Source of the DNA: Promethearchaeati archaeon SRVP18_Atabeyarchaeia-1
Lineage (GTDB): Archaea; Asgardarchaeota; Atabeyarchaeia; Atabeyarchaeales; Atabeyarchaeaceae
Direction of reading: 5' to 3'
Length of the DNA: 64,000 nucleotides
Assembly: GCA_037308085.1 (NCBI GenBank)
Contig: CP147779.1
Location: 128,001-192,000 of the forward strand
Part shown: positions 1 to 64,000 of the stretch, in pieces
How positions within the stretch are numbered: position 1 is the first letter of the stretch
Layout of the letters: each line of letters begins with the position of its first letter
Position numbers and translations under genes: made by a program
Notes under the pieces: generated by a model
The model's database searches: none
Told to the model about the DNA's origin: nothing
What the model saw: the letters and a program-made list of their open reading frames with translations, nothing else

Positions 1-195
1 GCTGCACTTGTCGCCATGGTGCCCAAGCTCAACGTTTGGGGCGTCATACGGTATTGCTTTTTCCTTCTTGACGACGTCTTCTATTCTGTCTACCGGAACG
101 AAGAGGAATTTCGCCTCTTTATCCACAAACCGCTTTATTAGCCAAGGGCACGCGGTCCTATCAACGTGTACATACTCCCGTGTTACCCATTTCAT
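1..195 (-). CDS. Chromate-resistance ChrB C-terminal/ChrF-like protein (5' part; runs off the window)
   Basis: Not in the ORF track. Manual translation from ATG 195: MKWVTREYVHVDRTACPWLIKRFVDKEAKFLFVP...PYDAPNVELGHHGDKCS, matching the WVTR..DR.ACPWLI.RF.D signature of ChrB_C/ChrF. Confidence 0.85.
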   Translation of the reverse strand, partial: MKWVTREYVHVDRTACPWLIKRFVDKEAKFLFVPVDRIEDVVKKEKAIPYDAPNVELGHHGDKCS

Positions 196-376
196 GAGAC
201 CCACCCGTTTTGGTTCGTCGCTAGCCCCGAAGATGCTCAGCATACACTTGAGCCTTGCCCTGCACAATTCGATCTCCCCAGTTTCTCCAATAATCGCAAG
301 GAAAGCGCTGCTCGTCCCCCTTGGAGGGTTATGGAGTGGAAATCGCAGGACATCATCCAGATATGCGTTCGGTTTC

Positions 377-1666
377 TCAGGACAGGTATTCCAGCGCAAT
401 CAGGGCGTACGCCTTTGAGCACAAGGTGAGATCTTTCCTAATTACGTATTCGTTCGCCGAGTGGGCTGTCTCAGAGGTGGGCCCCAGAACCACGGTTGGA
501 ATGCCTAGCTTGTTTCTGATGAATCTTGCGTCTGTCCCTCCAGGCTGGATCATGATGTGTGGTTCTTTTCCCCATGCATCAAATAGGCATTTCTTCACTA
601 GCCCAACTAAGGGTGTGCCTGGATCTTGATAGGACGGCTCAACGTTTTCGAGAGACTCAACTGTGACACCTTTAATATCCGATTCTCCGATGACTTTCTG
701 TATTCTTGCCAAGGTTTCCTGTAGGTCGCCCAGCGGTGGTACTCTTACATCAATCTCAGCGATTGCCTCATCTGGAACGACATTCGATTTAATGCCACCC
801 TTTATCATTCCCGGGCTGAAGGTTAACCGCGTGTAGAGGCGCTGAATCTGCTCGAGGTTTAGCCCGAGTATCTTATTGAACATCGAGTAGAATGGCTTTC
901 CAGTGTTGAACAGAGTGCTCAGTCTCTGATCGATTTCTATTGCGCTTTGGCTCAGCTCCTCTATCCTTGGTATTATTCTGACTAGTTTGTCAATGGCGTT
1001 TTCCCCTAGGAATGGCATGCTTGCATGCGCTGACCTGCCGGACGCTTTCACCTTGAGTGTCAGGATTCCTTTCTCGGCCACTGCAAATGCTGGCCCCCAC
1101 AATTGGTTGCAGGTTCCTTCACCAACTATGCATGCATCGACGTTCGAGTAGTAGCCCTTCTCGACGAGGAATCCTGTTCCGTATTTCCCCATCGTCTCTT
1201 CGTCAGGAACAAAGTGGAATGTGAGGTTGCCGTTGAGCTCGATATTTTTTTCGACAATCACGGAAGCTGCTTCAAGAGCTGATGCTATTGAGCCCTTCAT
1301 GTCAGCGGCTCCCCTTCCAACTAGCATCGAGCCTTTCAAGGTGCCCTTGTAAGGGTCGCTTTTCCACTCTTCTATTCTTCCCGGGGGAACCACGTCCAAG
1401 TGCCCATTCCAGACGAATGTCTTGGTGCTCGCTCCACCTCGCAGTGAGGCTATAACGTTTACGCGACCCTTGTCGGGCGCAACTGTCTCGACCTTGAAGC
1501 CTTTGCCCAGAAGGTAGTCTTTGACGAATCCAGCTATTTCGCTGACGTCCCCGGGAGGGTTGACGCTTCTGAACCCAATGAGGTCGCAACATAGTTTGAC
1601 TATCTCATCTTCCCGAGCACCTATCTCGTTCAAGACATCTTTGTAGTCGTTCAAAATGGACACCAC
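377..1666 (-). CDS. M20 family (ArgE/DapE-like) metallo-amidohydrolase
   Basis: NGHLDVVP, GRGAADMKG, DEE, and C-terminal AHSANE metal-ligand motifs; starts 20 bp after the ftr-like stop. Confidence 0.9.
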   Translation of the reverse strand: MVSILNDYKDVLNEIGAREDEIVKLCCDLIGFRSVNPPGDVSEIAGFVKDYLLGKGFKVETVAPDKGRVNVIASLRGGASTKTFVWNGHLDVVPPGRIEEWKSDPYKGTLKGSMLVGRGAADMKGSIASALEAASVIVEKNIELNGNLTFHFVPDEETMGKYGTGFLVEKGYYSNVDACIVGEGTCNQLWGPAFAVAEKGILTLKVKASGRSAHASMPFLGENAIDKLVRIIPRIEELSQSAIEIDQRLSTLFNTGKPFYSMFNKILGLNLEQIQRLYTRLTFSPGMIKGGIKSNVVPDEAIAEIDVRVPPLGDLQETLARIQKVIGESDIKGVTVESLENVEPSYQDPGTPLVGLVKKCLFDAWGKEPHIMIQPGGTDARFIRNKLGIPTVVLGPTSETAHSANEYVIRKDLTLCSKAYALIALEYLS

Positions 1667-1686
1667 CGCAGTTTATGAGTGTTGAT

Positions 1687-2745
1687 TCATAATTGGCTAA
1701 GTAGTTCCCTCAGATATATCTTGTATCTTCCCAGTTTTCCTCCGTAGTTTCCGGCGGAGATCTTGATGACGCCATCCATCTCGTGGACGCTCTTCATTCC
1801 CTTTTTGAGGGCTTTCTTCACGGCATCCAAGGAGACTCCGTCGACCACGATTTCTGGGATTGATTTCACACCGATAGGCACTTTCGTCCTATTCTTGAGC
1901 TTATCCCGTAGAGTTGAGCAGTAGAGATAGTTTGTCGGAGGACCGATTGGCGGGTAATCTTCTGCAGCTGAACCTGAAGGGCAGACGTAGAATGGTGTAA
2001 TTACACCCTCAACTTGCTTTATTGCTTCCAATACTTTTCTGCCAGCTTTTCGACCTGTCTCCACGCTGTCACAGAGCAGCCACAGGTTGCCGCCCGAGAC
2101 GCCGATGCCACATCTTAGGTATCGATCCGTCTTGAAGTCATAGCCCATCATCAGGGGAACGTTGATCGTCTCTCTGCCGTTCTCAGAGGAGAACCATTCA
2201 TAGCCTCCGCCACATTTACCTATCCGCTCTTCAGTATCTATGGCAAGATTGCCCTCGCTTGTCTCCCCTCCTGGATGGGGTAAAGCGAATACTCTGGTTG
2301 TGCTGACTGAGAGAACGTCTTGGCGAATTCTGATGGACATCTCCTTATAGAACCTCTCCAATTGCCTTGGGATGTCTTCGTTTTCATCGAATCTTCCCCA
2401 AAGCTGAACTACCACTCCTTCACGGTTGTCTGGAGTTTGCTTTCTCGTCAGCCATCTCTCTATCCCGCCCTCGATTCTTCCAACGACAACCGAAGGAGTT
2501 GCTGTGCACCTATATGCCGCTAATCGCAACTCGTCGTATTCTATCCCGGGGTTACTCCTATCGCTTGCCTTCAGACCCCTTTCACCGGTGATTAATAGCC
2601 GCACGTACAACCCAGAAAAAGCTTCTGCAAAAGTATCTTCAACATTCTCGTATCCTCCCTTCTCAGCGGGCACTTGGAAGATCTTCCTCCGGATTTTGGG
2701 CATGGCTGGACCAATAGTCTGGCGTATTTGGCCTGGGTTTGGCAA
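1687..2745 (-). CDS. Formylmethanofuran:H4MPT formyltransferase-like protein (divergent Ftr paralog)
   Basis: VEDTFAEAF, EGGIE, TPDNREG, GVSGGN, PEIVVDG, ISAGNYGGKLG are Ftr-fold motifs. It lacks the canonical TSVIxCxxEAG and RIGQC segments (has TPSVVVGRIEGG and RIRQDVL). Alternative ATG at 2703. Confidence 0.85.
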   Translation of the reverse strand: MPNPGQIRQTIGPAMPKIRRKIFQVPAEKGGYENVEDTFAEAFSGLYVRLLITGERGLKASDRSNPGIEYDELRLAAYRCTATPSVVVGRIEGGIERWLTRKQTPDNREGVVVQLWGRFDENEDIPRQLERFYKEMSIRIRQDVLSVSTTRVFALPHPGGETSEGNLAIDTEERIGKCGGGYEWFSSENGRETINVPLMMGYDFKTDRYLRCGIGVSGGNLWLLCDSVETGRKAGRKVLEAIKQVEGVITPFYVCPSGSAAEDYPPIGPPTNYLYCSTLRDKLKNRTKVPIGVKSIPEIVVDGVSLDAVKKALKKGMKSVHEMDGVIKISAGNYGGKLGRYKIYLRELLSQL

Positions 2746-2758
2746 GAAGCGTCAGGGA

Positions 2759-4165
2759 TCAGGGACGATCCTCTAGCTTAGGGTATGTCTTCCATTTTGA
2801 CTGTACCTTCTTGATCATTTCCTGCGTATTCCTCCCTATGTCGCTCCTGTGCCTTAGGGCACCCTTTACATATCGGGTGGCGCCTTCCGCAATACTCTCA
2901 GCCTCTTCAAGAGACTCGGATATTCCGAGGACTGCCAAGGCTCTGGACTTCGTTGTAAGAATACCTTCATCACTCATGTTTACACTTGCCCAATAGTACC
3001 TCGCACCTGTATTCCTCATCCCTTCCTGATCCACCTCGACTCGTTGATTCTCTTTCGGATTCTCTGGATAGCCTTCAGGGACAAGGTACTTGCACACGGT
3101 TGCCCTATTGGCGAACCTCAGCTTCTTGGCACTCAGTGTTTCGTCGACCATGCTCCAATAGATTTCGATTGGATCATCATTTTCGAGTATCGGCAATATA
3201 TTGATAGCTTCTGAGTCACCGAGTCGCACGTTCGCTTCGGTGAGTATTGTTGTTGGTCTCCGCTTAGCCGGGCTTATCCCTTTCATCATCTGAGCGTATA
3301 GAAATCCGTGGTATCGCTCTCCAGTTTCCTTTGCTAGCGCAGAAGTGATGTTCAGTACCATCTGGGCAGTTTCTTCATACTCTCTTCTTGAGAAAAATGG
3401 CATAAGCTGGTCGCTTTGACTGTAGCTACCCATGCCGCCTGTGTTTGGACCTTCGTTGTCTTCGTAGGCTCGTTTATAATCTTGCACACATGGTGCCGGT
3501 ACGACGCTCTTGCCATCGGTGAATGTCTGTATGGTTACTTCAAGTGGGTACAGTATTTTCTCCTCGATTACTACTGATTGGAGTCCTCCTGGCTTGTCTT
3601 TCAGTATGGACTCGACATATTCCTTTGTTTCGTCGGAGTCCGTGAGTTGTTCGCCCGTAAGTTTCACTCCTTTTCCCCCTGTCAGCCCCGAAGGTTTTAT
3701 TGCCAGAGGGATCCCCTTCTTATTCATTTCTTCAATGTAACTGAAAGCTTCAACCGGGCTCGTGAATGAACGGTACTCTGGATAATACAGGATGTTGTGT
3801 TTCCTCATTAGGTCTCTGCAGTAGCTCTTATCTCCTTCTATCATTGCACATGCTTTGACCGGACCGACGCACGGGATCTTGTTTCTTGCCAAAGCGTCGG
3901 CCACGCCAGATACCAAGGGATCCTCGGGTCCGATAACCGCTATGTCGATTCGCTTCTCCACGGCATAGTCAGCGACTACCTGTGGGCTGCTGGTTGCACC
4001 CTTTGCCCCGATCCTGTAGTTTCCTTTGCTGCCACAGAGTTTTGCGATGCTCGGGTTCAACTTGTCGGAAATAACGTAAAGTATTGTTGAAGGACTTGTC
4101 GTTACGCTTTCAGCAATTGCCGCCTCTCTTCCTCCAGATCCGACTAGCAGTACCTTTGTCGCCAA
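2759..4165 (-). CDS. purD: Phosphoribosylamine-glycine ligase (GAR synthetase)
   Basis: VLLVGSGGRE, GPEDPL, GGKGV, QDYKRAYEDNEGPNTGGMG, RSDIG. Confidence 0.96.
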   Translation of the reverse strand: MATKVLLVGSGGREAAIAESVTTSPSTILYVISDKLNPSIAKLCGSKGNYRIGAKGATSSPQVVADYAVEKRIDIAVIGPEDPLVSGVADALARNKIPCVGPVKACAMIEGDKSYCRDLMRKHNILYYPEYRSFTSPVEAFSYIEEMNKKGIPLAIKPSGLTGGKGVKLTGEQLTDSDETKEYVESILKDKPGGLQSVVIEEKILYPLEVTIQTFTDGKSVVPAPCVQDYKRAYEDNEGPNTGGMGSYSQSDQLMPFFSRREYEETAQMVLNITSALAKETGERYHGFLYAQMMKGISPAKRRPTTILTEANVRLGDSEAINILPILENDDPIEIYWSMVDETLSAKKLRFANRATVCKYLVPEGYPENPKENQRVEVDQEGMRNTGARYYWASVNMSDEGILTTKSRALAVLGISESLEEAESIAEGATRYVKGALRHRSDIGRNTQEMIKKVQSKWKTYPKLEDRP

Positions 4166-4262
4166 TATCCCTCACCCTCAACTTGCCGCTGTTGCACGCA
4201 TCTTCTGAATTCGCGCGCCGCTCAGCAGACTGAAGCGATAGTATTTTTCTGGCTCGGGCAAT

Positions 4263-5702
4263 TCATTGCGCTCTGCTTCCAAGGGTGGCCTCAAGCAGCT
4301 CCATTTGAGGAGGAGCATTCAAAGGATACTCTCCCGTAAGGCATGCCATGCAGAGTTGGTTATGTGGCAAGCCTATGCTCCTCACAAGTCCATCTATATT
4401 CATGTACCCCAGCGTGTCAGCGCCTACATCTCTCCTGATTTCCTCAATAGTCTTCATGGATGCAATCAGTTCCCGCCTCGTGGGGAAATCTATCCCCATG
4501 TAGCATGAGGAAATGATCGGGGGGCAACTGATTCTTAGATGGACTTTTCTTGCGCCACCGACAGTCTTGAGCAGGTTCACAATAAACTTAGATGTCGTTG
4601 ATCTTACGATGCTGTCATCTATGACTACTATCTCCTTTCCCGCAGTCACAGATCTAATTGGATTTAGCTTTAACCTTACGAGAAGCTCACGATCCTCTGC
4701 CTTGGGAGTAATGAATATCCTGCCGACATAGCGATTCTTCATTAGGCCTTCGGCGAGTGGTATCCCAGACTCTTCAGAGAAACCAGCAGCAGCCGCTCTC
4801 CCCGAGTCCGGAACTGGTATCACATAGTCAGCTTTCACAGGGTGAAGTTTCCAGAGGAATCTGCCCAGTCTCTTCCTTACTTCCCAGACAGCCTTTCCAT
4901 CTATGACGGAGTCTGGGCGGCTAAAGTAGACAAACTCAAACATGCAAAGTGCTTTACGCTGAACGCTGACGGCACGTTCTCGCTCAAACCCTGTTTCGTC
5001 AACCCTAATGATCTCACCAGGGTGTACGTCGCCTATTGTCTTGCCTCCTACTGCCTCCACAGCTGGAGACTCAGAGGCAATCACGTGTGCGTATTGGTTT
5101 ATTGAGCCTAGGCAGAGCGGTTTGAAGCCTCTTGGATCCCTCATGGCGCATAGTTCTCCTTTGTTGCTAAGGAGAATCATTGAGTAAGATCCATCGAGGA
5201 TGCTCATACTCCCTTTGAGTGCTTCGAGGTAGCTTCCTGTCTCTTTTACCTTCGAGGCAATCAACCGAGCAAGTACTTCAGTGTCTGTATCTGTCTTGAA
5301 AGCCTCGCCCTCAGCCTTGAGGGACTCTCTAAGTTGCATGAAATTGCTTATTGTTCCATTGAAAGCCAAAGCAAAATTGGCGTGTGGGGACTGTAGCAGA
5401 AATGGCTGGGCATTGGCGACATTGCTCTCTGAGGTTGTGCTATATCTCACATGACCAATTGAGGCGTTCCCCCCGAGGCTGTCAAGTATCGTCTTGTTGA
5501 ACACTTGTGTAGCAAGTCCCATTCCCTTGTAACCAGTGAGCTCCCCGTGTGATAGATCCTTGAACGTGTAGATGCCGGCGCTTTCTTGGCCCCGATGCTG
5601 CAGAGAGACAAGACCGTTGTAGGTATGGTGGGGAACTGCCTCAGGGTACTTCCTTGAATAGATTCCGAAGACCCCGCAAGACTCCCTAGCCTTCTCGCCC
5701 AC
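4263..5702 (-). CDS. purF: Amidophosphoribosyltransferase
   Basis: Short propeptide then CGVFG, QHRGQESAG, GHVRYST, PRPP loop VIDDSIVRSTT, Fe-S cysteines (CMFE, CYMG, CMAC). Confidence 0.97.
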   Translation of the reverse strand: MGEKARESCGVFGIYSRKYPEAVPHHTYNGLVSLQHRGQESAGIYTFKDLSHGELTGYKGMGLATQVFNKTILDSLGGNASIGHVRYSTTSESNVANAQPFLLQSPHANFALAFNGTISNFMQLRESLKAEGEAFKTDTDTEVLARLIASKVKETGSYLEALKGSMSILDGSYSMILLSNKGELCAMRDPRGFKPLCLGSINQYAHVIASESPAVEAVGGKTIGDVHPGEIIRVDETGFERERAVSVQRKALCMFEFVYFSRPDSVIDGKAVWEVRKRLGRFLWKLHPVKADYVIPVPDSGRAAAAGFSEESGIPLAEGLMKNRYVGRIFITPKAEDRELLVRLKLNPIRSVTAGKEIVVIDDSIVRSTTSKFIVNLLKTVGGARKVHLRISCPPIISSCYMGIDFPTRRELIASMKTIEEIRRDVGADTLGYMNIDGLVRSIGLPHNQLCMACLTGEYPLNAPPQMELLEATLGSRAQ

Positions 5703-5706
5703 CCGC

Positions 5707-7926
5707 CTAGACGCCTCCTATTGATCCACCTATCGATTCAAACCACGCCTTGCGCATGGGTTCCACGCCGCAGGTCAGTACTTTCTCTTTCTTATCACTC
5801 ATCATCAATTCGCCCGTATCAGTAACTTTTCCTACCTCGGCAACCCTAGCGCCGAGATTAGATGCCAATGAGAGAAATTCGTCGAGGTTCTTTCTTGAGA
5901 TCGTCATTATGAATCTTGAGTTACTTTCTGAGAAGAGTAATTCGTCTCTCTGCATTTTGTCTCCTGGAACTTCAGGCAAGTCTATCTCGGCACCGAGCCC
6001 ACTGAGAACGCACATCTCACCTACTGCAACCGCGAGCCCGCCATCTGAGCAGTCGTGGACGGTTTCAGTCAGACCTTGGCAAATTGATTTGTATGCCAGC
6101 ATCATTGAGCGCCTTTCTTCAGAGCCAAAGAATTTCGGAGGCTCTCCTCCAGTGATGTTGTGAATCCAGTTGTAGTATTCTGATCCACCCAACTCGCGTC
6201 TCGTCTTACCTACGATGTAGATTGAGTCGCCGTGCTCCTTGAAGGGTATCGTTGCGAGATGACGTACGTCTTCGATTAGACCGAGAACTGCGACAACTGG
6301 GCTGGGTTTCACTGCCTTTCCAGTTGCAGAATCTTCGTTGTAGAAACTCACCTTTCCCCCTATGCAAGGAACGCCGAGTGCTTTGCATGCATCAGCCATT
6401 CCTCTTACTGCTTCCCGGAACTGCCAGAAGACATCAGGTCTTTCTGGGTTCCCGAAATTGCAGTGGTCAACCATGGCAATCGGCTCAGCTCCGACTGCAG
6501 CAACGTTGCGACATGCCTCGGCAAGCGCACTCGCGCCTCCATTATATGGATCTAAAGATGTTCGCCGGGAATTTCCGTCAGCCTTTACCGCCAACCCCTT
6601 GTTCGTTCCGATGAGCCTTAGAACTGCGGCGTCCGCTTGACCAAGCTTCAATACTGTTCTGACGCCGACTTCAAAATCGTATTGCCGGTAGATCCATTCC
6701 TTGCTAGCTACGTTCGGAGATGAAAGCAATTTGATGAGAGTTTCCGAAAGATCTGTTGGGGGTTCCGGCTTGCGTGCCTTTCCTATCTGGCTCAAGTTGT
6801 CTGGCTTTTTGGCTTCTCTCTTGGCGATTGGAGCTTTTGCAGCCAATTCTGCAGGCAGATCAGCAACGATTCTATCATCTACCTTGACGACTACATTTCT
6901 CGTTTCAGTGACCCTACCAATTATCGAGTAAGGTAGTTCGTACTTGTCAAATACTCTGAGGACTTCCTCCACTCCAGACGGTTCGACAACAAACAGCATC
7001 CTTTCCTGTGACTCCGACAGCATTATCTCGTACGGAGTCATTCCACTCTCCCTTAACCGAACCTTTGACAGATCAATCTCTATACCCGTTCCTCCATCCG
7101 CGGCAATCTCAATTGCGCCACAAGTCAGCCCGCCTCCGCCGAGATCCTTCAGTCCCCGAACGTGATTCGTCTCAATTGCCGCCAAGGTCGCTTCAATTAT
7201 AATGTTCTTTAAGAAAGGATCGCCAACCTGAACTGCGGGTCTGTCCACGTCAGATTCGCCACTTAGAACCCTCGAGGCAAAGGTTACCCCATGAAGGCCA
7301 TCACGCCCCGTGGAACCTCCTGCAAGTATCACGATGTCTCCAGGGAACCTTGCTCCACCAGCGATTATCCTATCTCGCTTGGCTATTCCGACGCATCCAA
7401 CACAAACCAGACAATTCATTTCAAATGAGGGGTCAAACTCGACTTCTCCCGTTACGGTTGGAACGCCAACACTATTTCCGTAGTCGGCTATTCCCTTGAC
7501 AACATATTTCAGTAGCCATCTTGATCTCGCGCTCGTGATTGAGCCAAAGCGCAGAGGATCCATTAACGCGATTGGTCTCGTCCCCATGCTCAGAACGTCT
7601 CTCAACACTCCTCCTATACCCGTCCCCGCGCCATTGTAAGGGTCGATTGCGCTCGGGTGGTTGTGAGATTCTATTTTGAGTGTTGCAGCAAGTCCGTCTC
7701 CTATATCCACTACGCCAGCATCGTAGCCTGGACCAATTATCACGCGTGCGCTCGTTGTAGGTAGGAGCTTGATAACTGGGCGAGAGGATTTGTAGCAGAT
7801 GTGTTCAGAGAACATGGTGTCGAACATACCCCACTCCACTTCATTTGGCTCCCTGCGGAGTGACCTGCGGACGTATCTGATTTCTTCGTCAGTCAGATCT
7901 ACTTTCACTCCGACTGAGGTGGACAT
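5707..7926 (-). CDS. purL: FGAM synthase subunit PurL
   Basis: FSEHICYKSS, ESHNHPSAIDPYNGA, DLGGGGL, SESQERM, HDCSDGGL, LFSES. Confidence 0.97.
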   Translation of the reverse strand: MSTSVGVKVDLTDEEIRYVRRSLRREPNEVEWGMFDTMFSEHICYKSSRPVIKLLPTTSARVIIGPGYDAGVVDIGDGLAATLKIESHNHPSAIDPYNGAGTGIGGVLRDVLSMGTRPIALMDPLRFGSITSARSRWLLKYVVKGIADYGNSVGVPTVTGEVEFDPSFEMNCLVCVGCVGIAKRDRIIAGGARFPGDIVILAGGSTGRDGLHGVTFASRVLSGESDVDRPAVQVGDPFLKNIIIEATLAAIETNHVRGLKDLGGGGLTCGAIEIAADGGTGIEIDLSKVRLRESGMTPYEIMLSESQERMLFVVEPSGVEEVLRVFDKYELPYSIIGRVTETRNVVVKVDDRIVADLPAELAAKAPIAKREAKKPDNLSQIGKARKPEPPTDLSETLIKLLSSPNVASKEWIYRQYDFEVGVRTVLKLGQADAAVLRLIGTNKGLAVKADGNSRRTSLDPYNGGASALAEACRNVAAVGAEPIAMVDHCNFGNPERPDVFWQFREAVRGMADACKALGVPCIGGKVSFYNEDSATGKAVKPSPVVAVLGLIEDVRHLATIPFKEHGDSIYIVGKTRRELGGSEYYNWIHNITGGEPPKFFGSEERRSMMLAYKSICQGLTETVHDCSDGGLAVAVGEMCVLSGLGAEIDLPEVPGDKMQRDELLFSESNSRFIMTISRKNLDEFLSLASNLGARVAEVGKVTDTGELMMSDKKEKVLTCGVEPMRKAWFESIGGSIGGV

Positions 7927-7929
7927 CTT

Positions 7930-8640
7930 CTACTGGTCACCTCCCGCAAACTCTATCATTGAGCGGAGTATTGATAGCCCGTCCTCGGTTCCGTTTGGGC
8001 TGAGAATTCGTTCTGACGATCTTTCTGGATGTGGCATTAGTCCAGCAACATTTCCCTCAGTATTACAGATCCCCGCAATATTGTCCAGTGCGCCGTTGGG
8101 GTTTGATTCATCTGTCGTCTCGCCTGACTTGTCCACATATTTGAAAACAATCTGGTTGTTCCTCTTCATCTCTTGCATGGCTTCTTCGTCAATGAAGTAC
8201 CTGCCTTCGCCGTGGGCGATGGGCAGGGAAAGTATCGCTCCTTTGGTCAGGCTTCGCGTGAGAGGGGACTTGTTGTTCTCCACCCGCAAATATATCCACT
8301 TGCATACAAAAGTCAGGCATGAGTTTCTTAGTAGCGCACCAGGAAGCAGACCAGATTCAACAAGGATCTGGAACCCGTTGCAGATGCCAAGAACAGGTTT
8401 GCCGTCTGCTGCCATTCGCCTTATGCTCTTCAATGCTGGGCTGAATGCTGCTATGATCCCTGCGCGTAGGTGGTCCCCATAAGAGAACCCGCCAGGCAGA
8501 ATGGCAATATCATAGTCATGGTCATTAAATTCCTTGTGCCAAATTAAGCGAGCATCTACCCTCAAAACATCTTTCAAAACATGAAGGGTGTCGTACCTGC
8601 AGTTTGAACCCGGGAAGTCTATGATAGCGACTTTGAGCAT
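7930..8640 (-). CDS. purQ: FGAM synthase glutaminase subunit PurQ
   Basis: FPGSNC, PGGFSYGDHLRAG, GICNGFQIL, MPHPER. Confidence 0.97.
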   Translation of the reverse strand: MLKVAIIDFPGSNCRYDTLHVLKDVLRVDARLIWHKEFNDHDYDIAILPGGFSYGDHLRAGIIAAFSPALKSIRRMAADGKPVLGICNGFQILVESGLLPGALLRNSCLTFVCKWIYLRVENNKSPLTRSLTKGAILSLPIAHGEGRYFIDEEAMQEMKRNNQIVFKYVDKSGETTDESNPNGALDNIAGICNTEGNVAGLMPHPERSSERILSPNGTEDGLSILRSMIEFAGGDQ

Positions 8641-8676
8641 CTGTACCCCCCGAAGTCCTTTTCCAATTCTTCTGAC

Positions 8677-8943
8677 CTACTCTTCAACTCCCTTGACGTG
8701 AATTGAGCACGTGTGCGCCACGGGATTGAATATCCTGAGGTCGTTGCACATTCTGAAGATGATGCTCTTCGCGTCGTCTTCTGATCGTGCTTCAACCTTG
8801 GCCCTAAGAAGTTTTGCCGCTCTGATGGACTTCACTTCGCCGTATCCGCCTTTGTTTACGAGATCTCTCCAGATTGTTTCTCCTTCTGGATCCCTCGCGG
8901 CGGGTTTGTTCTCAATCACGATTTCAACCGTGAAAAGAGACAT
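8677..8943 (-). CDS. purS: FGAM synthase subunit PurS
   Basis: 88 aa with KPAARDPEG and NPV motifs; directly upstream of purQ; GGAGG SD. Confidence 0.93.
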   Translation of the reverse strand: MSLFTVEIVIENKPAARDPEGETIWRDLVNKGGYGEVKSIRAAKLLRAKVEARSEDDAKSIIFRMCNDLRIFNPVAHTCSIHVKGVEE

Positions 8944-9099
8944 GTCGTTCTCCTCCCGTTCTTAGCGCTCACACGGATCTAGTGATATTTCCTCTCGGCT
9001 TTGCATGGGAGAGTAATGCCAAATTCCAAGGAACATCAGGTTCCGGATTCGCTCAACATTGAGGGGAAATACATGGTTGCTCTTCCATCGGGCTTGACT

Positions 9100-9155
9100 T
9101 TGCTCAGGCGTCCGCGGCTTCACCAGCGGTCGATCGCGGGCAATTCATCGTATGA
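9100..9155 (-). ncRNA. Candidate box C/D methylation guide sRNA
   Basis: Minus strand reads ACGATGA (C, 9151-9145), 11-nt guide, TCGA (D'), CCGC, TGGTGA (C'), 12-nt guide, CTGA (D, 9107-9104). This is canonical archaeal spacing, in an intergenic region. Confidence 0.65.
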
Positions 9156-9370
9156 TTCGGGATGGTTCTGGGCAGGCATTTCTCTACATTATCGGAGAAG
9201 GAAAAAGGTTTCTAATAAGGCATTCTGTCGCCCAGAGGGAATAGACATGGGCAAGTATATTCCGAGCATTTTTGTAGCCCGATCCGCGTGGAATAGACAG
9301 AAAAGTGTCTACAAGGCTTGGTTTAGGGTAGGCAGACTGCGCCCAGAATCTGGGTAGTTGCTCATTCCTT

Positions 9371-10270
9371 TCAGTAGCCCAATCTCTGAAGCAGCTGGTT
9401 GGGTGAGATGGCATTCTTGTTTAGGCCAAGTTCTTCTTTGCTGAGCCCAAGCGCCAATCCAAGAAGCTGTGTGTAGTAGAAAACAGGAATATTGAATTCT
9501 TCTCCAAATTGCTTTTTGATGTCGAGTTGCCCTCCCTCAAGCTGCATATGACAAAACGGGCAACAATCGACGATGCAATCGACGTTCGCGGCTTTGATGT
9601 TGTTCAGCTTCTCACGTACCATGTCTGTGGCGACCGCCAGATTTGAGGAGCGAACACCACCACCCGCTCCGCAACACATATTCTTGTCCTTGTAGTCTAT
9701 ACTCTTAGCTCCGGTCGCTTCCACAAGTTCATCGAGGAATCTCGGGTTCTCAGTGACTCCCCATCGCCTTATCTCGCTTGGCTTAACTATGTGACATCCA
9801 TAGTGAACTGCTACACGAAGTGGTAGACTATTCTCGACATGCTCTGCGATCTTGCTTGGTCCTAGATCCACGTATAGGGCCTCTACCAGGTGCTTGACGT
9901 CTACCGTTCCGAGATACTCTCTTGCTCCGGCTTCCTTGAGTATCTTGTTTACCCAATCTCTTTTTGCTTCGTTGTGCTTCAGTGTCTCATTGGTTTCTCT
10001 CAAGGTACCATAGCATCCATTGCATCCAGTAAGAATATTGCACCCGAGCTGTTCCGCAATAGTGATGTTTCTGGCGCCTGCTGCCAGCCAGAATTTGTTG
10101 CTGAAGGATCTGATGACACCCGGAGCCGGGCAACAAGAAGCTCCTTTCATGTCAAGGAGTTCTATTCCGAGACTTGGCATCACGTTTCTAATAGATGCCT
10201 CGATATTCGGATATCTGTCAGGTATCATGCAACCTAAGAAAAATGCATACCTTGAGTTCGAGTCGCCCAT
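9371..10270 (-). CDS. hdrB: Heterodisulfide reductase subunit B
   Basis: FFLGC, SCCPAPG, CNGC, HYGCH, CCGAGGG, CPFCHMQ (two CCG domains). Confidence 0.95.
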   Translation of the reverse strand: MGDSNSRYAFFLGCMIPDRYPNIEASIRNVMPSLGIELLDMKGASCCPAPGVIRSFSNKFWLAAGARNITIAEQLGCNILTGCNGCYGTLRETNETLKHNEAKRDWVNKILKEAGAREYLGTVDVKHLVEALYVDLGPSKIAEHVENSLPLRVAVHYGCHIVKPSEIRRWGVTENPRFLDELVEATGAKSIDYKDKNMCCGAGGGVRSSNLAVATDMVREKLNNIKAANVDCIVDCCPFCHMQLEGGQLDIKKQFGEEFNIPVFYYTQLLGLALGLSKEELGLNKNAISPNQLLQRLGY

Positions 10271-10277
10271 TCGTCAA

Positions 10278-10829
10278 TCACTTCTCCGAGCATCCTACAA
10301 GTTTGTCAAAGCCTGTAAGTTTGGCTATCATCTGGACCTGTCTTAAAGCATCCCCGTAGCTTGCTGTGGTGGGTGGTTTCTCAGGCAACCCCAAGCTCTT
10401 TCTAAGGCTGCTCCATTTGGGGTCGTCAATCGGGACCGCATGACCGTATTCTATCAGCTTCTGGGCAGCTACCCTGTGTGCTGGAAGAATATGCCCCGCC
10501 TCCACAGCCATGTTGCGAATCTCTATTATTGTGTTTACGGTTTCTATCTTCCGCGGACAACGTTCATAACAAGTGTAACAAGTAGTGCAAAGCCATATGT
10601 TCGGATCAGCGAGGAGTTCGTCTTTCAAGCCTAGAAGGGCGGACCTCATGATTTGCCTCGTTCTATAGGCAGTTCTCCTTCCTGACGGGCAAGAAGCCGT
10701 GCAGGTTCCGCATTGGATGCAGGATCTGAGGCGTTCCGCACCAGCCTCCACTATCCGATTGATGAACTCCTGATCACCTTGGGATGTTCGTATCGTTTTT
10801 CTCTCGATGGCAGCATCAGTTGACATCAC
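10278..10829 (-). CDS. hdrC: Heterodisulfide reductase subunit C
   Basis: CIQCGTCTASCPS and WLCTTCYTCYERCPR 4Fe-4S motifs; GHAVP; adjacent to hdrB. Confidence 0.95.
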   Translation of the reverse strand: MMSTDAAIERKTIRTSQGDQEFINRIVEAGAERLRSCIQCGTCTASCPSGRRTAYRTRQIMRSALLGLKDELLADPNIWLCTTCYTCYERCPRKIETVNTIIEIRNMAVEAGHILPAHRVAAQKLIEYGHAVPIDDPKWSSLRKSLGLPEKPPTTASYGDALRQVQMIAKLTGFDKLVGCSEK

Positions 10830-10935
10830 TTACGCTCTCCCACAATGATTGTCTAGATGTAATGGTCTCCTGCTAACAAATATCCTAGTGAGGTGTAACC
10901 CCGAGATGTAACACCACTCTCACTACTTTTGTGGC

Positions 10936-10945
10936 TATATATAAA
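10936..10945 (-). promoter_or_regulatory. TATA box of the hdrCB promoter
   Basis: TTTATATATA on the minus strand about 110 bp upstream of hdrC. Confidence 0.55.
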
Positions 10946-11019
10946 GATTAGTTACTCAACTTCTTTAGCTAATCACTCTTTATGGAGCCCGGTTCAATCC
11001 GCGGCTCAAAAGAAATCTG

Positions 11020-12012
11020 CTAGCGCCCTCTTTCAAACAACCCTGCTATTGCTTTCAGGTATTGTTCCTTCGCCATGCGAAGCTCAACGCGCATTATGAA
11101 CTCCTTTATGCTAGGAACATCCGTGAGGCTGATGCCTCTTCTTGAGTCCTTCAGGTACCCTCTGCTCACGCCTTCCACCACCTCGGACTGAAGGAGCGTG
11201 TCAAGTTCTCCAGATTTAGATATCTGTGTTCCAGGTATCGCCTGCAGATATTCTCTTGCCTCTTTCACGATGATCTCATTCCACCGCTGTGTCTCGGTTT
11301 TTGCTGCCCACTCATAGATCTCTTTTCCGACGAGAATCATGTTGTGTAATAGCCGGTGGGTACTCAGGAGCTTGGGCCCGTGCTCCTCTGGGTACGATGT
11401 GCCTCTGCTACATAAGTTCTTCAACGATACAAAGGCATCCTTAAATGGTGTAGTGACCGTGTTTGCTATTAGCCCACGCTCGTAACTCTGCAACGATGAT
11501 GGTCTGTCAATAATAGAGAGGGGGATCTCAGCGATAAGTTGGTTCAGGATTAGCGCGGATGTTCCATCGTAGTCTTTTCTTGCGCTCCGCATCTTCTCCC
11601 AATCAGGAGTCGAAAGCAGTATGCCAGTGATCTCGCGTGAATCTTCTATGTACATGCCTCTCTGCATTGATAGTTCCACTTGATAGAGACCCGGACCAGT
11701 CAGGAGTATGTAGGGCGGATCAGCGCCACCTTTCCCTACGATGTTCGCTGAGCTGACGGCTATTATCACGAAGTTCCTTTTAACATCCAACGCGGGGTTG
11801 CCCATATAGGAGTAGGAGTCGTGGTTCAGACCAGATATCTTGCTCCAGTCCTTGATGAGCAGTATCTCATTGAGGGCATATCCCAATGGGCCCTTGCCAT
11901 ATATTTCGACCAGCTCGCTACTGTGGAGGCGCTCCTCAATCTCTTTCAGCCTTCCGCTTACTAGTCCGCTTAGGATTTTCCCTTTCTCTTGGTTGCTTGT
12001 ATCAGGGGGCAT
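11020..12012 (-). CDS. Hypothetical protein (330 aa)
   Basis: Long ORF with globular-protein composition; no motif recognised. Confidence 0.7.
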   Translation of the reverse strand: MPPDTSNQEKGKILSGLVSGRLKEIEERLHSSELVEIYGKGPLGYALNEILLIKDWSKISGLNHDSYSYMGNPALDVKRNFVIIAVSSANIVGKGGADPPYILLTGPGLYQVELSMQRGMYIEDSREITGILLSTPDWEKMRSARKDYDGTSALILNQLIAEIPLSIIDRPSSLQSYERGLIANTVTTPFKDAFVSLKNLCSRGTSYPEEHGPKLLSTHRLLHNMILVGKEIYEWAAKTETQRWNEIIVKEAREYLQAIPGTQISKSGELDTLLQSEVVEGVSRGYLKDSRRGISLTDVPSIKEFIMRVELRMAKEQYLKAIAGLFERGR

Positions 12013-12114
12013 TACTTCATTCCACTCCAGAGTCGCCGCCGATGTGCGGGTAGCTGATTGGTTACGCGCACGAAATATCCTTGTTCACTTTCATAGATTG
12101 CGGTACTCATCTAA

Positions 12115-13380
12115 TTATCGGCCGCTTGTTAATGCCTTGTTGAGAAACTTCGCGACGATTTTTGAGAACATTACCACATCATTAAGATCCACGAACTCGT
12201 CTCTCGAGTGACCTCCGGACTTCGCGCGTGCGGCGCCAAGCAGCATTGTAGGGATCCCTGCGTTGGCAGTATAGCAGCCATCTGTGCACCCAGGGGAACC
12301 ACCCAGGAAAGGCGACACACCTGCGGTCTCCGTGTAGGCCTCTGAAAGTAGCTGCACACCCCAGCTTTTTGGATCTGATTCGAACGAATCGTGGAAATGG
12401 CTATAGTCGACCGTCACTGAGAGATTTGGGTCGCTCCTCTTTAATTCATCTATTAGTGAGAGTACTTTTTTTGCTTCGTTTACGACCTTCTCCTCAGGTA
12501 TCACCCGTCTATCAACCAGTGCTTCGCATCTGTCCGGCACCACATTAACCTTCAGCCCTCCATTGATGACTCCAATTGACATTGTGGGCCGGAGGCTATC
12601 GATCTCGAAGGACCTGTGAACAGGTATCCTCGATCTCACGTTGGACAGTCGGTAGGTGTGCTGCATGAGCATACTCAGTACTTTGACCATCTTCTCTATC
12701 GCGTTTATGCCCATCCATGGGCGTGAAGAGTGTGCAGCTTTGCCGTAGGTTATTATCTTAAATCGAAGGCAGCCGTTTGCGGCATACTTTATGCTTTCAA
12801 TCGAGCTATCGGCGACTAGGCAGCAGTCACCTTTCACAAGGCCCTTTTTCACCAAGTACAGGAGTCCTGTCGTCCCGCCTATTTCCTCATCGACAGTAAC
12901 GGATAGGGTAATGCTTCCTTTCATCTCTGAATCGAGCTGAGCGAGAGCTGACAGGGCGAAGACCATCGCGGCTATCGAACCTTTCATGTCTGATGTTCCA
13001 CGTCCAAACATCAGGTTATCTCTCACTGTCGCCGAGAACGGCGGGTATTTCCATCCTTCACCTGCGGGAACCACATCTATGTGACCGTTTAGAAGTATGT
13101 TCGGTCCGCCCGTGCCCCATTGCTTCACCGCGATCAAATTCGGTCTCCGACCGTGGAGCAGGTTGGTCTGCATGCCCAGTTCCTTTAATGGTTTCAGCTC
13201 AGCGTCCACCAGCGTGCATTTGAAATCAATGTCTTTCATTTTGTCCCGCATCATAGAAATGGCATCTTCGTAGTTGCTTCCCGGCGGTACGACTGTTGGG
13301 ATAGAAACGAGATCCCTTAGGAAGCTGATTAGTGCTCCCTTTGATTCATCTATGGCATCGAATAGTCGGTTCTGCTCCAT
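12115..13380 (-). CDS. M20 family (ArgE/DapE-like) metallo-amidohydrolase, second paralog
   Basis: NGHIDVVP, GRGTSDMKG, DEE, GHSRDE. Confidence 0.9.
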   Translation of the reverse strand: MEQNRLFDAIDESKGALISFLRDLVSIPTVVPPGSNYEDAISMMRDKMKDIDFKCTLVDAELKPLKELGMQTNLLHGRRPNLIAVKQWGTGGPNILLNGHIDVVPAGEGWKYPPFSATVRDNLMFGRGTSDMKGSIAAMVFALSALAQLDSEMKGSITLSVTVDEEIGGTTGLLYLVKKGLVKGDCCLVADSSIESIKYAANGCLRFKIITYGKAAHSSRPWMGINAIEKMVKVLSMLMQHTYRLSNVRSRIPVHRSFEIDSLRPTMSIGVINGGLKVNVVPDRCEALVDRRVIPEEKVVNEAKKVLSLIDELKRSDPNLSVTVDYSHFHDSFESDPKSWGVQLLSEAYTETAGVSPFLGGSPGCTDGCYTANAGIPTMLLGAARAKSGGHSRDEFVDLNDVVMFSKIVAKFLNKALTSGR

Positions 13381-13459
13381 CTTAAACGACCCGCAATGAT
13401 ACTAAGGTAACTACTCGGATTCATGTCTATCCGCACGGGCTGTCTTAGCGGCTGGTAGG

Positions 13460-13669
13460 TCATAGGGGTGAGGGCTCGTCATCCTCACCAACTGGTGATG
13501 TGACGGGGTGAGTAAAAGATTTCTTGTCCTTGGAGGATACCTTGACCTTCCAGAAGTTCTTGCACTTATGATTCTCTGGAAGCCTATGTTCCAAACAGAA
13601 GCTTCCCTCACAGAATTGGCACTTGAAGGGAAGGTAGATCTCTTTGTCGCAGACGAGGCATTTCACCAA
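13460..13669 (-). CDS. Small AN1-type zinc-finger protein
   Basis: CLVC...LPFKCQFCEGSFCLEHRLPENHKC is the AN1 consensus. GGAGGAGG SD precedes TTG 13669/GTG 13666. Confidence 0.85.
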   Translation of the reverse strand: MVKCLVCDKEIYLPFKCQFCEGSFCLEHRLPENHKCKNFWKVKVSSKDKKSFTHPVTSPVGEDDEPSPL

Positions 13670-13903
13670 GGAACTTCGTCCTCCTCCAGGGAAGTGTGGT
13701 CTTTCAGGCAACTATAGAAGGTTTCGCTATCATGTTCTTAAATGTTACCGATTGAATGTTGAAGCAAGAGCAGAATCATATGCATGCTGGTTGCGAATAT
13801 AGGAATCATACCTCCCCAAAACCGAGAAGTTAATGAAAAAGAATAAGTGCCCGAAAAATAACCTATTCTACTGTGCCTGCAAAGGCTGATAGGTGTTTAG
13901 ACC

Positions 13904-14896
13904 TTGTCCGATGATTTTGTTCCACAAAGTTCCCTGGCGCCCATACCTGGGAGCTCCTACAGTGTTAGAATTGGAAAGATTCGTGATATTTGGGCCATCA
14001 GGGTATACAGGGGCCAACAGATCCTTGCAACCGAAATTATCGGCGAGTTGGACCCGCAGATCATAGTTACTGTGGCCCAGTCGGCTATATCACTCCCATC
14101 ATATTCGCCATATCACATAGTTAGAGCCGTATCCCCGCTGATTAGGGAAGCCAAAGCCGGCTACGTTCCTCCGTCTCCCCCTTCCCCGATTGGAGGACAA
14201 GTCGACGCTGCGAGCCTGACCGCAAATGGGGAACCCAGAAGCGCAAGTACTCCAACCCCAGAATCTCCGAAAAGGGCAACAACCAACGTGCAACCTCCTG
14301 CCTCGCCTCCAGCCGTTGAGCAGGAACCATCGCCTGCGATTACCCAACAACCAAAAGCCGTTGAAAAAAAGAGGCCTCTAGTGGAGATACCCCCCTTGGA
14401 GCCAATAAGGAGCCAGAAGAAGCTCGTTCTTGAGCCACTTGGACCTGAGAAAACAGCCAGCCGACTCTACTCAACGTTGATGAACCATCTGGGAGTCGCG
14501 GTCGCGTACATCTACAATAACTACGGGGAGAAATCTGCCACCAGATTGTGGGAGTTCATGACGGAGGCTGCCGAAGTCTCACAGGGGAAGAGACGGAACG
14601 AGAGCTTTGAGGATTTTGTCAAAAGACGAGTCGAAGAGGATATGGTTCTTGGTATTGAGCATCAGGTCTCCGAATTCTATGACGACAAGTTTGCCAGTTA
14701 CGTTAAGAACTGTAAGCTGAAGACGATAGCTGGGGATCGTGAAACGTCTCCCACTCGCTTTCATCAGGAGCTTCCCTGCATGCTATGCCAATCAACTTGG
14801 CAAGGTAGTTCTAGGGCAATGGGTTACCAGATTCAGATCACGAAGGATGGAGATGGCTGTAGAATAAGCTTGGAAAAAGCCAGCCTAAAAAGATGA
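13904..14896 (+). CDS. Two-domain protein: unknown N-domain, Pro-rich linker, C-terminal V4R/ATC-hydrolase-like domain
   Basis: Low-complexity P/S/A linker at about aa 88-165. C-domain has helix YIYNNYGEKSATRLW and a CKL...PCMLC...GC pattern. Confidence 0.6.
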   Translation: MSDDFVPQSSLAPIPGSSYSVRIGKIRDIWAIRVYRGQQILATEIIGELDPQIIVTVAQSAISLPSYSPYHIVRAVSPLIREAKAGYVPPSPPSPIGGQVDAASLTANGEPRSASTPTPESPKRATTNVQPPASPPAVEQEPSPAITQQPKAVEKKRPLVEIPPLEPIRSQKKLVLEPLGPEKTASRLYSTLMNHLGVAVAYIYNNYGEKSATRLWEFMTEAAEVSQGKRRNESFEDFVKRRVEEDMVLGIEHQVSEFYDDKFASYVKNCKLKTIAGDRETSPTRFHQELPCMLCQSTWQGSSRAMGYQIQITKDGDGCRISLEKASLKR

Positions 14897-14937
14897 AGCC
14901 CAGATCGAGTTTGGATGCATAAGCCAGTAGTGCGCGA

Positions 14938-16482
14938 CTAATCCCGCTTTTCAGCTTCCTTTTCCCGGCGGGCCCGAGATCGAACTCCTAGGGACCCTCC
15001 GATTTTCTCTAGGTAGGCTTGAATAGGCAGAGCAAAACCTGATTCTCTAGCCAAGCGTTTCGTGAAGCCGGCTTTTCTTGCAATTAGGTCCATGATCTTG
15101 GCGACCCCAGAGCCGAACTGCACGGCGACTTTCTGAACTGGAAGAAGCTCCGTCCGTATTCCTATTCTGGAAGCAACTTGGCGCAAGATGTACTTTCGTG
15201 TAATGCGTTTGCCTTCACTAGATAACTTCAATTGAATTGGGATGCCGAGCGAGAACCTCACGACGGAGGCGTCGAGAAAGGGAGCGAGGATTTGGCTAGA
15301 ACTTGGCGTTCCCAATTGATCATATTGAGGAATGACGTTGCCTAGCCCCACGATGTCGTTTAACATCTCGTTACAGACAGCAGTGTACCCTTCTTTGGCG
15401 AGTGTGTTCTCATACCTCTCGTATCCGCCATAGAGTTCATCGGCGCCCTGACCGTGAAGCACAAGGGTTTCACCCCTATTCACTGATTCCCTGATGGCAA
15501 AGTAGATCGGCAAAGATGTGCTGACAACTATCATATCGGTGCTCTCGACTAGGCTGACGACTCGCGGCAAATTTTCAGCGACATTTTCGTAAGTTACCTC
15601 CGCCTCGGTTAAGGGTATTTGTAGTGTCGATGACATCCGTCTTGCGTTGTAGATGTCCCTGGAGGACCGTGTTCCGGCGCAATATAGTCTGCATTTGACA
15701 CCGAGATCCATCGAGAGCTTCGCTACTACCGAGCTATCAAGCCCACCAGAAAAAAGTATCCCGATTTCCTTGTGTCCGGCAATCATTTTGGCGATTACCT
15801 CTGAGAGAATCGTGACCAGTGACTGAGCTGCTGAGCGCTCGGATAGTCGAATCGATTCTATCCTCATGCCCGAACTAATGGTTCTGACTCCGCCTTGGGA
15901 TATTAAGGTGGGTTGGGTGACGCTCTTGAGGTTCTTAAGGCCAATGTCCCATAGAGGTCTTCGCCTTGATGAGAACGCGATCAGGTGATCATCCTGAGCA
16001 ATGTAAAGAGGTTTCACTCCGATCGTGTCTCTTGCTAGGAGAAACTCGTTGCCCCATTTTAGAGCGAGAGCATACTGGCCATCCAGCGACTCCACTAGTT
16101 TCTTGGAGGATAACTCGATATCGTGGGTCGCATTCATGGTTTTTTCTAGTAGCTGAATCAGCGCGGTGGGCGCATCGGGTTGGTTGAAGATTCTCCCCGT
16201 CACTGCAACGAAGCTGGACTCAGCATCGCCTGCTGCACTGCTAGGCGTTTCGTCTCTGGATGAGTAGGCGATTCCCAGAGCAATAGTCGAAGGCGGCAGT
16301 GATATTGCCTCGAAACCTTCGATGGAGTCAGCCTCAATATACTCGTCCTGCAAGGCTAGTTTCACGTTGTCAATGCCAGAAAAATCGCTGGCGGATATTC
16401 TGAGCATGCCCTGCACTGTCTCTGATACGCTTTTGCCGGTCTTGCTGAAGGCGCCGATCACTATACACGTAGGCAACACCAT
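14938..16482 (-). CDS. Asparagine synthetase B-like protein with degenerate glutaminase domain
   Basis: LFSGGLDSS, GQGADELYGGY, ARDTIGVKPLY present. N-terminal Ntn motifs are eroded. Confidence 0.85.
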   Translation of the reverse strand: MVLPTCIVIGAFSKTGKSVSETVQGMLRISASDFSGIDNVKLALQDEYIEADSIEGFEAISLPPSTIALGIAYSSRDETPSSAAGDAESSFVAVTGRIFNQPDAPTALIQLLEKTMNATHDIELSSKKLVESLDGQYALALKWGNEFLLARDTIGVKPLYIAQDDHLIAFSSRRRPLWDIGLKNLKSVTQPTLISQGGVRTISSGMRIESIRLSERSAAQSLVTILSEVIAKMIAGHKEIGILFSGGLDSSVVAKLSMDLGVKCRLYCAGTRSSRDIYNARRMSSTLQIPLTEAEVTYENVAENLPRVVSLVESTDMIVVSTSLPIYFAIRESVNRGETLVLHGQGADELYGGYERYENTLAKEGYTAVCNEMLNDIVGLGNVIPQYDQLGTPSSSQILAPFLDASVVRFSLGIPIQLKLSSEGKRITRKYILRQVASRIGIRTELLPVQKVAVQFGSGVAKIMDLIARKAGFTKRLARESGFALPIQAYLEKIGGSLGVRSRARREKEAEKRD

Positions 16483-16603
16483 CTGCCGACGGGTTTGATT
16501 AATAAGGGAATTCAGTTTCTTTAGGTATCTTGATTATTCGTTGCTGGGCTGTCTCCTCGCTTGAAGACGCGCTCGCAACCTAGGTGTCGAGCGAAGGTGT
16601 CAC

Positions 16604-17917
16604 TTGCAGATGTGCGAGAACATAATCGAGTGTGACAAGGGTCTGGTCAAGGAGGCAGAGATTACACCCAGTCTTTTCAAACCTAACTACAAGCGTTGCA
16701 TTCATATGGTGTTGCCAACCGCCTTATCCTTTTTGGGTTTCAGGCTGCCTACCAGAGAATATTCTTCTTTGACTGATACTGCACGCCTAAGAAGAACAAT
16801 GGAAAACAACAGCTGTTTCGACTCAGACAAAGTAATCATGGTTGTAGCAGATTCCGTGGGTATAGAACAGTTTCGAAAATCCAGCTACCTCTCGAATATC
16901 TACAACGAGACAAATGGATTTCAGCTTTCATCGGTATTCCCCACCATCACATCCACAGCTCTAGCGTCAATTCACATGGCCACTCCTCCAGGCATTCATG
17001 GCATCTTCGGTCACAAGATCTTTTTCAAGGAGCTAGGCGCAGTGGTGGACACTCTCAAGATGAGCACTCTGTCTGTTGGAGCCAGGGACTCGTTGATTAG
17101 AGCTGGAATTGACGCTCGCGCGTTGACGTACTGCAGTTCGCCATACGATCTTGTCGAGCAGCAGGGGATCGAGCATGTGGAACTACTCGAAGATGAAATA
17201 GCCGGCACTGGATTGTCCAATATGATCTACAGGAGACAGGTCGCACGTGGGTTCAACAATTTGATTGATGCATTCTCAATGGCCAGACAGGCGCTGGAAG
17301 AAGAGAAAGACAAGAAGGTCATGGTGAACCTATACACTGGAATACTCGATTCGCTTAGCCACAAGTACGGCCCGTACAGCGAGGAATATTCCATTGGCAT
17401 GAGGTTCCTAGACGAGAACATTCGGAGACTAGTTGGAAGCATCAGGGACAGTACCGCCGAGAAGACGACGTTGGTCTTCCTCGCGGATCACGGACAGGAT
17501 CCAATAGACCCGAGACTAGAAATAGTCTTCTCCAGGGATGAGATCGAGAAACTCGGCAAGTTTCTCCGTGCCCCTGCTGGAAAATCAGGCAGAGTCATGC
17601 ATTTCTATGTGAAAGATGGATTTCAGGAGGATACGGTGCATGAACTCAAGAAGAAGGTAGGCGAACGAGGTTACTTGGTTACGTTTGAGGACGCCATTAG
17701 GACCTTCGTGGGCAAAACCATGAATCTGAAGATGAGTAAGATGAGGCTGGGAGACATAATCCTGATCCTTAAGAAGGGAGTGAACGTTGAAATCAGGAGG
17801 GATGAAAGCCAGAACAGATGGGAAGAACCTTTGCGCGGATCGCACGGCTCGATGACGTTAAACGAGCTCTTGGTACCTTTCATCTCTGTGAAGCTATCGC
17901 AACTGAAGAAATACTGA
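16604..17917 (+). CDS. Alkaline phosphatase superfamily nucleotide pyrophosphatase/phosphodiesterase
   Basis: ADSVG, FPTITST (Thr nucleophile), DSLSH, ADHG, GSHG. Confidence 0.88.
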   Translation: MQMCENIIECDKGLVKEAEITPSLFKPNYKRCIHMVLPTALSFLGFRLPTREYSSLTDTARLRRTMENNSCFDSDKVIMVVADSVGIEQFRKSSYLSNIYNETNGFQLSSVFPTITSTALASIHMATPPGIHGIFGHKIFFKELGAVVDTLKMSTLSVGARDSLIRAGIDARALTYCSSPYDLVEQQGIEHVELLEDEIAGTGLSNMIYRRQVARGFNNLIDAFSMARQALEEEKDKKVMVNLYTGILDSLSHKYGPYSEEYSIGMRFLDENIRRLVGSIRDSTAEKTTLVFLADHGQDPIDPRLEIVFSRDEIEKLGKFLRAPAGKSGRVMHFYVKDGFQEDTVHELKKKVGERGYLVTFEDAIRTFVGKTMNLKMSKMRLGDIILILKKGVNVEIRRDESQNRWEEPLRGSHGSMTLNELLVPFISVKLSQLKKY

Positions 17918-17964
17918 ACCAACTCTTTTCGCCGAGCCTTTCCGCGTCTTCTTCGATTCGAGTT

Positions 17965-18834
17965 CTACTTCCCGTCTTCAACGCCTTTCTTCTTCTGGGT
18001 GACTTTGAATACGTCGGCTATCTCGCTCAGATGCTTCTCCATCAGTGATTCAAGCGGCTCTTCGATTGAGACCTCTTTTTGTGCGAGCCTCTCGCGCTCC
18101 GCTTTTTTTTGAGTTTGTGAAGCCCCCTTAAGAAATTCGACTGCTAGAACCCGACCATTTTCGATAATAACCCGTGGGGTATACTCTTCTGCGAGAAAGA
18201 TCCCGTCTTCCAGAGGGTTTGTGACTTTTCCAACCTTACGCTCAACTTTCTCCTTGCCGAAGACTCTTGTCCTCGACACTGAGACGGCAAACATATCATG
18301 GCCAATAACAATCAGTTCCCGGTCAAAACCTTTTGGTGGCTCAATCGAGCTCAGCCTTTCGACTATCTTGCTCGAATCCATTTCAGTCCTTGAGGGTCCT
18401 GTTTGCATCTGCGGTCCCCGAGGTGGGGAAGTGTATGATGGACTCGCAGATGAGCTTGTCTGCATTGTCGGTTGACGCGGCTGAGCCGCAGAACGAGATA
18501 CCTGCTGCGAAGGGGATTCAGGCGTCGCCACAGCAGGGGCAGCAGTACTCGGGCGTGGTACACTGGGTCTTGCATCAATTTGCCGGACAAAGTCTGGGGT
18601 TTCGCTTTCGTCAACCTGCGTCAGCTTGTATGACAGACCGTGTTCAAGCCTTAAGCTTGAAGCCAAGCGCGCACCAATAAACTTGCTCCGAGTCCTGGCG
18701 TCTTTCCCATTCCATAGTACAATCTGCTTGTCTTCGTCGTTGACAAATATGTAGACCTTGCCACTCTCGACGCTCTCCTTTCTGAATGGAGACTCCTTTA
18801 GCTCTCCGTCCTCAGCGACTTCATACATCCTCAT
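17965..18834 (-). CDS. Gelsolin-domain protein (single gelsolin domain, Pro/Ser/Gln linker, second domain; 1DGelX-like)
   Basis: ESGKVYIFVNDEDKQIVLWNGKDARTRSKFIGARLA...VDESETPDF fits a gelsolin repeat. ATG at 18834 is a more plausible start than the TTG at 18879. Confidence 0.75.
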   Translation of the reverse strand: MRMYEVAEDGELKESPFRKESVESGKVYIFVNDEDKQIVLWNGKDARTRSKFIGARLASSLRLEHGLSYKLTQVDESETPDFVRQIDARPSVPRPSTAAPAVATPESPSQQVSRSAAQPRQPTMQTSSSASPSYTSPPRGPQMQTGPSRTEMDSSKIVERLSSIEPPKGFDRELIVIGHDMFAVSVSRTRVFGKEKVERKVGKVTNPLEDGIFLAEEYTPRVIIENGRVLAVEFLKGASQTQKKAERERLAQKEVSIEEPLESLMEKHLSEIADVFKVTQKKKGVEDGK

Positions 18835-19404
18835 TTTGAGACTTCCACCTTTTTCGATGAAGGTAACTCTATGCTTCAAGCGTCCTTTGAAACGTCTGTG
18901 TAAGTTGTCTCTTGGTATGAGCCAGACATGATATTCATTCTTTCCTTCCTCGAGGAGTATCTAACCATCCGGTCAGGATCTGGGTGCAGATCCGGCATAC
19001 CGATGATGGTGTATCCTCCTCTGCTCTACATACTTAGTGTGTTGATCACTTAATATATTTTTAGCATATGTTTTCCTATTCCTTTACTCATCTAATTTCA
19101 GTTATTAATTAAGTGAAAGAGGAGAAGAGTATCATGGACATGACTTACTACAACGTCATCCTGCTTGGGCCAGGGATCCCCAACATCCTTGATGATCATC
19201 TTCTTAGGACCCGTGGGAAATGCAGCCTTCCGGTTTTCTCGCCTCGCCTTCTTCGTCCTATGTAGAAAAAGGACTGTATTAGGATTAGTCTGGCAATACA
19301 TGCAACTATTAGGCTTTGTCGAGAATAATCTCAGATCGACATAGCTTCGAGTTCTGGATGATTGCTTGGCCCAATTAGGCCGGTTTCCATCAGATTCTGT
19401 TAGC

Positions 19405-21099
19405 TCACTCTGGTCTGGTTTCCTGTTCTCTCAACTCTTTTCTAAGAACTTTTCCTACTAGGGTCTCAGGGAGCTCTTTTCTGAACTCGACGGACTTTGG
19501 TACTTTGTAGGGCGCCAGCGACTTCTTGCAGAATTCCCTTATTTCGTTAGCGAGGTCATCTCCTTCCTTGTACCCGTCCTTCAGCACGACGAAGGCTTTT
19601 ACTCTCTCGTTACCTGGTGTCCGTGGGTCAGGGATACCTATTACTGAAGCCATCAAGACGGCTTTGTGTTCGTACAGTATGTCTTCGACCTCTCGTGGGT
19701 AGACTTTGAATCCGCTGACATCGATCATGTCTTTCTTCCTATCCACTATGTAGAAGTATCCATCTTCATCCATTCTACCTATGTCGCCTGTCTTGACCCA
19801 CCCATCTTTCATTTGATTCTTCGTTTCTTCGGGTTTGTTCCAGTATCCCTTCATGACTTGGGGCCCCTTAACCATTATCTCTCCTTCTTTCCCTACCGGC
19901 ATGATCTTCGTGTCGTCAGCTAGGTCAACGATCTTAACTTCCGTATCAGGGAAGGGTAACCCGACCGAACCGATTCTCCTTTTTCCTTCACCCGTGGGGT
20001 TGCTATGAGTAACAGGTGAGCACTCTGTCAATCCATATCCTTCGAGGATTTTTCCTCCAGTTCTTTTCTCGAAGTCCTTCAGGACTTCTGGCGGCATTGG
20101 AGCCGCTCCAGTATTGCAGATTCTGATTGATCTAAGATCCTTGGCGTAGTCTCCAATATCATCTCGCTCCAAGAGCCGCATGTACACCGTTGGAACCCCG
20201 GGGAACAGGCTTGGTCTAGTTTCGCGAATGAGCCCTAGCAAGGACTTGAGATCTCTAGGGTCAGCGTTCAAAACCATCGTTACGGCATTGTGTATAAGAG
20301 TGTTCATACAAACAGTCATGCCATAGATATGAAACAGAGGCAGATTTGTTAGGGCGGTTTCTTTCCCTCTTTTTACGTCAGGCAGCCAAGCGGCAGTGGC
20401 TACGGCGTTGGATACAAGGTTGTAGTGCGTCAGCATTGCCCCTTTGGGTAAACCCGTGGTTCCACCAGTATATTGAAGCACTGCTACGTCTTCTTTCGGG
20501 TTGACCTTAAGTTTTGGTGGGTTCGGTTTTGCTTTGTTAACTAGGTTTACGAACTGCATCGTGCCCGCTATTTCGGGTGGCGCCGTCTGCGCATCTGGGG
20601 AGTAGTCGAAAACACCGGTTATGATTATGTTCCTGAGTCTAGTCCTATCTTTTATGTTCCTGATCTTCTCAAGTTGCCTATCCCACGCTATGATTGTCTC
20701 TGCGCCTGCATCATTCAGTTGGAATGCCAACTCTCGTTCCGTTAGGAGAGTGCTGCAACTCGTGACTGTCGCGCCTGACTTCATGATACCGTAGTAACTG
20801 AAGAGGAACTGAGGAAAGTTCGGCATAATAATCGCGACGACATCACCTTTCTTCACACCCAAGCTTGCTAGCGCGGCTGCAAGTCTGTCAGCAGTGTCTT
20901 TGAAATCCTTGTACGATATCCTCCTTTTTAAGAAGTATATCGCTGTGCGACTGCCAAAATCCTTGGCCGCTCTATCGAGTAATTCGTAAAGTGGGATCTC
21001 GGGATAGTCTATGTGGGTTGGAACACCTTTGTCGTATAACTTCAACCAAGGCTTATCTGCATAAGGGTTCTCATTTTTCTGGCTCATAGCTGACAACAC
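19405..21099 (-). CDS. Long-chain fatty acid-CoA ligase (FadD-like)
   Basis: YTGGTTGLPKG, EGYGLTE, TGDIG, DRKKD, GKVL. Confidence 0.93.
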   Translation of the reverse strand: MLSAMSQKNENPYADKPWLKLYDKGVPTHIDYPEIPLYELLDRAAKDFGSRTAIYFLKRRISYKDFKDTADRLAAALASLGVKKGDVVAIIMPNFPQFLFSYYGIMKSGATVTSCSTLLTERELAFQLNDAGAETIIAWDRQLEKIRNIKDRTRLRNIIITGVFDYSPDAQTAPPEIAGTMQFVNLVNKAKPNPPKLKVNPKEDVAVLQYTGGTTGLPKGAMLTHYNLVSNAVATAAWLPDVKRGKETALTNLPLFHIYGMTVCMNTLIHNAVTMVLNADPRDLKSLLGLIRETRPSLFPGVPTVYMRLLERDDIGDYAKDLRSIRICNTGAAPMPPEVLKDFEKRTGGKILEGYGLTECSPVTHSNPTGEGKRRIGSVGLPFPDTEVKIVDLADDTKIMPVGKEGEIMVKGPQVMKGYWNKPEETKNQMKDGWVKTGDIGRMDEDGYFYIVDRKKDMIDVSGFKVYPREVEDILYEHKAVLMASVIGIPDPRTPGNERVKAFVVLKDGYKEGDDLANEIREFCKKSLAPYKVPKSVEFRKELPETLVGKVLRKELREQETRPE

Positions 21100-21290
21100 A
21101 CCTCTAGTTATGGCAACTTCTGATTACATTTCTCCATTTCAGAAAGATGTTAGTGACATCTCCGCTCGACTGATTCAGATTCGATCAGCAGCAAACCATC
21201 TCTTTGCAGCTAATTCGAAAATATCGAAGATATAAGATGGATCATTAGTGATTTGTCATCTACATAGGTAAGTGCTCCGATCTCTTAAGG

Positions 21291-22634
21291 TCATTTCTCT
21301 TCCTCAAGTTCATCGAGAGCATCCGCAGCCGCCTCGCAGACATAATCGCATTTATCATGTATCATATTCTTTACGGCTGGAACAACTTCGGGGGTAGGCG
21401 AACCTATTTTTCCGAGAGCCTCGACAGCACGCCATCGAACATCGTCCTTCTTGTCATGCAATAGATTTACCAGCGCTCCGATTCCTTTGGCGGCAGGCGA
21501 ACCGATCTTCCCCAATGCTATTGCAGCCTCACGACGAACAATAGCGTCACTATCACTCAATGCTTCCTGCAATCCTGGAACAGCTTCTGCCGCCGCATCT
21601 CCCATTCTTCCTAGTGCTCTTGCCGCTTCTGTGCGGACAGTTTGCTTTCCATCCTTCAGCGCCTCGACAAGAGCTGGAATGCCTTCCACGGCGTCAGCGC
21701 CAACTCCTCCGATCGCCCCAGCTGCTAGGTACCTCACTTCTTCGTTTCCCTCTTTCAGTGCTTCAGTCAGCGCTGGGACGGCATACTTACCTATACTGCG
21801 AAGCCCGTCGGCTGCTTTTCCGCGCACCGCTTCGTCTCTGTCACGCAACCTGGCAGACAAGGCGTTGATTACTTTCGGTTCCTTGAGTTTCGTCTCGCCT
21901 AGAGCTTCAACCGCCGCTCGCCGGACAATTGCACGCGGGTGCACTGAAGCTTTCAATAGGCTTGGAACTGCATCCCATCCTATCCGGGCGAGAGCACTTG
22001 TGGCTCGGTAACGTACTCTCCAATCCTTGTCTTCAAGTGCGCTCATTAAACTTGGAATAGCCTCAGAAGCACCTTCTCCGATCTTCTCTATTGACTTCGC
22101 TGCAGCTGTTCTAACAGTCCAGCTCTCATCTTTGAGGGCTCTGATCAGATCTGGAATAGACTTGTAAGCCTCTCGCCCTATTCTTCCAAGCGCCCCAGCA
22201 GCTTCAGTTCGGACTTCCTCGCTGGCGTCTTTCAGAGCAGTCATCAAGCTGGATATCGCTTCGCCCGTACCAGATCCTATGTCCCCCAGGGTAATTGCAG
22301 CTTGTTTGCGGACCGAGACTTCCTGGTCCTTCAAGAGCTTCGATATCTTCGAGATAGCTTTGGCTGCAGGTTTGCCTATCCTTCCCAATGATCTAGCAGC
22401 TTCACGACGCACGCTCCAGTCTTCATCCTCCAGTCGATCCGTCAATTTGGGGACAGCTGAAGCGGCCTTTGGACCAAGTTCGCCCAAAGCAACGGTGGCA
22501 TTGAAGCGAATAGACCTTATCTCACTTTTCAAGTGCCCGCTTAATTCACCTATTATGCTCGGGTCTTTCTCTGCTCTTGATACAATTACCTCAATCTTTG
22601 CGTCTCTAAGGAGATCTATTAGTTGAGCGGACAT
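21291..22634 (-). CDS. HEAT (PBS-lyase-type) repeat alpha-solenoid protein
   Basis: About 13 tandem repeats of about 31-33 aa, pattern AVPxLxxALxDxxxxVRxxAAxALGxIG. GGAGG SD lies before ATG 22634. Confidence 0.92.
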   Translation of the reverse strand: MSAQLIDLLRDAKIEVIVSRAEKDPSIIGELSGHLKSEIRSIRFNATVALGELGPKAASAVPKLTDRLEDEDWSVRREAARSLGRIGKPAAKAISKISKLLKDQEVSVRKQAAITLGDIGSGTGEAISSLMTALKDASEEVRTEAAGALGRIGREAYKSIPDLIRALKDESWTVRTAAAKSIEKIGEGASEAIPSLMSALEDKDWRVRYRATSALARIGWDAVPSLLKASVHPRAIVRRAAVEALGETKLKEPKVINALSARLRDRDEAVRGKAADGLRSIGKYAVPALTEALKEGNEEVRYLAAGAIGGVGADAVEGIPALVEALKDGKQTVRTEAARALGRMGDAAAEAVPGLQEALSDSDAIVRREAAIALGKIGSPAAKGIGALVNLLHDKKDDVRWRAVEALGKIGSPTPEVVPAVKNMIHDKCDYVCEAAADALDELEEEK

Positions 22635-22788
22635 TGAGTTACGCATTCCTCCTTCTATTGTCCTACTTATTCGGGGAAGGATGAATCTGTGCATGACGAA
22701 AGACAATCATGATTCAAGATTACGGTGTCATCCATTAGGATTTATCCGGGTGCAGGACAGAGTGAAGTCTCCTCTAGACAGACTCTCC

Positions 22789-23505
22789 CTATGCTATGCC
22801 TAAGTACACTTCTTTCATTCGAGGTTCCTTCCTAAGCTCTTTTGGAGTTCCTCTCATCTCGATTTTTCCTTCCTCGAGAACGTGGAGGTTCTCCGCGACC
22901 TCTAGCGCTAAGACTGCATCTTGCTCGACCAGGAGCGTAGTCGTTCCGGTCTTCTTGATCTCGTTGATGGCTTCAAAGATCCTAGTCTTAACCTTTGGAG
23001 CCAAACCCAGTGAAGGTTCGTCCATTAACAGGAGTTTTGGATTGGCCATAAGCGCACGCCCGATTGCAAGCATTTGCTGCTCTCCGCCACTGAGCGTTCC
23101 TGCTGTCTGTCTCCGCCTGTGTTCAAGAACGGGGAATATCTTGAACACCAACTTCATGAGACTCTTGATTTTGCTCTTGTCCTTCACCGAATATGCCCCC
23201 ATATCAAGGTTCTCCATGACGCTCATATCGGGGAAGAGTCTGCGCCTTTCAGGACAATGAGCTATTCCCTTCCTCGCAATCTCATAGGGTTCTAGCTCGT
23301 CAATCCTCTCGCCCTTAAAAGTGATTGTTCCTCTGTCAATCTCTTCTAGACCGGTGATCGCCCTGAGCAGGGTAGTCTTGCCAGCCCCGTTTGGCCCAAT
23401 AACTGCGTCGAGGGTTTTGCTCTCGACGTTCAAGCTAACATCTTCAAGAGCTCTGGCTTTTCCGTAGTAGTGATAGATCTTCTTTACTTCAAGCAAATTT
23501 CTCAC
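22789..23505 (-). CDS. livF: Branched-chain-type ABC transporter ATPase (LivF-like)
   Basis: GPNGAGKTT, LSGGEQQM, DEPSLGLAP, LVEQ. Confidence 0.92.
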   Translation of the reverse strand: MRNLLEVKKIYHYYGKARALEDVSLNVESKTLDAVIGPNGAGKTTLLRAITGLEEIDRGTITFKGERIDELEPYEIARKGIAHCPERRRLFPDMSVMENLDMGAYSVKDKSKIKSLMKLVFKIFPVLEHRRRQTAGTLSGGEQQMLAIGRALMANPKLLLMDEPSLGLAPKVKTRIFEAINEIKKTGTTTLLVEQDAVLALEVAENLHVLEEGKIEMRGTPKELRKEPRMKEVYLGIA

Positions 23506-24241
23506 CCTTACCTAGATAAGCTTCCAATACGATCTTGTTATTGGCGACCTCCTTGGGTGGCCCGTCAGCGATCAGCTTGCCCTGATGCATAGCGAGCACT
23601 CTCGGAACAAGTGTCATGAGTTCACGCATCACATGCCCTGTTACAAATATCGTGGCTCCTTCTTCATTCAGGTTTCTAACCAACTTTCCAATATTCTCTG
23701 ATTCCTCACGAGCTAAACCGCTAAAGGGCTCATCAAGAAGAAGCAGCTGGGGATTTGTCGCGAGTGCTCTAGCTATTTCAAGTCTTCTCAAGTCGCCATG
23801 AGGCAAGACTATTGGGGGCAATCTAGCCTTGTCCACAAGACCAACTGAGGAGAGAATCGTACTCGCATATGCATCTATCCCAATATCCTGGGAGACGGCT
23901 TTGCCCCTTGGTGATAAACATCCTACTGTCACATTATCCAGTAGTGTCATGTACCGAAAAGGTCTAACCAATTGAAACGTTCTCGCCAGACCTGTGCCAA
24001 CAACTTGAAAGGGTTTCCATCCAGTGATGTCGACACCATCAAACTTGATAGCACCAGCGCTGGGCTTCTCGAATCCAGATATCAAGTTAAAGACTGTAGT
24101 TTTGCCAGCCCCATTGGGACCTATCAACCCAGCCATGGAGCCACGCTCTATTTCAAAGCTAACATCATTCACCGCTGTTAGTCCGCCGAACTTCTTCGTC
24201 AGATTCTTGACTTCAAGTATGGTCCCCATTACTTGACTCAC
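23489..24241 (-). CDS. livG: Branched-chain-type ABC transporter ATPase (LivG-like)
   Basis: FGGLTAV, GPNGAGKTT, ARTFQ, LDEP, EAYLG. Confidence 0.92.
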   Translation of the reverse strand: MSQVMGTILEVKNLTKKFGGLTAVNDVSFEIERGSMAGLIGPNGAGKTTVFNLISGFEKPSAGAIKFDGVDITGWKPFQVVGTGLARTFQLVRPFRYMTLLDNVTVGCLSPRGKAVSQDIGIDAYASTILSSVGLVDKARLPPIVLPHGDLRRLEIARALATNPQLLLLDEPFSGLAREESENIGKLVRNLNEEGATIFVTGHVMRELMTLVPRVLAMHQGKLIADGPPKEVANNKIVLEAYLGKGEKFA

Positions 24242-24266
24242 CGCTCTCAGAGTTGCTTCTCCTTAG

Positions 24267-25340
24267 CTACTTTCCTCTTAGAATCTGCCAAAACTCCTTG
24301 AGGCGTTCAATCAATGGCCTCACAGTCCCATTGGACGCGAATCTCAGAACGATAATCAGCGCTATGGCGAAGATCAAATATGTCACGTCACCGAAACCTC
24401 TCAGGAATTCAGCCAAGAAAATGAAGAAGTAGGCCCCGCCGACAGATCCAAAGATCGTAGCGATCCCGCCCAAGGTTGCCATAACAATCGCGTAAAATGA
24501 ATACAACGTGGAAAATGTTTCGGGGCTTACACCTGTGAAATGGAAAGCGTAGAGTGAACCTGCGATGCCTGCAAAGAAGGAACTTATCATGAACGCAACC
24601 AACTTATATTTCGTCGTGTTGATCCCCGAAGCTTCGGCTGATGTCTCATCATCCCGAATCGCCTTAAAGACCGTTCCGACCCTTGAGTTACTGACGGCGA
24701 TCATGGCTAGAACTGACACTATCATCAAGGCTAACACCACCAAGTACTCGACTACCGGGTCAGGAGACACTGGGGGAACTCGGGACACGCCCCCAGACCC
24801 GCCAAGCCAAGGCGCTAGGTAAACTGACCGGAATAGCTCAGCCAATATCAGAGTAAACGCCAACGTTCCTAATGCAAAGTACGGACCTCGTAACCTCAAG
24901 CAAGGAATTCCAATTATCACACCAAAGAAGACTGCTACGATCGCTCCAAGAAACATGGACACCCACCATGGCTGACCATAATAACGTGCCAAGGCTGAAG
25001 CGGCATAACCTGCTATTCCAAGGAACGCAGCATGACCAAAGCTACTTTGCCCCACAAATCCTGCTAAGAGATCCCAACTCGCAGCAAAAATCACAAATAT
25101 ATTTGCTGTAATGAAAATGCCTAGGTAATACAAGTTACTACTTAACAATGGAAAAACGAAGACAAAGAGCAAACATAAGATAGTCAGTGTTCCTTTGAAA
25201 GTGGAAGCCCAAGGTTTGATGCGCCTCGTTGAAGGCGGTACCTGTTGAAAGAAGTGTTTTACAGCTGTCGGAAGCCACTTAACGAAGTTCTTTGTGGCAC
25301 TCGTAGCATTTCGCACCGACCTGCGGGTCCTCTTTGCCAT
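24267..25340 (-). CDS. livM: ABC transporter permease (LivM-like)
   Basis: GQSSFGHAAF, LRLRGPYFAL, AIRDDETSAEASGIN. Confidence 0.92.
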   Translation of the reverse strand: MAKRTRRSVRNATSATKNFVKWLPTAVKHFFQQVPPSTRRIKPWASTFKGTLTILCLLFVFVFPLLSSNLYYLGIFITANIFVIFAASWDLLAGFVGQSSFGHAAFLGIAGYAASALARYYGQPWWVSMFLGAIVAVFFGVIIGIPCLRLRGPYFALGTLAFTLILAELFRSVYLAPWLGGSGGVSRVPPVSPDPVVEYLVVLALMIVSVLAMIAVSNSRVGTVFKAIRDDETSAEASGINTTKYKLVAFMISSFFAGIAGSLYAFHFTGVSPETFSTLYSFYAIVMATLGGIATIFGSVGGAYFFIFLAEFLRGFGDVTYLIFAIALIIVLRFASNGTVRPLIERLKEFWQILRGK

Positions 25341-25408
25341 TTCACTTATTCCTCCTCAAGAACATGCCTCGGCTTACTGGTTTGTAAAAACCAGGTCGTC
25401 TCCATTTT

Positions 25409-26278
25409 CTATCCAGACTCCTTTTTCCCAAGCAACCCCTGTGGCCTAACTATCAGCACCACCAAGATTACGATAAGTGGAATCAATGCCCCGAAAGCAG
25501 GTTGATCAAGGACGAACGTGCAGAAGTTTCCCGAATATGAGATAACGAAGGCTCCCACTACACTGCCCGGCACACTTCCCATACCCCCGAGAACAACCAC
25601 GGAGAAAGCCGTCAGCAACGTGGTCCAACCCATGTCGGGACTCAAAACAGACGCTGGCACATACAAAACAGCCGCAACACCTGCAAGAAACGCGGATAGC
25701 GCAACCGTTACCATAAGAATCCTGTCAGCATTTATTCCCATAAGCATAGCCGCTTCTCGATCTTGGGCAACTGCTCGAATCGACTTCCCGATCTTAGCCT
25801 TATTGATGAAAAGAGTTACAAAGAGTACGAGTATCATAGAACCGAAGAAAGCAACGACAAACTGTGTTGGAAAAGTAACACCCAACAACGTAACAGTACC
25901 ACTAGCTAGGCCCGGAATAGTCTGATAAGTAACGAGACCTGTTCTGGCCACCTCAGCTACCCTAACAAAGTACTGCATGAAAAACGCCAATCCAAAGGTT
26001 ATGATGACGGCTCCGACAAGAGTCTTTTGAAGAGGTTTGATGAGCGCAAGATACGTAACCCCCCCAATAAGCGTCACTAACAGCAATGAAACCAGCATGC
26101 TTCCAGGCACGCCAAAAAACGGAATGAACCATAGCACTAAGTAAGCAGCAATCAGGTAAAATGCACCATGAGCAAGGTTCAAGATTCCGCCTACACCGTA
26201 AACCAAGGAGAAACCGATAGCAAGCAACGCGAAAATGGCTCCTTGAACCGCCCCATAGATCAGCATTTGCTCGATCAA
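25409..26278 (-). CDS. livH: ABC transporter permease (LivH-like)
   Basis: GFSLVYG..LNLAHG, GKSIRAVAQDREAAMLMGI, RPQGLLG. Confidence 0.92.
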   Translation of the reverse strand: MIEQMLIYGAVQGAIFALLAIGFSLVYGVGGILNLAHGAFYLIAAYLVLWFIPFFGVPGSMLVSLLLVTLIGGVTYLALIKPLQKTLVGAVIITFGLAFFMQYFVRVAEVARTGLVTYQTIPGLASGTVTLLGVTFPTQFVVAFFGSMILVLFVTLFINKAKIGKSIRAVAQDREAAMLMGINADRILMVTVALSAFLAGVAAVLYVPASVLSPDMGWTTLLTAFSVVVLGGMGSVPGSVVGAFVISYSGNFCTFVLDQPAFGALIPLIVILVVLIVRPQGLLGKKESG

Positions 26279-26405
26279 TTCGGGTTAACCTCCCATGATA
26301 ACATCATAACATGATAATGATTGACTGCTTGTCGGGAAACGGATAATTCGTGAATGATCCCTAAGTTTCGCTACCTTGTTTCAATCGCTTCTGCCGAGAG
26401 AACAT

Positions 26406-26418
26406 ACAAAAAAAAGAA
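26406..26418 (-). terminator. Oligo-T archaeal terminator after the binding-protein gene
   Basis: TTCTTTTTTTTGT on the minus strand, about 45 nt past the stop codon. Confidence 0.5.
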
Positions 26419-26458
26419 GGAGATTATTTTGAGCTGTCACCAGTCCTCGGTGTCTCTA

Positions 26459-27883
26459 TTATAATTTGTTTATGCCTTGAGGTGGAAGCATCAAAGATCC
26501 TGTCACTATGTAGTTCGGATATAGGGCGCCACCTGACGTGATGCAAGGCTTGTTTCCACCTGACTGCCACTGGGCGAAAATCGGAACGCCGTAGGGCCAG
26601 CCATAACTTAAGTCGTGGCTACGTGTGAACGCTGCTTTGCCAGCGACACCGGTTATTGGATTAGCTTTGTTTATCGTCTCGAGCGCTGCGACTAGCTTGT
26701 AGTTGGTGAATGACTGGGTTTGGTTGATTGCGTATCGTAGCAGGGTAATAGCGTCGTATCCGCCGGCTGAAGTGTATATCGGAACCGCACTAAAGTTGCC
26801 TAGGTAGTGGTCCCAGAATGGTATCGTATAGACGGTCTTGTTGTGTCTCACGAATGTCTGCAATACAACTTCGTACATGCATTTTCCTGCTGTATCGGTC
26901 CAAAATGATTGGAGTTGTGACGGTACATTGATGCCACAAATGAGGCACTGAGGTCTTGTCGCGTTGTACTGTGTGTCCATAAGTACTCCGCCCTGGGCGG
27001 ATATTATGGGTATTACCACTTGGGCTTTCGAACCATTAATCGCGGTCCAGTATCCTGAGAAAGCCGTACTATCCGCTGTCATTGGAAATGCAATGTCCTG
27101 AACTGGAGTAGGGTCCCAGCCAATAGCTCCCATGTATGCTTTCAGCGCGTTGTCCATTGGTACCGTCCAGTCAAGGGCTTCTCTTAGGACAGCCCAGTGT
27201 TTCACCATACTTGTGTTGCCACCGAAAGCCATTGCAGCAATAACGTTTCTCAGAACTGCTAGTTCCGTGATCGCTGATGATCCTAGGGAAGTTGAGTTGA
27301 TCGGCTGGTCTCTGAAGAAGTACTGGTATCTCGAGTGGCTGTCCAAGACGTTTTGGCAGAAGTAGTCTGTGGCTGCACCTGTGCCAATGAATATCAACTT
27401 ATGATCCATTACTGTTTCGATATATGCTTTCAGTGATTCTGTCCTGAATCCGCCAGTCAGGAATTGGGCCCCATCCACTGATATTATCTTTTGCGCAGCA
27501 GCGACACCTTTGCTTGTGTCAAGAAATGCCGCAGCTTCAGATGTGTCCTCGGATATTAGCCCGAAGTAGTAATGTGTTCCGTTGACAACTACGCCACCTG
27601 CAGTATTAATTTCGTACGCTGCAAGCCATGACCCCTGCCAAGATCCTTTACCTGTTGAATCGGTCATGTCGTCAAGGACGCCTACCTTGATTATCTGGCT
27701 GTCTGGTACACCTGTTACCCCTGGAGTCACATATGAGATGCCTCGTTGCGTTAGCAAGATAGCTCCGCCGACGCCTGCTACGGCGATAACGACGACGACT
27801 GCGATTGCGATTATTCTCTTCTGTCCTGTACTCATTCCCATCTTCTTTTCAGTCCTCTCTCTCTCTCTTCCAGATTCGGCCAT
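26459..27883 (-). CDS. Membrane-anchored ABC substrate-binding protein (LivK/J-like)
   Basis: N-terminal hydrophobic anchor, LAAYEINTAGG motif, many N-x-S/T sequons; heads the liv cluster. Confidence 0.88.
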   Translation of the reverse strand: MAESGRERERTEKKMGMSTGQKRIIAIAVVVVIAVAGVGGAILLTQRGISYVTPGVTGVPDSQIIKVGVLDDMTDSTGKGSWQGSWLAAYEINTAGGVVVNGTHYYFGLISEDTSEAAAFLDTSKGVAAAQKIISVDGAQFLTGGFRTESLKAYIETVMDHKLIFIGTGAATDYFCQNVLDSHSRYQYFFRDQPINSTSLGSSAITELAVLRNVIAAMAFGGNTSMVKHWAVLREALDWTVPMDNALKAYMGAIGWDPTPVQDIAFPMTADSTAFSGYWTAINGSKAQVVIPIISAQGGVLMDTQYNATRPQCLICGINVPSQLQSFWTDTAGKCMYEVVLQTFVRHNKTVYTIPFWDHYLGNFSAVPIYTSAGGYDAITLLRYAINQTQSFTNYKLVAALETINKANPITGVAGKAAFTRSHDLSYGWPYGVPIFAQWQSGGNKPCITSGGALYPNYIVTGSLMLPPQGINKL

Positions 27884-28189
27884 ATTGGCTTAGGGTGTCG
27901 GTATGTTGGTTTGATGTATAAAACTCTTTCTGTTTACACAACTCCTCGCCGATACGGGCAACGCTTCCCATGATGAGGTTAATGGGGAAGATGAGTCAAT
28001 GATTGGAGCGCCAGATGCTTCATTTGAATTGCCAGACTTCTGATCAAGATTCTCGCAAATCCCCGTTGGCAGTTGGCAGCCAGGTAGTCTTACCAATTGC
28101 ACGATGTTCTCACACCGTACTCCGCATGTCATTTGCCTGGCTATCTGCGTCCAGGTTCCCAGAAAAATCGCTTGGAGGTGATAGCCATA

Positions 28190-28393
28190 ATGGTAAGAAG
28201 GAGTGAGGTGATAATCTGGCTGAAAACTTGGAGGATTGCTGAAGGCTTGGTAAATGTCCTCAAACAGGTAGGCGACTCGCATACCCATTGGTGGGCGGCA
28301 GACAGGCTTGGCGTAATCAGAGACCCGATGGCTGTTGAGCTCTCAAGAGAGATGTTTCTCGGTCTCCAGTGTAGACTTAGATGGACACGGTAG
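28190..28393 (+). pseudogene. Probable decayed HEAT-repeat gene fragment
   Basis: GGAGGTGA SD then ATG 28190. AEGLVNVLKQVGDSHTHWWAADRLGVIRDPMAVEL resembles one degenerate HEAT repeat, followed by an early stop. Confidence 0.4.
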
Positions 28394-28398
28394 GTACC

Positions 28399-28935
28399 TC
28401 AGGCAAGAAACCTCTCCATAATTATCTCATCGATATAATGACCTTGAAGGTTGAATTGCCTCTTCTTCCTGCCTACTTCCTTAAAGCCGAACTTCCTGTA
28501 CAGTCTTATTGCATGCCTGTTGGTGTGGAAAACACTCAGAGTCATCTTCTCGAACCCTTTTTCGTAAGCGAATCTGAGAAGCGAGTCCAAGAGGGCTGAA
28601 CCGACCCCGATTCCTCGAAACTTGGGGAGGATGGCAATACCTAGTTCGCCGACATGTTTAGATAGATCCCATACCGATTCCTCAATTGAGGCGTAACCCA
28701 CGACTTCGCCGTCAATCTCGCATAATAGCGTCAGGAATCCACTCTCTTCATCATTGCCGCTCCCTGGATGGTTGTTACGATCTAGGGCCTTCTGATCGCG
28801 AATACTGGGTGTATAAAGTCCCTCGTTTAACACCTTGCTATATATTCCCCAGATCTCCGAGAAATCCGCTTCCACTGCTTCTCTGATAGTCGCCCCTTGA
28901 CCCGATTTCGCCAAGTCGTACGCTCTTGGAAGCAA
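28399..28935 (-). CDS. GNAT family N-acetyltransferase
   Basis: HVGELGIAILPKFRGIGVGSAL, NRHAIRLYRKFGF. Confidence 0.92.
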   Translation of the reverse strand: MLPRAYDLAKSGQGATIREAVEADFSEIWGIYSKVLNEGLYTPSIRDQKALDRNNHPGSGNDEESGFLTLLCEIDGEVVGYASIEESVWDLSKHVGELGIAILPKFRGIGVGSALLDSLLRFAYEKGFEKMTLSVFHTNRHAIRLYRKFGFKEVGRKKRQFNLQGHYIDEIIMERFLA

Positions 28936-29012
28936 AACTAGCAGGCCCCTGACTCTAATAGGAGGCTCTTGACCAGCTTGTCAGAACTCCCTCAGATGAC
29001 CTGAAAAGCCCT

Positions 29013-29360
29013 TCAAAGCCAATCCATTGGGAGCTTTGACAAGGGAATATTCTCCTGCCTTCCCCCAGGCAACTTTCTTCTTATCGTTATCGGCAACACA
29101 TTTGCCTTCAGCTCGATTTCCGCTATCGTAATTGGATCCGCTGCATTTGGCGGAGCCTCCACAAGGATCGGCGCGCCCAAGGAGATTTGGAGGGCCCTCG
29201 AACCAATTATCCTCGACCTCTCGTACTTCGTCAGAGGTAGATTCAGCGCAGTGGGGAGCTCAATCTTTTCCGCAAAGGCCTCAATGCCGGAGTTGCCCTT
29301 ACTAGCTACATTTGCTGGAGCAGACGAATCCTCTTCACTCTCTTTTCCCTGGCTTCGCAA
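29013..29360 (-). CDS. rpoK: RNA polymerase subunit K (Rpo6/RPB6)
   Basis: LTKYERSRIIGSRALQISLGAP, DPITIAEIEL, LPITIRRKLP. Confidence 0.95.
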   Translation of the reverse strand: MRSQGKESEEDSSAPANVASKGNSGIEAFAEKIELPTALNLPLTKYERSRIIGSRALQISLGAPILVEAPPNAADPITIAEIELKANVLPITIRRKLPGGRQENIPLSKLPMDWL

Positions 29361-29888
29361 CCTCTAGTTTCCCTCCGCCCTTTTTCTCTCCTCCAGCAGT
29401 TCTCCGAAGCTTGAATTCGAGCTATATTGCAGCTAATTGAATAGCCTCTCTGAAGACCCCGACCAGCCCGTGGTATTGTCTATATTGACGGCAACCTGAC
29501 TCAGCGGCTTAATGAAGACCCCCTGTGACGTAGGAAAGATCAGAACATGATATGGCATGCTAGACTCGACTCCACTAAGACCCTAGAAGACTAACTGATA
29601 TGCCCCATTTCATCCTGGAATTCGGCGTTTATGCTCTGCCCTATCAAGAAACGCTTCGGAAGAACGGTTTTCCGTCCAAATACGACGTTTTGAAAGTAAT
29701 CCTCTAAATTATGCTCATGTGTATTTAAATTTTGCTTTTAAGTCTTCCCCACGAGCGCAACCAACTTCCTCGAGAACTCGTGACAGCGGACCGATGTTTT
29801 CTGTTCTAGCGCGTCGTAGATCCGTGGCTCTATCCCCCGAGGAACACGTTGGCAAGTCTCGGGATCAAGGCGGGTTAATTGCTGCAAC

Positions 29889-30422
29889 TCATTCCTTGAA
29901 GACCTTCGACATGAGGTAGGCATCTTCGCCGTCACTGTAATAACCCTTTAGGTTTTTGGAAATTACGAAGCCGAGGCTCTTGTAAAGACTTATCGCAGGT
30001 TCGTTACTCTCCCTTACTTCCAGAACGAACTCGGTCGCGCCATAATCATGCATCGCATCTAAGCCCTTTGCGACCAAGTCCCGCCCGACACCTCGGTTTC
30101 TGTGCTCGTGGAGTACTGCCACCGATACTACGTGTCCTTTTCGTGTTAACCTGAACCCGTAGTTCGATAGGCCTCTTTCTATTCGACACATTATGTAGCC
30201 GACTATTCCATCTTCAACGTTCTCTGAGACTAAGAATGATTTAGGGTATCTCTCATAGAGATCGATGAAGAATCCACTGGGATAGTTTTCGGGCAGGCAT
30301 TTCTTGTTGATTACAGTTACCTGGTCAAGATCCTTTGTCGAGAACTCCCTCGTTCGATAGATCTGGTTTGATTTGCCCATTGACGATTTCCTCTGTGCCA
30401 CCAACTCTGATCGAGTTTGCAT
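29889..30422 (-). CDS. Ard1/RimI-type protein N-terminal acetyltransferase
   Basis: CLPENY, GYIMCRIE, GHVVSVAV, LEVRESN, YYSDGEDA. The real start may be ATG 30380. Confidence 0.92.
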   Translation of the reverse strand: MQTRSELVAQRKSSMGKSNQIYRTREFSTKDLDQVTVINKKCLPENYPSGFFIDLYERYPKSFLVSENVEDGIVGYIMCRIERGLSNYGFRLTRKGHVVSVAVLHEHRNRGVGRDLVAKGLDAMHDYGATEFVLEVRESNEPAISLYKSLGFVISKNLKGYYSDGEDAYLMSKVFKE

Positions 30423-30516
30423 TGAATGATCAAACGTAAAGCTTTTTAACTATTGCGTTTCTCATTCCTACAACGCGTCGTTTCGTGCTCGTCATTATTC
30501 CTTCACATACTCAGAC

Positions 30517-31722
30517 TTGGGGTCTCCATACATGAGCCTTGAAATGGTGCCATTTTCTGCAAGTGATGCCTATCGCTTGATCTCCTTCACGGATCTGAGT
30601 TCGACTGTCAAAAGATATTTCAAAGTCGAACAGGCACTAATGGACGAGGTTCACGGAGGCATACCAACTTACGTCATCCACAAAGACGGGAACGTCAAGT
30701 CTGGCTTTGAGAAAATGAAGTTAAGGCTTGACGCATTCCAGATTGTGCCTCTACTACGGGAGGCTGAGGACAAGAGCCAGTACGTCCTCAGGATCTTCGG
30801 CATCCGGAAAGCCCCCGGCAAGAACCCTAGAACCAGAGCGAAGACACCTATTCAGCCTATACTGCTCATAGTCACCATCATCACCGTGTCGATCTCCGGA
30901 TATTTCATATCCGACGCTTTCTTCACTTCAACCGGTACCACCGCTTCGCTACCACTGATGTTACTCTCGACAGCTGAGTATGCGGCGTCACTTATGGCCA
31001 TCTTGACAGTACACGAACTGGGTCACGTCATCGCCTGCAAACTGCATCTGATAAAATCAACGCTCCCCTACTTCATTCCTGCGCCACCCTACCTAGGACC
31101 AGGGTTGTTTACTCCTGGCACTTTTGGCGCAGTAATCCTCCAGAAAGAGACCCCTGTAAACAGAGATCACTTGTTCGACCTAGGCATCGCCGGACCTCTC
31201 TCTGGCTTCATAGTAGCGTTCATTGTGACCATCATAGGGCTTTCACCTGGCTTGTCAAAACCCGTCTTTGCTCCACCAGGTGGGGTTGGCATCTATCCTC
31301 CCCCGTTAGTCTACATTATTGCCACTCTTATTCCTGGTCTGTCTGTAGGGGGAACGGCGATCGGTCTTCATCCAATAGCCCAAGCGGGCTTTCTGGGTTT
31401 GATCATAACGTGCTTGAACCTGTTTCCGATCAGCCAATTGGATGGAGGGCACGTGTCGCGAGCAGTATTTGGCTCAAAGTGGTACAGCAAGGCGTCAATC
31501 GTGTCTCTAATTATACTCTTGTTCCTAGGATCCATACCACCTTACTTCTTCCTTCCCTTCGCGATACTGATTATCTTCTTCTCTATTGGAGGAGGGCATC
31601 CAGGACCACTCGACGATGTCTCAAAGATAACCAATGGAAGGAAACTCACAATGATCCTCGGATTCGTGATACTCGTACTATCACTGCCAATGGAGTACCT
31701 AAAGTTGCTGCAGCCCTTCTAG
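30517..31722 (+). CDS. Site-2 protease (M50) intramembrane metalloprotease
   Basis: HELGH, IAGPLSG, NLFPISQLDGGH, multiple TM segments. Confidence 0.93.
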   Translation: MGSPYMSLEMVPFSASDAYRLISFTDLSSTVKRYFKVEQALMDEVHGGIPTYVIHKDGNVKSGFEKMKLRLDAFQIVPLLREAEDKSQYVLRIFGIRKAPGKNPRTRAKTPIQPILLIVTIITVSISGYFISDAFFTSTGTTASLPLMLLSTAEYAASLMAILTVHELGHVIACKLHLIKSTLPYFIPAPPYLGPGLFTPGTFGAVILQKETPVNRDHLFDLGIAGPLSGFIVAFIVTIIGLSPGLSKPVFAPPGGVGIYPPPLVYIIATLIPGLSVGGTAIGLHPIAQAGFLGLIITCLNLFPISQLDGGHVSRAVFGSKWYSKASIVSLIILLFLGSIPPYFFLPFAILIIFFSIGGGHPGPLDDVSKITNGRKLTMILGFVILVLSLPMEYLKLLQPF

Positions 31723-31878
31723 CCAAGAAATCTCCCGGCGGCTTTGGATTTCCATTGATTTCGAAGGCACAAATGGCCATTGGCTCGTGCCCACATCATG
31801 GCAAGGCTTTTTAGATGGTTCGAGGTGCTACATGTCGATTGTAATAGAACGGGTTTTTCTTTGGGAGAGAGCGGATAC

Positions 31879-32571
31879 ATGGATGGATGGAAGAGGCAAC
31901 TTGTGGAGCTAATAGTCAAGAAGAATGGACTTCTTTTTGGCGAATATCAGCTGAAGAGTGGAAGAAAGTCACCATATTTCTTCAACTTGGCGAACGTCGT
32001 ATCCGACGGTGAGGGCATCGCGAAAGTGGCGGAGGCTTATGCACTGGGCATACGAGATCTGGTTGGCTTGGGTTCAGTTGACTATATTCATGGACCGGCG
32101 TACAAGGCAATCGCGCTGGCAGGGTCGGTCGCCATGGAACTCTACACCAAGTTCCATGTTAGCAAAAGGTGGGGATTCGACAGGAAGCAGCCTAAAGAGT
32201 ACGGGGTCCCTAAGGAGAAGTGGCTAGTTGGTGAAGTCCGAGACCGAGATCGCATCTTGATACTTGACGACACAATCACGACGGGCGAAGCCAAGACAGA
32301 GAGCATGGAGAAGCTCAACAACTTCTCAGGATGCAAGGAACTGAAATTCGCCGCTATATTGATAATGTTGGATAGGATGGAGAGAGGGGACGAAGGTGTC
32401 TTGGCCTCAACGATGCTGAAGAGAGAAGGAATAGACGTGTTCTCGATACTTAATATCAGGGAAGTGTTCGAGTACCTTAGAGGAAGAGAGATCAAAGGGA
32501 AGACTTATGTTACCGAGGAAATCTATGGTTCCTTCAGCAAGTACCTTGATGAGTATGGCGGGCGGAAATGA
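31879..32571 (+). CDS. pyrE: Orotate phosphoribosyltransferase
   Basis: FGEYQLKSGRKSPYFFN, GPAYKAI, ILDDTITTG. Start reassigned to ATG 31879. Confidence 0.9.
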   Translation: MDGWKRQLVELIVKKNGLLFGEYQLKSGRKSPYFFNLANVVSDGEGIAKVAEAYALGIRDLVGLGSVDYIHGPAYKAIALAGSVAMELYTKFHVSKRWGFDRKQPKEYGVPKEKWLVGEVRDRDRILILDDTITTGEAKTESMEKLNNFSGCKELKFAAILIMLDRMERGDEGVLASTMLKREGIDVFSILNIREVFEYLRGREIKGKTYVTEEIYGSFSKYLDEYGGRK

Positions 32572-32745
32572 GCCTGCAACGCCATCTGCAACCTCGAGAA
32601 TCGGGAGGACCTGCCGATCTGTTCCAGATCGCCCTCCAACGTATATCTTGAGAATCCGCCAATCCTTAAATATCGTAATAGGTACAAGGGTACTTGGATC
32701 ATTTTGTAAGCTGGTCAGCTGTTCCGTTAGAGAGGCGGGGCGATA

Positions 32746-33288
32746 ATGGACTACGACTACCTGTTCAAGGTGATAGCCGTCGGAAACGGCGCTGTTGGAA
32801 AGACCAGTATCACCCTCCGTTTCAGCACTGGAAAGTTCAGAGACTCGTACATCATGACAATAGGTGTTGATTTCGCCATAAAGACGATCGAAGTCCAGAG
32901 CCGAGAGGGCGTTAAGAAAGTCAAGCTACAAATCTGGGACACCGGAGGGCAAGAGAGATTTTCATATGTCCGCCCACTGTATTACAAGGGGGCGATGGGA
33001 GGACTAGTTGTTTTTGATGTAACCCAGCCCGAGAGTTTTGAGAGCGTCCCGAAGTGGTTTGAGGAAGTAAGAAAGAATCGAGGAGACGTCCCACTGATCT
33101 TGGTTGGAAACAAGGTTGACTTGGATGACCGCAAGGTCTCATCCGAGCAAGCACAGCAACTGGCTAAGAAGATCGGGGTGAAGTATCTTGAGACGAGCGC
33201 GAAGACTGGCGAAAGCATCGAGAAAGTATTCAGTGAGTTGTCCAGTCTCATGGTCAAGTATACCAAGCAAATCGAAAGAGAGGGATAA
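32746..33288 (+). CDS. Rab-like small GTPase
   Basis: G1 GNGAVGKTS, TIGVDF, KLQIWDTGGQERF, YYKGA, NKVD, ETSAK; no C-terminal prenylation Cys. Confidence 0.95.
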   Translation: MDYDYLFKVIAVGNGAVGKTSITLRFSTGKFRDSYIMTIGVDFAIKTIEVQSREGVKKVKLQIWDTGGQERFSYVRPLYYKGAMGGLVVFDVTQPESFESVPKWFEEVRKNRGDVPLILVGNKVDLDDRKVSSEQAQQLAKKIGVKYLETSAKTGESIEKVFSELSSLMVKYTKQIEREG

Positions 33289-33455
33289 GCTGGCAGACAA
33301 CCTCCTGGGCTTGCCTTTGTTTGTCTGACTGATCTCAGGATGACAAGTAGTCTTGGGCTTATAACGATCCGGGGCGAGTAACCTACGATTTCTGCAGGCA
33401 AGACAAAAGGCTAGATAACATGACCATCAGAATCGGTGCAACGTGATGAGGAAGG

Positions 33456-35192
33456 GTGCGGGAAATGAGCCAACCGAATGAAACGGAGTTAAGCCAGTCA
33501 ATTAGGAAGCATGCCTTAATCAACGCGATCAAGCATGACGGCAAAGCTGACATCAAAGCCGTAATGAGCAGGATAATGGCTGACGTGCCTGCGGCGAGGA
33601 GCAAATCCAAGACGGTGAGAGAACTAGTTGACAAGATCGTCGCTGAAATCAATAATACGCCTCTCATACGGCAGAAAGAAATGGCTGGAGAATTAGCCCC
33701 CGACTACTTCGTGGAGTCTAAGAAGACGGCAAAGAAGGAACTGCCTCCACTGCCAGACGCTGCAGAGGGGAAAGTGGTTACCAGACTGGCGCCTGAACCC
33801 AATGGATACATCCATCTTGGAAACGCAATGTCCTTCAATTTCAACTTCTTATATGCCAGACGATACTTAGGGACCCTTTGGCTGCGCTTCGAGGATACTA
33901 ATCCCAAGAAGGAGAAGAAGGAGTACTACAATGCGATAAAAGATGACATCAAGTGGCTTGAGATAAAATGGGACAAGGAGAAAAGCAACTCGGATGACCT
34001 GGAGACCTTCTATGATTTCGCTGGGAAGCTACTCGAGCAGGGCAAAGCGTACATCTGCTCTTGCCCGCTGGAGGGGACAAGGAAGAACCGGGCATCTGGA
34101 TTGACATGCGCTTGCAGAGAGAACCCGCCCTCGAGGAATATCGAACTATGGGACCAGATGCTTTCAAATAGATTCAAAGAGGGGGAAGTTGTTTGGAGAA
34201 TCAAAGGAGACATGCAGAGCACGAACTACGTGATGCGTGATCCTACCCTTTTCAGAATAGTTGATTCCCCACATGCGCTGAAAGGTTCAAAGTACAACGT
34301 GTGGCCGACGTATGACTTTGCCGTGGCTATTGAGGACAGCATATGTGGAGTCACGCATGTACTTAGGAGCAATGAGTTTGCCCTTCGGGGAGAACTGCAG
34401 ACCTATATAAGAACACTACTTGACCTACGTGGCCCAATAATCCTAGAGTATAGCAGATTCAATTTCGAGGGGACGCCGACTTCGAAGAGGCTAATCAAGC
34501 CACTAGTAGATAGCGGCGCTGTTTCTGGCTGGGATGACATAAGGCTCTCGACCATCAGAGGGGTGAGACGCAGAGGAATTATTCCGAAGGCCATTCAGGA
34601 GTTCACTGTTCACATCGGGATCAGCCGTGCACAGCCAGTCTTCTCTTGGGACTTACTGCTAAGCATCAACCGGAAGATCTTGGACCCAATCGCCAAGAGG
34701 TACTTCTTTGTAGAAGACCCAGTGAAGATAATCGTTCAGGATGCACCTAGACTTGTGGTGAAGCTTAAGCACCACCCTGACATTGACCTCGGCTATAGAG
34801 AAGTGGAGACAGGCGACACCTTTTACATTCCCAGAAAAGACTTGGTCGATGCGGGCGGACTCTTGAGGCTAAAGGACCTATATAACGTCAAAGTTGTCGA
34901 GAAAAGTGCGAAAAGTGTTACTTGCAGATTTGCAGGGAGGGATTTAGTCGAGGGTATCACCAAGGTTCAGTGGACCACTGAGGAATTCGTTCCCATTGAA
35001 GTTCTTGTGCCTGGCCTCCTTTATGAGGGGGATTCTCTGAACAAGCATAGCCTTACCATAGTCAAGGGTTACGGCGAAAACTCATGCGGGGAAACGAAGG
35101 TAGATGAACATGTCCAGTTTGAGAGATTCGGATTCTGCAGGATCGATCAGAAGAAGGGGAATTCAATAACCGCGTGCTTCACGCATCGGTAG
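33456..35192 (+). CDS. gltX: Glutamyl-tRNA synthetase (archaeal type)
   Basis: TRLAPEPNGYIHLGN, RFEDTNP, WPTYDFA, THVLR, SKR, QFERFGF. Confidence 0.96.
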   Translation: MREMSQPNETELSQSIRKHALINAIKHDGKADIKAVMSRIMADVPAARSKSKTVRELVDKIVAEINNTPLIRQKEMAGELAPDYFVESKKTAKKELPPLPDAAEGKVVTRLAPEPNGYIHLGNAMSFNFNFLYARRYLGTLWLRFEDTNPKKEKKEYYNAIKDDIKWLEIKWDKEKSNSDDLETFYDFAGKLLEQGKAYICSCPLEGTRKNRASGLTCACRENPPSRNIELWDQMLSNRFKEGEVVWRIKGDMQSTNYVMRDPTLFRIVDSPHALKGSKYNVWPTYDFAVAIEDSICGVTHVLRSNEFALRGELQTYIRTLLDLRGPIILEYSRFNFEGTPTSKRLIKPLVDSGAVSGWDDIRLSTIRGVRRRGIIPKAIQEFTVHIGISRAQPVFSWDLLLSINRKILDPIAKRYFFVEDPVKIIVQDAPRLVVKLKHHPDIDLGYREVETGDTFYIPRKDLVDAGGLLRLKDLYNVKVVEKSAKSVTCRFAGRDLVEGITKVQWTTEEFVPIEVLVPGLLYEGDSLNKHSLTIVKGYGENSCGETKVDEHVQFERFGFCRIDQKKGNSITACFTHR

Positions 35193-35248
35193 CAAGAAAA
35201 GGAGACTGGGCAACGCCGACTAGAATAAGCTCCATAGAATAGAAGGGA

Positions 35249-35363
35249 GGGGCTTCATCGCCAATTCGGGAGAGGGGATTCCCTTCAGAAAGGGTAGCCC
35301 TTTCTGATGGAGGGCGAGGAAGAGGGAACATATGAGAAAACACCTTTACTGGCTCAGCCCCAT
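35249..35363 (-). ncRNA. Candidate ~115-nt K-turn-containing small RNA
   Basis: Closing stem GGGGCU/AGCCCC with a consensus K-turn (CU-GA-GCCA / UGGC-GAU-GA-AG), a perfect 10-bp internal hairpin at 35285-35307, and a TATA box about 25 nt upstream. Confidence 0.6.
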
Positions 35364-35385
35364 GATCAAAACCTAGCTTAGAACA

Positions 35386-35393
35386 TTTATAAA
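35386..35393 (-). promoter_or_regulatory. TATA box for the candidate sRNA
   Basis: TTTATAAA at archaeal promoter distance from 35363/35361. Confidence 0.55.
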
Positions 35394-35486
35394 CGTTTGT
35401 TCGAAAACCGCTTGGTTCTATATGTATTCACCCACTTTCTTGCGACGCTCGCAAGCAATTGCGACAATCACAGAGAAAACGCCATG

Positions 35487-36077
35487 CTAGTCCTCGATGG
35501 TACGTCTTAGCCTGCGACCACAGTTTGTGCAGAACTCTGGGTTCGATTCATACTCGACCCCGCATTTCGGGCACTTGTAGAATTCCTTCTTTGAGGCAGA
35601 ATCGACAAGTTCAACTCTGGTCCTTCTAGCTACCATTCCCTGCTTAGCCAGCCCTCCAACCACCCCCGGCAAACTGAGGATGAATCCGGTTTCAATCCCT
35701 GCCCAGAGCGTCTCCGAGACCACAGGCAACCAGCCCCCAGCCAAGGTCTGTGGGAAGTAGTTCTTAGTGATATAGAGTGAGAGCAGGGCAACTATGATGC
35801 CAGTAAGTAGCCCAGTGAGGATGCCGTCCGTCCAACTCTTCAGAAAGAGGAAGGAAAGGATGAATGTTACAACTAGTAGCACCGTCAGGGAACTGGATGA
35901 TAGCAGGTCAGACAGGAAAACTATGGTGAAGGCAATGACGTATGCGCGCTGTCCTTGACCTTGGTAAGTTTGCAGCAGAGCCTCGTACTGCCCCCGCATC
36001 AGGAAGTATGTTAGAGCAGCCAGAACCAGTATCAGAAGAATGGCTGTGCAGAATGAACGAAGTTTATGCGTTGGCAA
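35487..36077 (-). CDS. Membrane protein with C-terminal zinc ribbon
   Basis: 4-5 TM segments, then CPKC...CTNC. Confidence 0.8.
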   Translation of the reverse strand: MPTHKLRSFCTAILLILVLAALTYFLMRGQYEALLQTYQGQGQRAYVIAFTIVFLSDLLSSSSLTVLLVVTFILSFLFLKSWTDGILTGLLTGIIVALLSLYITKNYFPQTLAGGWLPVVSETLWAGIETGFILSLPGVVGGLAKQGMVARRTRVELVDSASKKEFYKCPKCGVEYESNPEFCTNCGRRLRRTIED

Positions 36078-36150
36078 TGAGTTGACACTACCTGGAAACG
36101 GAGTTTTGCAGGATTCGGTCTCTATCCACCTAGTGGCTCAGAAACCTTAT

Positions 36151-36669
36151 CTATCGCTTTATGTGAGTTAGAATTCCACCGAGTGCCCCCCCTACACCCG
36201 AAACGACGCAGAGCGCCACTGCCTGAAATGAGAGAAGGGACGCTAAATACTGTAGAGGGTTATTCATCCACATTGTTATCAAGCCATCTCCAGGCAGCGC
36301 TATACCCAAGAATGGCGAAAGGAACAGAACTAGCCACCCTATGACAACTGAGAGTATGGCCGAGAACAATCCTGTGCCAAAACCCTTCGAAGCATTTCTT
36401 GAGAGCATCCCTACCGTTATGCCGCCGACGAGCCAAGGCACCACTCCCAGAACCAAGAGTTGGATACTTGAGAGTTCAAGCTGTGCATCGAGAAGCACGT
36501 GGTGTACCAGAAACCATATCTTAGCAACCCAGGTGTATTGCGTGCTGAGAATCGTCTGGGCAAACGTGGCTGGAACTACTTCAGAAGGCAACTCACCGAA
36601 GAGTAACAGACCCCAAGCTAAGCCCAGAGAAACAGCGAAACCAGCGATGATGTTGACCGTTGATCCCAA
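36151..36669 (-). CDS. Small Gly-rich polytopic membrane protein
   Basis: About 4 TM segments with GxxxG motifs. Confidence 0.75.
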   Translation of the reverse strand: MGSTVNIIAGFAVSLGLAWGLLLFGELPSEVVPATFAQTILSTQYTWVAKIWFLVHHVLLDAQLELSSIQLLVLGVVPWLVGGITVGMLSRNASKGFGTGLFSAILSVVIGWLVLFLSPFLGIALPGDGLITMWMNNPLQYLASLLSFQAVALCVVSGVGGALGGILTHIKR

Positions 36670-36813
36670 TCTCGGTACCTCCTACAGAATCATATTCTAT
36701 AATCACTTTATTAAGATAGAGCAATCCTCTGGGCAACCGAAGATGCTCGGGGCCATACTCGCAATATTGGGTGTGATGTCTGCACTGAGTTGCCGGCATG
36801 AGTAATGCTGACT

Positions 36814-38175
36814 CTATGTTCGTGATAGCCCCTTTACTTCATCGTAGATTGCTTCCACTTTCTTCTGCCAAGTCCCGAGTTCTTTCAAGTTGCGCGGATA
36901 CGACTTGTACAAGGTTTTTGTTTCGCGCATCTTCTTGGCAACAGCATTTAGTCTTTTGAGGAGCGATATTTTGCCTATTCCCCTGAAGACTCGTCTCACT
37001 TTCTCGCTGGTATTGAGTTTGAGTTCAGCGCCCATACTCGTCTTGAGGATGTCTTCTTCAGTTACTATCCTGTTCTTAAGACCATAGTTCAGTTCCTCGT
37101 TTGTTAGGGTCTGAAGCAGTATTCTGAACAGATCGAGTGAGGGCTGCTTGTATCCGTACACCTCAATGAAGTCGGTGTTGTACTTCCAAAGCGAGCGCCA
37201 GCTGTAGTCTTCCTTCTCTATGGCCTTGATGGTGACTGCCCCAGCTGCGTCGCCGGCAAGCATTGAAGAGTGGATTCCGCCTCCGTGCAGCGGGTTGACT
37301 TGACATGCTGAGTCACCCACGAGCGCAAAGCCGTTGGCTACACATGACCATAGTTGGCGTCTGGTTGGAACAACGCCTCCTCCGCCTGTGAGAAGTTTCG
37401 AGTCCTTGAATATTCGCTGTTTGAGAACATGGCCGTATAAGAGTACCTTGGGGTTTGGATGTCCCTTCGCCATTTGTACGCCTAGACCCACGTTCAACCT
37501 TTTGCCAGATTCTGGGAACATCCAGACGTATCCGCCAGGCGCGAGGCTTTGGTCAAGATAGATCTTGCAGCAGTCCGGCGTGTCAAGTTCTTCCTCGACG
37601 GCCCTGATCTCACGATAACAGATTTCCACGTCTCCCGGTTCAACTTCAGTCTCTATGCCGTACTTCTCGGCGAATGGAAGAGCTTTTCTGAGTACCGCAT
37701 AGTACCCGCTCGCGTCAATCGTTATTTTTCCAAGGAATTCGACTGTTTCAGAGGTACTCATCTTCTTTGCGGTTACTCCGCACACTGCGTCATCTTTTAT
37801 GATGGGTGCTTGCACGATTGTTCTGTCGAATAGGGTTGCACCCGCATCGACGGCATCGTCAACGAGCCTTTGCCCGAAGTTCAACCTGTTTATGGTAAAT
37901 CCCTCGCCTTGTATCCTCATGTGGGATTCTCTGTCAGGGGAGTAAAGATCAAAGCCATTGATCTTGTGTTCGAGCTCGCCACCCTGCGGGTACTTCAGCT
38001 TGAGCTTGTCAAAGGCATCTTTTGAAATGCCATCTCCACAGACTTTCTCTCCTATCTTCTTTCTTTCCTTGCTGTCAATGAGAGCGACCCGGAGACCAGC
38101 TTTCGCAATGCGCTTGGCCGCCGCTGTTCCCCCTGTGCCAGCGCCTACGACAATGACATCACATTTTTCCGTCAA
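36814..38175 (-). CDS. Geranylgeranyl reductase family (DGGGPL reductase-like)
   Basis: VVGAGTGG, PGGYVWMFP, VGDSACQVNPLHGGGI. Confidence 0.92.
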   Translation of the reverse strand: MTEKCDVIVVGAGTGGTAAAKRIAKAGLRVALIDSKERKKIGEKVCGDGISKDAFDKLKLKYPQGGELEHKINGFDLYSPDRESHMRIQGEGFTINRLNFGQRLVDDAVDAGATLFDRTIVQAPIIKDDAVCGVTAKKMSTSETVEFLGKITIDASGYYAVLRKALPFAEKYGIETEVEPGDVEICYREIRAVEEELDTPDCCKIYLDQSLAPGGYVWMFPESGKRLNVGLGVQMAKGHPNPKVLLYGHVLKQRIFKDSKLLTGGGGVVPTRRQLWSCVANGFALVGDSACQVNPLHGGGIHSSMLAGDAAGAVTIKAIEKEDYSWRSLWKYNTDFIEVYGYKQPSLDLFRILLQTLTNEELNYGLKNRIVTEEDILKTSMGAELKLNTSEKVRRVFRGIGKISLLKRLNAVAKKMRETKTLYKSYPRNLKELGTWQKKVEAIYDEVKGLSRT

Positions 38176-38520
38176 AGTGACTCACACCACTGAGACGCTT
38201 TCAATCTGGAATACAACTAATATACGTTTCCATATTTCTCATAATCGGTTCAGAAGCTTCATGACCTGCATTTTTCGGATAAACGGAAATGCCGCATACA
38301 GTTCCTATTTCCTGCAAGTAGCTGAAGCGACGAAGAAGTACGGCAAATACCCATGGAGCTTTTAGGAGGAGCTTTGGATAGAACGTGTAGCGTTCCAACC
38401 TTCTCTTCGGGGCATGCCTTCCAGATGAAGCTATGAATGCTGTTTTCGAAAAGCGTATATTGAACTGTTACGTATTGAGCAGACAGCACTAACATTCTGG
38501 AGTCTGGTGTCATCCTAACC

Positions 38521-40473
38521 ATGCCAAACCAAAATAGATTCCGTATTGAGTCTCTGCTTTCAGCTCGTCGGCTAGTGTCTCCCCAGTTATGCGGGGACAG
38601 GATCTACTTCTTGAGTGATATGAGTGGCTTGATTAGCCTCTACCGGATGAGCAAAGAGGGCAGTATACCTGAGCCGCTGCTACCTGGCGGGCTTGCTCTT
38701 CAGAATCCCCACTTAATGGATGGAAGGGTCTTCTACGCGCTGCCACAACTGCAGAAGATACTAGTCATGATTGATGAGAATGGCAATGAGAACTACCAGC
38801 CTTCCTTTGTCCCAGAAGAAGGTGGCATCCCTGAGCCCATATTCGGAGACAAATACAAGGGAGAAAAATTGGCGTGCCTATACTGTGACGTAGAGCAGAA
38901 TATCGCGTACTTCTTTCGCGATGATAGGAAGACCCCCGACCTGGAATGCTTGCAGACGAATCTCCGGACTCTCGAAACCAACTCGCTCGGTAAGAGCATA
39001 TACGGGAACTTCTTCAATGGAGTCAACGAAGATCACTCCAAGGTAATCCTAGTCGACCAATACACGGCTCAAGATAACGTTCTCTTTATTTGGAAGCGCG
39101 GCGCATCAGAGAGGGAACTACTTTATGGCACACCCATTGACAAGCGTGAACCCGGTCAGCAAGTGAAGTTTTCGGGCATAGGCGCATGCCACTTCACTGA
39201 CGATAACAAGGGACTTCTCTTCAGAACAACTCTTTTCCACGACGAAGCAGGACTCGGCTACCTTAAGCTCGACGACCCCAGCCTAGTAGCAGAGATTCCT
39301 GTCTCAGGGCTCAAACACGAAGGGCAAGGAGAACTCGTCGAGACGCGACACATCCACGGAAACAGATTCGTCCTAGAATACAATATTGACGGGTGCACAT
39401 GGCTTTACGAAGGACTGTTTTACGGCAAGAAGAGCCCGCACTTCGACGTTGAGAAAGTTGTATCTGGCCTCCCCCCTGTCTCCAACGGCGTTGTCCTCGG
39501 ATGGGAATATGAGTTGAACAAGAACAAACGGGAACCCTACGCCGAATACGTCCTCTCCTTCACAAAAGCCACCAGTCCATCCCAGCTCTATCTCTTCGAC
39601 CCCTACAATTCTGCAAAAAAGGAAAGACAGTACACAGTTCTATCAAATGAGCGTGTACTTGGGATCGACAAGAAATATCTCTCAGAGGGTGAGGACAAGA
39701 GCTACACAAGCTTCGACGGACTGCGGATCTCAGCACGCCTCTACATGCCTTCTGAGCATCTAGACTTCCAGGGACCTAGGCCACTGGTTCTCTATGTGCA
39801 TGGGGGACCACAGGGTCAAGAGCGTCCCGACTTCACATGGTTCTCAATGCCCCTAATACAGTACTTGACCCTCAACGGGTTCGCTGTCTTCGTGCCAAAC
39901 GTCCGGGGCAGCGCCGGATATGGATTGCGATTCATGAAAATGGTTGACCACGACTGGGGCGGGAATGACAGGCTCGATCAGATTGAGGGACTGAAGACGC
40001 TGGAAACAGATCCACGAATCGACTCCTCAAGGAGAGCAGTTATAGGCAGATCCTACGGAGGATATATGACCCTCACACTTGTGTCTCGTCACCCTGAGCT
40101 CTGGAAGGCCGCTTGTGATATGTTCGGCCCCTACGACCTACCTGCGTTTATTAACAGGCTACCGGAATCATGGAAGACATTCTTCTACCTCGAAATTGGT
40201 CACCCTGAGAAGGACCGTGATTTCCTGATAGAACGTTCCCCCCGAACTTACTTGGATAATATCTCGTGCCCGATGCTCATCATCCAAGGAAAGAATGACC
40301 CTCGCGTGCTGAAGGAAGAGTCTGCTGAGATCGCTGAGAAACTGAAGGCAAGGGGCTTAGATGTGGACTTCCAGTTGTTCGAAGATGAAGGACATGATGT
40401 CTTGAAGTATAAGAACCGAGTGACCTGTTATACAAAGATCAAAGACTTCTTCCAGAAACACCTAATGAGCTAA
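38521..40473 (+). CDS. S9 prolyl oligopeptidase/acylaminoacyl peptidase
   Basis: VHGGP, NVRGS, GRSYGG, NDPRV, DEGH triad. Confidence 0.94.
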   Translation: MPNQNRFRIESLLSARRLVSPQLCGDRIYFLSDMSGLISLYRMSKEGSIPEPLLPGGLALQNPHLMDGRVFYALPQLQKILVMIDENGNENYQPSFVPEEGGIPEPIFGDKYKGEKLACLYCDVEQNIAYFFRDDRKTPDLECLQTNLRTLETNSLGKSIYGNFFNGVNEDHSKVILVDQYTAQDNVLFIWKRGASERELLYGTPIDKREPGQQVKFSGIGACHFTDDNKGLLFRTTLFHDEAGLGYLKLDDPSLVAEIPVSGLKHEGQGELVETRHIHGNRFVLEYNIDGCTWLYEGLFYGKKSPHFDVEKVVSGLPPVSNGVVLGWEYELNKNKREPYAEYVLSFTKATSPSQLYLFDPYNSAKKERQYTVLSNERVLGIDKKYLSEGEDKSYTSFDGLRISARLYMPSEHLDFQGPRPLVLYVHGGPQGQERPDFTWFSMPLIQYLTLNGFAVFVPNVRGSAGYGLRFMKMVDHDWGGNDRLDQIEGLKTLETDPRIDSSRRAVIGRSYGGYMTLTLVSRHPELWKAACDMFGPYDLPAFINRLPESWKTFFYLEIGHPEKDRDFLIERSPRTYLDNISCPMLIIQGKNDPRVLKEESAEIAEKLKARGLDVDFQLFEDEGHDVLKYKNRVTCYTKIKDFFQKHLMS

Positions 40474-40975
40474 CAGAAAGAAAGTTCGACAGCAAGTTTA
40501 CATCGGGCAGTTCTATCTTTAGTGTCTCGCCTATCCTCATTCCACTCGAACTCAGCACAAGGAACAATGCTTTGCCCTGTATTGGCAGATGGCTCATTAT
40601 CTTCCTTAACATTACATTTGAAGGAACCTTGTCCATTGTTACTGCATCGGTTCCCTTTACTCTGTGTATGAGAGTATCCCAGAAGTCCTCATCGAACCTA
40701 ACCCTGTTTGCCTTGAAGAAACTCCTGAGCCCCGACATTGTTGATCGTACTGTTTCTGGGGCTTCTCCTTTAATTGCTGAAAAGAAATTGGTCACATCTT
40801 CTTCGTAATTCCTGTTCTCTGTGAGGTATTTTTCTGCATCTCCATCCTCACTGAATTTGATGTCAGGGTTTCCGCCATGGTATACAAAACGCAGGTACTT
40901 CACTATGACATGCTTGCATTGTATGGTCGTTGCTTTGCTACTGAACTGGTTAAGAAGACTTTTTGCTCGATCCAA
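40439..40975 (-). pseudogene. Truncated tyrosine recombinase/integrase (N-terminal half)
   Basis: APETVRSTMSGLRSFF (core-binding) and LSSSGMRIGETLKIELPDVNL (first catalytic Arg box). Homology ends at the peptidase 3' end; no HxxR or Tyr motifs. Confidence 0.8.
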
Positions 40976-41168
40976 CTCTCTCTATCTTCTCTGTAACCAT
41001 TAAATAGATAGTTACTGATACAAATATATAAATCCTTAAGTAGCGGGCTTCAATATAATGATATTTATATGTGCATAGTTAACGAGTCTTTGAATTATCG
41101 ATTGAAGCTGAAGGAACACGTGCAGAGAAACTAGTCGCAGCACGCGTCGACCACCGAGGTAAGTACTA

Positions 41169-42113
41169 ATGACTTTGAGATGTGCCGTGATTGGGGCCGG
41201 ATGGTTTGGCAGAGCACATTGCCGCGTCTACAGAGATCTAATAAACGCCCAGCTAGTAGCGGTTGCGGACGCAGACTCTTCACGCGCCAACGAGGTTGCG
41301 CAAATCTATAGCTGCAAGCCATATACCGATGCCATTGACATGGTGGAAACAGAAAGACCTGATGCAGTCAGCATAGCCGTTTCACCGCAGAACCTATCAA
41401 AAGTGGCATCAAAGGTGATCGAACACAAGATAGGTGGAGTCTTGGTCGAGAAGCCCATAGCGACAAGTCTGCAGGAAGTCACTGAGCTGCTGAACAAGAG
41501 CAAGAAAAGGGAAGTCCCCGTAATGCCAGGATTCATAGAGCTATTTAACCCCTGCATCGAGAGGCTTGAAGAGGCAATCAAGAAGAACAACGAGGTCGGA
41601 CAACCCTACGTGGCTAGCTCAAAGAGAATTGGAAGGAACCCAAAAAGAGGGTGGGACATAGGTGTTCTACTCGATCTCGGAATACATGAGATCTACGTTC
41701 TAAGAAAGCTCTTTGGATCTCCCCGACGGATATTCTGCCAGACCAAGAGCTACGGCGGTGGCAAGACGGAGGACGTGGCTAACCTGATTATTGAATTTGA
41801 CAACGGCGTTCTAGGGATGATAGAAACTAACTGGATTACACCCATAGGAATAAGAAGCATGATAGTAACAGGATCTGAAGGAAGCGTGGAGGTCGACTAC
41901 ATAACACAAGAACTAAAGATGATCAAGAAGGATCGAACCATAAAACCACACTTCGCCTTCGAAGAGCCACTGAAGCGCGAATTGAAAGCCTTCACCGAAT
42001 CAATCGAGAAAGGAGAGGATCCGCCCGTGAACCTTGTGGATGCCGAGGAATCGCTCAAAGTCGCCTTCGCAGCACTTAACTCCGCGAGGCAAATGCAAGT
42101 GGTCGCGCTATAG
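41169..42113 (+). CDS. Gfo/Idh/MocA NAD(P)-dependent oxidoreductase
   Basis: VIGAGWFG, VEKPI, DLGIHE. Confidence 0.92.
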   Translation: MTLRCAVIGAGWFGRAHCRVYRDLINAQLVAVADADSSRANEVAQIYSCKPYTDAIDMVETERPDAVSIAVSPQNLSKVASKVIEHKIGGVLVEKPIATSLQEVTELLNKSKKREVPVMPGFIELFNPCIERLEEAIKKNNEVGQPYVASSKRIGRNPKRGWDIGVLLDLGIHEIYVLRKLFGSPRRIFCQTKSYGGGKTEDVANLIIEFDNGVLGMIETNWITPIGIRSMIVTGSEGSVEVDYITQELKMIKKDRTIKPHFAFEEPLKRELKAFTESIEKGEDPPVNLVDAEESLKVAFAALNSARQMQVVAL

Positions 42114-42185
42114 GATGTTATCCCATCACGTAAAACTATATATATGAAAGCAAGGATTTCTTGTTGTGAGGGAAGGTTCATCACC

Positions 42186-42398
42186 ATGTCAGACAACCAG
42201 AATGATATCCCGCCTTCTGCATTGAAGATATTTGGCATCCTGAAGATCAGCGGACCGTTGACGCCTAAGGCAATCTCCAACAGGACGACTTTCTCATCAA
42301 GAACCGTGAGATACGCCTTGAAGATCCTTCTGAAGCTTGGACTGGTTAGGAAGCTTCCCAATCTACATGATGCCAGGCAGTTCATCTACAAAACCTGA
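42186..42398 (+). CDS. Small winged-helix transcriptional regulator
   Basis: PPSALKIFGIL..GPLT...RTVRYALKIL...DARQFIY. Start reassigned to ATG 42186. Confidence 0.82.
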   Translation: MSDNQNDIPPSALKIFGILKISGPLTPKAISNRTTFSSRTVRYALKILLKLGLVRKLPNLHDARQFIYKT

Positions 42399-42592
42399 GA
42401 AAGGACTGGACCGGTCTCTCGCCCCCAGGTTTCTGCGACTTTTTGGTCATTGCTAATCGTATGAAACTGATTGACTGGCAACAGCTTAATGTTTTTATAT
42501 TTGTAACCAGCATCAAGTTATCAGATTACGCACCGTATTTAAAACGGTCGCGTGTCCTTTGCATGTATAGCCAAACTAACGAGGGGACTTGT

Positions 42593-44029
42593 ATGGATAG
42601 TCAGGGTGAAACAACCTATAAGGAAAGCATATCGGAAGCTCAGAAGATCCTGAAAGGCAAGAAAGAGAATTTTGCGCGTTTACAGAGAGAAGTCATTAAC
42701 ACAGGGGCATGTTGCTCTTGCGGTGCTTGTGTGGCAAGCTGCGATCAGTTGGGTTTTGAAGACGGAAAGCCGAAGCTCGTTGGCAAGTGCACCGTCTGTG
42801 GAGTCTGTTATAGCCAGTGCCCCCAGACGTCCACGATCGCATCCCAGTTGATAGGCAACTGTCTTGGGGTATTTACGGGCAAAAGCAGGCGTGGTGACGT
42901 CAAAGGCCAGGATGGGGGAGTGGTTACATCGCTTCTCCTCTACGCATTGGACAAGAAGATGATTGATGCGGCCGTCGTCACTCGGCAGAAGAGCGAGCAG
43001 CCTTGGAAGCCTGAGGCGGATGTCGTGACATCAAACAAGGAGATTATTGAAAGCTCAGGATCAGTCTACAGTCACAGCCAAGTTGTGCCGGCTCTCGCCA
43101 AGGCCATTAAGGGCGGCCATAAGTCAATAGCTTTTGTTGGGACACCCTGTAAGATAGACGCCGCGTACAAGATGCAGAACTCCCTTGTTGGACTTGTTCA
43201 TCTCTCCAAGGGGATAAACGTCGTTAGACTGGGGCTATTCTGCATGGATTCGTTCTCTCCGAACGGCCTGCGGACGTTCTTTGAGGAGAAGAACTCCATA
43301 CCATTGGCAGATATCGTGAAGATGAACATCAAGGAAGGGAAGTTTAGAGTCACCCGCAAAACCGGTGAGGAAAAGGAGTTCCCTATCCCCGACTTGGACA
43401 GCTACAGGTCAAGCAGCTGTGACTTCTGCACAGATTTCACTTCCGAGAAAGCAGACATCTCAGTCGGAAGCGTTGGCTCGCAGCCTGGGTTCTCGACAAT
43501 AATCGTTAGAACAAACGCGGGACTTGAACTTCTGAACGAAGCTGCCGGGAAAGGATACATAGAATTCAAGCCACTAAACGATGAAGATTTGACTAAGGTA
43601 TTGAACTTGGCGAGAACCAAGAAGAATCACCGCTACTCTCCCCGTGAGAAACAGTTGCACATGTTGAACCTGCCGCCTTCCAAGCTTGAGGGGTTCTTGG
43701 CCTCGGAAACGCAACCTGCCAAACCATTGATCAAGCTTGTAGGTACGGAGCTTTCGGGAGAAGGCGCAAGCAGGGTTAGAGCTACACTGAGAAACGACTC
43801 GGTTGACTCACTCGAAGACGTGAAAGTCACGATAGCCCACAGAGCTGAAGCGCCCAGCAATGTAGTCGGGTGGAAAGTGCCCGTCAGCGAGTGGTTGCCC
43901 TCACAGCAAATCGCGTTCGATTATCAGAGAGTGAAAGACGAGAAAGAGTACATCATTGAGGTTGAGAGCGAAGAAGGAGATAAGATCTTCACCAAGAAAA
44001 TGACCACAGCAGACTTGATGAAGAAGTAG
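42593..44029 (+). CDS. F420 hydrogenase/dehydrogenase beta-subunit (FrhB/FdhB family) with N-terminal ferredoxin and C-terminal extension
   Basis: CCSCGACVASC, CTVCGVCYSQCP, GQDGGVVT, VGTPC, GLFCMDSF, CDFCTD, ADISVG. GAGGGG SD before ATG 42593. Confidence 0.9.
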   Translation: MDSQGETTYKESISEAQKILKGKKENFARLQREVINTGACCSCGACVASCDQLGFEDGKPKLVGKCTVCGVCYSQCPQTSTIASQLIGNCLGVFTGKSRRGDVKGQDGGVVTSLLLYALDKKMIDAAVVTRQKSEQPWKPEADVVTSNKEIIESSGSVYSHSQVVPALAKAIKGGHKSIAFVGTPCKIDAAYKMQNSLVGLVHLSKGINVVRLGLFCMDSFSPNGLRTFFEEKNSIPLADIVKMNIKEGKFRVTRKTGEEKEFPIPDLDSYRSSSCDFCTDFTSEKADISVGSVGSQPGFSTIIVRTNAGLELLNEAAGKGYIEFKPLNDEDLTKVLNLARTKKNHRYSPREKQLHMLNLPPSKLEGFLASETQPAKPLIKLVGTELSGEGASRVRATLRNDSVDSLEDVKVTIAHRAEAPSNVVGWKVPVSEWLPSQQIAFDYQRVKDEKEYIIEVESEEGDKIFTKKMTTADLMKK

Positions 44030-44189
44030 AAGCCACAAGGACTAGTCGCTGAAAGCAATAGCTGGAAGGCGGCATTCAGGGTCTTCAACCCCTTCATCCC
44101 AGCGAGCCTTCTTCAGCGCGTGAGGAGAACGCTGCAAGGGTCCCAATCGAGCTATGGTCGACAAGATAAGGGACCACAGACTACTCTTT

Positions 44190-44906
44190 CTAGTGTGATT
44201 CGAAGAATAAGGACAAAAGCTCGATGAAGCTTGGCTCATTGGTCCAAATGGAAACCCAAGGCCCCTGGTAGTTGTTTGTGCATCCCGAAGAGAGCAGCGC
44301 TTCCTTCCCATCGACTACGACAAGTATAGATGGGATATCATCCTTTCTTGTGAAGTTTATGCTTTCGTCAATCTTTGGAATAGGTACCTGAGGATTTCCC
44401 CTTTGACTCAACATTAGTCTCGTTTTCACATTTCTGCCTACAGCCTTGTCCAAAGGCGGCTTCACTTTCTCAAGGACTGCCGTCGGAAGCGCCAGCAGAA
44501 GCTCTTCCTGAACACCGTTTAGCATCTCTTCGATCTTGTTGATTATGTTTACTTGACCCTTTATCGTCCACATCTCTGCATTGGATCGTTCATAGCCGTA
44601 CCGCGACGCGAATTCCTCTACCGCCATGGCTGTTTGCGCTTTGAGACCTTTTTCAAGCCTCTCAAAAGCATCCTTGGGCGGCACAGCGCGGTAGATCATT
44701 GGTCTTCCGTCCTGGGTTTCAACCAGTCCCTTCGACTCAAGTTTGGCCAGAGTATCATAGGCACGTGGCTGAGGGATTGCAGCAACCTTGCATAGTTCCC
44801 TTACAGATGCGGACCCAAGCTCTACAAGAGTTGCGTAAGCCTTTGACTCATACTCACTCAGACCGTATCTCTTCAAGACTTCACGCGCAGAATCACTAAC
44901 ACTCAA
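44190..44906 (-). CDS. TrmB family transcriptional regulator
   Basis: GLSEYESKAY, IPQPRAYDTLAKLESKGLV, YRAVPP, C-terminal VVDGKE. Confidence 0.92.
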   Translation of the reverse strand: MSVSDSAREVLKRYGLSEYESKAYATLVELGSASVRELCKVAAIPQPRAYDTLAKLESKGLVETQDGRPMIYRAVPPKDAFERLEKGLKAQTAMAVEEFASRYGYERSNAEMWTIKGQVNIINKIEEMLNGVQEELLLALPTAVLEKVKPPLDKAVGRNVKTRLMLSQRGNPQVPIPKIDESINFTRKDDIPSILVVVDGKEALLSSGCTNNYQGPWVSIWTNEPSFIELLSLFFESH

Positions 44907-44957
44907 ACTCTTCCTATCCTCCCCTTACTGTTATTGAGGTCATGACAAGTAGAATTT

Positions 44958-45200
44958 TCATGTTGCCACTAGCGTTGTGGTCTGTTCGATGTTAGGGAGT
45001 TTCCTGATCTCTGTGACCACTGCGTCCAGTTTGCCAAAGCTCTCCGTCTGAACGGTCACCACAATATCCCAAGCACCGTAGCAAACCTTCGCGTCGGTTA
45101 CATCATCTATTTTCCTGATGTGCTCAGCTACATCATGCTCGCTTCCAGCTGAGGCAAGTGCGAGCACATAGGCGATTACCTTTGGCACTACATAATGCAC
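44958..45200 (-). CDS. Stand-alone Lrp/AsnC ligand-binding (RAM) domain
   Basis: YGAWDIVV, IRKLPNIEQTTTL. Confidence 0.88.
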   Translation of the reverse strand: MHYVVPKVIAYVLALASAGSEHDVAEHIRKIDDVTDAKVCYGAWDIVVTVQTESFGKLDAVVTEIRKLPNIEQTTTLVAT

Positions 45201-45364
45201 CTCTCATCTTCAACAGGCTACCAGTGGTGCTACAGTCAAACCTTGCTACTCCAAGGTACATGACACCAAAAAAACCTTCTGCGAATTGGTTATTTAAATC
45301 TAGTTTGACAGCTCGGCGAGGGGCTAAGCCCCTTGTAGAGACTACTTATTCTCTTAGAACACTT

Positions 45365-46576
45365 TCACGCCTTGGTGTTGCTTGCCGACAGCTTTTTGGC
45401 GGTTTGACCAAAAGCCTTCAAGTTCTCTACTGAGATCTGACCGTATGCATGCAAGACTAGACCGTTGGACTCTTCAGATGCCGCCTTGACTAAGTTGACC
45501 GTCTCCTTGGCGGTGACCGAGGGACTAAAGACGGCGAGTGGATAGACCTTCACTTCCCGCATTACTCCCCTAAGGGTTCTCCTTAGGGAACGCAACTCGT
45601 TGGCTATGCTGTTCCCGCCCCGATGTATGAGGGGCTCCTCTATTATTGGGTAGAGACAATCAAGGTTCTTGCCCAGCGCCCTGTAATCGTGACCCGCAAT
45701 CCATGAGACCTCGGAGGGACAGAGATCTATACCAATGAGAGCGTCTGCATTGGCTTGCCTTGAGGCGATCATCATCCTTCCATTGATCTCTGAGACCATG
45801 TGCCGCCTATGCTGAAGCCACGAACTCAAGCCGAGCAATGAAGCCCAGGACCTCAGAATCTTTAGCGAAACCGAAAAGGGATTACTCCCAGCAGCTTCCA
45901 TGATCCTCTGAGGCTCACCGAAAGGTTTGGGGAAGAAAACCAGTCGACGCTTGACCCCATCCAGATTGATGCCTTGGTTCCGCGCTTCGGCTCTACAGTA
46001 TTTGCAGAAGCATGTCAGGTTTCCCGTCCTGAATGAAGATGTTATTGAATAGTGGAGCTTCTCAAGCTCAACACCAGCCACATCATAATTTGATAGAACA
46101 TCGCTTGTTAGGCTGAGCATATACCTCTCAACGCTGGGGTTGTTGAAGCACATGAATGGGTATGATCCATCGCTTCTCTCTCCGGCACTGCTCAGCTGGG
46201 CGTATTCTGGCTTTCTCTTGAGTGCAACCTGATTGATGAGGCAATTAACCACGGCATAAACCTGAATCCCCTTCTTCCTAGCTTCCTTACACACTTCGCT
46301 GAGAACATCCAGGCTTCCGAACTGCTTTGCCCTGGTCGGCTTGATCTTTGAGCCCTCATAGAATTTCGGAGATGGCGTGAAACACACGGCGCCTTCCTCG
46401 CCCGATGAAAGGACGTAGGGAGTGGGCTTCTGGAAAGCGTTTACCGGGAGATGGACGTATTCGCAATGGGACAGACTGCTTAGCTTGGCAATGATCTCCT
46501 TGGCTCCTTCGCCAGCTATGCCGTCAGGGTAGCATCGAATCCCAAAATGCAATTCTCTACACCGCCACATCTTCAC
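45365..46576 (-). CDS. Glycoside hydrolase-like TIM-barrel protein (GHL10/DUF187-like)
   Basis: CKEARKKGIQVYA, FMCFNNPSV, NYDVAGVEL, CFCKYC. Confidence 0.65.
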   Translation of the reverse strand: MKMWRCRELHFGIRCYPDGIAGEGAKEIIAKLSSLSHCEYVHLPVNAFQKPTPYVLSSGEEGAVCFTPSPKFYEGSKIKPTRAKQFGSLDVLSEVCKEARKKGIQVYAVVNCLINQVALKRKPEYAQLSSAGERSDGSYPFMCFNNPSVERYMLSLTSDVLSNYDVAGVELEKLHYSITSSFRTGNLTCFCKYCRAEARNQGINLDGVKRRLVFFPKPFGEPQRIMEAAGSNPFSVSLKILRSWASLLGLSSWLQHRRHMVSEINGRMMIASRQANADALIGIDLCPSEVSWIAGHDYRALGKNLDCLYPIIEEPLIHRGGNSIANELRSLRRTLRGVMREVKVYPLAVFSPSVTAKETVNLVKAASEESNGLVLHAYGQISVENLKAFGQTAKKLSASNTKA

Positions 46577-46809
46577 GGAACGAGGTTATTCGAGTCTGCA
46601 TAGCGGAACAGGATTTGAAAAGACCAATATTCTTCCATTCTCGGAACCGGGACACCTTGGGAGGGAGCCCGGAGCATCGGCTCCAACTTTGGGAGCGAGG
46701 CAACGCGGACTGTTGCTCACCTCAACATCAAAGCACAATTCGTTTCGGTCTGTGAGATGAAGTATGCGGAAAGAAGAAACCCGGACTCGCTCCACTTCTT
46801 GCCCTTTGA

Positions 46810-47118
46810 CTACTTTTTCCTCTGCTTCTTGGCATTGGGAGCCTTGGCTTTTTCCTTGGGTTTCGCTTTCTGTGTGCTCCTTGCTCTGCCTTTCGTTCCC
46901 AGCGCTTCCTGCAATGTTTTTACGTTTTCTTCATGAACACTTTTGCGCAGGTGGTCAACTCGAAGGTGAGCCGACTTCATGTCATCGACGGACGCGCCTG
47001 CTTCATCGATTTCCCCGTAACTGAAGCCTCGACCCGGTCTAAGGACACCTTCCCTGGGCTTCCCTAACGGGGGCTTAACCATTGGGGTTCTGGTCTTGCC
47101 GCTATTTTCTTCGCTCAT
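46810..47118 (-). CDS. rpl13e: 50S ribosomal protein L13e
   Basis: RPGRGFSYGEI..AG, VDHLRKSVHEENV; basic tail. Confidence 0.9.
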   Translation of the reverse strand: MSEENSGKTRTPMVKPPLGKPREGVLRPGRGFSYGEIDEAGASVDDMKSAHLRVDHLRKSVHEENVKTLQEALGTKGRARSTQKAKPKEKAKAPNAKKQRKK

Positions 47119-47289
47119 GCTCGTTCTCAGCCTCTTTCAGTTCTACGAGGTGTGCTTAAGAATAAGCACGAGAGCTTAAAACCTCTTCTCTAGAAGGCAA
47201 CTCTCATTTCACTTCAGCCATGCTGGACGAGGACTGTCATTACTTCACTTATTCAGGAAAAAAGAGAGGAATAGAGTTCTGCAACTCTG

Positions 47290-50200
47290 TCATAGGTCCG
47301 CGTAGTCACCCTTCTTTTTCTTCGTCTCCTCACGCTCTTCTGAACTTTCCTTGGAAGACTCCGCTTCTCCAGAGGGCTCTTTTCCGCCTTTGCCTTCAAG
47401 TCGTTCCAGTTCCTTGGCTATGAGGTCGACGTCTGTCTCACTGGGCTCGGTCCCAGCAGACTCTTCCACAGCCCCCTGCTCTTCTCCGGTTACCACTTCC
47501 TGTGGGAGCGCAGACTCCTCAGCTGCTTTCTGGCCTTTTACTGCCTCTTTCTCGAGCTCTTCCATCTTCTCCTTCGAGAGTATTGTCAGTCTGTCCTGGA
47601 ATATCGTGCCCACAATCTCGGTTCTCGTCCGCATGGGGACTGGCTGAAGCATCTCTCCTTTGGTGATCAGTTTGACGCTTTGGTCGATCTTCTTGATAAC
47701 GAACGGTATCTTGGACCTGCGGTAGAAGACAACTCCGAGTATTCCTATTAGGACAGCGCCAGCACTTCCCCCACCAATCATCATGATAGTCATCAGGGAG
47801 AATCCACCAGTCTGGAACCTAAGCGGGATGGTTTGGCTTTGGGTGAAGTAGTTAGTTGCTGAAGCCGATATTATGAAGTCAATTCCATTACTGGAAATCC
47901 AGCCGGTCTCGAGGTTTATCGCGTAAGTGCCGTCCCCAACATATGAAACAGTATAATGGCTATGATCGATCCCAAGCAAAGTGTGAGAGTCAATCAAAGT
48001 GATGTTGGCATTCGGAATACCCTTGTCGGCGTGATCGGTGTCCGAGTACCGCACTGTATACGTTGCATTCGATCCTTTGACTATTGATTGTGGAAGGGTG
48101 GGTACGATTTTCGTACTGATGCGATTGACGTACATAATCTCGAGTCCGATTAAAGGTGGAGTTGTAGCATATGTGTGGTTGCCTTTGACAATCAAGACTA
48201 TTAGTGGATACGCGCGATAGTTAGATGTGCCGAGAATGACACTTGTCGTGTTAAAGAAGACCGTGTAGAGCCCATTGCCATTCTCAGTAAAGTTCCATAT
48301 GACGTCTGGATTGACTGTGTAAAATGTTACTCCGATACTTGCCCCGAGAATCGGTTTGCCGCCATGGACAGTGTCGGTGTAGTTAATTACTATGTTACCT
48401 AGGTCGTTCCAATAAACATAAAGACCTGCGTCCGACTTCACAGCTAGGTTGGTTGCGATCGGTAATATGCTCAGAGTCGGATAGAGCCACTTATCCTCGT
48501 AGTAGCCATTTGCTGTCTGCACGCGAACGTGTAGCCAGAGTGTATAGTCTCCCACGGGAAGTGAGCCATTGAGCGTTAGAATCCAAGAACCGTGTGTCGA
48601 GTCCAGTCTCATGTTGTAGATAAAGCTGCCAGTGTAGTTTATTGCTCCCGTCTGTTTGTCGTACAGCTTTACATGATCCCATAGGCAATTGGATATGTTA
48701 GATATGCTGCCGGTATGATCAAGATCTTTGTAGATGAGTATTGCCGTAGAGTTGTCCCGCCAGTACACGCTTATCTGAGCTGGGGTTGAGGAGAGGTCGG
48801 TGTGAATGTTTCGCACAGTGACCTGCGCAGCTATTCCCGTTATCGAGTCCCAGTGCGGCCTTGACAGATCGAAAGCCACGTTAATTGTTTGTGGAGATAG
48901 TCCAGCTATGCTCAATGAAAATCTGTAAGTTCCGTTTCCGAATGGGGTAGCAACGCTGTATCCATTTGCCCAGTTGCAGGTGGCGCTCGCGCCGAAGATA
49001 GGCGTGTGCCCAGAGTCAATGTCACGGAAGGTAATCAAGAAAGTCACATTATCTCCCCAAGCCGTCGTGACTGATAGATAAGGCTCAGTGTGAGTTGTGT
49101 ACCTGTCTCGAACATTGAGGTAGCCGAGGTTAACTGACAATGACTGATAGTGAGTCTTATTCGCCTCGATGATCAAGAACCAGCTGCTAGTTCCAAGCGA
49201 CGTAGTGTTGGTTCTGAAGAATAGCTGGTATGTTCCGGCGCCCATATCGCTGTACCACCATCCGATACCTGAGGAGCCTAGCTGCTTACCGCCACCCCAA
49301 GTGCCATTGATGCTAAGGATGGCGCCAGATATTCCAAAGCCGTGATCGATATCCGTGTATACTAGTTGAACCACACTTACAGTGGAGTTCCAGGCATAAG
49401 TCTGTGCAATACTGAAACCCGCCGAGCTTCCAGTTGTGGCTATGTCTCTAACGAAAACCCTAACGAAGATGCTCTGCGGCACGAAACCCCCTAAGGTTGC
49501 GTTGACCTGGATCCAAGTTCCTTGGGGCGCAAAGTGTAGATATGCAGTTGGACCAGCTATGTCCACCGTGTAATTACCACGTATCCCCAGTGACGACATG
49601 GAGGAGGCGGACCAATTGCCTTCGCCAGTGTGAGTGCCGTTCCACCTCCAAATCACGTTGGCTCCCATTATGCCAGAGCTGTTCCGTGAATTCGTGTACA
49701 TGACTACCAGCTTGAAGCCATCCGAAAAGGTTGCCGTAAAAGGCTGCTTAGGCGACGTGAGACTGGTTGGCGTGAGGCGAGAGAGAGTGGAGTTTGTAGT
49801 GAATCTTGCAATACCATTAGCCGCTTGGTTTGTACTGTTCCAGTTGACGCAGAAGCGCCAGAAAGTTGCTTGCAGGTTGATACCATCAAACCATGTGACG
49901 TTACTATCAACCCATGGATTGAGTTTCAGCGAGAACGAGCCGTTGCCGGGGGAGAGACTAGGACTCCAAGTTCTGCTCAAGTAAGAGCCGCCTGATTCAT
50001 TGTAGAGCCGGATAGTCGGCGCATATGAAGCGATGTTGGATGGTATTCCTCCACTTCCATCTCTCAAGAGGCATATGAGTCTCGTCGTGTTTCCTGATAT
50101 AAAGGAAGTCGCATTCATCCAGTGAGTCTCGTTTTCACCTTGTGTGAAAAGTAGTGTCCTCAATTGACTTGGACCAATGTAGTTCGGCGCATATATCTGT

Positions 50201-58741: not shown

Positions 58742-59698
58742 TTGGAGGAAGAAGTTGAACGGATTGCAAAGGACATCGAGTCCATGAGGATCAGGGGTGC
58801 AGGGAGAATTGCAAGAGCTGCTGCAAGCGCCCTCTCGATCGTTGCTACGAGATCAGCGGCTGCTGACACGGAAAGTTATGTTGAGGAAATGGCTCTTGCA
58901 GCAAAGAGACTCATAAACACGAGACCAACTGCCGTCTCCCTTCCAAATAGTGTACGATACGTAATGAAGAAATTGAGGGAAGGAGTCAAGGCAGGCTACT
59001 CCCTACAGAGACTTAAGAGCTATGTCATAGATGTTGCAGATACCTTCATTGAGAATTCTGAGCAGGCCGTCATCCGAATAGGGGAATACGGGAGTAAACT
59101 GATAGAAAGCGGCGACACGGTCATGACTCACTGCAATTCAGCCGCGGCCCTTGAAATCATCAAAACTGCCCATAGGCAGGGGAAGGACCTCAGAGCATTT
59201 GCCACGGAGACGAGACCCCTGTTCCAAGGTCATATAACCGCTCAGATCCTCAGCAAGGAAGGAATTGATGTTTCACTAATATGCGATAACGCCGTCAGAT
59301 ACTTCATCAGCAGAATCGACAAAGTGATAGTGGGAGCTGACGCAATAGCGGCAAATGGAGCGCTTATCAACAAGATAGGCACATCGATGGTTGCGTTGGC
59401 AGCAAAGGAAGCGTCCATCCCATTTATCGTGGGAGCTGAGACGATCAAGTTCAGCCCTGAGACGATCATAGGGGAACTAATAAGAATCGAGGAAAGACCT
59501 TGGACTGAAGTCATCAGCCCAGAAATACTCAGAAACATAGGAGAAGTCAAGGTCTACAATCCGGCTTTTGACATCACCCCCCAAATGTACATAGATATGA
59601 TCGTAACCGAAAAAGGTGTCATACCGCCACAAGGCGCTATCGACATCCTGCAAGAGGACTATGGCTGGATGACTCCAGAGGAACTGTACATATTATGA
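58742..59698 (+). CDS. Ribose-1,5-bisphosphate isomerase
   Basis: IRGAGRIA, TRPTAVSLPN, THCNS (catalytic Cys), VGADAI (catalytic Asp), NPAFDITP; co-oriented with RuBisCO. Confidence 0.92.
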   Translation: MEEEVERIAKDIESMRIRGAGRIARAAASALSIVATRSAAADTESYVEEMALAAKRLINTRPTAVSLPNSVRYVMKKLREGVKAGYSLQRLKSYVIDVADTFIENSEQAVIRIGEYGSKLIESGDTVMTHCNSAAALEIIKTAHRQGKDLRAFATETRPLFQGHITAQILSKEGIDVSLICDNAVRYFISRIDKVIVGADAIAANGALINKIGTSMVALAAKEASIPFIVGAETIKFSPETIIGELIRIEERPWTEVISPEILRNIGEVKVYNPAFDITPQMYIDMIVTEKGVIPPQGAIDILQEDYGWMTPEELYIL

Positions 59699-59727
59699 GG
59701 CAGAGATAGAAACCAATTGGCGGGGAC

Positions 59728-61014
59728 GTGCGCATGGGCAGAGATGAGATCATAGACAGGACATTTGTGGCTGAGCCTTCAGATCTTGACCCTGACAAGT
59801 TTGTTGTCGCTACCTATTATGTAGATGCAGATTTCTCCACATTAAAAGCAGGTGAGCAGATAGCCATCGAAGAAAGCATAGGAACATGGACTGATGTGAG
59901 CACCGCTAGAGAAGACGTGAAGAGACTAGCAGGCAGAGTCTTTGAACACCCTCAAGGAAATGAGGGTGTAATCAAAATAGCCTACCCACTCGAACTCTTC
60001 GATGTCGATTCAGGCATTCCAAACCTGCTGAGCATTGTAGCTGGCAACTTATTCGGGCTTGCGCCATTAAGAAGCGTGAAACTTCTGGATATTGAGCTAC
60101 CGAGAGCATATGTGAAGAGCTTTCCTGGCCCGAGACACGGCATAGAGGGAATCAGAGGCATCATTGGAACACTCAAGGATCGGAGACCACACGTCGGAAC
60201 CATAATCAAACCAAAGGTCGGGCTGAACCCGAAGCAGACGGCGGAAGTCGCTTACCAAGCCGCCGTAGGAGGAGTAGACCTTGTAAAAGACGATGAGACC
60301 TTGACAAATCAGCCCTTCTGCCCACTAGAGGAAAGAGTGAGTAGAGTCATCGAGAAACTTGATCAAGCTACGGCAGAGACTGGGAGAAAGATACTCTACG
60401 CCACCAATGTCTCGGCTTACCATGAGAAGATGATGAAACTGGCGCAGACGGCAATGAACAATGGCGCAAATTGCCTTATGATTGATTTCCTCACTGCCGG
60501 ATTCTCAGGCCTACAAGCATTATCATCTGAGAGTTCATTCAACGTTCCGATACACGTCCATAGAACGATGCATGGCGTGTTCGACAGGAACCCCAAACAG
60601 GGCATAGCTATGATTGTATTAGCCAAGCTTGTACGATTAGCTGGCGGTGACCAACTACACACGGGGGCAGCTGCTGGCAAAATGGAGGATGCAGGTAAGG
60701 CCGTCAAGGACGTGAATGATTTCCTCAGATCCGAGTGGAATGGACTCAGGACTGTCCTGCCAGTCGCGTCTGGAGGAATACATCCAGGGATCGTTCCAGA
60801 CAACGTTCAAGCACTGGGCAAAGACATATTGATCCAAGCTGGAGGAGGAATACATGGTCATCCACAGGGCACAAAAGCTGGAGCTGGAGCGATGCGGCAA
60901 GCCGTCGAGGCAGTCATGAGTAAAATTACATTGGAAGTGTATGCAAAGTCACACAAAGAACTTGCGTTGGCTTTGGAGAAGTGGGACAGAAGATATGGAA
61001 AAGAGGCAGATTAA
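59728..61014 (+). CDS. rbcL: RuBisCO large subunit, form III-type
   Basis: ESIGTWT, GNLFG, GTIIKPKVGL, KDDE, HVHRTMHG, GKM, SGG, AGGGIHGHP; catalytic residues look intact. Confidence 0.93.
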   Translation: MRMGRDEIIDRTFVAEPSDLDPDKFVVATYYVDADFSTLKAGEQIAIEESIGTWTDVSTAREDVKRLAGRVFEHPQGNEGVIKIAYPLELFDVDSGIPNLLSIVAGNLFGLAPLRSVKLLDIELPRAYVKSFPGPRHGIEGIRGIIGTLKDRRPHVGTIIKPKVGLNPKQTAEVAYQAAVGGVDLVKDDETLTNQPFCPLEERVSRVIEKLDQATAETGRKILYATNVSAYHEKMMKLAQTAMNNGANCLMIDFLTAGFSGLQALSSESSFNVPIHVHRTMHGVFDRNPKQGIAMIVLAKLVRLAGGDQLHTGAAAGKMEDAGKAVKDVNDFLRSEWNGLRTVLPVASGGIHPGIVPDNVQALGKDILIQAGGGIHGHPQGTKAGAGAMRQAVEAVMSKITLEVYAKSHKELALALEKWDRRYGKEAD

Positions 61015-61102
61015 TCCGTAAGGTTATTCCTCTATTAACGGGATCGCAAACAATGGGTTTCGGGAATTTTTCACAAGGTCTGCTTTCGGGGGTTCATCAT
61101 GT

Positions 61103-61753
61103 TTGCCTAAGAAGTCGAAAAACAGTTCCGCCAAGGAAATCATCAAGTTCGGAATAGTGATAGCTATTATCATTGGCGGCGTACTGGGCGCAAACGTGGC
61201 GCTACAGGCTGCCCTAGGTACACCAATTCCAATAGTCGTGGTTACTTCGGGCAGCATGGTTCCAACAATAAACGTGGGAGATGTATGCGTGATACAAAGG
61301 GTTAGCCCTGATCAGTACGTTGTCGGGAACCATACCACCCACACGGGTGACATCATTGTATGGGATGCCACAGGCATACTGCAAACGGAAGGCAATGAAC
61401 CCGTAATACACAGAATTGTTGACCGCAGATACAACAACGGCACGGGGCACTTCGAGTTCCTGACAGAAGGAGATAACAATTTTGGCCCAGATCGTAGAAC
61501 CGACAACGGGAGCCTTGCATGGTTTCAGGACGCCAGAGTGTACGGCAAAGTCACACTCATAATACCTTGGATTGGCAACATATTCCTGTTCCTCAGAGGG
61601 GGAGGCGTATGGCTGGTGGTCTTGGTACTTGCAGTCATCATCGTACTGATGTTCGTAGAGGAGATGTCCAAGATAGAGAAAAAGGCAAAGGAGAAGCTTG
61701 AAACTAACCCTAATGGGAAAGGGTTGCATAATTCGAGTGAGTACGCAACCTAA
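61103..61753 (+). CDS. Signal peptidase I (Sec11/ER-type)
   Basis: VVTSGSMVPT, VIHRI, TEGDNN, IPWIG; two TM segments. Confidence 0.93.
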   Translation: MPKKSKNSSAKEIIKFGIVIAIIIGGVLGANVALQAALGTPIPIVVVTSGSMVPTINVGDVCVIQRVSPDQYVVGNHTTHTGDIIVWDATGILQTEGNEPVIHRIVDRRYNNGTGHFEFLTEGDNNFGPDRRTDNGSLAWFQDARVYGKVTLIIPWIGNIFLFLRGGGVWLVVLVLAVIIVLMFVEEMSKIEKKAKEKLETNPNGKGLHNSSEYAT

Positions 61754-62970
61754 GATTGTGGATGCGAGACTATCGAGATGAATTCGTCTTGGGGTTTTAT
61801 TGCCCCGCTCCCGACCACGACCCTATAAAAGCACAACTTGCCAGTCCTCGCATCCTCTGCCTTTTCGAGCGAGCCTGATACCTTTATTTCATCTCCTTTG
61901 AAAGCTATCCCCCTTAGTTCCCCTATCATAGATACTACCTGTGAAGGTCTCATGTCGGCTTCCACGCGTGACTGTGGGTCAAGTGGTCTGTATCCTGACA
62001 CGCCGTAGATGGCAGGTCGGAAGAGAGACTCTCGATCTTCTGTTACTTTACATATGAATGATAAGTGGCGTTCGCTGTTGATGTAGTTCAGGTCTCCGAA
62101 GTGCTCAGTTATCTCTTCGTATGTTCTGATGGCGTTGAGTACGACTCTTTTGCCTTTCCAAGTGAAACGGTTCCTCCTCAACGTATCGAATATCGTTTCC
62201 TCGAGTAGACCGAAGCCACCATTTCTGTTAGCTAGATCATTGAGTTCCGCCAAGACTTTTCTGAAGTTTTCTGCGCCATATACCGCAACATCGATGTCGC
62301 TCTGCGGGTTATGCATCCCGAGCGAAATTGAGCCATGGACCCCGAACTTATCTAGCGGAACCCTGCAACACTCTGAGAGGAAGCTCGTCAACTTCGTTGC
62401 CATGTCCTCCAAATCATCTAGGTGCCCTTCTCGCTCCTTCTTGAAGAGCCTTGCTAGGCTCGTCGAGGGTTCGTATATCTTCTTAATGGCGGTCTTCGGA
62501 ACCGTGAGCAGCGACTTCTTAAGCTTAGGGTCTTCCACGACGTACCCTGAATGATTCTTCCTGAAGACGCCAATTATGTGATCGTAGTTGCTAGGCGAGT
62601 AGAGCATTGCCGGCCTTACGAGTTCTGTGTCCTCGAGTTTCCATTCGTAGGGTAGCCACTCTATCTCGAATTCCTTTGCCAGTTTCTTGGGAACGTACTT
62701 GAGGTACGAGATCACTCTCTCCGGTGGATGGAGATATCCGATTACATAAAAGACGAAGCCCTCCTTTGTCAGTGTGGCATCGCCATCTCGTGGAATCCAC
62801 GTTCGGATCTCGGCAGAATTCCGATTAGTCTGTGACAGTCTGCTTTCCTCCAAGATTCCGTCCCGATTGTTGTCCCGTCTACGCGCTGGGCGAGCTTCTC
62901 TCCGACTCTTCCTTTTGAACTCCTTTAGGGCCTCTTCCGTGCGCCTATGTTTCCTTGATGCTTCGCCCAA
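61750..62970 (-). CDS. Predicted nucleotidyltransferase (pol-beta fold, archaeal COG1665-like)
   Basis: RDGD, GYLHP, YLKY, GVHGS, SDIDVAVYG. True start uncertain because the first ~40 aa belong to the PSTK C-terminal/read-through region. Confidence 0.82.
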   Translation of the reverse strand: MGEASRKHRRTEEALKEFKRKSRREARPARRRDNNRDGILEESRLSQTNRNSAEIRTWIPRDGDATLTKEGFVFYVIGYLHPPERVISYLKYVPKKLAKEFEIEWLPYEWKLEDTELVRPAMLYSPSNYDHIIGVFRKNHSGYVVEDPKLKKSLLTVPKTAIKKIYEPSTSLARLFKKEREGHLDDLEDMATKLTSFLSECCRVPLDKFGVHGSISLGMHNPQSDIDVAVYGAENFRKVLAELNDLANRNGGFGLLEETIFDTLRRNRFTWKGKRVVLNAIRTYEEITEHFGDLNYINSERHLSFICKVTEDRESLFRPAIYGVSGYRPLDPQSRVEADMRPSQVVSMIGELRGIAFKGDEIKVSGSLEKAEDARTGKLCFYRVVVGSGAIKPQDEFISIVSHPQS

Positions 62971-63044
62971 GAATGCGGGTCTAATTCTGCGCTCATCCTT
63001 AGACCGTTTAGGATCGATATCAATTGAAGAGAATATGTCGTCTA

Positions 63045-63698
63045 TTACCTCCTAGTTGATTCATCCAAGGTTTCCCCGGTGAAGCCTTGCTGGGTCCTTA
63101 CTTTTGTAAGTCTCGAGCCTGATTTTGCTGGCCTACCTTGCGCTTCTTCGGTTTTTGCCTTGATCCTATTGAGGATAATATCGAGAGCCCTTTTGGCTGC
63201 GTCGGTGGCTGTGAGTTTCTCTGAGTCTAGAACAAGGTCGGGTTTATCCCACTTGTACTTGCCGCCGGGGGTATCAAACCTCTTCGCGATTTTTGAAATC
63301 AATTCTTGGGGAATAGGCGTTCCTCTTGTTGCGTTGCGTCGTTGCGCAACTTCAACGCTTACAAGCAAAAGAATGATAATGTATTCTGCCCGGTGTTTCC
63401 GGGCAATTCCAATGAGCCTATGCCTGGCTGACTCGTAATAGTTTAGATCATCGCTGATTACGACATCGAGTTTTTCTAGGCTCTGATCGATTAGCGTCCA
63501 CGTCAGGGATTCGATAAAAGCCTCCTGCTTAGGATCGAATCGGCTTCTGAGGGCAGGCATCATCTCTCGAATCCTATCTGGATCAGCAATCATGGTGTGC
63601 AAGCCATGATTGAAATCTAGTTCCTTCGCCAGTTCCAGCGCGAGCTGAGTCTTACCAGTGCAAGGTATCCCACAGAGGATTACCAGCAATTTTGCCAA
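63045..63698 (-). CDS. PSTK/Kti12-like P-loop kinase, cut by a frameshift before its C-terminal domain
   Basis: GIPCTGKT, DRIRE, DDLNYYESAR, RNATR, YKWDKP. GGAGGT SD before TTG 63698. The C-terminal domain continues in the -1 frame. Confidence 0.8.
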   Translation of the reverse strand: MAKLLVILCGIPCTGKTQLALELAKELDFNHGLHTMIADPDRIREMMPALRSRFDPKQEAFIESLTWTLIDQSLEKLDVVISDDLNYYESARHRLIGIARKHRAEYIIILLLVSVEVAQRRNATRGTPIPQELISKIAKRFDTPGGKYKWDKPDLVLDSEKLTATDAAKRALDIILNRIKAKTEEAQGRPAKSGSRLTKVRTQQGFTGETLDESTRR

Positions 63699-63878
63699 CC
63701 GCCTGACCTCCAAGATCGCCCCTGCAGACAAACGAAGCTAGGCGTCTGAAGCGATATATTATCTTCCCTTGAAGACAGTGAACGAATCTGAAGAAGACGT
63801 AAGGAGGGAGAGAGGAGGGGGTAACAGTCGGAATTGGGGTCTAGTTTCTCTCGGCTAGCCCCTCGTTGGTCTGAAAAA

Positions 63879-64000
63879 TCATACCTCTACTTTCAGGTTG
63901 AGTTTTTGAACCATTTCCTTGTACCTGTTCCGCACAGTTACCTCAGTTATGTGTGCTGCTCCAGCTACTTCCTGTTGAGTTCTTCTTTCTCCTTCTATGA
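63879..64000 (-). CDS. tfb: Transcription factor B (3' end only)
   Basis: Not in the ORF track. Manual translation [39 protein letters not shown] is the TFB/TFIIB C-terminal HTH. Confidence 0.92.

Follow-up and report, generated by a model that had tools for sequence, protein, structure and literature searches.

The window analysed here is a stretch of 64,000 nucleotides from the single-contig genome (2.81 Mb, 96.9% complete) of the Asgard archaeon Promethearchaeati archaeon SRVP18_Atabeyarchaeia-1, and coordinates are counted from its first letter unless stated otherwise. It contains six co-oriented genes on the minus strand, all of which we found as they had been described from the sequence in a preliminary description. 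Five of them encode enzymes of purine biosynthesis and score above the NCBIfam equivalog cut-offs. FGAM synthase, the step 4 enzyme, is specified by purS (a subunit, 8943-8677; Pfam PurS 62.8 bits and TIGR00302 45.1 bits, with a cut-off of 39), purQ (the glutaminase subunit, 8640-7930; TIGR01737 310 bits, cut-off 178), and purL (FGAM synthase II, which consumes FGAR, 7926-5707; TIGR01736 930 bits, cut-off 526). They are followed by purF, for the amidophosphoribosyltransferase of step 1 (5702-4263; TIGR01134 456 bits, cut-off 350), and by purD, for the GAR synthetase that makes GAR at step 2 (4165-2759; TIGR00877 358 bits, cut-off 288, and three GARS Pfam domains). The sixth gene, FtrL (2673-1687), encodes a paralog with the Ftr fold and the Pfam domains FTR and FTR_C, a candidate for the formyltransferase of step 3. 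The operon may run on into a gene on the same strand, 20 nt downstream of FtrL, for an M20 deacylase of the ArgE/DapE type (1666-377; TIGR01910 269 bits, cut-off 218; Pfam Peptidase_M20 and M20_dimer). The gap of 13 nt initially given between purD and FtrL is correct up to the first in-frame TTG (2745), from which the reading frame is open, but not up to the likely start of the gene. The latter is either the GTG at 2673, which has a GGAGG 11 nt upstream and is the start in the protein database entry P0002 (328 aa), or the alternative ATG at 2703, and the true gap is therefore 55-85 nt. The motifs originally quoted for the protein (TPSVVVGRIEGG, RIRQDVL, IGKCGGGYEW, and IGPPTN) are all present in the translation. 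Some FtrL matches show in-frame stops, which we considered as selenocysteine codons or marks of pseudogenes; re-alignment places the stops seen at residue 7 of the query, ahead of the start, and the other copies are free of stops.

Purine genes were found in this genome for PurF, PurD, PurLQS, PurM, and PurP. Two types of GAR transformylase are known: PurN, which uses 10-formyl-THF, and PurT, which uses formate and ATP. It had been noticed that neither is encoded in the window, and this extends to the whole genome, where the PurN model had zero matches, profile searches revealed no protein with the PurN fold, and the PurT model matched ATP-grasp proteins at only 36-39 bits, under the TIGR01142 cut-off. 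These weak matches are an ORF of 1111 aa and an MfnD-like ligase. The best of them, an ATP-grasp ORF of 441 aa, was rejected as a cryptic PurT: it is MfnD-like and adjoins an MfnF-like gene. PurH is also absent from the whole genome. The other formylation of the pathway, step 9, is the reaction of the formate- and ATP-dependent PurP, which is full-length and encoded next to purM. The pathway gap in this genome is step 3 only.

FtrL passes both Pfam models (FTR 94.3 bits, FTR_C 144.9 bits) and shares these domains with canonical Ftr (formylmethanofuran:tetrahydromethanopterin N-formyltransferase, EC 2.3.1.101; 1FTR/2FHJ, 1M5H, and 1M5S) and with FhcD (6S6Y), a component of the Fhc complex in bacteria. 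Its AF2 model (pLDDT 87.1) has the same two-lobe alpha/beta fold, with TM values of 0.86-0.88 depending on the target (0.88 and an E-value of 1.4e-27 for 1ftr_A in Foldseek) and identities of 28-33% (30-33% with 1FTR, 1M5H, and 1M5S). It also retains 43 columns conserved across the family and the catalytic glutamate (E274 of P0002), which is invariant in the alignment of FtrL, canonical Ftr, and a third paralog. This residue, Glu245 in the Ftr of M. kandleri and Glu252 in FhcD, stabilises the tetrahedral oxyanion (PMC6926001). Like Ftr, FtrL is presumably a dimer-interface enzyme that moves a formyl group between the N5 of a pterin and a primary amine. In contrast to canonical Ftr, it falls under both NCBIfam cut-offs for this enzyme (250.6 bits vs 297 for NF002554 and 171.5 vs 292.6 for TIGR03119) and carries clade-specific changes beside the catalytic glutamate and in conserved loops. 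FGDG is replaced by CGGG, the Y immediately preceding the glutamate by P, a G by R, and an A by P, and a Trp is added; the subclade of this genome has, in addition, an insert of about 13 residues. A tree of 75 rows contains a branch of length 0.73 (SH-aLRT 100) that has all 46 FtrL rows, and no others, on one side and the 23 rows of canonical type on the other. The clade takes in copies of ANME-1 (Methanophagales) and, from both Ferroglobus and Archaeoglobus fulgidus, the second, uncharacterised Ftr; A. fulgidus carries both types. The genome studied here encodes a canonical Ftr next to mtd, FtrL, and the third paralog. FtrL is distinct from the housekeeping Ftr.

To assess the distribution of FtrL, we drew on about 490 archaeal genomes. 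A tally of 422 genomes (Halobacteriota, and those Asgard and Bathyarchaeia that have PurD) gave 143 with FtrL only, 242 with a PurN/PurT-type enzyme only, 18 with both, and 19 with neither, counts in which relatives are not independent and for which a folate-free, H4MPT-only lifestyle is a confounder of the presence of FtrL. Among the 100 PurD-positive Asgard genomes, 66 have only PurN/PurT, 15 only FtrL, 12 both, and seven none; the corresponding figures for the 181 Halobacteriota are 100, 71, 4, and 6. The 141 PurD-positive Bathyarchaeia divide into 76 with only PurN, PurN-like, or PurT-like proteins, 57 with only FtrL, two with both, and six with none, where taking sub-threshold PurN-like proteins (70-108 bits, some of them encoded next to purD) as GAR transformylases is our own judgement. 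The 19 genomes that should need step 3 and have no candidate imply that another route or undetected genes exist. PurN or PurT was expected not to be routine among carriers of the clade, and indeed such an enzyme occurs in 18 of 161 carriers, 12 of which belong to one Asgard family, while three of the four Halobacteriota with both look like Methanoliparia. FtrL also tracks PurD: in Asgard, 27 of its 28 occurrences are in PurD-positive genomes and it is found in one of 51 PurD-negative ones, where canonical Ftr, unlike FtrL, is common.

Canonical Ftr goes with mtd, mch, and fwd, whereas FtrL is encoded in or near pur operons. This linkage, predicted to recur, is found in Atabeyarchaeia, in Borrarchaeum and a second Asgard family, and in Bathyarchaeia; it is absent in Halobacteriota, where the genes are scattered. 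FtrL is accompanied by two other proteins. One is an atypical, EhaR-like HAD protein with a near-complete set of phosphatase motifs in which D-x-E replaces D-x-D; its gene is present in 28 of 28 FtrL-positive Asgard genomes and in 29 of the 151 Asgard genomes overall. The other is a PfkB kinase, similar to ribokinase or ribose-1-phosphate kinase, whose gene usually adjoins FtrL. The order purF-purD-HAD-FtrL-PfkB, adjoining purQ, purL, or purM, occurs in about 55 of 80 loci. The three genes HAD-like, FtrL, and PfkB are adjacent in Bathyarchaeia and Borrarchaeum. In the genome studied here, FtrL stands after purD, and the HAD-like gene (genome positions 27147-28301) and PfkB lie next to each other near purM-purP, at a distance of about 100 kb from the window. 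Other families of Asgard have the HAD-like gene adjoining purD and FtrL at another place in the genome.

The module also exists with a different formyltransferase fold. In two FtrL-negative Bathyarchaeia, the order is purF-purD-[divergent PurN-fold protein]-HAD-PfkB, and the protein that takes the place of FtrL beside the same two partners keeps N-x-H and D and matches PurN best (51-77 bits vs 35-44 for PurU). In two further Bathyarchaeia, the same PurN-like gene directly follows purD, with the HAD-like gene at another locus. We considered the PurN-like proteins of this phylum as PurU or Fmt and rejected this assignment: PurN is the best model (51-108 bits, where PurU reaches 35-44 and Fmt 26-32), and the domain lies at the N-terminus. 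Thirteen Bathyarchaeia that have ordinary PurN, 100-bit PurN-like, or PurT-like genes lack the HAD-like gene.

These results favour the view, to which we give a probability of roughly 60%, that FtrL and its partners perform the formylation of purine step 3 from the C1 pool of H4MPT and methanofuran. FtrL would convert GAR to FGAR and so supply C8 of the purine ring; this would apply to archaea with H4MPT/methanofuran C1 metabolism that lack PurN and PurT. The formyl group would come from N5-formyl-H4MPT, with formyl-methanofuran a less likely donor, and its acceptor would be the primary amine in the glycinamide unit, standing in for the aminomethyl group that methanofuran offers. The proposal that FtrL is a GAR transformylase could have failed on the presence of PurN/PurT, on the tree, or on the gene linkage, and all three agree with it. 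The picture of a stand-alone enzyme is probably too simple, because FtrL is tied to the HAD-like protein and is usually encoded beside PfkB; it probably works with both. Their association suggests that the acceptor may not be plain GAR and that the chemistry may be coupled to ATP, the simplest idea being that, before and after the formyl transfer, the partners act on the 5'-phosphate carried by substrate and product. A simple reaction of GAR with formyl-H4MPT leaves them unexplained. As regards the donor, N10-formyl-H4MPT is not believed to act as one (2011 purine review, PMC3261824, citing Maden 2000), a statement on the N10 form, whereas the form proposed here is N5.

A specific version of this scheme, which we put forward tentatively and regard as doubtful in its details, is a three-protein bypass driven by ATP that would make a weak formyl donor usable. 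The HAD-like enzyme would take the 5'-phosphate off GAR; FtrL, or in a few Bathyarchaeia the divergent PurN-fold enzyme, would formylate glycinamide riboside from N5-formyl-H4MPT in a near-equilibrium reaction; and the ribokinase-like PfkB would re-phosphorylate only the formylated riboside to give FGAR, so that one ATP, the same price as for PurT, would pull the reaction. The bypass would explain the gene order purD-HAD-FtrL-PfkB-purL, and also why the HAD-like gene adjoins purD in some lineages, why FtrL and the HAD-like gene strictly co-occur, and why HAD and PfkB persist where the fold of the formyltransferase is swapped.

Other roles for FtrL have to be weighed against step 3. It could be a second, ordinary formylmethanofuran:H4MPT formyltransferase dedicated to anabolism, which would balance the pools of formyl-H4MPT and formyl-methanofuran or, via a hydrolase, yield formate for PurP, much as PurU feeds PurT in E. 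coli; the true GAR transformylase would then be a different enzyme. The retained fold, catalytic glutamate, and 43 conserved columns are compatible with this role, and so is the use of a formate-dependent PurP. We sought genomes with FtrL as the only Ftr-family gene and without Fwd as a clue to the donor, and the four in which FtrL is the sole member of the family, all Bathyarchaeia, have FwdA and Mch; these genomes may be incomplete, or the FtrL in them may still work as an ordinary Ftr. However, a canonical Ftr is already present beside mtd in the genome studied here, FtrL follows PurD rather than the Wood-Ljungdahl genes, and the module swap brings in a PurN-fold protein and not a hydrolase. 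A formate supplier should also go with PurT, yet all 12 Halobacteriota with PurT lack FtrL, which argues against a mere supply of formate. We thus regard the isoenzyme as unlikely.

The module may alternatively make or recycle another formylated ribose compound, e.g., an intermediate of the H4MPT, methanofuran, or F420 cofactors or a product of salvage or repair, and cluster with pur genes only through a shared use of PRPP and ribose. The ribokinase- or ribose-1-phosphate-kinase-like partner and the phosphatase motifs of the HAD-like protein fit such a role, as do the scattered genes of Halobacteriota and the presence in Methanothermobacter of EhaS (Ftr-like) and EhaT (ribokinase-like) in a hydrogenase operon rather than a pur operon (PMC3087415). 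But it does not account for the finding that FtrL and PurN/PurT-type enzymes almost exclude each other in three phyla, for the restriction to PurD-positive genomes, for the place between purD and purL, in pathway order, or for the swap with a PurN-fold enzyme, and it seems improbable to us. Action at step 9 (AICAR to FAICAR), or at both formylations, would be in line with the absence of the folate-dependent PurH from this genome, and since PurN and PurH usually co-vary, the exclusion of PurN could mirror that of PurH. Yet a full-length PurP is encoded beside purM, the module stands where step 3 belongs, and the displacing protein fits PurN better than PurU, which makes this role very unlikely.

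FtrL, with its two partner enzymes, is thus the best candidate for an enzyme that several groups of archaea have been reported to lack since 2011. In that year, GAR formylation was reported to be without a gene in Archaeoglobi, Methanobacteriales, and Methanopyrus (PMC3261824), and in 2022 the same was reported for ANME-1 (PMC9012536). The latter study (Chadwick et al. 2022) describes an uncharacterised Ftr paralog, "Ftr2", in ANME-1, Archaeoglobales, Methanopyrus, and Methanothermobacter, and our clade holds the second Ftr of A. fulgidus and Ferroglobus and the Methanophagales copies. Neither this work nor that on the eha operon (PMC3087415) ties the paralog to the missing GAR transformylase, and our literature search for a link of Ftr or methanofuran to GAR formylation, or of the module to purines, found no paper. 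FtrL resembles PurN and PurT in its proposed product (FGAR), its operon slot after purD, and its alternation with them across genomes. It differs in having no relationship to them in sequence or fold, with an Ftr fold instead of Formyl_trans_N and its Asn-His-Asp triad, in a proposed donor from the H4MPT/methanofuran pool instead of folate or free formate, and in having two additional partners where ordinary PurN and PurT have none. If confirmed, FtrL would bring to three the number of non-homologous solutions for purine step 3. For the first time, the methanopterin/methanofuran formyl pool would be seen to be drawn on for biosynthesis, beyond energy metabolism and the Wood-Ljungdahl pathway, and the annotation of thousands of genes now called ordinary Ftr would be corrected. 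Such a role would also explain why the operon of the anaplerotic Eha hydrogenase in methanogens carries Ftr-like and ribokinase-like genes. EhaR, EhaS, and EhaT are encoded by the last genes of this operon in Methanothermobacter (PMC3087415); EhaS, encoded with a hydrogenase where our FtrL is encoded with pur genes, may belong to the FtrL clade, to judge from its description in the literature. For the HAD-like partner, the AF2 model from this genome was too poor (pLDDT 58), and the structure search was made with the ESM Atlas model of a Bathyarchaeia homolog, which neighbours clusters automatically named EhaR (score 0.98, TM 0.92).

The genome of Atabeyarchaeia-1, a single contig of 2.81 Mb that is 96.9% complete, gave no match at all to the PurN model and, as best matches to the PurT model, only ATP-grasp proteins of 36-39 bits; PurH is absent as well. 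The absence of purN and purT, which the preliminary description had claimed for the window, can thus be extended to the whole genome. Steps 1, 2, 4, 5 and 9 of purine synthesis were found in an inventory that left out PurC, PurE, PurB and PurO; a second cluster encodes PurM and PurP, the formate/ATP-dependent enzyme of step 9. One of the 36-39-bit matches to the PurT model is not PurT: it is an MfnD-like ligase (tyramine-glutamate ligase) encoded next to an MfnF-like gene (genome positions 1413553-1416008, L005:17-2472). Because these two genes are adjacent, the non-methanogenic Asgard host probably makes methanofuran.

Within the window, purS (8943-8677), purQ (8640-7930), purL (7926-5707), purF (5702-4263) and purD (4165-2759) all score above their NCBIfam equivalog cut-offs and are followed, on the same minus strand, by the open reading frame of the Ftr-fold protein FtrL (2745-1687), which passes both Pfam Ftr domains and carries the motifs originally quoted for it. 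The operon described earlier is therefore recovered in full, with one correction. The likely start of FtrL is the GTG at 2673, with GGAGG 11 nt upstream and used by the database protein P0002 (328 aa), or else the ATG at 2703, so that the gap between purD and FtrL is 55-85 nt and not 13 nt. An M20 deacylase of the ArgE/DapE type (1666-377, minus) begins 20 nt past the FtrL stop, a spacing compatible with possible co-transcription. Directly upstream of the pur operon, also on the minus strand, lie hdrB and hdrC (9371-10829; TIGR03288, 424 bits, and TIGR03290, 197 bits), present though the host is presumably not methanogenic.

FtrL is one of three Ftr paralogs of the genome: a separate canonical ftr, which remained to be searched for, is encoded beside mtd, and the third copy lies beside a glutamine-synthetase-like gene. 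FtrL misses both NCBIfam models of Ftr, the formylmethanofuran:H4MPT formyltransferase (250.6 bits for a cut-off of 297; 171.5 bits for a cut-off of 292.6). A profile derived from 17 proteins of the FtrL type gave bimodal scores in every genome set, at least 288 bits for the FtrL type and at most 252 bits for canonical and other Ftr. The phylogeny of Ftr homologs (IQ-TREE, 75 rows) likewise splits FtrL (46 rows, SH-aLRT 100, branch length 0.73) from the canonical type (23 rows, SH-aLRT 96) and from the third Asgard paralog (6 rows, SH-aLRT 100). The FtrL clade includes Asgard, Bathyarchaeia, Archaeoglobi, ANME-1, Alkanophaga, Methanoliparia, Methanocellales and Hydrothermarchaeota, and FtrL has its closest named relatives in Candidatus Atabeyarchaeum deiterrae and Njordarchaeota. 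One member of the clade shares 100% identity with an Archaeoglobus protein other than the crystallised Ftr of A. fulgidus (210 bits to 1M5H); FtrL is also encoded by Ferroglobus, A. veneficus, A. profundus and Geoglobus. The AF2 model (pLDDT 87.1) matches the Ftr structure 1FTR with a TM of 0.88, and the oxyanion-stabilising Glu of Ftr and of the related bacterial FhcD (PMC6926001) is invariant in FtrL. In contrast to canonical Ftr, the FtrL clade has CGGG for FGDG, Pro for Tyr directly before the catalytic Glu, Arg for Gly, Pro for Ala, and an added Trp.

The distribution of FtrL alternates with that of PurN and PurT, a pattern that the preliminary description had proposed to look for. When each query was searched on the identical genome sample within each group, the 422 genomes from Asgard, Bathyarchaeia and Halobacteriota (without Methanobacteriales) comprised 242 with PurN/T-type genes only, 143 with FtrL only, 18 with both and 19 with none, in counts that overstate independence, the genomes being relatives, and with absences called on mostly incomplete assemblies. 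Among PurD-positive Asgard genomes (100 of 151) these classes held 66, 15, 12 and 7 genomes; the 15 FtrL-only genomes spread over six families and all 12 with both belong to one. FtrL occurs in 1 of 51 PurD-negative Asgard genomes, whereas canonical Ftr is common there. Halobacteriota (n=181) gave 100, 71, 4 and 6, respectively, and the 12 with PurT all lack FtrL. For the PurD-positive Bathyarchaeia (141 of 161) the values were 76, 57, 2 and 6, where the 76 comprise 25 genomes with PurN above the cut-off, 41 with sub-threshold PurN-like and 10 with sub-threshold PurT-like proteins, the PurN-like ones being counted as transformylases by judgement. These PurN-like proteins (70-108 bits, about 280 aa), several encoded directly after purD, fit the PurN model best, and we rejected their assignment to PurU or Fmt.

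The linkage to pur genes recurs, mostly in Bathyarchaeia and Borrarchaeum. In a survey of 80 FtrL loci from one-genome-per-species contigs, about 55, mainly from these lineages, have the order purF-purD-HAD-like-FtrL-PfkB, with purQ, purL and purM adjoining. The HAD-like gene encodes an atypical EhaR-like protein, and PfkB is a ribokinase-like kinase. In two more euryarchaeal loci PfkB adjoins FtrL, and in three others the HAD-like gene is within 4 kb; the ANME-1 and Methanocellales loci showed no pur linkage of FtrL. The module is contiguous in Bathyarchaeia and Borrarchaeum, whereas in Atabeyarchaeia-1 it is split: FtrL is with purD, and the HAD-like and PfkB genes form an adjacent pair beside purM-purP, roughly 100 kb away from the window. 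The Odin-like and Loki-like Asgard families have the HAD-like gene beside purD and FtrL elsewhere. These split arrangements show that each component is tied to pur genes independently across lineages. The HAD-like gene is present in 28 of 28 FtrL-positive Asgard genomes and in one other Asgard genome. Its product retains D-x-E-G-P (not D-x-D), Ser, Lys and GDSITD, and falls in the ESM Atlas beside clusters automatically named EhaR; close look-alikes of the query L011:5899-6981 include bacterial clusters, most often Thermodesulfobacteriota (feature score 0.98, TM 0.91), so the family is not confined to Archaea. The kinase is nearest to ribokinases and ribose-1-phosphate kinases, below those cut-offs.

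A replacement within the module is the strongest single argument that FtrL would do the job of PurN. In two FtrL-negative Bathyarchaeia (L092 and L093) the order is purF-purD-[divergent PurN-fold protein]-HAD-like-PfkB, and two others (L090 and L091) have the same PurN-like type directly after purD, with the HAD-like gene elsewhere. The divergent proteins (L092:1860-2705, L093:1841-2833, L090:2299-3135 and L091:1923-2822, all minus) have 278-330 aa with a C-terminal extension, score 51-77 bits on the PurN model, and retain the PurN residues N-x-H and Asp. A search of 13 Bathyarchaeia that carry ordinary PurN, 100-bit PurN-like or PurT-like genes found no HAD-like gene. Together with the L092 and L093 order, this indicates that HAD-like and PfkB persist while the formyltransferase alternates between two unrelated folds, and suggests that these partners belong to the PurN-like job rather than to the choice of cofactor fold. 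The PurD beside the FtrL module in Bathyarchaeia (e.g., L011:4496-5902) scores 220-281 bits on TIGR00877, under the cut-off of 288, compared with 300-505 bits in other Bathyarchaeia and 358 bits in Atabeyarchaeia-1. This low-scoring type also accompanies the divergent PurN-like gene; lineage or a changed substrate could account for the lower scores.

The gap in GAR formylation is already in print (PMC3261824), an uncharacterised Ftr2 clade and the missing PurN/PurT of ANME-1 appear in separate sections of PMC9012536 without being joined, and the Ftr-like EhaS and ribokinase-like EhaT have been described as encoded by genes of unknown role (PMC3087415). Our full-text literature search found no paper joining an Ftr paralog to GAR formylation. 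In the proposed reaction, the amine of glycinamide would stand in for the aminomethyl group of methanofuran and accept the formyl group of N5-formyl-H4MPT. Moving the formyl group from formyl-H4MPT to methanofuran requires only +4.4 kJ/mol (PMC6926001); if transfer to GAR is similar, it would lie close to equilibrium, and the ATP-dependent PurL could pull it forward. The Ftr fold with its Glu, the separate clade, the pur linkage and the alternation with PurN/PurT all favour FtrL as a GAR transformylase, as initially proposed; the idea of a stand-alone enzyme fits less well, since a kinase and a phosphatase-like protein as obligatory partners suggest more than simple transfer. These partners might serve an ATP-driven bypass in which GAR is dephosphorylated, the riboside formylated and the product re-phosphorylated, which we consider unlikely.

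A second case of this kind may exist in the same genome. The third Ftr paralog (299 aa; with its neighbours at genome positions 206293-216782, L139:2293-12782, about 14-24 kb past the window end) is divergently paired with the glutamine-synthetase-like gene and a HutI-like amidohydrolase. Histidine ammonia-lyase and urocanase genes are nearby, and neither HutG nor FTCD turned up in the part of the locus surveyed. The paralog may replace a folate-dependent formyl or formimino transfer.

What the first reader, a model, noticed from the sequence alone, without database searches (positions are those of the whole stretch)
35249..35393. Promoter-driven K-turn RNA of no recognisable class, convergent with gltX
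Seen on the minus strand: TTTATAAA, then about 25 nt later GGGGCU-GA-GCCA...UGGC-GAU-GA-AGCCCC. This is a consensus K-turn (3-nt bulge, tandem G-A/A-G) closing the molecule. Inside is a perfect hairpin UCAGAAAGGG-CUA-CCCUUUCUGA flanked by pyrimidine tracts (UUCCCUCUUCCUCGCCCUCC; UCCCCUCUCCC). Established: K-turns bind L7Ae. The box order (CUGA 5', GAUGA 3') is the reverse of a C/D sRNA, and no H/ACA pocket is evident. Inference: a new L7Ae-bound sRNA; the CCCUCC tracts are anti-SD-like and could pair with ribosome-binding sites.
Basis: partly seen in the sequence, partly recalled or inferred. Interest (0 to 1): 0.7.

Follow-up and report, generated by a model that had tools for sequence, protein, structure and literature searches.

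The report
Intron-bearing K-turn small RNA of Asgard
This is a real, uncatalogued small RNA gene found in seven families of Asgard archaea: a protein-binding kink-turn clamps its two ends, its loop shows an invariant C-rich motif that looks made to pair with ribosome-binding sites, and in this genome a tiny tRNA-type intron splits that motif.

Summary
On the minus strand, TTTATAAA lies 24 nt before a 113-nt element (35361-35249). Its ends form a consensus K-turn around C/U tracts and a perfect hairpin.

- **Conservation:** It is a stand-alone RNA gene, with 24 homologs in 7 of 27 sampled Asgard families. All keep the TATA spacing, the tandem G.A pairs and a G-C pair at position -1. Both flanking helices covary (0 of 500 shuffles reach the observed score).
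- **Not yet described:** Rfam has no match, no ORF is conserved, and I found no paper on it.
- **The hairpin is an intron:** The 30-nt hairpin is absent from the closest relatives. It has exact bulge-helix-bulge geometry, and removing it restores the family consensus. Two unrelated introns sit at the same spot in another class.
- **Core motif:** The invariant core CGCCCUCCUCCCC contains CCUCCUCCC. This is the proven anti-Shine-Dalgarno seed of bacterial 'cuckoo'/NfeR1 sRNAs.
- **Best reading:** An L7Ae-capped antisense regulator of purine-rich ribosome-binding sites. The function is inferred. No target, transcript or protein binding was shown.

First readers of this scan noted look-alike C-rich elements in other Asgard genomes.

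The parts
35249..35361 (-). Whole RNA gene: 113-nt primary transcript, 83 nt after removal of the intron
   Evidence: Covariance-model match with E 1e-17 to 1e-21. Coordinates.
35386..35393 (-). TATA box TTTATAAA, with an A-rich BRE-like stretch just upstream; 24 nt before the first G of the RNA
   Evidence: Sequence. An equivalent box at the same spacing is seen in the K-turn homologs.
35440..35454 (.). Perfect palindrome TTGCGA-N3-TCGCAA, 47 nt upstream of the TATA box; a candidate operator
   Evidence: TGCGA-N3-TCGCA occurs 17 times in the genome, and 16 of these sites are intergenic. TTGCGA half-sites lie upstream of homologs in f7, f18 and f20.
35350..35361 (-). 5' (non-bulged) strand of the K-turn: NC-stem GGGGCU, sheared G-A, then C-stem GCCA
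35330..35349 (-). Variable, U-rich 5' part of the loop
   Evidence: Poorly conserved in the alignments.
35309..35329 (-). Exon 1 C/U tract, ending in ...CUCGCCCUCC. Its CCCU (35314-35311) forms the central 4-bp helix of the BHB.
   Evidence: Identical 20-mer in all three f1 genomes. BHB fold.
35279..35308 (-). 30-nt bulge-helix-bulge intron: 5' bulge CC|A, inner helix 10 bp (35307-35298 with 35294-35285), AGGG (35284-35281) pairing with exon CCCU, 3' bulge AA|U
   Evidence: Absent from G001 and G002. The unconstrained MFE gives the 3-4-3 geometry. Removal restores the family consensus. Independent introns sit at the same site in f18.
35266..35278 (-). Exon 2 C/U tract UCCCCUCUCCCGA. Joined to exon 1 it creates CGCCCUCCUCCCC, which holds CCUCCUCCC.
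35249..35265 (-). 3' (bulged) strand of the K-turn: C-stem AUUGGC, loop GAU, sheared G-A, NC-stem AGCCCC
35487..36077 (-). Syntenic upstream gene: 196-aa multi-pass membrane protein with a C-terminal zinc ribbon (CPxCGxEYxSNPxYCxxCG)
   Evidence: Pfam zinc-ribbon matches, the best (PF13240) at 24.8 bits, just under its 25-bit cut-off. Homologs lie directly upstream of the RNA in f1, f7, f8, f14 and f20.
33456..35192 (+). gltX (archaeal-type GluRS), convergent with the RNA; its stop codon lies 57 nt from the RNA 3' end
   Evidence: Pfam. The same convergent arrangement is seen in f14.

Best explanation
This is a stand-alone gene for a small non-coding RNA of Asgard archaea. Transcription starts about 24 nt after its own TATA box. 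The first and last 12-15 nt pair into a consensus kink-turn: a terminal NC stem, tandem sheared G.A pairs, a GAU bulge and an inner C stem. This K-turn is expected to bind L7Ae and shield both RNA ends. It closes a largely unstructured loop of 55-90 nt whose invariant part is CGCCCUCCUCCCC followed by UCUCCC-like sequence. In this genome a 30-nt bulge-helix-bulge intron interrupts the motif. The tRNA-splicing endonuclease should excise it, giving an 83-nt mature RNA in which the CCUCCUCCC seed is first created. The most likely function is antisense pairing of the C-rich loop with purine-rich, Shine-Dalgarno-like sequences (GGAGG, GGGAGGAGG) in mRNA translation-initiation regions. This is how the bacterial cuckoo/alpha-r14 sRNAs (NfeR1, CcsR) work with the same 9-mer. 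Shown: gene conservation, promoter spacing, K-turn covariation, intron geometry, and motif invariance. Inferred: transcription, L7Ae binding, splicing, and mRNA targeting.
For: - **Sequence and coordinates:**
- **Breadth:** homologs in f1 (3 of 3), f7 (5 of 5), f18 (6 of 6, with 2-3 copies each), f14 (3 of 4), f20 (2 of 3), f8 (1 of 1) and f5 (1 of 1).
- **Helices:** both K-turn helices covary; no shuffle in 500 reaches the observed score and slid controls collapse.
- **K-turn details:** G.A/A.G and the -1n/-1b G-C pair are invariant, the loop is GAU, AAU or GGU, and position 3b.3n is free.
- **Loop:** it appears unstructured, since intronless homologs fold no better than shuffles (z -0.6 and -0.4).
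- **Motif:** after in-silico splicing, every f1, f7, f8, f14, f18 and f20 RNA has one or two exact CCUCCUCCC copies and 2-6 CCUCC. The same 9-mer is the ultraconserved, experimentally validated anti-SD seed of cuckoo/NfeR1 sRNAs (PMC4615179, PMC10746234).
- **Intron:** 3-4-3 BHB geometry from unconstrained folding in G000 and in two unrelated f18 introns at the same site.
- **Required proteins:** two EndA-family genes and two L7Ae-family genes.
- **Anti-SD and SD signal:** the 16S 3' end is ...GAUCACCUCCU, and G is enriched at -9 to -15 of crude gene starts.
- **Not a known family, not coding:** no Rfam match. The ORF is not conserved: a stop precedes the tract in G001, and a 1-nt indel shifts the frame in G002.
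Against: - No transcript, L7Ae binding, splicing or target was observed.
- Sites complementary to the tract are no more often followed by a start codon than sites matching the reversed tract (17-18% for both), so no target enrichment was shown.
- The longest genomic complements (13 nt) lie inside TnpB-like coding regions and are at chance level.
- Only about 8% of crudely called starts carry GGAGG.
- Invariance of 13 or more nt over distant classes exceeds what a generic SD seed needs, and could instead reflect a sequence-specific protein or a single conserved partner.
- G000 has no oligo-U run after the 3' stem.
Confidence: 0.5

Rival explanations
1. The C-rich loop is a protein-binding platform or decoy, not an antisense seed. 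It would bind or titrate a sequence-specific single-strand-binding protein, for example a KH-type poly(C)-binding protein. Alternatively it would titrate a factor that recognises the CCUCCU 3' end of 16S rRNA, such as Dim2/Pno1- or Nob1-like maturation factors.
For: A 13-nt core is invariant across classes whose neighbouring proteins are only 21-28% identical. This is more constraint than a 5-6-nt SD seed needs. No specific RNA target was found. CCUCCU equals the last six bases of the 16S rRNA. The motif recurs in RNAs with other closing modules.
Against: No candidate protein was identified. Similarity to the 16S 3' end stops at six bases. The bacterial RNAs with the same 9-mer act by base pairing (PMC10746234).
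Confidence: 0.2
2. It is a guide or chaperone RNA for stable RNA: a C/D-like methylation guide, or a U3-like pre-rRNA chaperone that pairs with purine-rich rRNA or spacer sequence.
For: It has a K-turn with C-box-like GAUGA and D-box-like CUGA. The 16S has a purine-rich GGAGGAAGGAGGGGG segment.
Against: The box order and K-turn topology are the reverse of a C/D RNA: the loop leaves from the C-stem side. No C'/D' boxes are conserved. The best duplex with the whole rRNA operon (-38 kcal/mol) lies inside the range for random genome windows (-29 to -44).
Confidence: 0.07
3. The 30-nt hairpin is a lineage-specific structural expansion that stays in the mature RNA, not a spliced intron.
For: The outer exon-exon helix of the BHB is only one G-C pair, so the motif is the relaxed form. 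No RNA data are available.
Against: The insert interrupts the most conserved motif. Its ends fall exactly two nt into each 3-nt bulge beside a 4-bp helix. Three unrelated inserts in two classes share this geometry and site. Those two classes are the intron-rich Asgard classes (bioRxiv 10.64898/2026.10.13.758758). Two EndA subunits are encoded.
Confidence: 0.15
4. It is a small protein gene (the 54-codon ORF at 35343-35179), or a DNA-level or gltX 3'-UTR element such as a G-quadruplex on the plus strand.
For: An ORF with an upstream GGUG exists in G000. The plus strand carries four G-runs in all families.
Against: The ORF is closed by a stop in G001 and shifted by a 1-nt indel in G002. The K-turn, the BHB, the TATA spacing and the oligo-U runs are all specific to the minus strand. 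gltX is adjacent only in f1 and f14.
Confidence: 0.04

Closest known systems
Cuckoo / alpha-r14 sRNA family of alpha-proteobacteria (NfeR1, CcsR1-4/RSs0680; PMC4615179, PMC10746234)
   Same: Both have an ultraconserved CCUCCUCCC motif displayed in unpaired loops, often in 2-3 copies, while the surrounding stems vary freely. Both are stand-alone genes. In NfeR1 the motif is a proven anti-SD seed that silences mRNAs at the ribosome-binding site.
   Different: The cuckoo RNAs are bacterial, with 2-4 simple hairpins plus an intrinsic terminator, no K-turn and no intron. The Asgard RNA has one large loop closed by a K-turn, a longer invariant core and an archaeal promoter. No Rfam model matches it. 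The resemblance is convergent, not homologous.
Archaeal box C/D sRNAs
   Same: Both have a K-turn built from a C-box-like GAUGA strand and a D-box-like CUGA strand that joins the RNA ends. L7Ae is the expected primary binder.
   Different: The order is reversed (CUGA 5', GAUGA 3'), so the terminal helix is the NC stem and the loop leaves from the C stem. There is no C'/D' motif and no 10-12-nt guides set at a fixed distance from box D. The loop is 55-90 nt.
[quoted passage not shown]
   Same: Unpaired UCCC/CCCC motifs conserved across genera that pair with G-rich SD sequences.
   Different: They are bacterial, have a different architecture, and have no K-turn or intron.
Archaeal BHB introns (tRNA and rRNA; cbf5 mRNA in Crenarchaeota, recalled)
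   Same: 3-nt bulge, 4-bp helix, 3-nt bulge, with the junctions two nt into each bulge. The host lineages (Atabeyarchaeia, Jordiarchaeia) are the intron-rich Asgard classes.
   Different: The host gene is a small regulatory-type RNA, not a tRNA or rRNA. The outer exon helix is nearly absent (relaxed motif).
C-rich-loop RNAs of other Asgard lineages noted in this scan (predicted BHB-circularised or 14-bp-panhandle forms; AI notes, unpublished)
   Same: They have their own TATA box, paired ends and a C-rich loop. The f12 panhandle form shares the 13-mer UUCCUCGCCCUCC.
   Different: Their ends are closed by a plain stem or by a BHB predicted to give a circle, not by a K-turn. Homology of the loops is suggested by the shared motif only.

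Membership tests
Kink-turn (K-turn) RNA motif | Tandem sheared G.A / A.G pairs next to a 3-nt bulge | tested here: met
   GA on the 5' strand and (G/A)(A/G)U-GA on the 3' strand in all 24 homologs.
Kink-turn (K-turn) RNA motif | Canonical C helix ending in a C-G pair at -1b/-1n, and an NC helix on the other side | tested here: met
   The -1n/-1b pair is G-C in all. The C stem is 4-10 bp and the NC stem 2-8 bp. Both covary.
Kink-turn (K-turn) RNA motif | Bound and folded by L7Ae | not testable with these tools
   Two PF01248 genes are present in the genome.
Box C/D sRNA | Box C (RUGAUGA) near the 5' end and box D (CUGA) near the 3' end | tested here: not met
   The order is reversed in every homolog.
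Box C/D sRNA | Internal C'/D' boxes and 10-12-nt guides upstream of D and D' | tested here: not met
   No conserved internal boxes. No Rfam C/D family scores above noise; the best is 17.6 bits against a gathering score of 60, and it lies on the wrong strand.
Box H/ACA sRNA | Pseudouridylation pocket, K-turn or K-loop in the upper stem, and ACA 3' of the lower stem | tested here: not met
   No ACA follows the closing stem, the K-turn is at the base, and most homologs have no upper stem.
Archaeal BHB intron | [quoted passage not shown] | tested here: met
   CCCU/AGGG helix, bulges CC|A and AA|U, 10-bp inner helix, all from the unconstrained MFE. The same holds for two other introns in f18.
Archaeal BHB intron | Removal restores the uninterrupted sequence of intron-less homologs | tested here: met
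   The spliced G000 sequence equals the G001 consensus across the junction.
Archaeal BHB intron | Outer exon-exon helix (strict hBHBh' form) | tested here: not met
   Only one G-C pair is present, so this is the relaxed form. Two EndA-family genes suggest a heteromeric, broad-specificity enzyme (the specificity is from recall).
Archaeal BHB intron | Cleaved by EndA and ligated in vivo | not testable with these tools
Cuckoo / alpha-r14 sRNA family | CCUCCUCCC in unpaired loop(s) | tested here: met
   One or two exact copies in f1, f7, f8, f14, f18 and f20 RNAs after in-silico splicing.
Cuckoo / alpha-r14 sRNA family | 2-4 adjacent hairpins each carrying the motif; alpha-proteobacterial; recognised by the family models | tested here: not met
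   It has a single K-turn-closed loop, an archaeal host, and no Rfam match at E up to 10 at the window locus and up to 1 at six homolog loci. It works like the family but is not a member.

The most novel reading that the evidence does not exclude
Asgard archaea possess a phylum-level superfamily of regulatory RNAs. They display one ultraconserved C-rich (CCUCCUCCC-type) loop and protect their ends by interchangeable devices: a K-turn with L7Ae here, a long panhandle in f12, and BHB circularisation in other classes. In intron-rich lineages the seed itself is assembled only by tRNA-type splicing, so EndA activity would gate a global translational regulator or a mimic of the 16S 3' end.
Probability: 0.3. 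Interest if true: 0.8.

Novelty: new variant of a known kind. Interest (0 to 1): 0.62.

Why it matters
- **A first conserved candidate:** Almost nothing is known about regulatory RNAs in Asgard archaea, the closest prokaryotic relatives of eukaryotes. This gives a widely conserved candidate that can be tested directly.
- **A possible new use of the K-turn:** The L7Ae/K-turn module may be used here outside guide RNPs, as an end-cap for a regulatory RNA.
- **Convergence with bacteria:** The seed is exactly the one that bacterial anti-SD sRNAs use. If it acts the same way, that is a case of convergent evolution between domains.
- **An unusual intron host:** I know of no tRNA-type intron reported inside a small regulatory-type RNA, and here the intron splits the functional motif. 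This links the unusual intron load of Atabeyarchaeia and Jordiarchaeia to genes beyond tRNA.

Tried and rejected
2. **rRNA target:** The best duplex with the 10.7-kb rRNA operon is -38 kcal/mol, within the background of random windows.
3. **Unique genomic target:** There is no 18-mer complement with one mismatch or fewer. The single two-mismatch hit and the 13-nt perfect hits lie in coding regions (TnpB-like paralogs) and are at chance level.
4. **Enrichment at start codons:** There is no difference from a reversed-tract control. The test is crude because I had no gene caller.
5. **Pairing with the 5' region of the syntenic zinc-ribbon gene:** No conserved purine-rich site was found.
6. **Small ORF:** Rejected.
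7. **SECIS, H/ACA, riboswitch or leader readings:** Rejected on orientation, the RNA's own promoter and the non-conserved downstream gene.
8. **Divergent homolog after the zinc-ribbon gene in f2, f6 and f9:** None was seen. f2 has a different conserved structured region there.
9. **Weak model hits:** The hits in f6 (G074) and f4 (G085) look like coding C/U repeats, not homologs.

Full report
**What is in the sequence**

On the minus strand, TTTATAAA at 35393-35386 is followed after 24 nt by GGGGCU-GA-GCCA (35361-35350). The element ends with UGGC-GAU-GA-AGCCCC (35263-35249). Between these lie:
- a variable U-rich stretch;
- a C/U tract ending in CUCGCCCUCC (to 35309);
- a perfect 10-bp hairpin with loop CUA;
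- a second tract, UCCCCUCUCCCGA (35278-35266).

Rfam 15 has no match at gathering scores in the 64-kb window and nothing credible at E up to 10 locally. Six homologous loci also give nothing at E up to 1.

**The host**

The genome is a single 2.81-Mb contig, and earlier notes call it an Asgard archaeon. Its class holds only three species, two of them closed 2.8-Mb genomes. This fits Atabeyarchaeia (PMC11291895). No tool named the organism, so this is an inference.

**Conservation and coding potential**

Both other genomes of the class carry the element in the same place, convergent with gltX. Twenty bases of the first tract and most of the second tract are identical in all three. The 30-nt hairpin segment is missing from both relatives.

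The 54-codon ORF of G000 is not conserved. G001 has a stop just before the tract and no start codon. G002 has a 1-nt deletion that shifts the frame. So the element is non-coding.

**Family breadth**

A covariance model built from the three sequences found a weak but convincing hit in another family. BLAST then found the element in all five genomes of that family. Two rounds of model rebuilding followed. Searches of 150 sampled Asgard genomes gave matches in:
- f1 (3 of 3);
- f7 (5 of 5);
- f18 (6 of 6, with two or three copies each);
- f14 (3 of 4);
- f20 (2 of 3);
- f8 (1 of 1);
- f5, a diverged copy (1 of 1).

Nothing convincing was found in the other 20 families sampled, including the large f6, f9 and f4. 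'Not found' here refers only to those genomes searched, with filtered Infernal. f7 and f18 together form one class. Their genome sizes and the family names in bioRxiv 10.64898/2026.10.13.758758 suggest Jordiarchaeia.

**The K-turn is real**

Across 18 sequences, 7 of the 10 modelled pairs show changes on both sides. 91% of cells pair, against 78 +/- 2% in shuffles. No shuffle in 500 reaches the covariation score. Sliding the partner strand by 1-3 columns drops pairing to 21-55%.

In all 24 homologs the tandem G.A/A.G and the G-C pair at -1n/-1b are invariant. The bulge is GAU (20 cases), AAU (3) or GGU (1). Position 3b.3n varies freely (U-A, C-G, G-C, U.G, A.G, A.A, C.A). The C stem is 4-10 bp (G001 by eye).

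A TATA-type box lies 27-35 nt before the modelled 5' end in 23 of the 24; in G006 the script's nearest match was at -9 and the box at the usual spacing was read by eye. An oligo-U run follows in many homologs, though not in G000. The genome encodes two L7Ae-family proteins. L7Ae is the universal archaeal K-turn binder (abstract of PMC5539422, listed). Binding itself was not tested.

The topology is not that of a C/D RNA:
- the D-like strand is 5' and the C-like strand is 3';
- the terminal helix is therefore the NC stem, and the loop leaves from the C stem;
- no C'/D' boxes or positioned guides exist.

**The hairpin is an intron**

The 30 nt at 35308-35279 are absent from G001 and G002. Removing them joins ...GCCCUCC to UCCCC..., which reproduces the family consensus exactly.

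Unconstrained folding of the junction region gives the following:
- a 4-bp helix between exon CCCU and intron AGGG;
- a 3-nt bulge CC|A carrying the 5' junction;
- a 10-bp inner helix;
- the 3' junction two bases into AA|U.

This is the bulge-helix-bulge signal of the archaeal splicing endonuclease, in its relaxed form because the outer exon helix is a single G-C pair.

In f18, one paralog carries a 29-nt insert at the same position and another genome carries an unrelated 29-nt insert 3 nt upstream. Both fold into the same 3-4-3 geometry, and removal again restores the consensus.

Atabeyarchaeia and Jordiarchaeia are exactly the classes reported to have heavily interrupted tRNA genes with repeated intron gains (PMC11291895; bioRxiv 10.64898/2026.10.13.758758). 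G000 has two EndA-family genes. Splicing is therefore the best reading (about 0.8), but no RNA evidence could be obtained.

**The loop and its likely role**

Intronless homologs fold no better than shuffled sequences (z -0.6 and -0.4), so the loop is probably single-stranded. Its invariant core is CGCCCUCCUCCCC. After in-silico splicing, every RNA of f1, f7, f8, f14, f18 and f20 holds one or two exact CCUCCUCCC copies and 2-6 CCUCC. In G000 this 9-mer exists only after intron removal.

A lead from an earlier first-reader note, checked in the literature, showed where this 9-mer is known. CCUCCUCCC is the ultraconserved loop motif of the alpha-proteobacterial cuckoo/alpha-r14 sRNAs. In those RNAs the stems vary freely, and the motif acts as redundant anti-Shine-Dalgarno seeds that silence mRNAs at the ribosome-binding site (PMC4615179, PMC10746234).

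The 16S rRNA of G000 ends in GAUCACCUCCU. Crude gene starts show G enrichment at -9 to -15, so SD-led initiation exists in this organism. On this basis I favour an L7Ae-capped antisense regulator of purine-rich initiation regions.

**Tests that did not support a specific target**

- The rRNA operon offers no duplex beyond background.
- No long complement exists in the genome apart from chance hits in coding regions, among them three TnpB-like paralogs.
- Complementary sites are no more often followed by start codons than sites for a reversed control tract.
- The neighbouring gene's 5' region holds no conserved site.

The 13-nt invariance is also more than a generic SD seed needs. A protein-binding or decoy role therefore stays a serious rival.

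**Context**

In f1, f7, f8, f14 and f20 the RNA lies directly downstream of a membrane protein of about 195 aa with a C-terminal zinc ribbon. In f1, f8 and f14 that gene is preceded by another small membrane protein. In f1 and f20 a geranylgeranyl reductase gene lies further upstream. The zinc-ribbon protein family occurs across the phylum, but families without the RNA show no C-rich element after it. I read this as retained ancestral synteny and found no functional link.

A perfect palindrome, TTGCGA-N3-TCGCAA, lies 47 nt upstream of the TATA box. TGCGA-N3-TCGCA occurs 17 times in the genome, 16 times between genes. TTGCGA half-sites precede homologs in f7, f18 and f20. This suggests regulated expression.

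**Relatives without a K-turn**

The models also picked up RNAs that share the C-rich loop but are closed differently:
- in f12, a 14-bp panhandle around a loop containing the same 13-mer, UUCCUCGCCCUCC;
- in f7, a 12-bp G+C stem around a 41-nt pyrimidine run.

Notes from this scan on other genomes describe the same f12 and f18 elements. They also describe predicted BHB-circularised C-rich-loop RNAs in other Asgard classes. These are unchecked AI notes. I confirmed only the f12 and f18 sequences that I saw myself. Together they suggest a wider set of Asgard RNAs that present one C-rich motif with different end-protection devices.

**Verdict**

This is a real, conserved, uncatalogued small RNA gene family. 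The K-turn and the promoter are well supported. The hairpin is reinterpreted as a BHB intron. The anti-SD function is plausible by analogy with bacterial RNAs that use the same seed, but it is unproven.

Noticed in passing
window 35440-35454; genome-wide in G000: The palindrome TGCGA-N3-TCGCA occurs 17 times in the 2.8-Mb genome, against about 3 expected. Sixteen of the 17 sites are intergenic, often near TATA-like boxes. It is a candidate operator of an unknown, widely used transcription factor.
   Followed up: partly
G000:C1:452010-452051 (outside the window); L287: A second copy of the last ~40 nt of 16S rRNA (GGGGAACCUGCGACUGGAUCACCUCCU) lies about 1 kb downstream of the true 16S 3' end, inside the 16S-23S spacer. 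The 16S gene itself spans 2.4-2.6 kb, with insertions including one in helix 45.
   Followed up: no
window 35487-36669 and 36814-38175; L266, L268, L269, L247: There is conserved microsynteny: geranylgeranyl reductase, then a ~160-aa membrane protein, then a ~195-aa membrane protein with a C-terminal zinc ribbon (CPxCGxEYxSNPxYCxxCG). The zinc-ribbon protein family is found in 142 of 151 Asgard genomes and matches no Pfam family beyond the ribbon.
   Followed up: partly
L312, L313, L314, L316 (family f2), ~100-330 nt after the zinc-ribbon gene: A conserved non-coding region of about 200 nt is closed by a long-range stem CUGGCGG/CCGCCAG, in the place where other families carry the K-turn RNA. 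It is not C-rich and is probably a different structured RNA.
   Followed up: no
L280 1501-1587 (G008), L281, L283 (family f7); L297/L298 ~1495-1600 (family f12): These are C-rich-loop RNAs without a K-turn. In f7, a 12-bp G+C stem encloses a 41-nt pyrimidine run. In f12, a 14-bp panhandle lies upstream of a Rab-like GTPase gene and shares UUCCUCGCCCUCC with the K-turn RNA.
   Followed up: partly
G000:C1:2666345-2667838, 1640788-1642212, 1926976-1928697: Three paralogous ORFs of about 475-575 aa have an IEDL-type RuvC motif (TnpB-like). Each carries a 10-13-nt perfect complement to the RNA core inside its coding sequence, which I judged to be chance.
   Followed up: partly
L247 2-1423 and L261 1666-3087 (family f7): A 474-aa protein with an N-terminal TrmB-type DNA-binding domain and a long coiled-coil region is encoded directly downstream of the RNA on the same strand. 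First-reader notes report the same neighbour in f18.
   Followed up: no
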